Shown here: positions 1 through 10,117 of the stretch, piece by piece
How positions within the stretch are numbered: position 1 is the first letter of the stretch
Layout of the letters: the number at the start of each line of letters is the position of its first letter
Source: a virus
Virus genome (UHGV): UHGV-1654939
Strand: one strand, 5' to 3'
DNA: 10,117 bases
The notes under the pieces: generated by a model
The model's database searches: none
Seen by the model: only the letters and a program-made list of their open reading frames with translations
What the model was told of the DNA's origin: nothing
Made by a program: the position numbers and the translations under genes

Positions 1-1
1 T

Positions 2-179
2 ACTTTCGTGCTGTCGCGTATAGCAAGGGAAATATCCAGTATTCTCGACGGTATTCCTCTGTCGGTGCAGCGACGTTTTCCTGAGCTGGATAACCGGCAT
101 ATTGATTTCCTGAAACGGGATATCATCAAAGCCATGAACAAAGCAGCCGCGCTGGATGAACTGATACCGGGGTTGCTGA

Positions 180-205
<26 letters not shown>
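2..205 (+). CDS. nu1: Terminase small subunit, C-terminal part (5' end lies outside the window)
   Basis: Open frame entering from the window start (track ORF 8..205). The translation ...DNRHIDFLKRDIIKAMNKAAALDELIPGLLSEYIEQSD matches what I recall of the lambda Nu1 C-terminus. It overlaps the next gene by 26 nt (180-205), as in lambda. Confidence 0.88.
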
Positions 206-3886
<3,681 letters not shown>

Positions 3887-3906
<20 letters not shown>

Positions 3907-5206
3907 TCTCCCGCATATTGCCAGCATGGCCTTTAATGAGCCGCTGATGCTTGAACCCGCCTATGCGCGGGTTTTCTTTTGTGCGCTTGCAGGCCAGCTT
4001 GGGATCAGTCGCCTGACGGATGCGGTGTCCGGCGACAGTCTGACTGCCGGAGAGGCACCCGCGACGCTGGCGTTATCCGGTGATGATGACGGACCACGAC
4101 AGGCCCGCAGTTATCAGGTCATGAACGGCATCGCCGTGCTGCCGGTGTCCGGCACGCTGGTCAGCCGGACGCGGGCGCTGCAGCCGTATTCGGGGATGAC
4201 CGGTTACAACGGCATTATCGCCCGTCTGCAACAGGCTGCCAGCGACCCGATGGTGGACGGCATTCTGCTGGATATGGACACGCCCGGCGGAATGGTGGCA
4301 GGGGCATTTGACTGCGCTGACATCATCGCCCGTGTGCGTGACATAAAACCGGTATGGGCGCTTGCCAACGACATGAACTGCAGTGCAGGTCAGTTGCTTG
4401 CCAGTGCCGCCTCCCGGCGTCTGGTCACGCAGACCGCCCGGACAGGCTCCATCGGCGTCATGATGGCTCACAGTAATTACGGTGCTGCGCTGGAGAAACA
4501 GGGCGTGGAAATCACGCTGATTTACAGCGGCAGCCATAAGGTGGATGGCAACCCCTACAGCCATCTACCGGATGATGTCCGGGAAACACTGCAGTCCCGG
4601 ATGGATGCAACCCGCCGGATGTTTGCACAGAAGGTGTCGGCATATACCGGCCTGTCCGTGCAGGCTGTGCTGGATACCGAGGCTGCAGTGTACAGCGGTC
4701 AGGAGGCCATTGATGCCGGACTGGCTGATGAACTTGTTAACAGTACCGATGCGATCACCGTCATGCGTGATGCACTGGATGCACGTAAATCCCGTCTCTC
4801 AGGAGGGCGAATGACCAAAGAGACTCAATCAACAACTGTTTCAGCCACTGCTTCGCAGGCTGACGTTACTGACGTGGTGCCAGCGACGGAGGGCGAGAAC
4901 GCCAGCGCGGCGCAGCCGGACGTGAACGCGCAGATCACCGCAGCGGTTGCGGCAGAAAACAGCCGCATTATGGGGATCCTCAACTGTGAGGAGGCTCACG
5001 GACGCGAAGAACAGGCCCGCGTGCTGGCAGAAACCCCCGGTATGACCGTGGAAACGGCCCGCCGCATTCTGGCCGCAGCACCACAGAGTGCACAGGCGCG
5101 CAGTGACACTGCGCTGGATCGTCTGATGCAGGGGGCACCGGCACCGCTGGCTGCAGGTAACCCGGCATCTGATGCCGTTAACGATTTGCTGAACACACCA
5201 GTGTAA
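3887..5206 (+). CDS. C: Prohead protease / scaffold-processing protein gpC (S49 SppA-type peptidase), 439 aa
   Basis: Same frame as track ORF 3749..5206, but I place the start at GTG 3887-3889. It is preceded by GAGGAGG (3874-3880) and overlaps the end of B by 20 nt, giving the lambda length of 439 aa. The upstream ATG at 3749 would add 46 codons read across B in another frame. Confidence 0.88.
4601..5206 (+). CDS. nu3: Scaffolding protein Nu3, in-frame internal start within C, 201 aa
   Basis: ATG at 4601-4603 in the C frame, shared stop at 5204-5206. The translation MDATRRMFAQKVSAYTGLSVQAVLDTEAAVYSGQEAIDAGLADELV... matches lambda Nu3. The nested arrangement is established lambda biology. 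Confidence 0.75.
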   Translation: MDATRRMFAQKVSAYTGLSVQAVLDTEAAVYSGQEAIDAGLADELVNSTDAITVMRDALDARKSRLSGGRMTKETQSTTVSATASQADVTDVVPATEGENASAAQPDVNAQITAAVAAENSRIMGILNCEEAHGREEQARVLAETPGMTVETARRILAAAPQSAQARSDTALDRLMQGAPAPLAAGNPASDAVNDLLNTPV

Positions 5207-5215
5207 GGGATGTTT

Positions 5216-5548
5216 ATGACGAGCAAAGAAACCTTTACCCATTACCAGCCGCTGGGCAACAGTGACCCGGCTCATACCGCAACCGCGCCAGGCGGATTGA
5301 GTGCGAAAGCGCCTGCAATGACCCCGCTGATGCTGGACACCTCCAGCCGTAAGCTGGTTGCGTGGGATGGCACCACCGACGGTGCTGCCGTTGGCATTCT
5401 TGCAGTTGCTGCTGACCAGACCAGCACCACGCTGACGTTCTACAAGTCCGGCACGTTCCGTTATGAGGATGTGCTCTGGCCGGAGGCTGCCAGCGACGAG
5501 ACGAAAAAACGGACCGCGTTTGCCGGAACGGCAATCAGCATCGTTTAA
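5216..5548 (+). CDS. D: Head decoration protein gpD, 110 aa
   Basis: Track ORF 5210..5548. I take the second ATG (5216), giving [12 protein letters not shown]... and the lambda length of 110 aa. Confidence 0.94.
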
Positions 5549-5565
5549 CCTGACCCTTCATCACT

Positions 5566-5590
5566 AAAGGCCGCCTGTGCGGCTTTTTTT
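5566..5590 (+). terminator. GC stem-loop followed by a T-tract in the D-E intergenic spacer (terminator-like or RNA-stabilising hairpin)
   Basis: Stem GCCGC (5570-5574) and GCGGC (5579-5583) around loop CTGT, flanked by AAA on the 5' side and TTTTTTT (5584-5590) on the 3' side. A second T-run follows before the E start. Confidence 0.4.
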
Positions 5591-5603
5591 ACGGGATTTT
5601 TTT

Positions 5604-6629
5604 ATGTCGATGTACACAACCGCCCAGCTGCTGGCGGCAAATGAGCAGAAATTTAAGTTTGATCCGCTGTTTCTGCGTCTCTTTTTCCGTGAGAGCTATC
5701 CCTTCACCACGGAAAAAGTCTATCTCTCACAAATTCCGGGACTGGTAAACATGGCGCTGTACGTTTCGCCGATTGTTTCCGGTGAGGTTATCCGTTCCCG
5801 TGGCGGCTCCACCTCTGAATTTACGCCGGGATATGTCAAACCCAAGCATGAGGTGAATCCGCAGATGACCCTGCGTCGCCTGCCGGATGAAGATCCGCAG
5901 AATCTGGCGGACCCGGCTTACCGTCGCCGTCGCATCATCATGCAGAACATGCGTGACGAAGAGCTGGCCATTGCTCAGGTCGAAGAGATGCAGGCAGTTT
6001 CTGCCGTGCTCAAGGGCAAATACACCATGACCGGTGAAGCCTTCGATCCGGTTGAGGTGGATATGGGCCGCAGTGCGGCGAACAACATCACGCAGTCCGG
6101 CGGCACGGAGTGGAGCAAGCGTGACAAGTCCACGTATGACCCGACCGACGATATCGAAGCCTACGCGCTGAACGCCAGCGGTGTGGTGAATATCATCGTG
6201 TTCGATCCGAAAGGCTGGGCGCTGTTCCGTTCCTTCAAAGCCGTCAGGGAGAAGCTGGATACCCGTCGCGGCTCTCATTCCGAACTGGAGACAGCGGTAA
6301 AAGACCTGGGCAAAGCGGTGTCCTATAAGGGGATGTATGGCGATGTGGCCATCGTCGTGTATTCCGGACAGTACGTGGAAAACGGCGTCAAAAAGAACTT
6401 CCTGCCGGACAACACGATGGTGCTGGGGAACACTCAGGCACGCGGTCTGCGCACCTATGGCTGCATTCAGGATGCGGACGCACAGCGCGAAGGCATTAAC
6501 GCCTCTGCCCGTTACCCGAAAAACTGGGTGACCACCGGCGATCCGGCGCGTGAGTTCACCATGATTCAGTCAGCACCGCTGATGCTGCTGGCTGATCCTG
6601 ATGAGTTCGTGTCTGTACAACTGGCGTAA
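5604..6629 (+). CDS. E: Major capsid protein gpE, 341 aa
   Basis: Track ORF 5577..6629. The start is taken at ATG 5604 (MSMYTTAQLLAANEQKF...), giving the lambda length of 341 aa. The longer track start would run through the upstream hairpin. Confidence 0.96.
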   Translation: MSMYTTAQLLAANEQKFKFDPLFLRLFFRESYPFTTEKVYLSQIPGLVNMALYVSPIVSGEVIRSRGGSTSEFTPGYVKPKHEVNPQMTLRRLPDEDPQNLADPAYRRRRIIMQNMRDEELAIAQVEEMQAVSAVLKGKYTMTGEAFDPVEVDMGRSAANNITQSGGTEWSKRDKSTYDPTDDIEAYALNASGVVNIIVFDPKGWALFRSFKAVREKLDTRRGSHSELETAVKDLGKAVSYKGMYGDVAIVVYSGQYVENGVKKNFLPDNTMVLGNTQARGLRTYGCIQDADAQREGINASARYPKNWVTTGDPAREFTMIQSAPLMLLADPDEFVSVQLA

Positions 6630-6631
6630 TC

Positions 6632-6653
6632 ATGGCCCTTCGGGGCCATTTTC
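6632..6653 (+). terminator. Perfect 7-bp hairpin with a TTCG tetraloop in the E-FI spacer (terminator-like or mRNA-stabilising)
   Basis: ATGGCCC (6632-6638), loop TTCG (6639-6642), GGGCCAT (6643-6649), then TTTTCTCTCT. It sits immediately after the E stop (6627-6629) and before the FI ribosome-binding site GGAGG. Confidence 0.4.
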
Positions 6654-6670
6654 TCTCTGTGGAGGAGTTC

Positions 6671-7069
6671 ATGACGAAAGATGAACTGATTGCCCGTCTT
6701 CAGGAGCTGGGTGAGCAACTGAACCGCGATGTCAGTTTGACGGGAACGAAAGAAGAACTGGCGCTTCGTGTGGCAGAGCTGGAAGAGGAGCTTGATGACA
6801 CGGATGAAACTGCCGGTCAGGACACCCCTCTCAGCCGGGAAAATGTGCTGACCGGGCATGAAAATGAGGTGGTATCAGCGCAGCCGGATACCGTGATTCA
6901 GGATACGGCTGAACTGGTCACGGTCGTGGCACTGGTGACGCTGCATACTGATGCACTTCACGCCACGCGGGATGAACCTGTGGCATTTGTGCTGCCGGGA
7001 ACGGCGTTTCGTGTCTCTGCCGGTGTGGCAGCCGAAATGACAGAACGTGGCCTGGCCAGAATGCAATAA
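6671..7069 (+). CDS. FI: DNA-packaging / head assembly protein gpFI, 132 aa
   Basis: Track ORF 6632..7069. The start is taken at ATG 6671, which is preceded by GGAGGAG (6661-6667). MTKDELIARLQELGEQLNRD... matches lambda FI. Confidence 0.92.
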   Translation: MTKDELIARLQELGEQLNRDVSLTGTKEELALRVAELEEELDDTDETAGQDTPLSRENVLTGHENEVVSAQPDTVIQDTAELVTVVALVTLHTDALHATRDEPVAFVLPGTAFRVSAGVAAEMTERGLARMQ

Positions 7070-7080
7070 CGGGAGGCGCT

Positions 7081-7434
7081 GTGGCTGATTTCGATAACCT
7101 GTTCGATGCTGCCATTGCTCGCGCTGATGAAACGATACGCGGGTACATGGGAACGTCAGCCACCATGACATCCGGTGAGCAGTCCGGTGCTGTGATACGT
7201 GGTGTTTTTGATGACCCTGAAAATATCAGCTATGCCGGACAGGGCGTGCGCGTTGAAGGCTCCAGCCCGTCCCTGTTTGTCCGGACTGATGATGTGCGGC
7301 AGCTGCGGCGTGGAGACACGCTGACCATCGGTGAGGAAAACTTCTGGATAGACCGGATTTCGCCGGATGATGGCGGAAGTTGTCATCTCTGGCTTGGACG
7401 GGGCGTACCGCCTGCCGTTAACCGTCGCCGCTGA
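7081..7434 (+). CDS. FII: Head completion / head-tail connector protein gpFII, 117 aa
   Basis: Track ORF 7081..7434. The start codon is GTG, preceded by GGGAGG. MADFDNLFDAAIARADETIRGYMG... and the 117-aa length are as in lambda FII. Confidence 0.92.
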   Translation: MADFDNLFDAAIARADETIRGYMGTSATMTSGEQSGAVIRGVFDDPENISYAGQGVRVEGSSPSLFVRTDDVRQLRRGDTLTIGEENFWIDRISPDDGGSCHLWLGRGVPPAVNRRR

Positions 7435-7445
7435 AAGGGGGATGT

Positions 7446-7808
7446 ATGGCCATAAAAGGTCTTGAGCAGGCCGTTGAAAACCTCAGCCGTATCAGCAGAA
7501 CGGCGGTGCCCGGTGCCGCCGCAATGGCCATTAACCGCGTTGCTTCATCCGCGATATCGCAGTCGGTGGTACAGGTTGCCCGTGAGACAAAGGTACGCCG
7601 GAAACTGGTAAAGGAAAGGGCCAGGCTGAAAAGGGCCACGGTCAAAAATCCGCAGGCCAGAATCAAGGTTAACCGGGGGGATTTGCCCGTAATAAAGCTG
7701 GGTAACGCGCGGGTTGTCCTGTCCCGACGCAGGCGTCGTAAAAAGGGGCAGCGTTCAGCCCTGAAAGGTGGCGGCAGTGTGCTTGTGGTGGGTAGAGTCG
7801 ACTCGTAA
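7446..7808 (+). pseudogene. Z: Truncated tail-completion gene Z: about 116 lambda-like codons, then 4 unrelated codons (RVDS) and a stop
   Basis: Track ORF 7446..7808 is 120 aa, against 192 aa for lambda gpZ as I recall it. The start is 11 nt after the FII stop, as in lambda. MAIKGLEQAVENLSRIS... is Z-like up to ...GGGSVLVVG (through nt 7793), after which the frame ends at TAA 7806-7808. Confidence 0.8.
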
Positions 7809-7833
7809 GGTTAGGGATTCAGATTATGCGAAC

Positions 7834-8916
7834 ATGCAAACGCTGATTAACAGCGACACAAAACGTATATACGTTCGCTTTGTTGTTAATGGAAACTGGA
7901 CAGCGTGGAGTCAGGTTGTTGTTTCCGGATGGAATCAGGATATAACTGTCAGGTCGTTAACCACATCTAGTCCGGTAAAATCTGGCGGAGGGCGAATTGA
8001 TGTCCTTGGAAGCACGTCAGACTATAGCAAAATGGATTGCTTTGTACGTGGGTTTGATAGCACCGGTAATTCTCTCGCGTGGGCGTTGGGTTCATCAGCC
8101 GGCGTAAGTAAGATGCTGTCGCTAAAAAATTTCTTTAGCGGAGCTGAGATACTGTTAAATGGTAATGACGGCGCGGTTCAACTCAAAACAGGTGCTGTTA
8201 ACGGGGCTACAGCGCAGGCGCTCACTATCAACAGGAATGAGGTTAACTCAACCGTTGATTTAACCCTTACAAAGCAATCAGGGACTGGTAATCGTTTTGT
8301 TTTACAGAACTCAGGTAATGCAGAACTACCGTTTTCTGTCAGGGTGTGGGGTTCCAGTACTCGACAAAACGTTTTTGAGGTTGGCACGTCTGCTGCGTAT
8401 CTGTTTTATGCGCAAAAAACGTCAGCAGGCCAGTTGTTTGATGTAAATGGCGCTATTAATTGCACAACGCTGAATCAGTCATCAGACCGCGACCTTAAAG
8501 ACGATATTCTCGTTATCAGCGACGCGACGAAAGCAATCCGTAAAATGAACGGATACACCTACACGCTCAGGGAAAACGGGATGCCTTATGCTGGCGTTAT
8601 TGCACAGGAAGTAATGGAGGCGATACCAGAAGCTGTGGGATCGTTTACTCATTACGGTGAAGAGTTGCAAGGCCCGACCGTTGACGGCAACGAGCTACGC
8701 GAAGAAACGCGCTATCTTAATGTTGACTACGCCGCCGTGACGGGTTTACTTGTTCAGGTCGCCCGTGAAACAGATGATCGCGTTACCGCGCTGGAAGAGG
8801 AAAACACAACGCTACGTCAAAATCTGGCAACAGCAGACACCCGGATCAGCACTCTGGAAAATCAGGTAAGCGAACTGGTTGCACTTGTCCGGCAGTTAAC
8901 AGGAAGCGAACATTGA
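7834..8916 (+). CDS. Tail fibre C-terminal fragment: distal receptor-binding region plus intramolecular chaperone (peptidase S74-like) domain. It lacks an N-terminal tail-attachment part and may be a pseudogene.
   Basis: Track ORF 7768..8916. The first 22 codons are Z sequence read in another frame, so I take the first in-frame ATG after the junction (7834). The motif SSDRDLKDDI begins at 8479, followed by GYTYTL and a C-terminal heptad-like segment (TALEEENTTLRQNLATADTRISTLENQVSELVALV). This is the characteristic layout of self-cleaving chaperone domains of phage fibres and tailspikes. There is no convincing ribosome-binding site. Confidence 0.6.
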   Translation: MQTLINSDTKRIYVRFVVNGNWTAWSQVVVSGWNQDITVRSLTTSSPVKSGGGRIDVLGSTSDYSKMDCFVRGFDSTGNSLAWALGSSAGVSKMLSLKNFFSGAEILLNGNDGAVQLKTGAVNGATAQALTINRNEVNSTVDLTLTKQSGTGNRFVLQNSGNAELPFSVRVWGSSTRQNVFEVGTSAAYLFYAQKTSAGQLFDVNGAINCTTLNQSSDRDLKDDILVISDATKAIRKMNGYTYTLRENGMPYAGVIAQEVMEAIPEAVGSFTHYGEELQGPTVDGNELREETRYLNVDYAAVTGLLVQVARETDDRVTALEEENTTLRQNLATADTRISTLENQVSELVALVRQLTGSEH

Positions 8917-9099
8917 TATCCTTCAAGCTCTGAAGGAGGCTGTTCCCGGTACGTTCAGACTGTTGTTGAGCTGGAAATCGCAACGGAGGAAGAGAAAGCG
9001 TTACTGGCCGCATGGAAAAAGTATCGGGTGTTGCTGAACCGTGTTGATACATCAACTGCACCGGATATTGAGTGGCCTGCTGTCCCTGTTATGGAGTAA
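8917..9099 (+). pseudogene. tfa: Tail fibre assembly protein (tfa-type) 3' remnant, with no start codon of its own
   Basis: Directly after the fibre TGA (8914-8916) and in the same frame, the translation runs ...[44 protein letters not shown] to TAA 9097-9099. I recognise this ending as the conserved C-terminus of lambda-type Tfa proteins. Exactly where the tfa homology begins is not determined. Confidence 0.5.
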
Positions 9100-9443
9100 T
9101 CGTTTTGTGATATGCCGCAGACACGTCGTATGCAGGAACGTGCTGCGGCTGGCTGGTGAACTTTCAATAGTGCGAGTATTGAATGATTTCCAGCTGTTAT
9201 CGATTTTATGTGTTTTTTGCATGAGGGGATTTCCACCACCTCCCACCGACCATCTAAGACTTTATGCCACTGTCCCTAGGACTGCTATGTACTAGGAGCG
9301 GATGTTAAACTCAGACTCGTTTCAGCTACATTGCGTTTTGAATAATATTTCATCATAATAACTCTTTGAAAAATGTGATCTTTTCATTTATAACACTGAT
9401 GACTTGCTTATCTCATTGGGATATCGGAGGAGAATACTTAACT

Positions 9444-9572
9444 ATGACAAGCCCGATTATTATGACACTGGCTATATTATATAGATTGATATTAAAATGT
9501 AGGATTAGGTTCTTGCCAAGGTGTCAAGATTTACAGATAGGTTTAAAACCATATAAATATGTTTTACGGTGA
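9444..9572 (+). CDS. Hypothetical small hydrophobic peptide, 42 aa (possible single-helix membrane peptide)
   Basis: ATG 9444 is preceded by GGAGGAG (9426-9432). The peptide MTSPIIMTLAILYRLILKCRIRFLPRCQDLQIGLKPYKYVLR has a hydrophobic N-half and a basic C-half. It is the 3' part of track ORF 9366..9572. No homology is known to me, and it could be chance in AT-rich DNA. Confidence 0.2.
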   Translation: MTSPIIMTLAILYRLILKCRIRFLPRCQDLQIGLKPYKYVLR

Positions 9573-9612
9573 GATACAATACATATTGTAAGGCATAAAC
9601 GCTTGGTAAAAT
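9531..9612 (+). promoter_or_regulatory. Candidate sigma70-type promoter elements upstream of the 9637 ORF
   Basis: TTACAG (9531-9536) lies 17 nt before TAAATA (9554-9559). TTGTAA (9586-9591) lies 15 nt before TAAAAT (9607-9612). These are hexamer matches by eye in AT-rich DNA, where such matches are frequent. Confidence 0.2.
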
Positions 9613-9636
9613 TTTAATTATTGGAAGAAGCTAATC

Positions 9637-10117
9637 ATGGAACCCATATCAATTACAGTGGCAACTTATGTAGCAACTAAACTTATTGATCAATTCATCT
9701 CTCAAGAAGGATATGGTTGTATTAAGAAAGCATTATTCCCCCAAAAAAGATACGTGGATAGATTATATCAACTAATTGAAGAGACGGCAATTGAGTTTGA
9801 AGAAACATATCCAGTAGAAAGTGGAGCAATACCATTTTATCATTCCGAACCATTGTTTGAGATGTTGAATGAGCACATCTTGTTTAAAGAGTTCCCTGAC
9901 AAAGAGATATTATTAGACAAGTTCAAAGAATATCCAAGTATCACTCCCCCAACTCAACAACAACTCAGCCTTTTTTATGAGATGTTATCATTAAAAATCA
10001 ATAATTGTTCGAAGTTAAAAAAGCTACATATCGAAGAAACGTATAAAGAAAAAATATTCGATATTAATGAAGAGCTCATTCAAGTTAAACTTATTTTACG
10101 GTCTATAGATGAGAAAC
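9637..10117 (+). CDS. Hypothetical protein, N-terminal 160 aa or more (continues beyond the window); unassigned
   Basis: I translated this by hand from ATG 9637 and found no stop codon through nt 10117: MEPISITVATYVATKLIDQFISQEGYGCIKKALFPQKRYVDRLYQLIEETAIEFEETYPVESGAIPFYHSEPLFEMLNEHILFKEFPDKEILLDKFKEYPSITPPTQQQLSLFYEMLSLKINNCSKLKKLHIEETYKEKIFDINEELIQVKLILRSIDEK. It is absent from the ORF track, presumably because it has no stop in the window. A weak Shine-Dalgarno-like GGAAGAAG sits at 9623-9630. Codon usage fits the local ~32% GC. Confidence 0.6.
   Translation, partial: MEPISITVATYVATKLIDQFISQEGYGCIKKALFPQKRYVDRLYQLIEETAIEFEETYPVESGAIPFYHSEPLFEMLNEHILFKEFPDKEILLDKFKEYPSITPPTQQQLSLFYEMLSLKINNCSKLKKLHIEETYKEKIFDINEELIQVKLILRSIDEK

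Follow-up and report, generated by a model that had tools for sequence, protein, structure and literature searches.

The window, by which we mean the whole stretch of DNA analysed here, is an entire metagenome contig (ENA ERZ773255 NODE_3218; 10,117 bp, k-mer coverage 2.8, no Ns) in which the head and packaging genes of a lambda-like phage run into the tail-completion gene Z, break off inside it and give way to the distal part of a side-tail-fibre gene. The contig starts inside Nu1, with cos, the late promoter and the early region all outside the window, and it includes no chromosomal flank. Its features are as follows.

8–205, + strand: Nu1 (terminase small subunit), 3' part, truncated by the contig start; collinear with lambda 532–736, and in the ORF list.
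180–2105, + strand: A, large subunit of the terminase, complete (641 aa), matching lambda gpA at 631/641 residues, with Pfam GpA_ATPase and GpA_nuclease.
2102–2308, + strand: W, head-tail adaptor, complete (68 aa), matching lambda gpW at 68/68 residues.
2305–3906, + strand: B, portal protein, complete (533 aa), matching lambda gpB at 528/533 residues.
3887–5206, + strand: C, S49 protease/scaffold with Nu3 nested, complete (439 aa), matching lambda gpC at 433/439 residues.
5216–5548, + strand: D, head decoration protein, complete (110 aa), matching lambda gpD at 109/110 residues.
5604–6629, + strand: E, major capsid protein, complete (341 aa), matching lambda gpE at 337/341 residues.
6671–7069, + strand: FI, packaging chaperone, complete (132 aa), matching lambda at 125/132 residues.
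7081–7434, + strand: FII, head closure protein, complete (117 aa), matching lambda at 113/117 residues.
7399–8363, no strand: patch of the allele found in a DLP12-type prophage relic, by SNP tables, remaining relic-like with few differences out to ~8692.
7446–7808, + strand: Z', the tail-completion gene Z for 116 native codons, followed by four foreign ones (RVDS) and TAA; by alignment and Pfam.
7792–7794, no strand: deletion joint, a 3-bp GTA microhomology of Z and stf with one copy kept; by alignment.
7795–8916, + strand: 'stf, the 3'-terminal 1.1 kb of a gene for a side tail fibre, covering the knob and the S74 intramolecular chaperone; by blast and Pfam Peptidase_S74.
8953–9148, + strand: tfa', 3'-end remnant of the tail-fibre assembly gene; tblastn to lambda Tfa aa 147–194, blastn to lambda 22412–22606, and RefSeq annotation of EC25 and AB66.
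9637–10117, + strand: 5' end of the AVAST type 2 anti-phage gene avs2, carried as prophage cargo and truncated by the contig end; 100% to EC25.

Positions 1–7794 are collinear with lambda 532–8325 (97.8% identity, 0 gaps), the genes standing in the order Nu1-A-W-B-C/Nu3-D-E-FI-FII-Z of the lambda late (head/packaging) module, and all eight complete head/packaging ORFs have the lengths of their lambda counterparts, with 95–100% amino-acid identity to the lambda proteins. Collinearity from Nu1 to Z, again with no gaps and at 97.8–98.8% DNA identity, extends to the intact prophages (MY1-8, AB66 and ETEC6) as well as to lambda, and the head genes are ordinary lambda alleles that lie ~1–2% from the intact-prophage versions. 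What sets the intact prophages apart is the remainder of the morphogenesis region: in them Z, U, V, G, T, H, M, L, K, I, J, lom and stf are all complete, and ~14.0–14.1 kb of this is absent in the window.

The reading frame of Z' ends at a TAA at 7806–7808, giving a product of 120 aa that is without the C-terminal 76 residues of the protein and that Pfam Minor_tail_Z matches over profile positions 1–115 of 190. An earlier note, made from the letters alone, had described Z as lambda-like for about 116 codons followed by four unrelated ones, and had given a length of 192 aa for lambda gpZ; alignment and Pfam bear out the former, with RVDS and the stop codon as the foreign end, and the length is correct. 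That note had also reported the tail block from U to J as missing and the distal end of a tail fibre, in another frame, as the next coding sequence, and both observations stand. In tblastn searches of the window with lambda tail proteins, the sole matches were the N-terminal part of Z and the last 48 aa of tfa (8953–9096), with 0 matches to U, V, G, T, H, M, L, K, I, J, lom or the N-terminal part of stf; since the window is a whole contig with its own ends, this absence applies to the window and does not extend to the DNA beyond it. The fibre sequence that follows, without a fibre N-terminal part and recognizable as C-terminal 'stf by its Peptidase_S74 domain, matches the ends of intact stf genes, that of E. 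coli HS among them, with 99.3–99.4% identity. Its frame, which differs from that of Z', is open from 7768 with a first ATG at 7834 and encodes the C-terminal 360–382 aa; inspection of the sequence before this ATG revealed no Shine-Dalgarno motif. An in-frame Z-Stf fusion was considered and rejected, as the frames differ and Z' terminates at 7806–7808. Two SNPs in stf (8655 and 8673) are private to the window, both at third codon positions. Further downstream, a spacer of 40% GC separates tfa' from the first 480 nt of avs2 (32% GC), and the whole of 8900–10117 is 100% identical to EC25, whose avs2 starts at the corresponding position, and 99.9% identical to AB66.

Aligned with the intact Z of MY1-8 and the intact stf of E. 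coli HS, the joint could be placed to the base, with Z continuing through 7794 and stf starting from 7792. It is clean and contains no inserted DNA, and it corresponds to lambda nt 8325; the alignment to lambda and the search for microhomology that the earlier note had recommended thus yielded both a breakpoint and a shared GTA at 7792–7794. Both parental copies of this GTA are preserved in strain Res13-Lact-PEB20-37-A (hereafter Res13; locus L015), at 14394–14396 and 16521–16523, so that the signature of a microhomology deletion is present in full: a direct repeat at both endpoints, one copy left and no insertion. Inserted sequence is absent, which led us to reject an insertion sequence or att site at the joint. 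A SalI site (GTCGAC) lies at 7798–7803, 4 bp downstream of the joint, and the same site is native to stf in HS, MY1-8 and Res13; its interpretation as a cloning scar was rejected because GTCGAC is native stf sequence. Functionally, and as judged from the sequence, the joint is without function, Z' is a dead 120-aa stub, and a tail could not be made from the DNA of the window.

We looked for the joint in 5,426 complete E. coli genomes (BLAST), of which 3,637, or about two thirds, carry a lambda-like FI-FII-Z region, and in an index of exact proteins from ENA and Logan assemblies queried with the 120-aa Z' and the 360-aa 'stf product. Only one complete genome spans the joint, that of strain ES2 from a frog farm, with 99.1% identity over 7000–8900. 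The exact 120-aa Z' is indexed in 25 blocks of the ENA and Logan assemblies, and 24 contigs with it, from other assemblies, were read; the 360-aa 'stf product returned its own contig alone. An exact-pattern scan with the 29-nt joint was negative for GTDB species-representative genomes, JGI metagenome contigs and IMG/VR; all carriers besides the window came from the complete-genome BLAST and the protein index. Head module and joint occur together in just three ENA metagenome contigs (the window and two others, L010 and L013), and in 0 of the 5,426 complete E. coli genomes. A different left flank, that of a prophage relic, adjoins the joint in ES2, in one ENA contig of 177x coverage and in the Logan contigs listed that extend upstream of FI; among the contigs listed that reach upstream of FI, all except the window, L010 and L013 have this relic flank. 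The joint has a single origin, and it is known biology in the sense that it is already in RefSeq, as annotated pseudogenes in ES2.

In ES2, the joint belongs to a cryptic prophage beside tRNA-Arg and fimZ, upstream of cusS, and the corresponding relic of Res13 likewise lies between argU/fimZ and the cus/appY region; argU is the site of the DLP12 prophage (PMC6379469). The ES2 relic retains int', exo-bet-gam, a Q gene, a porin, lysis genes, an Nu1'/E' stub, FI, FII, Z', 'stf and tfa'. Its head genes A–E are gone, the Nu1' stub being fused to the last 90 nt of E, and its 'stf carries a 1-bp deletion of its own (a frameshift) at window position 8050. In Res13 this relic, at the same site, keeps Z and U intact ahead of a longer 'stf, and it too is without genes A–E and V–J; its U/'stf joint removed the interval from V (~codon 3) through stf nt ~1162 and shows a 7-bp overlap. 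Flanking the joint, ES2 and Res13 have identities of 99.92% and 99.89% to each other, and what distinguishes them is a single 2,127-bp deletion with a GTA copy at either end. Judged by the spacing of their Z and stf matches, another two complete genomes, Res13-Lact-PEB21-38-A and 300081, have the Res13 arrangement. The third member of the series, ETEC6, is a near-complete lambda-like prophage at the same site, adjoining cusS, whose FII, Z and U proteins are identical to those of the relic. A stepwise series is observed, from a full prophage (ETEC6-type), through loss of the heads and most tail genes (Res13-type), to a further loss of 2.1 kb (ES2-type). Evolutionarily, this is the pattern of DLP12-type relics (K-12 DLP12 and the variants in ES2, Res13 and 300081), in which morphogenesis genes are lost stepwise by deletions at small homologies.

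Compared with the ES2 relic, the window has the same Z'/'stf joint in a different setting. From 7399 to 8363 it shows no difference from the joint-carrying sequences L006, L007, L010 and L013, nor from ES2 save the 8050 deletion of the latter; relic-type contigs match the patch over the part they cover (to 7821–7846), and 7399–7794 is a 100% match to ES2, Res13 and ETEC6. On either side, the likeness ends. ES2 has lost A–E through the Nu1'/E' joint and has another FI-FII allele and another right flank, whereas the window has the full head module on the left and tfa'-avs2 on the right, and neither the relic Nu1'/E' joint nor the relic FI-FII allele is found in it. By SNP tables, FI is of the MY1-8-like type of intact prophages and not of the relic type, as is FII as far as position 7398: the window differs from the relic by 30 SNPs in 6539–7398, where it has the MY1-8-like allele, and from the MY1-8 allele of Z by 15 SNPs in 7498–7778. 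The left allele switch accordingly falls within 7398–7498, a 99-bp interval common to the window, L010 and L013, and the right switch, to the EC25 allele, is near 8693–8744, with 100% EC25 identity from 8838 to the end. AB66, an intact lambda-like prophage, has a layout of lambda heads, tail genes, stf, tfa' and avs2; given this layout and the intact-prophage alleles of both flanks, the window resembles such a prophage in which the Z-to-stf interval has been replaced by the 1.3-kb patch of the relic. Patchworks of two alleles across FI-FII-Z are themselves common in complete genomes and are visible in AB66, ETEC6 and lambda. The particular haplotypes of the window are not among them: over 7200–7700 there was no exact match in the 3,637 complete genomes with the region (best 99.2%), no complete genome exceeded 98.7% over 6330–7794 or 99.0% over 8423–9400, and the left part of L010 reached 98.5% at best. 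These searches identified neither a chimera parent nor a recombinant isolate.

Taken together, we conclude that the Z/stf break is a natural deletion scar of a defective, decaying lambda-like E. coli prophage, a reading to which we assign a probability of roughly 0.85. The deletion would have joined codon 116 of Z to a point of stf ~1.1 kb from the end of that gene, at the GTA direct repeat, probably by RecA-independent illegitimate recombination through replication slippage or microhomology-mediated end joining. From the arrangement in ES2, the joint would have arisen, and in any case is fixed, in the DLP12-type relic as a 2,127-bp loss that followed the loss of A–E and V–J. Of the origins offered by the earlier note, the defective prophage was right; the history that the note implied, with one break in a complete late operon taking out the whole tail block, needs correction, as the deletion in ES2 took place in a relic already without A–E and V–J.

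How the scar came to stand beside a complete head module is a separate question. Two relic deletions occur in three combinations (Res13, ES2 and the window), which, barring recurrent identical deletions, calls for either recombination or artefact. The most likely reading, on which we would place slightly better than even odds, is that the window is a genuine recombinant with the relic joint beside a complete head module. Homologous exchange in FII/Z and in stf could have carried the relic joint into a head-intact prophage, or brought head genes back beside the joint; such an exchange, whose direction we infer, would have removed ~14 kb of tail genes at once, leaving a defective prophage that is head-plus and tail-minus. 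Lambdoid phages are documented to recombine with DLP12 (PMC9119081; PMC6379469). On the side of the recombinant are three independent assemblies with the same switch interval, the cleanness of the blocks and the natural patchwork of FI-FII-Z; on the other side, the arrangement is known from metagenome contigs alone, with the window at 2.8x, and its haplotype over 7200–7700 and its 'stf product are unmatched. The linkage of the heads to the joint is uncertain because it is seen in only three metagenome contigs and alleles switch at 7398–7498 and near 8693–8744. The earlier claim that the element can package DNA and build heads but no tail of its own depends on this linkage and needs correction accordingly, although the window does have full head genes and no tail genes. 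Even with a real linkage, DNA-filled lambda-type heads made upon transcription of the late operon would be the most that the element could produce, and nothing suggests selection for a head-only lifestyle.

The competing account that we take most seriously, though we hold it to be the less probable, is an assembly chimera, in which the joint is real but the heads (1–7398) and the tfa'-avs2 end (~8700 on) come from an intact prophage and the 1.3-kb middle from an ES2-type relic, the assembler having crossed between them via the common FII/Z and stf sequences; there would then be no head-only element here. The contig coverage of 2.8x would suit such an error, both flanks fit one known layout, that of AB66, across which the relic patch forms a shortcut, and a potential partner for the FI-FII-Z region is present in about two thirds of E. 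coli genomes. The head-plus-joint form, moreover, is confined to three ENA metagenome contigs while the Logan contigs listed, the 177x ENA contig and ES2 have the relic form, and the window haplotype and 'stf product were seen nowhere else in the sets searched. Against a chimera, no complete genome joins the window FII alleles at 7380 and 7398 to the relic Z allele, so the stretch identical between the relic and any known partner of this type is only 99 bp (7399–7497), and EC25-like stf shares only ~52 bp with the relic near 8693–8744, while contig names with k127 and k119, to judge from the names, suggest word sizes above 99 in two of the three assemblies. The correct branch must also have been lost at two forks, independently in three samples; the allele blocks are clean rather than interleaved, and the private SNPs at 8655 and 8673 fall at third codon positions, as a real allele would lead one to expect. 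The account implicit in the earlier note, one deletion of ~14 kb in an intact parent with window-type FI-FII, relic-type Z and HS-type stf, from which the joint later passed into a Res13-type relic to give ES2, is unlikely. The sequence of the joint alone cannot tell a 2.1-kb from a 14-kb loss (its endpoints are 14,017 bp apart in MY1-8 and ~14.09 kb in AB66), natural allele patchwork makes such a parent plausible, and ETEC6 is a full prophage with the relic Z allele at argU; but the parental haplotype is absent from the 3,637 complete genomes (of 5,426) carrying the region, whereas each intermediate on the alternative path (ETEC6-, Res13- and ES2-type) is represented among known strains, the flanks being 99.9% identical.

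In lambda, heads and tails are built independently and then join of their own accord, and the window retains eight full-length head/packaging ORFs, including W and FII, whose products ready the head for the tail. A functional head-only element under selection, packaging its own DNA into lambda-type heads and taking tails from a co-resident lambdoid helper, can thus be envisaged, in the manner of capsid-forming PICIs (cf-PICIs), satellites that encode heads, for which such a tail-borrowing lifestyle is described (bioRxiv 10.1101/2025.02.11.637232) and which the window resembles in having heads and packaging genes without tails. We nevertheless regard this as very improbable, and the helper-dependent option of the earlier note as unsupported. 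Whereas a cf-PICI would be expected to have capsid and packaging genes distinct from those of helper phages, those of the window are the lambda genes themselves, ordinary alleles ~1–2% from intact prophages (97.8–98.8% DNA identity) whose intactness may reflect only a recent event. Its tail-less state, unlike theirs, is an out-of-frame deletion scar common to a relic without head genes A–E, the ES2 copy of which was later frameshifted in 'stf; the arrangement is rare and unseen in isolates, and a satellite-type module, for which one would look to integrase, regulation and replication genes in an element of about 10–15 kb, is not found in the window, outside of which the early region lies. Least probable by far, to the point of being negligible, is a laboratory-built lambda deletion such as a SalI-based cloning derivative. 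The GTCGAC 4 bp from the joint might hint at one, but this site is native to stf in HS, MY1-8 and Res13, identity to lambda is only 97.8%, lambda has a different type of stf from the S74-bearing one here, and the joint recurs in a frog-farm isolate and in gut metagenomes. The constructed deletion that the earlier note had entertained is refuted on these grounds, the wild isolate and 24 contigs included.

With the natural deletion scar as the preferred reading, the joint itself matters little, as deletion scars are commonplace in lambdoid prophages. Its modest value is as a clear illustration of how a prophage at the argU/DLP12 site decays step by step, leading from ETEC6 to Res13 to ES2. It also illustrates that, in a low-coverage metagenome contig, a joint can sit on a short patch of one element between the alleles of another, and inferences of "heads but no tails" drawn from gene content consequently need read-level support. 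Were the head-only reading to be true, a satellite-like lifestyle could arise directly from prophage decay, by one recombination with a cryptic relic. If the recombinant is real, it would illustrate how an intact prophage can be disabled when a cryptic relic passes its deletion on to it.

In the argU relic, the DLP12-type cryptic prophage of E. coli, the older tail deletion joined V, at about codon 3, to nucleotide ~1162 of the side-tail-fibre gene stf with a 7-bp overlap (L015, strain Res13, NZ_CP062853, 15029-15035), and the last 90 nt of E are fused to a Nu1' stub (L001, strain ES2); small-homology deletions, at least three of them and each separate, have thus eroded the relic. The right flank at the DLP12 site is replaced in ES2. 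Downstream of tfa', the remnant of the tail-fibre assembly gene, this strain carries a type VI secretion (T6SS) vgrG/tssI gene followed by cusS (L001 22154-24145), unlike Res13 (L015 17883-21365) and K-12, which both carry ybcY (methyltransferase), appY and ompT there.

Strain-to-strain mosaicism is high in the 3' region of stf (window 8251-8750; compared with stf of AB66, L016, and EC25, L004). Over 7792-8250 and again from 8751 onward, the intact lambda-like prophage AB66 hardly differs from the window, but it has 68 mismatches in between, whereas stf of EC25 shows the opposite pattern. The receptor-binding knob seems to undergo reshuffling in blocks a few hundred bp long. Two C-for-T differences in the window, at 8655 and 8673, both at third codon positions of stf, are absent from all other sequences compared and may tag the true parental allele for the right-hand part of the window.

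Toward the right end of the window, GC content, which is 57% in the head genes, drops to 32% at avs2, and the tfa' remnant lies directly upstream of the 5' end of that gene:

9149-9636, spacer ahead of avs2
9637-10117, 5' end of avs2, an AVAST type 2 anti-phage gene

In EC25, a P4-like satellite-type module (integrase, Icd-like gene and primase), followed by a SIR2-family gene, lies just past avs2 (L004 25788-34009), a neighbourhood in which defence and mobile elements appear to be stacked.

The order stf-tfa'-avs2 closes prophages that differ in both head type and chromosomal site: AB66 has a lambda-type head, EC25 an HK97-type protease-capsid fusion. The arrangement resembles a mobile defence-cargo slot located at the right end of lambdoid prophages.

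Follow-up and report, generated by a model that had tools for sequence, protein, structure and literature searches.

A truncated side tail fiber gene, probably left by an internal deletion, accounts for an orphan fiber ORF in a lambdoid prophage fragment

An open reading frame (ORF) for the receptor-binding end of a phage fiber, found downstream of lambda-type head genes, most probably represents the 3' stump (codons 885 to 1258) of stf, the resident side tail fiber gene (lambda type) of an E. coli prophage, which was once full length and was truncated by an illegitimate deletion of about 14.1 kb. From the sequence comparisons below, we give this reading a probability of about 0.9. The DNA analyzed, referred to here as the window, was a 10,117-nucleotide metagenome contig of 2.8x coverage (NODE_3218, ENA ERZ773255). 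The fitting annotation for the ORF would be a truncated side tail fiber pseudogene ('stf) derived from a Z-stf deletion, neither a host-range cassette nor an independent gene.

Gene content of the window

The following features were assigned.

8-205: 3' end of nu1
180-7434, + strand: intact lambda-type head module, A, W, B, C/Nu3, D, E, FI, and FII (ORFs and Pfam families)
within 180-7434, + strand: B, portal; C/Nu3, S49 protease-scaffold
7446-7808, + strand: Z', truncated minor tail gene (Minor_tail_Z profile)
7791-7793: deletion junction Z'::'stf (blastn, three-way junction display, and strain ES2)
7792-8481, + strand: side tail fiber distal shaft and receptor-binding part, corresponding to AB66 Stf residues 885-1114
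7834-8916, + strand: the ORF as drawn in the original prediction and in the gene calls of the source assembly, with 360 aa counted from its first ATG
8392-8690, + strand: mosaic patch spanning the fiber tip and the chaperone start (differences to AB66 and mEp460)
8482-8916, + strand: Peptidase_S74 intramolecular chaperone domain with putative C-terminal coiled coil (Pfam)
8953-9100, + strand: tfa remnant, the final ~45 codons and stop, without a start codon (Caudo_TAP)
9101-9636: AT-rich spacer, GC 0.37
9637-10117, + strand: 5' end of avs2 (AVAST type 2 anti-phage gene), GC 0.32

All genes of the head module had the lengths annotated in the intact AB66 prophage, which positions 1-7792 matched at 98.1% without gaps (blastn). 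From 7792 through 10117, the DNA identity to AB66 and EcPF20 was 96.7%; avs2 is right-end cargo of this prophage family and is annotated there at the equivalent start. Scanning 7000-10117 for terminator-like sites gave none. In the same interval, sites resembling promoters were no commoner than in shuffled sequence, with none upstream of the fiber ORF, and the promoter scan found none on the + strand of 7000-9800.

Structure of the Z-stf junction

Positions 1-7792 matched the region from nu1 to Z codon 116, and positions 7792-10117 matched that from stf codon 885 to avs2. In the blastn comparison with AB66, these segments corresponded to L003 1119-8910 and L003 22996-25321, respectively; exactly 14,086 bp were absent relative to AB66, and there were no gaps elsewhere. 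Because both flanks of 7792 were collinear with one intact prophage, the orphan is attributed to an internal deletion and not to capture. A single illegitimate deletion would join Z codon 116 to stf codon 885 and remove the 3' end of Z, the first 70% of stf, and the genes between them (U, V, G, T, H, M, L, K, I, J, and lom). The parental prophage itself is represented only by AB66, which is 97 to 98% identical to the window, not identical.

The parental sequences had about 1 nt (G7792) in common at the junction. The mismatches just to its right, at 7794 and 7797, were synonymous third positions in the stf frame, and fiber-derived DNA therefore begins at 7792, with an overlap of ~1 nt with Z, and not at 7834 as drawn earlier. 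Z' consisted of 116 native codons (to 7793), followed by four codons (RVDS) and a TAA stop from out-of-frame stf DNA, giving a deletion-truncated ORF of 120 aa versus 192 aa in AB66. The reading frame changes between Z and the stump, so that Z' ends after these four foreign codons and the stump is left without a start signal of its own. The original prediction would have fallen if an in-frame fiber N terminus had been mistaken for Z; the upstream gene matched Minor_tail_Z at profile positions 1-115 of 190 (E 5.8e-41, Pfam), so it had been identified correctly. Homology to Z ended at window positions 7792-7794 in thousands of E. coli genomes.

The same junction was present in 1 of 5,426 complete E. 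coli genomes, that of strain ES2, where it was identical over 201 bp (±100 bp, 100%); only 8 differences separated ES2 from window positions 7400-8990. The ES2 junction belongs to a lambdoid prophage that adjoins the cus operon and has genes named as in DLP12 (quuD and essD). The ES2 stump has a 1-bp deletion and is called frameshifted and incomplete in RefSeq, and the ES2 head genes are likewise partly deleted. The exact junction was not found in GTDB species representatives, JGI metagenomes, or IMG/VR. In other, independent deletions, this 3' end of stf had become joined to A, nu1, or a portal/MuF-like gene, and the pattern is therefore one of routine prophage decay.

Domain content, start signals, and composition of the fiber ORF

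The frame of the ORF was open from GTG 7768, whose first eight codons are Z DNA in the wrong frame, until the stop at 8914-8916; its first ATG was at 7834. It retained residues 885-1258 of the 1,258-aa AB66 Stf; residues 1-884 were gone. In the collinear full-length Stf, Pfam placed phage_tail_N at residues 1-134 and Peptidase_S74 at residues 1115-1166. No phage_tail_N, the anchoring domain of Stf, was found in the window ORF by Pfam, in agreement with the earlier description of a fiber receptor-binding end without its tail-attachment region. The gene order also departed from that of a complete tail module, in which stf follows J and lom: Z' led straight into the stf 3' end. The 25 nt upstream of ATG 7834 (ggttagggattcagattatgcgaac) and of GTG 7768 contained no Shine-Dalgarno sequence at a proper distance, so neither start offers the fragment a translation start of its own, and the predicted lack of a ribosome-binding site was confirmed.

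Because the stump lacks an attachment domain, a ribosome-binding site, and any tail that it could join, it is regarded as a nonfunctional remnant, and it is presumably not expressed. The ORF is still intact over 360 to 382 codons, as is the whole head module; nonfunction is therefore deduced from context and not from accumulated damage. ATG 7834 lies within the putative late transcript, 25 nt past the Z' stop, and low-level re-initiation may occur there.

The GC content was 0.457 at 7792-8478 and 0.509 in the chaperone part, compared with 0.572 from A to FII, and the GC3 was 0.46 versus 0.62 to 0.68. The lower GC content than in the head genes that had been noticed earlier (0.46 versus 0.57) was thus real. 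The intact stf also falls to a GC content of 0.44 to 0.48 from nucleotide ~2100 onward: all carriers show low GC in the distal half of stf, a trait older than the deletion.

Self-cleaving chaperone domain

Peptidase_S74 (PF13884) matched ORF residues 239-290 across profile positions 1-57 of 58, scoring 47.4 bits (cutoff, 22; E 2.4e-12; Pfam), and the profile check proposed for the SDRDLKDDI-type chaperone thereby supported it. Within the SDRDLK motif, the predicted scissile and catalytic Ser is encoded at 8482-8484 and the Lys five residues on at 8497-8499, giving an intact dyad; S217, D218, L221, and K222 (numbered from the ATG) were invariant in an alignment of 21 homologs. Members of the intramolecular chaperone (IMC) family have a trimeric coiled coil, a mixed alpha-beta fold, and an Arg “folding sensor” from the neighboring chain. 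Weak coiled-coil Pfam matches were found at residues 332-380. The AF2 monomer model of the 360-aa fragment, built on the 21-sequence alignment, had a mean pLDDT of 52.8 and a pTM of 0.30, with residues 182-300 below 50; such a poor model is expected, since an obligate interdigitated trimer was modeled as a monomer. Its long C-terminal helix (residues 299-356, pLDDT ~64 to 81) is indicative only, given the low confidence of the model. NCBIfam scans of the ORF, the full-length Stf, and two homologs gave no matches.

The catalytic pair of T5 pb1, Ser1264/Lys1269, has the same Ser-x4-Lys spacing, and pb1 C-terminal fragments of similar size fold, trimerize, and self-cleave when expressed alone (PMC4690869). 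By analogy with T5 pb1 or K1F endosialidase, the C-terminal S74 domain of the intact protein would trimerize, template the folding of the fiber tip, and then cut itself at the SDRDLK Ser through the Ser-Lys dyad. A fiber with a self-cleaving chaperone should therefore need no separate Tfa.

The tfa remnant

The translation of 8917-9097 matched Caudo_TAP at profile positions 86-130 of 131 only (E 4e-21, Pfam), and the tfa frame contained no ATG-, GTG-, or TTG-initiated ORF of at least 40 aa. In related genomes, RefSeq labels the homologous stretch [quoted passage not shown] Both results uphold the tfa remnant that had been predicted after the fiber. The original prediction had pointed to an apparent contradiction between an S74 chaperone and a following tfa remnant, which is not special to this locus: stf genes of this kind are followed by that tfa stump in the intact AB66 and EcPF20 prophages, as they are in mEp460 and Ayreon, both plaque-forming phages. 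On the basis of these comparisons, the tfa scar is dated to before the deletion.

The tfa stump would most likely mark the right-hand crossover at which an IMC-type tip replaced a Tfa-dependent tip. Cassette exchange, which had been put forward as the origin of the orphan, is rejected for the orphan itself but is reasonable at this deeper level, in a lambdoid ancestor. Lambda side fibers are dispensable for plaque formation on K-12, and the viability of mEp460 and Ayreon is therefore no proof that their fibers assemble without Tfa. A tfa stump after S74-type lambdoid fibers would be read as the fixed scar of an older tip replacement, and this reading can forestall the same false paradox at the many E. 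coli loci with the module.

Relatives of the specificity region

The specificity region was present in 823 of the 5,426 complete E. coli genomes. In tblastn searches, the closest phage relatives were the Stf proteins of mEp460 (93.8% amino acid identity over ORF residues 58-382) and Ayreon (83% over residues 6-382), followed by the lateral fibers of the T5-like phage slur09 and of phage FritzHoffmann (69 to 75%; slur09, 69% over residues 58-354) and by the lateral fibers of further Escherichia and Salmonella phages of T5 size (~40% over the same residues). Weak PDB sequence similarity linked 7792-8481 to the T4 gp34 repeats. The differences to AB66 were strongly clustered, with 70 of 77 lying within 300 bp at 8392-8690. 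This patch allele was unlike those of AB66 and EcPF20, and its first part, 8392-8591, showed no differences to mEp460.

The literature on mEp460, Ayreon, FritzHoffmann, and slur09 contained no experimental receptor assignment for the fiber tip, consistent with the earlier statement that the region could not be matched to a known receptor; with its frequency in E. coli and its 94% identity to mEp460 Stf, however, the region is not exotic. A glycan receptor, either O-antigen or LPS, is presumed.

Comparison with known systems

The closest systems are the lambdoid Stf proteins of mEp460, Ayreon, AB66, and EcPF20, which have the same Peptidase_S74 C terminus and the same downstream tfa stump (96.7% DNA identity for AB66 and EcPF20), whereas the window copy lacks residues 1-884 and the J-lom context and is fused out of frame to Z'. 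RefSeq-type labels of these relatives are “prophage tail fiber N-terminal domain-containing protein” and “pyocin knob domain-containing S74 family peptidase.” A cf-PICI-like capsid-forming satellite was considered and rejected. Satellites of this type are tail-less by design and have a distinct head-gene lineage with an integrase and regulation of their own. The rejection is based on the head genes and the deletion, the integrase and regulatory region lying beyond the window: the window head genes were 98 to 99% identical to their counterparts in ordinary, complete lambdoid prophages, and the loss of the tail corresponds to one deletion.

The best PDB sequence match was the long tail fiber tip gp37 of Salmonella phage S16 (PDB 6F45, E 4.1e-5), with “...LNVSSDRRIKKDI...” aligned to “...LNQSSDRDLKDDI...” over the chaperone start. 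This likeness was confined to ~75 residues around the cleavage site, and the receptor-binding parts were unrelated. In several K-12 cryptic prophages, internal deletions have likewise spared 3' fiber or assembly gene fragments beside the right end (stfR/tfaR in Rac, tfaQ in Qin, and tfaD in DLP12). These remnants are of the Tfa-dependent type, unlike that of the window, which is of the S74/IMC type and accompanies a head module that is still complete. They can recombine with infecting lambda (PMC3945230). T5 pb1 (LtfA; PDB 4UW7 and 4UW8; PMC4690869) shares the architecture of a tip followed by a scissile Ser, a Lys at +5, and a chaperone of ~135 to 145 residues with a coiled coil, which is putative in the window ORF, but the window module belongs on a lambda-type Stf shaft. 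The receptor of pb1, the polymannose O8/O9 antigen, is not transferable to the window tip, and pb1 was not recovered from the PDB by phmmer at E ≤ 0.01.

Alternative explanations and significance

It is improbable that the stump was kept because it is useful, whether as a soluble receptor-blocking trimer after lysis or as a recombination reservoir of fiber tips. The ORF is intact and located in the late operon, but its ribosome-binding site is missing, the junction is very rare, and ES2, the sole other carrier, is already frameshifted in the stump. The pb1 C-terminal fragments, which fold alone, inhibit T5 infection by competition (PMC4690869). Lambda recombines with the Rac and Qin stf/tfa remnants, using the conserved tfa 3' region as the right-hand crossover site (PMC3945230); for the window copy, such a reservoir role would be a by-product and not a selected function. 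Retention of the same 3' end by several independent deletions might also suggest usefulness, but it is an ascertainment effect and is not taken as selection, because the fragment itself served as the query that brought these cases to light.

Intact reading frames and the pb1-fragment precedent (PMC4690869) are the evidence for a further, very improbable scenario, in which the tail-less prophage would be inducible; its heads might be joined to the tails of a co-resident lambdoid phage, and the re-initiated stump might act as a soluble receptor-blocking trimer. If so, the prophage would be a spontaneously arisen analog of capsid-forming satellites, its DNA packaged in lambda-type heads, and the released trimer would coat the glycan receptor and hinder competing phages with the same very common tip.

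Capture of a free-standing host-range cassette, made up of fiber tip and chaperone and inserted beside the head genes, was the origin initially favored and is now very doubtful. The module is mosaic and horizontally mobile, as its identity to the slur09 and FritzHoffmann lateral fibers (69 to 75%) and the internal allele patch at 8392-8690 suggest; however, everything from 7792 to the window end (stf 3' end, tfa', spacer, and avs2) is collinear, at 96.7% and gap-free, with the right arm of intact prophages, and these prophages match the left arm collinearly as well. A GC content below that of the head genes and a tfa scar from an earlier tip replacement would also suit a captured cassette, but both are already found in the intact version. 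One event, a simple deletion of the missing 14,086 bp, accounts for the structure. Finally, an assembly chimera, to which the low coverage (2.8x), the common repeats of lambdoid prophages, and the lack of the exact junction in GTDB representatives, JGI metagenomes, and IMG/VR might point, has a negligible probability, since the independently assembled complete ES2 chromosome carries the identical junction (±100 bp, 100%) and misassembly is therefore ruled out.

As the product of a deletion, the orphan is an ordinary outcome of prophage decay, of a kind already known, and has little import beyond correct annotation. It does provide a clean, datable early step of decay, in which one 14.1-kb deletion takes the tail genes and the heads stay intact, and the sister lineage in ES2 displays the steps that follow, namely, a frameshift and the loss of head genes. 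The adjoining downstream defense gene avs2 may be the reason that the right end of such prophages persists.

Organization of the window
The window, 10,117 bp long, is an entire metagenome contig (ENA ERZ773255, NODE_3218; coverage, 2.8). It carries, in order, the left-arm genes of a lambda-type late operon and the sequences that follow them:

8-205: 3' end of nu1
180-7434: head and packaging genes A (641 aa), W, B (portal), C/Nu3 (S49 protease-scaffold), D, E, FI, and FII
7446-7808: short Z, TAA at 7806-7808
7834-8916 (+): fibre ORF, open from GTG 7768, first ATG at 7834, stop at 8914-8916
8917-9097: short tfa-like stretch
9101-9636: AT-rich spacer, GC 0.37
9637-10117: avs2, 5' part (first 160 codons), GC 0.32; the contig ends within it

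The genes from A to FII were full length and gap-free relative to the prophage of strain AB66, and every tail gene was gone; the window prophage is head-complete and tail-less. Directly downstream lies avs2, a prophage cargo gene for defence that encodes an AVAST type 2 anti-phage NTPase. In the intact relatives AB66 and EcPF20, avs2 spans 4.4 kb and forms the right-end prophage cargo, immediately after the tfa stump.

A deletion between Z and stf produced the fibre stump
When 5426 complete E. coli genomes were searched, homology to Z ended at window positions 7792 to 7794 in thousands of genomes, and homology to the fibre started at 7792. One record, AB66 (NZ_OZ547461.1), contained both sides of position 7792 in a single intact prophage, with the gene order nu1, A, W, B, C, D, E, FI, FII, Z, U, V, G, T, H, M, L, K, I, J, lom, stf, tfa stump, and avs2, and with an intact stf of 1258 aa. 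Positions 1119-8910 of the AB66 locus corresponded to window 1-7792 (98.1% identity, no gaps), and positions 22996-25321 corresponded to window 7792-10117 (96.8% identity), so that exactly 14,086 bp of AB66 is missing from the window, from Z codon 116 to stf codon 885 of 1258. The original prediction of an orphan distal fibre part was confirmed; recombinational capture of a host-range cassette, as it proposed, did not create this orphan, since both flanks of this deletion are collinear with AB66. Nor was a fibre N-terminus mistaken for Z: the upstream gene matched Minor_tail_Z (positions 1-115 of 190; E, 5.8e-41) and is a real Z.

Immediately to the right of the junction, the window differs from AB66 at 7794 and 7797; both are third codon positions of stf at which the change is synonymous, indicating that fibre-derived DNA begins at 7792, with approximately 1 nt common to Z. 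This approximately 1-nt overlap of Z and stf indicates that the deletion was illegitimate and non-homologous. The junction is out of frame: truncated Z gains four foreign codons (RVDS) before the TAA, and the GTG-started ORF opens with eight codons of wrong-frame Z DNA. In intact Stf, phage_tail_N spans residues 1-134 and Peptidase_S74 spans residues 1115-1166; of this protein, the final 374 residues alone remain in the window (approximately 230 from the distal shaft and tip, 144 from the chaperone).

An assembly chimera was rejected, because the 201-bp junction was 100% identical in the complete chromosome of strain ES2, the only one of the 5426 genomes to carry it. A junction 29-mer was not found in GTDB species representatives, JGI metagenomes, or IMG/VR, and the deletion is rare. 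Across window 7400-8990, ES2 (NZ_CM184352.1) showed only eight differences, among which a 1-bp deletion at 8050 breaks the fibre frame; RefSeq labels the ES2 stump as frameshifted and incomplete, with a missing N-terminus. In the ES2 locus (7977-10809), most head genes, from truncated nu1 to FI, are gone and the tfa-stump allele is different. Given its full-length, gap-free head genes, the window represents an earlier stage of the ES2 decay lineage. The ES2 prophage remnant, which includes the DLP12-named genes quuD and essD, adjoins a vgrG gene and the cus operon.

Chaperone domain, expression signals, and function
Pfam Peptidase_S74 matched ORF residues 239-290 (E, 2.4e-12; 47.4 bits, cutoff 22), beginning precisely at SDRDLK, with Ser at 8482-8484 and Lys five residues on, at 8497-8499. 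This spacing is that of Ser1264 and Lys1269, the catalytic residues of the T5 L-shaped tail fibre pb1, which is cut between Thr1263 and Ser1264 (PMC4690869). The Ser, Asp, Leu, and Lys of the motif were invariant among 21 homologues (64-96% identity). The top PDB sequence match was the chaperone start of S16 gp37 (6F45; E, 4.1e-5); an AF2 monomer model (pLDDT, 52.8) was too poor for use. No Shine-Dalgarno sequence was found before ATG 7834 or GTG 7768, and no promoter-like site was found upstream on the + strand. Compared with 0.572 from A to FII, GC content was 0.457 at 7792-8478 and 0.509 across the chaperone, and GC3 was 0.46 versus 0.62-0.68. The predicted observations, namely, a distal fibre part with an S74 chaperone, a tfa remnant, no N-terminus, no ribosome-binding site, and lower GC, were thus all borne out, and the interpretation was partly supported.

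Lacking an attachment domain, tail, ribosome-binding site, and promoter of its own, the stump is very probably a pseudogene remnant (probability, about 0.9). Weak re-initiation at ATG 7834, 25 nt past the stop of truncated Z, is conceivable during late transcription, and fragments of pb1 of similar size fold, trimerise, self-cleave, and compete with phage adsorption (PMC4690869); this is what underlies a low-probability reading in which the stump would be translated and fold into a soluble receptor-binding domain. Overall, the feature is an unexceptional product of deletion within a fibre module that is well known and widespread.

The tfa remnant and low GC predate the deletion
The translation of 8917-9097 matched only positions 86-130 of the 131 in Caudo_TAP (E, 4e-21); only the last ~45 codons of tfa are left. 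A tfa stump also follows an stf of the same type in the intact prophages AB66 and EcPF20 and in the plaque-forming phages mEp460 and Ayreon, whose homology extends beyond stf to window 9214 and 9155, respectively; no full tfa is annotated in either phage. The combination of S74 with a tfa remnant is thus a fixed trait of the module in lambdoid genomes. Side fibres of lambda are dispensable on K-12 (lambda PaPa carries a frameshift), so the viability of mEp460 and Ayreon is no proof of Tfa-independent assembly. On the simplest reading, an IMC-type tip would once have replaced a Tfa-dependent tip plus most of tfa, with the right-hand crossover in the conserved tfa 3' end, a site shown by experiment to serve for crossover between lambda and the Rac remnant (PMC3945230). 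Matches to the T5-like phage slur09 and to phage FritzHoffmann end at ORF residues 354-355, short of the protein end and without tfa, which fits a lambdoid origin of the tfa scar. Low GC is a property of the distal fibre half in every carrier: intact stf starts at 0.55-0.63 (5' end) and drops to 0.44-0.48 beyond nucleotide ~2100.

Distribution and mosaicism of the fibre tip
The specificity region (7840-8470) was present in 823 of the 5426 genomes, and in 770 of these its coverage reached 80% or more. A protein search returned 309 homologues at an E value of ≤1e-5; all 120 listed with a source name were from E. coli, and their names included "tail fiber domain-containing protein" and "pyocin knob domain-containing S74 family peptidase." Amino acid identity to the ORF was 93.8% for mEp460, 83% for Ayreon, 75% for FritzHoffmann, 69% for slur09, and ~40% for lateral fibres of other T5-sized Escherichia and Salmonella phages. 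Of 77 differences to AB66, 70 fall within 8392-8690, a patch that also differs from EcPF20; mEp460 has no differences over 8392-8591. This identity marks a recombination patch across the fibre tip and chaperone start, and its sharpness places breakpoints inside the S74 module, not just at its borders. The literature searchable here assigns no experimental receptor to this tip; pb1 and further lateral fibres suggest, by analogy, that a surface glycan is the most likely receptor.

Three other independent deletion fusions retained the stf 3' end: an in-frame A'::'stf of 619 aa (P0095; L010 7001-8857), a portal/MuF-like::'stf ORF in 18 contigs (P0119; L008 7001-7933), and nu1::'stf with a tfa stump at the bio (lambda attB) locus of CUVET25-1155 (L007 6493-7889). 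They match the kind of fibre remnant long familiar from cryptic lambdoid prophages and, having been found by searching with the fragment itself, are uninformative on selection. In EcPF20 (L002 6349-10125), the annotation divides a stf that is otherwise intact into an N-terminal pseudogene and a 267-aa protein of its own, named "tail fiber domain-containing protein." Many homologues in the databases have a length of 619-626 aa, not ~1258 aa. Together these cases suggest that the Ala/Ser-rich repeat region of such fibres is often frameshifted or split by annotation.

Follow-up and report, generated by a model that had tools for sequence, protein, structure and literature searches.

We identified positions 8953-9099 of a 10,117-nt stretch of the UHGV virus genome UHGV-1654939 (the whole of this stretch is called the window here) as the 3' end of a tail fibre assembly gene (tfa), placed behind a side tail fibre gene that ends in a folding domain of its own. 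With high confidence, we regard this segment as a non-functional tfa pseudogene, the right-hand scar of an old replacement of the fibre end by an S74 fibre cassette.

The initial annotation had described a frame that stays open for 60 codons after the fibre stop codon and ends like Tfa. The frame was found as described, with TGA at 8914-8916, 60 sense codons at 8917-9096 and TAA at 9097-9099, and its Tfa origin was confirmed for the last 48 codons, while the first 12 match no Tfa. Alignment to lambda tfa, which had been suggested as a check, revealed clear similarity to the Tfa C-terminus. The 48 codons and TAA (8953-9099, + strand) correspond to residues 147-194 of lambda Tfa, with 81% identity over residues 13-60 of the translated frame (BLASTP E=1e-26). 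These residues also matched the Pfam family Caudo_TAP (PF02413) with 76 bits against a cutoff of 22.1 (E=4e-21), over positions 86-130 of 131, so that the family profile is matched in its C-terminal part only. This similarity is far above chance. A tblastn search against the phage collection matched 333 records; the listed hits in annotated tfa genes all began at residue 13, and residues 1-12 were covered, among the listed hits, only by three phages that share the junction. At the DNA level, homology to intact tfa genes begins at 8954. The N-terminal 146 codons of lambda tfa are absent, and of a complete tfa gene (about 190 codons, a start codon and ribosome-binding site of its own, and coupling to the end of stf) 48 homologous codons are left. 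The first in-frame ATG, GTG or TTG of the remnant is a GTG at 9028, and a search for a ribosome-binding site found no usable one. The adjoining fibre ends in a Peptidase_S74 domain and is not of the kind that depends on a separate chaperone. RefSeq/PGAP labels the equivalent stretch "tail fiber assembly protein; incomplete; missing N-terminus". We class the remnant as a fragment of a Tfa family member and not as a functional one.

A spacer of 36 nt (8917-8952, + strand) separates the fibre stop codon from the remnant and makes up the 12 codons in the tfa frame that have no Tfa counterpart. Within the phage records it was found only beside this S74 fibre end, and it is probably the 3' flank of the donor fibre gene. 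A diverged piece of tfa was considered as its source and rejected, as the listed hits of intact Tfa proteins do not align before residue 13. Comparison with the 3' flank of the mEp044 fibre gene showed no similarity. The spacer also holds a Shine-Dalgarno-like GAAGGAGG (8932-8939), which was rejected as the driver of a small ORF, there being no start codon 4-12 nt downstream.

The fibre gene fragment upstream (7795-8913, + strand, about 374 codons) was assigned by its match to the stf gene of AB66, which starts at codon ~885 of 1258, and to the Stf protein of mEp460, whose residues 878-1202 (the last 325) are 94% identical to the fibre ORF of the window. Its end (8482-8913, + strand) encodes a Peptidase_S74 intramolecular chaperone with a C-terminal coiled coil (Pfam PF13884, E=2.4e-12), the match covering ORF residues 239-290 with 47.4 bits against a cutoff of 22. 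The predicted autocleavage motif LNQSSDRDLKDDI is of the Ser-x4-Lys type and aligns to LNVSSDRRIKKDI of PDB 6f45, and SSDRDLK of the window fibre aligns with SSDRRIK of this S16 long-tail-fibre chain. The S74 domain, as in endosialidase and T5 pb1, drives trimer folding and is afterwards cut off; in the characterised homologues endoNF, T5 pb1 and S16 gp37, the chaperone domain is autocleaved and released. Because the present fibre ends in such an intramolecular chaperone, Tfa would not be required, and the fibre is predicted to fold without it. Phages rely on either an S74 domain or a separate Tfa (BASEL collection paper, 10.1101/2024.09.12.612763).

The fibre stop codon TGA (8914-8916, + strand) is followed by a T. 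We examined 59 copies of the junction, comprising 51 IMG/VR loci, fetched records and the window, and 58 of them carry TGA and the same spacer. The related fibre of mEp044 stops at the equivalent residue, with LTEGEK as its last residues, and TGA is therefore the natural end of the incoming fibre gene. The "SEH" common to the fibre end (GSEH before the stop) and to lambda Tfa (ASEHIAP) was tried as crossover microhomology and rejected, both on its wrong spacing and on the natural position of the fibre stop in mEp044.

That a fibre 3' end had been swapped in by recombination within tfa was already suggested by the initial annotation, together with a comparison of the junction with phages carrying an intact stf-tfa pair. 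Two such comparisons agreed with this proposal, both showing a cassette replacement with the same boundaries. mEp460 and its close relative mEp460_ev081, in which the stf-tfa pair is intact, show 95% identity across lom and up to ~850 nt into stf; they then share no sequence for ~2.7 kb (the distal cassette), and similarity returns at the counterpart of window position 8954. Between AB66 and lambda the left boundary is the same, no middle is shared, and similarity returns at tfa codon 147. Furthermore, the first 286 residues of mEp460 Stf (1202 aa) are 86% identical to lambda Stf. By these alignments, the cassette begins after ~280 codons of stf and ends at tfa codon 147.

In the course of events that we propose, the distal part of stf and the first ~146 codons of tfa would have been exchanged, in a lambdoid lineage, for a foreign fibre distal end, which would have brought along an S74 chaperone of its own, the stop codon native to it and ~36 nt of 3' flanking DNA. 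As this new fibre would fold without Tfa, the truncated tfa would have become dispensable, persisting as 3' untranslated DNA, and its being in frame with the fibre stop codon would be an accident of a single junction. The direction of the swap and the recombination mechanism are what we infer here, because the donor of the S74 end and the spacer was not found. A distant blastn search of the phage collection returned the last ~100 nt of the fibre gene plus the spacer only together with the remnant, a scan of IMG/VR (51 loci) found the remnant wherever the contig reaches far enough, and two scans of one-genome-per-species contigs gave no match. One IMG/VR locus with a different upstream sequence (L038) was considered as the ancestral context and turned out to be a secondary lom deletion. 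A search for a Chi site near the junction found none in the window.

The distribution of the junction was determined with a probe of 131 nt (8860-8990). It was present in 805 of 5,426 complete E. coli genomes, at 1,380 places that are all at least 94.7% identical, most copies being 97-100% identical over 8860-8990, and every match among those listed spans exactly 131 bases and is hence gapless. The junction also occurs in the phage isolates mEp460 (Stf of 1202 aa), Ayreon and PhiR70_1 (830 aa), which have full-length Stf; PhiR70_1 shares with the window only the S74 domain and the remnant, not the receptor-binding part. It was not found in two scans of representative genomes of other species. 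The scar is common and already annotated in E. coli prophages, and it is an ordinary mosaic-boundary pseudogene.

Variation among the 59 copies was concentrated in the remnant. For the tfa part, mean pairwise diversity was 10.5%, compared with 2.1% for the final 147 nt of the fibre gene and 2.8% for the spacer, which makes the remnant ~5 times as diverse as its flanks, and at least 12 distinct Tfa C-terminal ends were joined to the one junction. Because of this excess of diversity and these different 3' ends, the remnant is a stretch that has repeatedly exchanged sequence with other tfa alleles through homologous recombination, situated between a variable tip and a variable cargo. Variants in the middle of the block combine freely with both spacer haplotypes, and the points at which homology to the window stops on the right are grouped at 9051-9080 and 9148-9164. 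One copy is frameshifted in an A-run, and in one copy the spacer has been fused, at a microhomology of ATATC, to the N-terminal part of lom by a secondary deletion. The core of the remnant, highly conserved and common to the intact tfa genes of other prophages, would keep recombining with them, and this exchange would attach varied 3' ends and varied downstream cargo, here Avs2, to the same junction.

Nearly all complete copies have retained an open frame to the native tfa stop codon. This could be read as purifying selection, and it is equally expected from low divergence in situ combined with repeated import from tfa alleles that are intact and under selection. Of the singleton substitutions found in the remnant, 5 were non-synonymous and 2 synonymous, a comparison of low power that fits the absence of selection and is not decisive. 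Recombination inside the remnant is apparent from the copies themselves, and selection for keeping it would be a separate matter. Conceivably, the remnant is kept as a right-hand homology arm that works with the conserved stf N-terminus in the exchange of fibre-tip cassettes and of the cargo slot, an idea to which we give a rather low probability. Equally tentative is the corollary that such exchange takes place between self-chaperoned S74 tips and Tfa-dependent tips. If this were true, changes of host range and of defence cargo would come more easily to lineages in which the remnant is retained.

The pseudogene and the fibre end lie in a prophage that has itself decayed. This prophage is lambdoid, and the window represents its left arm, with ORFs that match lambda in size and order (Pfam). 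Terminase gpA (180-2105) is followed, in lambda order and by Pfam family matches, by gpW, a lambda-family portal protein and an S49 prohead protease, then by head decoration protein D, major capsid protein E and FI, and by the head-tail attachment protein FII (7081-7434). A 5' fragment of the tail gene Z (7446-7794, + strand) matches positions 1-115 of 190 of Pfam Minor_tail_Z (E=5.8e-41); in the Z-derived ORF 7446-7808, the alignment with lambda Z stops at ~7794 and the sequence then continues out of frame to a stop codon at 7806-7808. Alignment with lambda Z, AB66 stf and strain ES2 located the joint of a Z'-stf' deletion at ~7792-7795. The C-terminus of Z, all tail genes, lom and stf codons 1 to ~884 (the 5' 70%) are gone from the window. 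The same joint is found in strain ES2, which has the Z'-stf'-tfa' arrangement of the window, placed at the DLP12 site; the order in AB66 is J-lom-stf (1258 aa)-tfa'-avs2. The listed 382-aa fibre ORF (7768-8916) is a 5'-truncated, promoterless pseudogene fragment, because its GTG and 9 codons come from Z-derived DNA. A complete fibre gene with an N-terminal tail-attachment domain is present in mEp460, Ayreon, PhiR70_1 and AB66, and the window holds only codons ~885-1258. Since the Z-to-stf deletion removed the tail genes and ~884 stf codons, neither the fibre fragment nor the tfa remnant of the window can contribute to a virion. The prophage of the window has thus decayed further by a deletion from Z into stf.

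Several functional roles for the sequence behind the fibre stop codon were weighed against a pseudogene. The initial annotation had mentioned, as an idea without evidence, that stop-codon read-through would add a Tfa-like tail. A functional fusion of this kind, in which read-through of TGA 8914-8916 would extend the fibre or its chaperone by 60 residues, was not supported by the analysis, and we consider it very improbable. The 60-codon frame is open in 55 of the 56 copies that are readable to a stop after the fibre TGA, and a small hairpin lies 2 nt past the stop codon. However, all copies come from one junction and are 97-100% identical around the stop codon, so that the conservation of the frame is inherited, and the in-frame relation amounts to a one-in-three chance of that single junction. 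The hairpin is at chance level and outside the minimum-energy fold, and all variation in the 12 linker codons is non-synonymous (S/P, R/W). Rfam contained no match to SECIS or read-through RNA families at E<=1, the fold z-score was -0.12 and the hairpin count was within two standard deviations, which is not what programmed UGA recoding would require. TGA followed by T is reportedly a strong termination context in E. coli, and TGA-T is the context found here. Furthermore, the tail would sit on the S74 domain and, by analogy with the characterised homologues in which this domain is autocleaved, would not reach the virion, and the fibre gene of the window has neither a 5' end nor a promoter. Translation of the remnant alone, as a mini-Tfa that aids fibre assembly or binds the cell surface, is extremely unlikely. 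It would agree with the open frame and with the part of Tfa that was kept, which is the most conserved one, but 146 of 194 residues are absent, no in-frame start codon has a ribosome-binding site, and the GTG at 9028 would leave 23 residues. The adjoining fibre has its own chaperone as well, one copy is frameshifted, and the singletons (5 non-synonymous against 2 synonymous) point the same way.

The inverted repeat reported by the initial annotation at 8920-8936 is real and 1 bp longer, forming a 7-bp stem TCCTTCA/TGAAGGA (8919-8925 and 8931-8937, + strand) with a 5-nt loop, but it does not exceed chance. It had been placed at the junction; it does lie 2 nt past the stop codon, but inside the spacer, and the tfa breakpoint is 16 nt further on. 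It is very improbable that this hairpin (8919-8937) is a functional element, whether a terminator, an RNA stabiliser or a recombination site behind the junction, although a perfect 7-bp stem stands directly after the stop codon and is kept in all copies. Its conservation is uninformative, because the whole junction of ~130 nt is nearly identical (at least 94.7%) in all copies, and there is no evidence of covariation because the sole polymorphism among relatives is in the loop. On its own the hairpin folds at -7.5 to -8.3 kcal/mol, but the minimum-energy fold of 8900-8960 omits it in favour of other pairing (z-score -0.12). The window contains 7 perfect 7-bp hairpins with loops of 3-8 nt, within two standard deviations of the 3.8 +/- 2.3 found in dinucleotide shuffles. 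No U-tract follows the stem, the next sequence being GGCTGTTCCCGG, as an intrinsic terminator would have, and a scan of 8700-9700 found no terminator-like sites. Its position in the spacer, 16 nt before the tfa breakpoint at 8953/8954, also speaks against such a function. Fold z-score, shuffle counts and terminator scan together ruled out the hairpin as a signal. It overlaps the Shine-Dalgarno-like GAAGGAGG at 8932-8939.

A small RNA was the remaining candidate. The Rfam model IS009 (RF02111) matches 8856-9056 over its full length with 81.5 bits (E~1e-18), and IS009 hits are known from prophage regions of pathogenic E. coli (bioRxiv 10.64898/2026.05.13.724894). Published mentions describe IS009 as an Rfam hit associated with prophages; in one study it was left out of the ncRNA analysis, among the RNAs expected to carry ribosome footprints. 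The score in the window is below the gathering threshold of 117, however, and only the 3' half of the model, which is tfa coding sequence, aligns well. Within the intact tfa of lambda this model reaches 217.7 bits, and within tfaD of K-12 it reaches 227.8 bits; because of these high scores within coding genes, IS009 is in effect a model of the tfa coding sequence. A scan of the + strand at 8700-9700 found no promoter-like or terminator-like sites. The hit in the window, judged by these alignments, re-detects the tfa remnant, and there is very little chance that the region encodes IS009 or a regulatory RNA derived from the 3' untranslated region.

The conserved sequence that follows tfa (9100-9310, + strand) resembles the b region of lambda, with 89% identity to lambda 24161-24346. 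It contains stem-loops at 9114-9149 and 9151-9195 with a T-rich tail (fold z-score -2.08). In lambda, a diverged second copy lies directly after tfa, so that two copies flank ea47. A gapless repeat finder found no direct repeats flanking lambda ea47, and alignment near this gene showed a diverged, duplicated hairpin element. The DNA of the window is AT-rich from ~9310. The 5' part of an avs2 gene (AVAST type 2, anti-phage defence) occupies 9637-10117 (+ strand), according to the RefSeq annotation of 97%-identical DNA and a PADLOC Avs2 match (E=7e-6), and this gene is cargo downstream of the fibre module.

As a discovery, the pseudogene is minor, yet it neatly illustrates how the tail fibres of lambdoid phages are mosaics: a tip with its own chaperone would have displaced a Tfa-dependent one, leaving a datable scar beside a slot that carries defence genes. 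For annotation, such remnants should be treated as pseudogenes and not as fibre extensions, and IS009 hits in prophages as tfa coding sequence and not as a sign of an sRNA. For the engineering of chimeric lambda side fibres, the two conserved boundaries offer natural splice points, at stf codon ~280 and at tfa codon 147.

Among the closest counterparts of the remnant are the partial tfa pseudogenes that PGAP annotates behind S74 fibres in E. coli prophages, which have the same junction, essentially base for base. mEp460, Ayreon and PhiR70_1 carry the same tfa stretch, left unannotated. Compared with the other copies, the fibre gene of the window is additionally cut by the Z-stf deletion, and its 3' end type, AVPVME, together with the Avs2 cargo is one of many combinations. 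With respect to lambda tfa (orf-194) and its lambdoid homologues, 8953-9099 equals codons 147-194, at 81% identity in protein and ~88% in DNA, and the same post-tfa sequence, TCGTTTTGTGATATGCCGCAG..., follows both. Unlike lambda tfa, the remnant has no start codon, no translational coupling to stf and none of the first 146 codons, and it stands behind a fibre predicted to have no need of Tfa. The resemblance to IS009, whose model aligns to 8856-9056, reflects shared coding ancestry and not a shared RNA. In the DLP12 prophage of K-12, tfaD and tfaX are also tfa-derived survivors in a decayed lambdoid prophage, beside packaging-gene debris; however, tfaD is a near full-length tfa (187 codons) with no S74 fibre end upstream. 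The fibres and spikes of K1F (endosialidase), T5 (pb1) and S16 (gp37) share with the window fibre a C-terminal Peptidase_S74 chaperone with the Ser-x4-Lys motif, whereas here the S74 domain is grafted on a lambda-type Stf N-terminus, with the scar of the displaced Tfa adjoining.

On its left side the fibre region borders on a deletion joint (window positions 7792-7795), at which the truncated tail gene Z (Z', 7446-7808, covering Pfam positions 1-115 of 190) runs into the side tail fibre gene (stf) from about its codon 885 onward. The deletion took out every tail gene, lom and the first 70% of stf, counted from the 5' end. E. coli ES2 has the same joint, located at its DLP12 site.

At the other end of the fibre gene, the spacer between the fibre stop codon and the tfa remnant contains a strong Shine-Dalgarno-like sequence, GAAGGAGG (8932-8939), which also lies within the hairpin; no ATG, GTG or TTG was found 4-12 nt downstream of it. 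Single copies of this junction carried secondary changes. In the IMG/VR locus IMGVR_UViG_2908572912_000001 (minus strand, ~3739), a secondary deletion removed the entire fibre gene and placed codon ~55 of lom (GINVKY) in frame with the spacer and the tfa remnant, the fusion point being an ATATC microhomology. Only one of the 59 copies examined had a frameshifted remnant, namely IMGVR_UViG_2718218453_000005, in which a 1-nt deletion in an AAAAAG run changed WKKY to WKSIGCC*.

The Rfam model IS009 (RF02111) matched the window at 8856-9056, below the family gathering score. Two intact tfa genes exceeded the Rfam threshold for the same model, lambda tfa (2817-3015 in the lambda stretch L004) and K-12 tfaD (7857-8055 in the K-12 stretch L063), and the K-12 tfaX region (L063 8899-9102) fell just under it with 110 bits. 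The IS009 'sRNA' family thus appears to be a model of the tfa coding sequence, and prophage matches to it should be interpreted accordingly.

Directly adjoining the remnant is a post-tfa stem-loop element (9100-9310; fold z = -2.08), composed of GCCGCAG...CTGCGGC, then another hairpin and finally a T-rich tail. Lambda carries two copies of this element, one on each side of ea47 (L004 3059-3130 and 4662-4849, corresponding to lambda ~22558-22629 and ~24161-24348), whereas the window remnant abuts the distal copy, as if ea47 had been inserted or deleted between the repeats. The cargo slot 3' of the remnant holds the 5' part of the anti-phage gene avs2 (AVAST type 2; 9637-10117), and the gene order in intact relatives is J-lom-stf-tfa'-avs2-int. 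Upstream of avs2 the DNA is AT-rich, and its minus strand holds two sigma-70-like promoter matches (9 of 12) that overlap each other (9342-9379), a count not above that in shuffled sequences.

Alternative fibre cassettes were found in two near-identical phages, mEp460 and mEp460_ev081. The former has the self-chaperoned S74 tip followed by DinI and integrase, while the latter has the distal part of stf with an intact tfa, followed by a serine recombinase. The two phages are a natural before-and-after pair for the fibre cassette swap.

Follow-up and report, generated by a model that had tools for sequence, protein, structure and literature searches.

The window, a 10,117-nucleotide stretch of the UHGV virus genome UHGV-1654939 that we analysed at its full length, carries part of a lambda-like prophage and ends inside a defence gene. 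Near its left end (180–2105) lies the gene for the large terminase (TerL), a 641-amino-acid protein of the GpA type (Pfam GpA_ATPase and GpA_nuclease), which belongs to a lambda-like head module. The prophage is tail-less. Around 7446–7810 its gpZ gene, whose product matches only positions 1–115 of the 190 positions of Pfam Minor_tail_Z, is fused to the final ~1.1 kb of a tail-fibre gene with an S74 (endosialidase-chaperone) domain; the junction is at about 7792–7794. In the related prophage of strain AB66 (L001), about 14 kb separate the two points that are joined here, and this interval holds the 3′ end of Z, the genes U, V, G, T, H, M, L, K, I, J and lom, and the 5′ part of stf. Strain ES2 has an identical junction between gpZ and the tail fibre, in a DLP12-like prophage at argU. 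The arrangement of the window as a whole is contiguous in none of 5426 complete E. coli genomes, and for this reason its wider context was extrapolated from relatives. No tRNA gene was found anywhere in the window.

Downstream of the tail-fibre gene, the plus strand at 8965–9099 retains the last 44 codons of a tail fibre assembly gene, tfa. This segment aligns with L001 19866–20000, which is annotated as “tail fiber assembly protein, partial, missing N-terminus,” and window 8954–9148 is 87.7% identical to lambda 22412–22606, the 3′ end of lambda tfa. An earlier note on this DNA had called the segment a tfa remnant; the annotated partial gene in the relative bears this out, and the remnant marks the left side of the cargo region. 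A sub-threshold match to the Rfam family IS009 (8856–9056, plus strand; 81.5 bits against a gathering score of 117; E = 2e-18), extending over the full length of the model, reaches from the end of the tail-fibre gene into the tfa remnant.

The remnant is followed by a conserved element of ~100 nt (9115–9216) that forms a common homology boundary of lambdoid prophages. It occurs at 5329 places in 3202 of the 5426 complete E. coli genomes, and most matches stop at 9214–9216. A hairpin (GCCGCAG..CTGCGGC, 9114–9149) is associated with the element, whose predicted RNA fold has a free energy of −43.8 kcal/mol (z = −2.1). In both lambda and strain JS316, the 35-nt stretch corresponding to 9114–9148, with the hairpin, borders inserted cargo on both sides; between the two copies lambda carries ea47, and JS316 carries a GIY-YIG gene and a type II restriction-modification pair. 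Positions 9115–9148 therefore mark a second cargo slot, which is empty in the window. The last lambdoid stretch, resembling the lambda b region, runs from 9217 to 9302 with a G+C content of 0.52, and 9114–9302 is 89.4% identical to lambda 24161–24348. Beyond it lies the left junction of the AT-rich cassette described below. A separate 89-nt copy of the post-tfa element (corresponding to 9123–9211, 86.5% identical) lies between the host chromosomal genes ykgJ and ecpE, with no prophage gene nearby (L007 26391–26479; L001 37972–38060). It could be what is left of a former prophage end, or else a small element that is mobile or structured.

Base composition changes sharply at this junction. The G+C content is 0.570 over positions 1–7794, 0.478 in the tail-fibre remnant (7795–8916), about 0.44–0.52 over 8917–9302, and 0.314 over 9303–10117. 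When counted in 60-nt windows, positions 1–9100 have a mean of 33.5 G+C and a minimum of 21, with no window at 20 or below, whereas positions 9303–10117 have a mean of 18.8 and a maximum of 26. Windows of 815 nt within 1–9100 never fall below 0.459. The drop is real and lies well outside the variation seen elsewhere in the window. Codon usage changes with it: the open reading frame (ORF) that begins at 9637 has a GC3 of 0.29, compared with 0.55–0.67 in the head genes, none of its 18 leucine codons is CTG (69% in the head genes), and none of its 9 proline codons is CCG (66% in the head genes). Thus, the fall to about one-third G+C and the shift in codon usage claimed in the earlier note both hold, and its hand counts of 19 G+C in 9361–9420 and 20 in 9661–9720 are exact. 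Its starting point for the shift, 9100, was ~200 nt too far to the left. A two-segment likelihood fit places the change point at 9302–9336, and 9100–9302 is therefore still ordinary lambdoid DNA.

The low-GC stretch contains one convincing ORF, which starts with an ATG at 9637 on the plus strand and stays open for 160 codons until it runs off the end of the window at 10117. Five complete E. coli chromosomes share the DNA from 9100 to 10117 with 100% identity, and in some fifty others the identity is 99% or higher. The gene is labelled “avs2: AVAST type 2 anti-phage system protein Avs2” in all of these matching genomes, by PGAP in the five identical ones. In AB66 the gene has 4455 nt and encodes 1484 amino acids, of which the first 160 are identical to those in the window. 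The 160 residues also match chain A of PDB 9O4E, the cryo-EM structure of EcAvs2 (Evans et al., Nat Commun 2026, PMC13601566), at 159 positions. The one exception, L82 versus F82, is the sole difference that separates the window residues from 9O4E and from three other alleles.

The full-length relative from AB66 aligns with 9O4E chain A from end to end (1–1484; 3432 bits) with a handful of substitutions. It scores 1690 bits against the NCBIfam equivalog NF041813, “Avs2” (cut-off 1000), over residues 178–1476 and 1751 bits against the PADLOC Avs2 model PDLC02164; Pfam nSTAND6 matches weakly at residues 325–388. The window fragment by itself matches the PADLOC model with E = 7e-6 and gives no match in NCBIfam, because the NF041813 model begins at residue 178. 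The Walker A motif GIGKS, with K348, is present in both the full-length relative and 9O4E; it lies beyond the end of the window and is thus taken from relatives. The C-terminal TPR and β-rich sensor, likewise outside the window, are present in the near-identical structure 9O4E. Judged by these identities and family scores, the low-GC ORF is the 5′ end of avs2 (codons 1–160 of 1484, encoding the N-terminal effector domain), an anti-phage STAND NTPase that has already been named and characterised, and the window gene is an allele of EcAvs2 with no substantive difference. The object is thus already known, as EcAvs2 in the literature and as avs2 in PGAP annotation. The earlier note had proposed foreign accessory or anti-phage cargo at this position, which the family scores and the near-identity to 9O4E support. 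It had also stated that the cargo contains no recognisable phage gene. That statement stands, but the cargo is not anonymous, since its ORF is a structurally solved defence gene.

We found the avs2 cassette in 87 of the 5426 complete E. coli genomes, always beside tfa. Adjacency was determined by searching with one sequence that reached from the tfa remnant into avs2, and exactly 87 genomes covered 80% or more of it. Neither the 50,697 phage records nor the 72,556 plasmids that we searched contained the cassette. Its flanks are far more widespread, the left one being present in about 3200 and the right one in about 3500 of the same 5426 genomes, and other prophages have other genes between them. 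After the position equivalent to about 9302, lambda carries ea31 and ea59, ESY002 carries a SMODS nucleotidyltransferase and a SLATT protein, and JS316 carries a hypothetical gene; the post-tfa element is followed by a DinI-like gene in EDL933 and by an integrase in NT1W22. Comparison of this locus among related prophages, which the earlier note had set as a test of whether the cargo is variable, thus revealed variable cargo, not conserved core sequence.

The slot is homologous in position to the b region of lambda, the non-essential interval between tfa and att that contains ea47, ea31, and ea59. The lambda segments matching window 8954–9148 and 9114–9302 flank ea47, and ea31 and ea59 stand where avs2 stands in the window. 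The two differ in genes, orientation, and composition: the lambda cargo lies on the minus strand, in the direction of pL, whereas avs2 points the same way as the late operon. ea59 and ea31 are commonly listed as b-region genes without an assigned role. In PADLOC, ea59 matches PtuA/PDC-M01A (611–667 bits; PtuA 611) and ea31 matches PDC-M01B (375 bits), with the pair located at 24509–26973 of NC_001416 (L003); therefore, the homologous slot in lambda holds a Septu-like ATPase and HNH pair. ea47 had no PADLOC match. The principle, fixed flanks enclosing interchangeable defence systems, is that of the temperate-element defence hotspot (2022, cited in PMC13601566; PMC13586616). However, the slot described here belongs to another phage family than in that published case and occupies another position, after tfa and before attR in lambdoid prophages. 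Our literature search found no paper on the lambdoid post-tfa slot as a defence hotspot.

The relatives define the limits of the cassette and its place within the prophage. It measures 4.9 kb, has a G+C content of 0.34, and contains avs2 as its only gene. On the left, homology to lambda and ESY002 ends at 9302–9306, with that of ESY002 reaching 9306 before it breaks; on the right, homology with other prophages restarts 103–145 nt past the avs2 stop codon. We also examined the cassette ends for signs of transposition or integration in the form of terminal repeats, direct or inverted, and obtained just short matches at chance level. In strain CE0011b the prophage integrase abuts a tRNA-Thr gene (thrW), and the late genes extend to the right as far as stf, tfa, and avs2. 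In four relatives (L001, L007, L008, and L009) attR, a 56–63-nt repeat of the 3′ end of the tRNA-Thr gene, lies ~385 nt past the avs2 stop codon, and avs2 is therefore the last gene inside the prophage. By this gene order, the position of avs2 is equivalent to the lambda b region, after the tail fibre and tfa and before attR, with the att arm in the window's own genome extrapolated from the relatives. Beyond attR at thrW (L001 25376–25422 onward; L008 19438 onward), some strains carry further elements stacked in tandem, including a partial integrase, IS elements, and the MobQ and replication genes of an integrated plasmid-like element, and thrW is therefore a multi-element integration site.

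We considered three other explanations of the low-GC DNA. It might be the edge of a separate island, or host DNA, abutting the end of the prophage at about 9302. In favour of this, the compositional break is abrupt; AB66 has a partial integrase (plus strand), IS elements, and island-like genes after avs2, and plasmid- and island-like genes follow avs2 in strain H8. Nevertheless, we consider this explanation very unlikely. In the four relatives named above the tRNA-Thr repeat lies downstream of avs2, not upstream, with the islands beyond attR; the 300 nt from avs2 to attR are a conserved phage att arm, shared by about 3500 genomes and by phage 21-like phages; and all 87 copies of avs2 adjoin tfa, with none found elsewhere. 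Another explanation, that the cargo is a moron for lysogenic conversion or virulence, such as a secreted effector of the kind found in O157 prophages, draws on EDL933, in which the type III secretion effector genes espW and espM2 lie in the same region, upstream of the tfa remnant. The unambiguous assignment to the Avs2 family, the near-identity to 9O4E, and the published anti-phage activity of EcAvs2 refute this reading, to which we give next to no credence.

It is also conceivable that the window's avs2 is a decaying, non-functional pseudogene remnant, like the tfa and tail remnants that neighbour it. The prophage around it is degraded, as seen in the fusion of gpZ to the tail fibre at 7792 and in the reduction of tfa to 44 codons, and homologues of avs2 split by frameshifts do occur, in Photobacterium leiognathi (L011; 189 + 1296 aa) and in a metagenome contig (L012; 133 + 1339 aa). 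Against this, the 160 visible codons are intact and identical to functional alleles, and in the five genomes that are 100% identical across 8965–10117, the full 1484-aa gene is present in all five. We therefore judge decay to be improbable. A full-length avs2 in the window's own genome is an extrapolation from these relatives, as the window stops at codon 160. Taken together, it is highly probable that 9303–10117 is the left end of a single-gene avs2 cassette of ~4.9 kb, comprising the leader and the first 160 codons, which sits in a slot like the lambda b region in a lambda-like prophage at thrW and whose product acts by terminase sensing.

The cassette begins with an AT-rich 5′ flank of 334 nt (9303–9636, plus strand; G+C 0.305). 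It contains a promoter-like block, consisting of TTTACA (9530–9535), a spacing of 16 nt, TATAAA (9552–9557), and then GTTTTACGGTGAGAT (9561–9575), and a Shine-Dalgarno-like GGAAGAA (9623–9629) ahead of the ATG at 9637. The block at 9522–9575 is 80–83% identical to sequences upstream of the avs2 homologues in P. leiognathi and the metagenome contig, whereas the remainder of the leader could not be aligned with the leaders of those two homologues. A generic promoter scan reported no plus-strand σ70 match in 9303–9636, because its rule demands a T at position 6 of the −10 element. A non-coding block that moves with its gene across genera fits a promoter and leader belonging to avs2 itself, and we infer that avs2 would be driven by this conserved promoter. 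Additional transcription by read-through from the late operon is also plausible, because avs2 is co-directional with that operon and no intrinsic terminator was predicted between tfa and avs2.

An ORF within the leader (9366–9572; 68 aa, hydrophobic, with an internal ATG at 9445) was examined as a possible partner or toxin and rejected, as its peptide is not conserved. It had no tblastn match upstream of either homologue, and its conservation is limited to the nucleotide block at its 3′ end, which fits a promoter and not a peptide. An Rfam search over 8500–10117 gave nothing above chance in the low-GC part (STnc150 at 21.8 bits against a threshold of 60; a snoRNA at E = 0.43).

The 160 codons in the window encode the N-terminal effector domain. 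In an alignment of 14 homologues, the invariant residues of this domain are mostly aromatic, aliphatic, or proline. A profile search found the domain in 318 clusters (at 50% identity), always N-terminal at residues 1–160, and fused to nSTAND3, to NB-ARC with TPR, to PIN-TPR-GreABC, and to other scaffolds. These fusions identify it as a modular N-terminal effector family attached to varied defence scaffolds, in agreement with PMC13601566. An AF2 model of the 160 residues is all-helical with a pLDDT of 67 (below 50 for residues 1–35). Foldseek searches of the PDB with this model gave no usable match (best E 0.7, TM <0.31), and a Pfam search with the 160-aa fragment matched no family. The effector is apparently non-enzymatic, and killing would most likely be triggered by oligomerisation without catalysis, for example through membrane or aggregate formation. 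The two distant Avs2 homologues that share this N-terminal domain, at L011 556–5030 (P. leiognathi) and L012 8001–12480 (the metagenome contig), are AT-rich (0.35) relative to their flanks and lie outside prophages, one of them beside an integrase island; each is broken by a frameshift or stop near the boundary between effector and core, into the two parts whose lengths are given above.

Published work on EcAvs2 supplies the mechanism in which this domain would act. EcAvs2 protects against T7-like, T1-like, and Dhillonvirus phages, among them PhiV-1, T7, ZL19, and Pal009; a broad spectrum of large terminases can activate it via their ATPase domain, and it is toxic when co-expressed with many of 37 phage terminases (PMC13601566). 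The TPR domain, the C-terminal β-rich sensor, and a helical extension together make up the pocket in which each EcAvs2 protomer binds one terminase, and a third, “bridging” ATP is located at the interface (PMC13601566). EcAvs2 then assembles through its STAND ATPase into a flat C4 tetramer that brings the N-termini together, and the K348A mutation abolishes defence (PMC13601566). The same study described the effector as uncharacterised, unseen in the cryo-EM map, and without conserved polar residues, and noted that the first 15 residues are similar to amyloid signalling motifs (PMC13601566).

If the mechanism published for EcAvs2 is applied to the window's allele, the large terminase of an invading phage would be bound at its ATPase domain by the C-terminal TPR and β-rich sensor, together with a bridging ATP, and the STAND ATPase, with its Walker A lysine K348, would then drive formation of the flat C4 tetramer. 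The tetramer would gather four N-terminal effector domains, and the cell would die before phage maturation (abortive infection). The prophage would presumably benefit by shutting out competing phages. KpAvs2 and most other Avs2 proteins share the sensor and STAND core and also mediate terminase-triggered abortive infection (Bechon et al. 2024, PMC11564622). KpAvs2 differs in carrying two accessory genes and, at its N-terminus, a nuclease of the Mrr type; most Avs2 proteins likewise have an Mrr-like effector (PMC11564622). In contrast, the type found in the window has a rarer, apparently non-enzymatic helical N-terminal domain and a cassette without any accessory gene.

This mechanism places a terminase sensor in the same prophage as a terminase. 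avs2 lies ~7.5 kb downstream of the window's own TerL gene and is co-directional with it, with no predicted terminator between the two. In CE0011b the cassette accompanies a different head module, which has a protease-capsid fusion and a 700-aa GpA-type TerL (L010 32585–34687). The two GpA-type TerLs that accompany avs2 are just 25% identical. Since the cassette is found with two head modules, the terminase sensor therefore coexists with at least two GpA terminases. The main text of PMC13601566 does not mention lambda, and a figure legend in PMC11564622 indicates that the KpAvs2 operon confers some defence against lambda-vir; going by that legend, lambda-like phages therefore do not obviously escape the Avs2 family. 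One tentative explanation, which we put at somewhat below even, is that EcAvs2 fails to sense GpA-family terminases, which would allow lambdoid prophages to use it selectively against competitors with other terminase types, or else that self-recognition makes induction suicidal and would favour decay into defective prophages of the kind seen in the window.

The gene in the window had already been characterised, and what these data add is context. An anonymous AT-rich prophage tail now has a named defence gene, and the post-tfa region of lambdoid prophages at thrW emerges as a place where defence genes are exchanged at two cargo junctions (9115–9148 and about 9302). They also show where the model protein EcAvs2 is naturally encoded: in a prophage, alone in its cassette, and behind a conserved leader of its own. 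In the literature that we examined, we did not find its position as the last gene before attR in thrW lambdoid prophages, in a cassette of one gene, described. The presence of EcAvs2 alongside GpA-type terminases makes the question of self-tolerance directly testable. Finally, the window pinpoints the 160 codons that encode the killing effector, which would represent a new non-enzymatic death module.

Follow-up and report, generated by a model that had tools for sequence, protein, structure and literature searches.

A probable avs2 gene start in the low-GC cargo of a lambda-like prophage remnant and its candidate membrane-targeting effector domain

The open reading frame (ORF) that begins at position 9637 of the window, the whole 10,117-nucleotide stretch analysed here, is very probably the start of avs2. 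On sequence grounds, the best explanation is that it encodes EcAvs2, an abortive-infection system made of one protein, and that the gene is low-GC cargo at the right-hand end of a lambda-like prophage. The gene is already known and is not new. EcAvs2, reportedly discovered by Gao et al. in 2020 and with a trigger reportedly identified by Gao et al. in 2022, is among the best-studied bacterial pattern-recognition receptors. The window carries only 11% of avs2, and the visible 160 amino acids (aa) are essentially the whole of a modular N-terminal effector, the ‘MEPIS’ motif domain, which lies outside the conserved Avs2 core. The value of the fragment beyond its identity lies in this effector and in how it kills; the domain is widespread (218 clusters, ∼9 fusion architectures). 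The ORF and the DNA directly upstream contain the following features:

9303–9636 (+): AT-rich leader/promoter region specific to the avs2 cassette, starting at the left cargo edge (∼9303)
9623–9630 (+): purine-rich Shine-Dalgarno-like GGAAGAAG, 6 nt 5′ of the ATG, read from the sequence by its resemblance to the consensus only
9637–10117 (+): probable 5′ end of avs2, codons 1–160 of 1484 (AVAST type 2 anti-phage STAND NTPase, EcAvs2), assigned by DNA identity, family models, and a PDB match

Identity of the ORF and its upstream DNA

DNA identity, family models, and a solved structure all point to avs2. The last 818 bp of the window (9300–10117) are 100% identical in five complete E. coli genomes. 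The same segment was found in 87 of 5426 complete E. coli genomes, and the ORF is annotated avs2 in every match listed; in all 87 avs2-positive genomes at least 80% of 9300–10117 is covered. NZ_CM169476.1 served as the full-length reference; it agrees with the window at every one of the first 481 coding bases and the 337 bases before them. In this genome the same ATG opens a 4455-bp gene (3585959–3590413) that encodes 1484 aa. The 1484-aa protein scores 1689.9 bits against the NCBIfam Avs2 equivalog NF041813.1 (cut-off 1000; residues 178–1476), and six PADLOC Avs2 models match it, the best at 1751 bits. It also aligns over residues 1–1484 with PDB 9O4E chain A (‘AVAST type 2 anti-phage system protein Avs2’), with two substitutions among the ∼957 residues listed. 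The window's 160 residues are those of 9O4E residues 1–160 except at position 82 (L here, F in 9O4E).

The NF041813 span (residues 178–1476) falls wholly outside the window's 160 codons, and the 160-aa fragment has no match in Pfam, NCBIfam, or PHROGs. It does match PADLOC model PDLC02164 (E 7.2e-6), the sole PADLOC Avs2 model that reaches into it. The fragment escaped the family models because the variable N-terminal effector lies outside every curated core model. The remaining landmarks of the protein are likewise downstream of the window. An earlier reading of this DNA from its sequence alone (the sequence-only reading) was right that the visible part has no Walker A motif: in the full-length homologue, GKAGIGKS occupies residues 342–349. 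Pfam nSTAND6, NACHT, and NB-ARC match weakly at residues 325–430, all under their gathering cut-offs. The C-terminal TPR and β-rich terminase sensor are assigned through near-identity to the 9O4E chain, which was solved in complex with PhiV-1 terminase.

The sequence-only reading had further proposed an accessory or defence gene, and had called the ORF the most likely place in the window for something undescribed. The avs2 annotation, the NCBIfam and PADLOC Avs2 matches, and the match to 9O4E bear out the first proposal. The family that was found is a known defence family and not the housekeeping or phage family that would have spoken against the reading, so the role in defence stands while the novelty does not: the ORF is an EcAvs2, which is already characterized. 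The gene differs in no substantive way from the EcAvs2 of PDB 9O4E; its setting here is a tail-less lambdoid prophage remnant.

Sensing and assembly have been worked out by others for a protein that is essentially identical. In the study that reported the EcAvs2–terminase cryo-EM structure (PDB 9O4E; Evans et al. 2026, PMC13601566), EcAvs2 countered the phages T7, PhiV-1, ZL19, and Pal009. Whole-genome screens of PhiV-1 and ZL19 returned the terminase as the only trigger, and Ksap1 of Pal009 was a further activator (PMC13601566). The C-terminal TPR and β-rich part does the sensing and recognizes the ATPase domain of the large terminase. On terminase binding, the central STAND ATPase drives oligomerization to a flat C4 tetramer, resolved at 2.3 Å, and the cell dies before the phage matures (PMC13601566). 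Defence is lost in the K348A mutant of the Walker A lysine (PMC13601566).

The ORF is well defined at its 5′ end and open at its 3′ end. As the sequence-only reading had it, a frame of at least 160 codons starts at 9637 and runs off the window: the ATG lies at 9637–9639 (+), and the frame is free of stops to its last codon, through base 10116. The ORF is cut at codon 160 because the window ends where the metagenome contig does; the window is one entire contig (ena:ERZ773255 NODE_3218, 10,117 bp, coverage 2.8x). The five other frames over this stretch contain 8–18 stops each, and the chance of 160 open codons is ∼1.7e-6 under a mononucleotide model for sequence of 32% GC. The nearest in-frame stop upstream is a TAA at 9607, 30 nt before the ATG, and no alternative start codon lies between the two. 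Of the expression signals proposed at first, the Shine-Dalgarno sequence holds as a consensus resemblance and the promoter hexamers do not. A promoter/terminator scan found six consensus hexamer sites versus 4.6 ± 1.8 in shuffled sequence, which is chance level, and it called no + strand site ahead of the ORF. By eye, TGGTAAAAT at 9604–9612 looks like an extended −10, a consensus match in AT-rich DNA that is not significant.

The leader belongs to the avs2 cassette. Matches of avs2-negative genomes to the tail-fibre-assembly remnant end at window position 9302, and avs2-specific DNA therefore begins at ∼9303. GC content is 37% over 9100–9636. One 68-aa ORF within the leader (9366–9572, +) is probably no gene: it has a TTG start and no family match, and it is unannotated in RefSeq genomes. 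An Rfam scan of 8800–10117 gave nothing at gathering score. Below that score, RF02111 (IS009, a candidate E. coli sRNA) matches 8856–9056 (+) with 81.5 bits and E 1.6e-18 (gathering score 117); parts of the tail-fibre-assembly remnant and of the tail-fibre gene (its 3′ end) fall within this match.

The N-terminal effector and its fusion partners

The part of EcAvs2 that lies within the window is also the part that is invisible in the cryo-EM map, where it was termed ‘uncharacterized’ (PMC13601566). Its features are:

9646–9699 (+): predicted N-terminal hydrophobic helix, residues 4–21 (ISITVATYVATKLIDQFI), after the ‘MEPIS’ start; proposed membrane-targeting element, from hydrophobicity, conservation, and an AlphaFold2 (AF2) model
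9751–10113 (+): predicted helical core of the effector, residues 39–159 (helices 39–57, 71–80, 89–96, 107–123, and 125–159), from AF2 and conservation
9937–9963 (+): SITPPTQQQ, residues 101–109, a conserved loop (family consensus PNIIxPT) into helix 107–123, from AF2 and an alignment of 57 homologues

The protein begins with MEPISITVATYVATKLIDQFI, a MEPIS-type start. The N-terminal ‘MEPIS’ motif was named by Ibarlosa et al. and is common to Bab, the Bell and Hell domains, Avast2, and bNACHT02/11/23 (bioRxiv 10.1101/2024.11.07.622273). A strict MEPIS-like start occurs in only 30 of 130 homologues of the effector. No other 18-residue segment of the domain is as hydrophobic as residues 4–21 (Eisenberg mean H 0.44 versus ∼0 in the other helices), and family columns 4–13 are almost without charged residues across 57 homologues. 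By hand calculation, the Kyte-Doolittle mean of helix 1 is ∼1.1 over 19 residues, too low for a classical transmembrane segment.

The AF2 model (m656db769fec2, built from the alignment of 57 homologues; mean pLDDT 78.4) predicts an all-helical domain of six helices, namely helix 5–21 and the five helices of the core. Most 10-residue blocks across residues 41–130 average a pLDDT of 90–95. Confidence is lower at the start (∼50 for helix 5–21 and ∼47–60 over residues 1–35), and the packing of helix 1 is not defined by the model. The SITPPTQQQ stretch was correctly located by the sequence-only reading, which took it for a possible separator of two N-terminal segments. It is instead a conserved loop within one confidently modelled helical domain: P105 is present in 95% and T106 in 70% of the 57 homologues, and pLDDT is 92–94 over residues 100–130.

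Conservation in the effector is hydrophobic in character. F67 is the sole invariant residue among the 57 homologues. Residues conserved in at least 80% are L43, I47, P66, F67, Y68, S70, L77, P105, F113, position 117 (F in the family consensus, L in EcAvs2), L127, L130, Y136, I140, and F141. All of these columns are non-polar, aromatic, or proline with the exception of S70, and no charged column is conserved at 80% or above. The absence of a conserved charged column, with S70 as the one polar exception, argues against an enzyme. Known Avs2 proteins provide a point of comparison. KpAvs2 and most Avs2 proteins have the same STAND ATPase and terminase-sensing C-terminal region as EcAvs2, and kill via an N-terminal Mrr-like nuclease that degrades DNA (PMC11564622; PMC13601566 likewise gives this as the effector of most Avs2 proteins). 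A search of residues 1–160 for an Mrr-like/PD-(D/E)xK nuclease found no nuclease motif, no Pfam or NCBIfam match, and no conserved acidic or lysine catalytic residues among the 57 homologues.

Another likeness is to the small helical domains of Bab/Agp, Bell, Hell, and HeLo, with which the effector has in common the N-terminal ‘MEPIS’ hydrophobic helix and a small all-helical domain (bioRxiv 10.1101/2024.11.07.622273; Nat Microbiol 2025). At ∼160 aa, the EcAvs2-type domain is larger than Babybell (∼80 aa) and Bell (∼100 aa) and, unlike Bab, it has no C-terminal amyloid motif. Bab moves to the cell periphery, and in infected cells the membrane retracts (bioRxiv 10.1101/2024.11.07.622273); among these proteins, membrane relocalization or permeabilization on activation is shown for Bab only. 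Comparisons of sequence and fold did not extend the likeness. Foldseek searches of the effector model returned no specific neighbour in the PDB (E ≥1.1) or in BFVD (E ≥0.57), and a profile search of PDB sequences with the effector family recovered only 9O4E, with no link to Bab or HeLo. Neither sequence-profile nor fold searches with the effector recovered the solved HET-S HeLo, MLKL 4HB, ZAR1 CC, or Bab structures. We do not file the effector as a member of the HeLo/Bell fold; the likeness is one of action only, in that it probably works like one.

The effector family spans distant taxa. When 1.84 billion representatives were searched exhaustively with HMMER, 218 clusters (50% identity) matched at E ≤1e-3. 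This was the informative search; word-indexed homology searches returned almost only short fragments. Among the 150 matches listed, the effector sits at the protein start wherever the match begins near query residue 1. Clustering the C-terminal remainders of 91 long matches gave ∼9 unrelated architectures, with Pfam labels that include nSTAND3, NB-ARC with TPR, NACHT, AAA_16-type STANDs, and TPR-GreAB-C-PIN. The commonest partner, TPR-GreAB-C-PIN (36 of the 91 long representatives), is not a STAND NTPase. Proteins of this architecture are ∼1250 aa long and lack a Walker A motif, and seven of the eight that were scanned contain PF20698 (representative-library matches P0027, P0038, P0058, P0074, P0125, P0150, and P0160 are examples). 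In the Bab/Agp system, the Agp-type TPR-GreAB-C-PIN sensor signals by an amyloid motif to a separate Bab; the EcAvs2-type domain is most often fused to the same type of sensor. Such a protein is in effect the two-gene Bab/Agp amyloid-signalling system joined into one. Direct fusion to an Agp-type sensor argues that the effector is the functional equivalent of Bab and a self-contained executioner.

Candidate killing mechanism and its alternatives

We consider a membrane mechanism in which the first two steps would be those published for the near-identical protein. The C-terminal sensor would bind the ATPase domain of a phage large terminase, and the STAND ATPase (Walker A K348) would assemble the flat C4 tetramer. 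We infer that the tetramer would then gather four effector domains and free the N-terminal hydrophobic ‘MEPIS’ helix of each from a helical sheath. The freed helix would insert into the inner membrane and compromise it, much like Bab/Bell, fungal HeLo, the MLKL 4HB domain, and plant CC domains, and unlike the DNA-degrading majority of Avs2 proteins. That tetramerization releases the helix into the inner membrane is the likeliest of the candidate mechanisms, and we judge its chances to be about even. Observations that count towards it include the lack of a conserved partner gene downstream of avs2, the N-terminal helix as the most hydrophobic of the domain, the absence of a charged residue conserved at 80%, and the frequent fusion to the sensor type that signals to Bab. 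The modest hydrophobicity of helix 1, its low-confidence placement in the model, and the strict MEPIS-like start in only 30 of 130 homologues count against it. A broader reading is possible and is offered tentatively. The window's 160 residues may constitute a death domain that is whole, self-sufficient, and non-enzymatic, with a fold not seen among solved structures. It would kill by oligomerization-driven release of its N-terminal helix into the membrane, and at least nine sensor types would have acquired it by exchange, among them the Agp type, to which it is fused directly and which otherwise reaches Bab through amyloid signalling.

Read in this way, the domain would stand beside the plant CC, fungal HeLo, and MLKL 4HB executioners as their bacterial equivalent. 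The analogy drawn with plant CC-NLR resistosomes (the ZAR1 α-1 helix, with its MADA motif) and with the MLKL 4HB domain is that of an NLR-type oligomer exposing an N-terminal helix for attack on a membrane. There are also differences: the ZAR1-type resistosome is a pentameric funnel whereas EcAvs2 is a flat tetramer, and fold searches returned no match. The resemblance of the EcAvs2 effector to plant CC-NLRs and MLKL may be taken as a lead. The idea of a membrane death domain is already in the literature, and its proof would be confirmatory rather than a new concept.

The strongest alternative keeps the gene as avs2 and places its effector off the membrane. There, once oligomerized, it might take hold of an essential host factor, either sequestering or activating it, or serve as an adaptor like death-fold/EAD domains. 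The authors of the EcAvs2 structure allow for this, naming ‘membranes or interacting partners’ as targets of the effector (PMC13601566). The effector also has no structural likeness to known pore-forming helical bundles, and its conserved surface-type aromatics and prolines (P66-F67-Y68, P105) could be a binding site. We nonetheless regard an off-membrane effector as the less likely reading on three counts. No conserved gene lies beside avs2, which would leave only a conserved host protein as a partner; ∼9 sensor architectures from distant taxa offer no plausible effector other than this domain; and the domain shares its N-terminal motif with Bab, which relocalizes to the membrane.

The two further alternatives that concern the fragment itself are improbable, the second somewhat more so than the first. 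The ORF in this sample could be a truncated or decaying avs2 remnant rather than a working gene. The contig does stop at codon 160 at 2.8x coverage, and the adjoining prophage lacks 14,085 bp of tail genes. However, the 818 bp that include the leader are 100% identical to genomes with the intact 4455-bp gene, the visible part has no frameshift or stop, and the ends of low-coverage contigs are assembly breaks and no sign of truncation. The other alternative is that the N-terminus signals by amyloid or prion-like templating, as BASS motifs do, instead of acting directly. It takes its cue from the first 15 residues of EcAvs2, which were reported to be homologous to, and to resemble, amyloid-signalling cell-death proteins (PMC13601566). 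Against templating, the amyloid motif of Bab (BASS11) is C-terminal and the N-terminal region that is shared is the hydrophobic helix of the globular domain. The EcAvs2 effector is moreover fused to its sensor, which makes a templating step needless, and AF2 predicts a helix at the N-terminus. Finally, that the ORF is an undescribed gene opening a new multi-gene accessory or defence locus can be dismissed almost outright: the lack of a Pfam, NCBIfam, or PHROG match to the 160-aa fragment alone speaks for it, but the fragment is near-identical to a deposited, experimentally characterized protein and the cassette is a single gene.

Prophage setting and a possible cargo slot

The DNA upstream of avs2 is a segment of a lambda-like prophage that carries head genes and the remains of a tail region:

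180–2105: large terminase, GpA-type
Between the large terminase and the portal in the gene list: gpW
2305–3906: portal
After the portal, in the order listed: S49 protease/scaffold, decoration protein, major capsid protein, FI, FII
7446–7808: truncated Z-like gene, 120 aa
7834–8916: C-terminal part of an S74-peptidase tail fibre, out of frame (the frame is given as 7768–8916 elsewhere)
3′ of the tail fibre and left of the cargo edge at ∼9303: tail-fibre-assembly remnant

GC content drops from 57% in the head genes to 32–37% at the right end of the window, with the ORF itself at 32%. This supports the initial placement of the ORF in a cargo region, which was horizontally acquired. In complete genomes the low-GC island is ∼5 kb long, has 31–38% GC, and holds avs2 alone, with a tail-fibre-assembly remnant on one side and the integrase of another element on the other. 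No conserved partner gene was found downstream of avs2 in the complete-genome loci compared. The island between the remnant and the integrase is therefore cargo of a single gene, and avs2 does not open an operon; the sequence-only reading had made the ORF a candidate first gene of a locus, and EcAvs2 is a single-gene system. The tail-fibre junction seen in the window occurs in only 15 of the 87 avs2-positive genomes. A search of 50,697 phage records with the fragment gave no match, and the surroundings of avs2 in NZ_CM169476.1 show neither a tRNA nor an att landmark.

The prophage in the window is defective. Compared with NZ_OZ547461.1, it has a clean 14,085-bp deletion at position 7792: window 1–7792 corresponds to 5119–12910 of the locus extracted from that genome and window 7792–10117 to 26996–29321. 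The deletion runs from the 3′ part of Z through U, V, G, T, H, M, L, K, I, J, and lom into the 5′ part of the tail-fibre gene. The 120-aa Z junction protein is indexed in 25 blocks; the four further occurrences listed are from other samples. Because the junction protein recurs in other samples, this is a real, widespread defective prophage and not a misassembly.

A distance of 7.5 kb separates the GpA-type large terminase gene from avs2, which lies downstream of it and whose product large terminases trigger. A terminase sensor beside the prophage's own terminase raises the question of how avs2-carrying prophages avoid triggering it on induction. In NZ_OZ547461.1, where the prophage is apparently complete, induction would express both terminase and avs2. 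Either lambda-type terminases escape EcAvs2, or avs2 penalizes induction of the prophage that carries it.

The DNA on the far side of avs2 varies among isolates. In E. coli EC25, positions 19388–28818 of the locus extracted from NZ_CM169476.1, directly 3′ of avs2, hold a satellite-like element with genes for an integrase, an HTH regulator, Ash, a primase, and an Icd-like protein; the far end of the extracted locus carries a SIR2-family gene. Taken together, these features suggest a compound defence island in EC25. In isolate AB66, the position 3′ of avs2 is full of IS elements. In the avs2-negative genome NZ_CP103295.1 (1613000–1626000), the homologous prophage end leads into a SAM-methyltransferase, a tfa remnant, an alpha/beta hydrolase, and ompT-envY-ybcH-nfrA. 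This arrangement resembles the DLP12 right end of E. coli K-12 and suggests that the position is a variable cargo slot.
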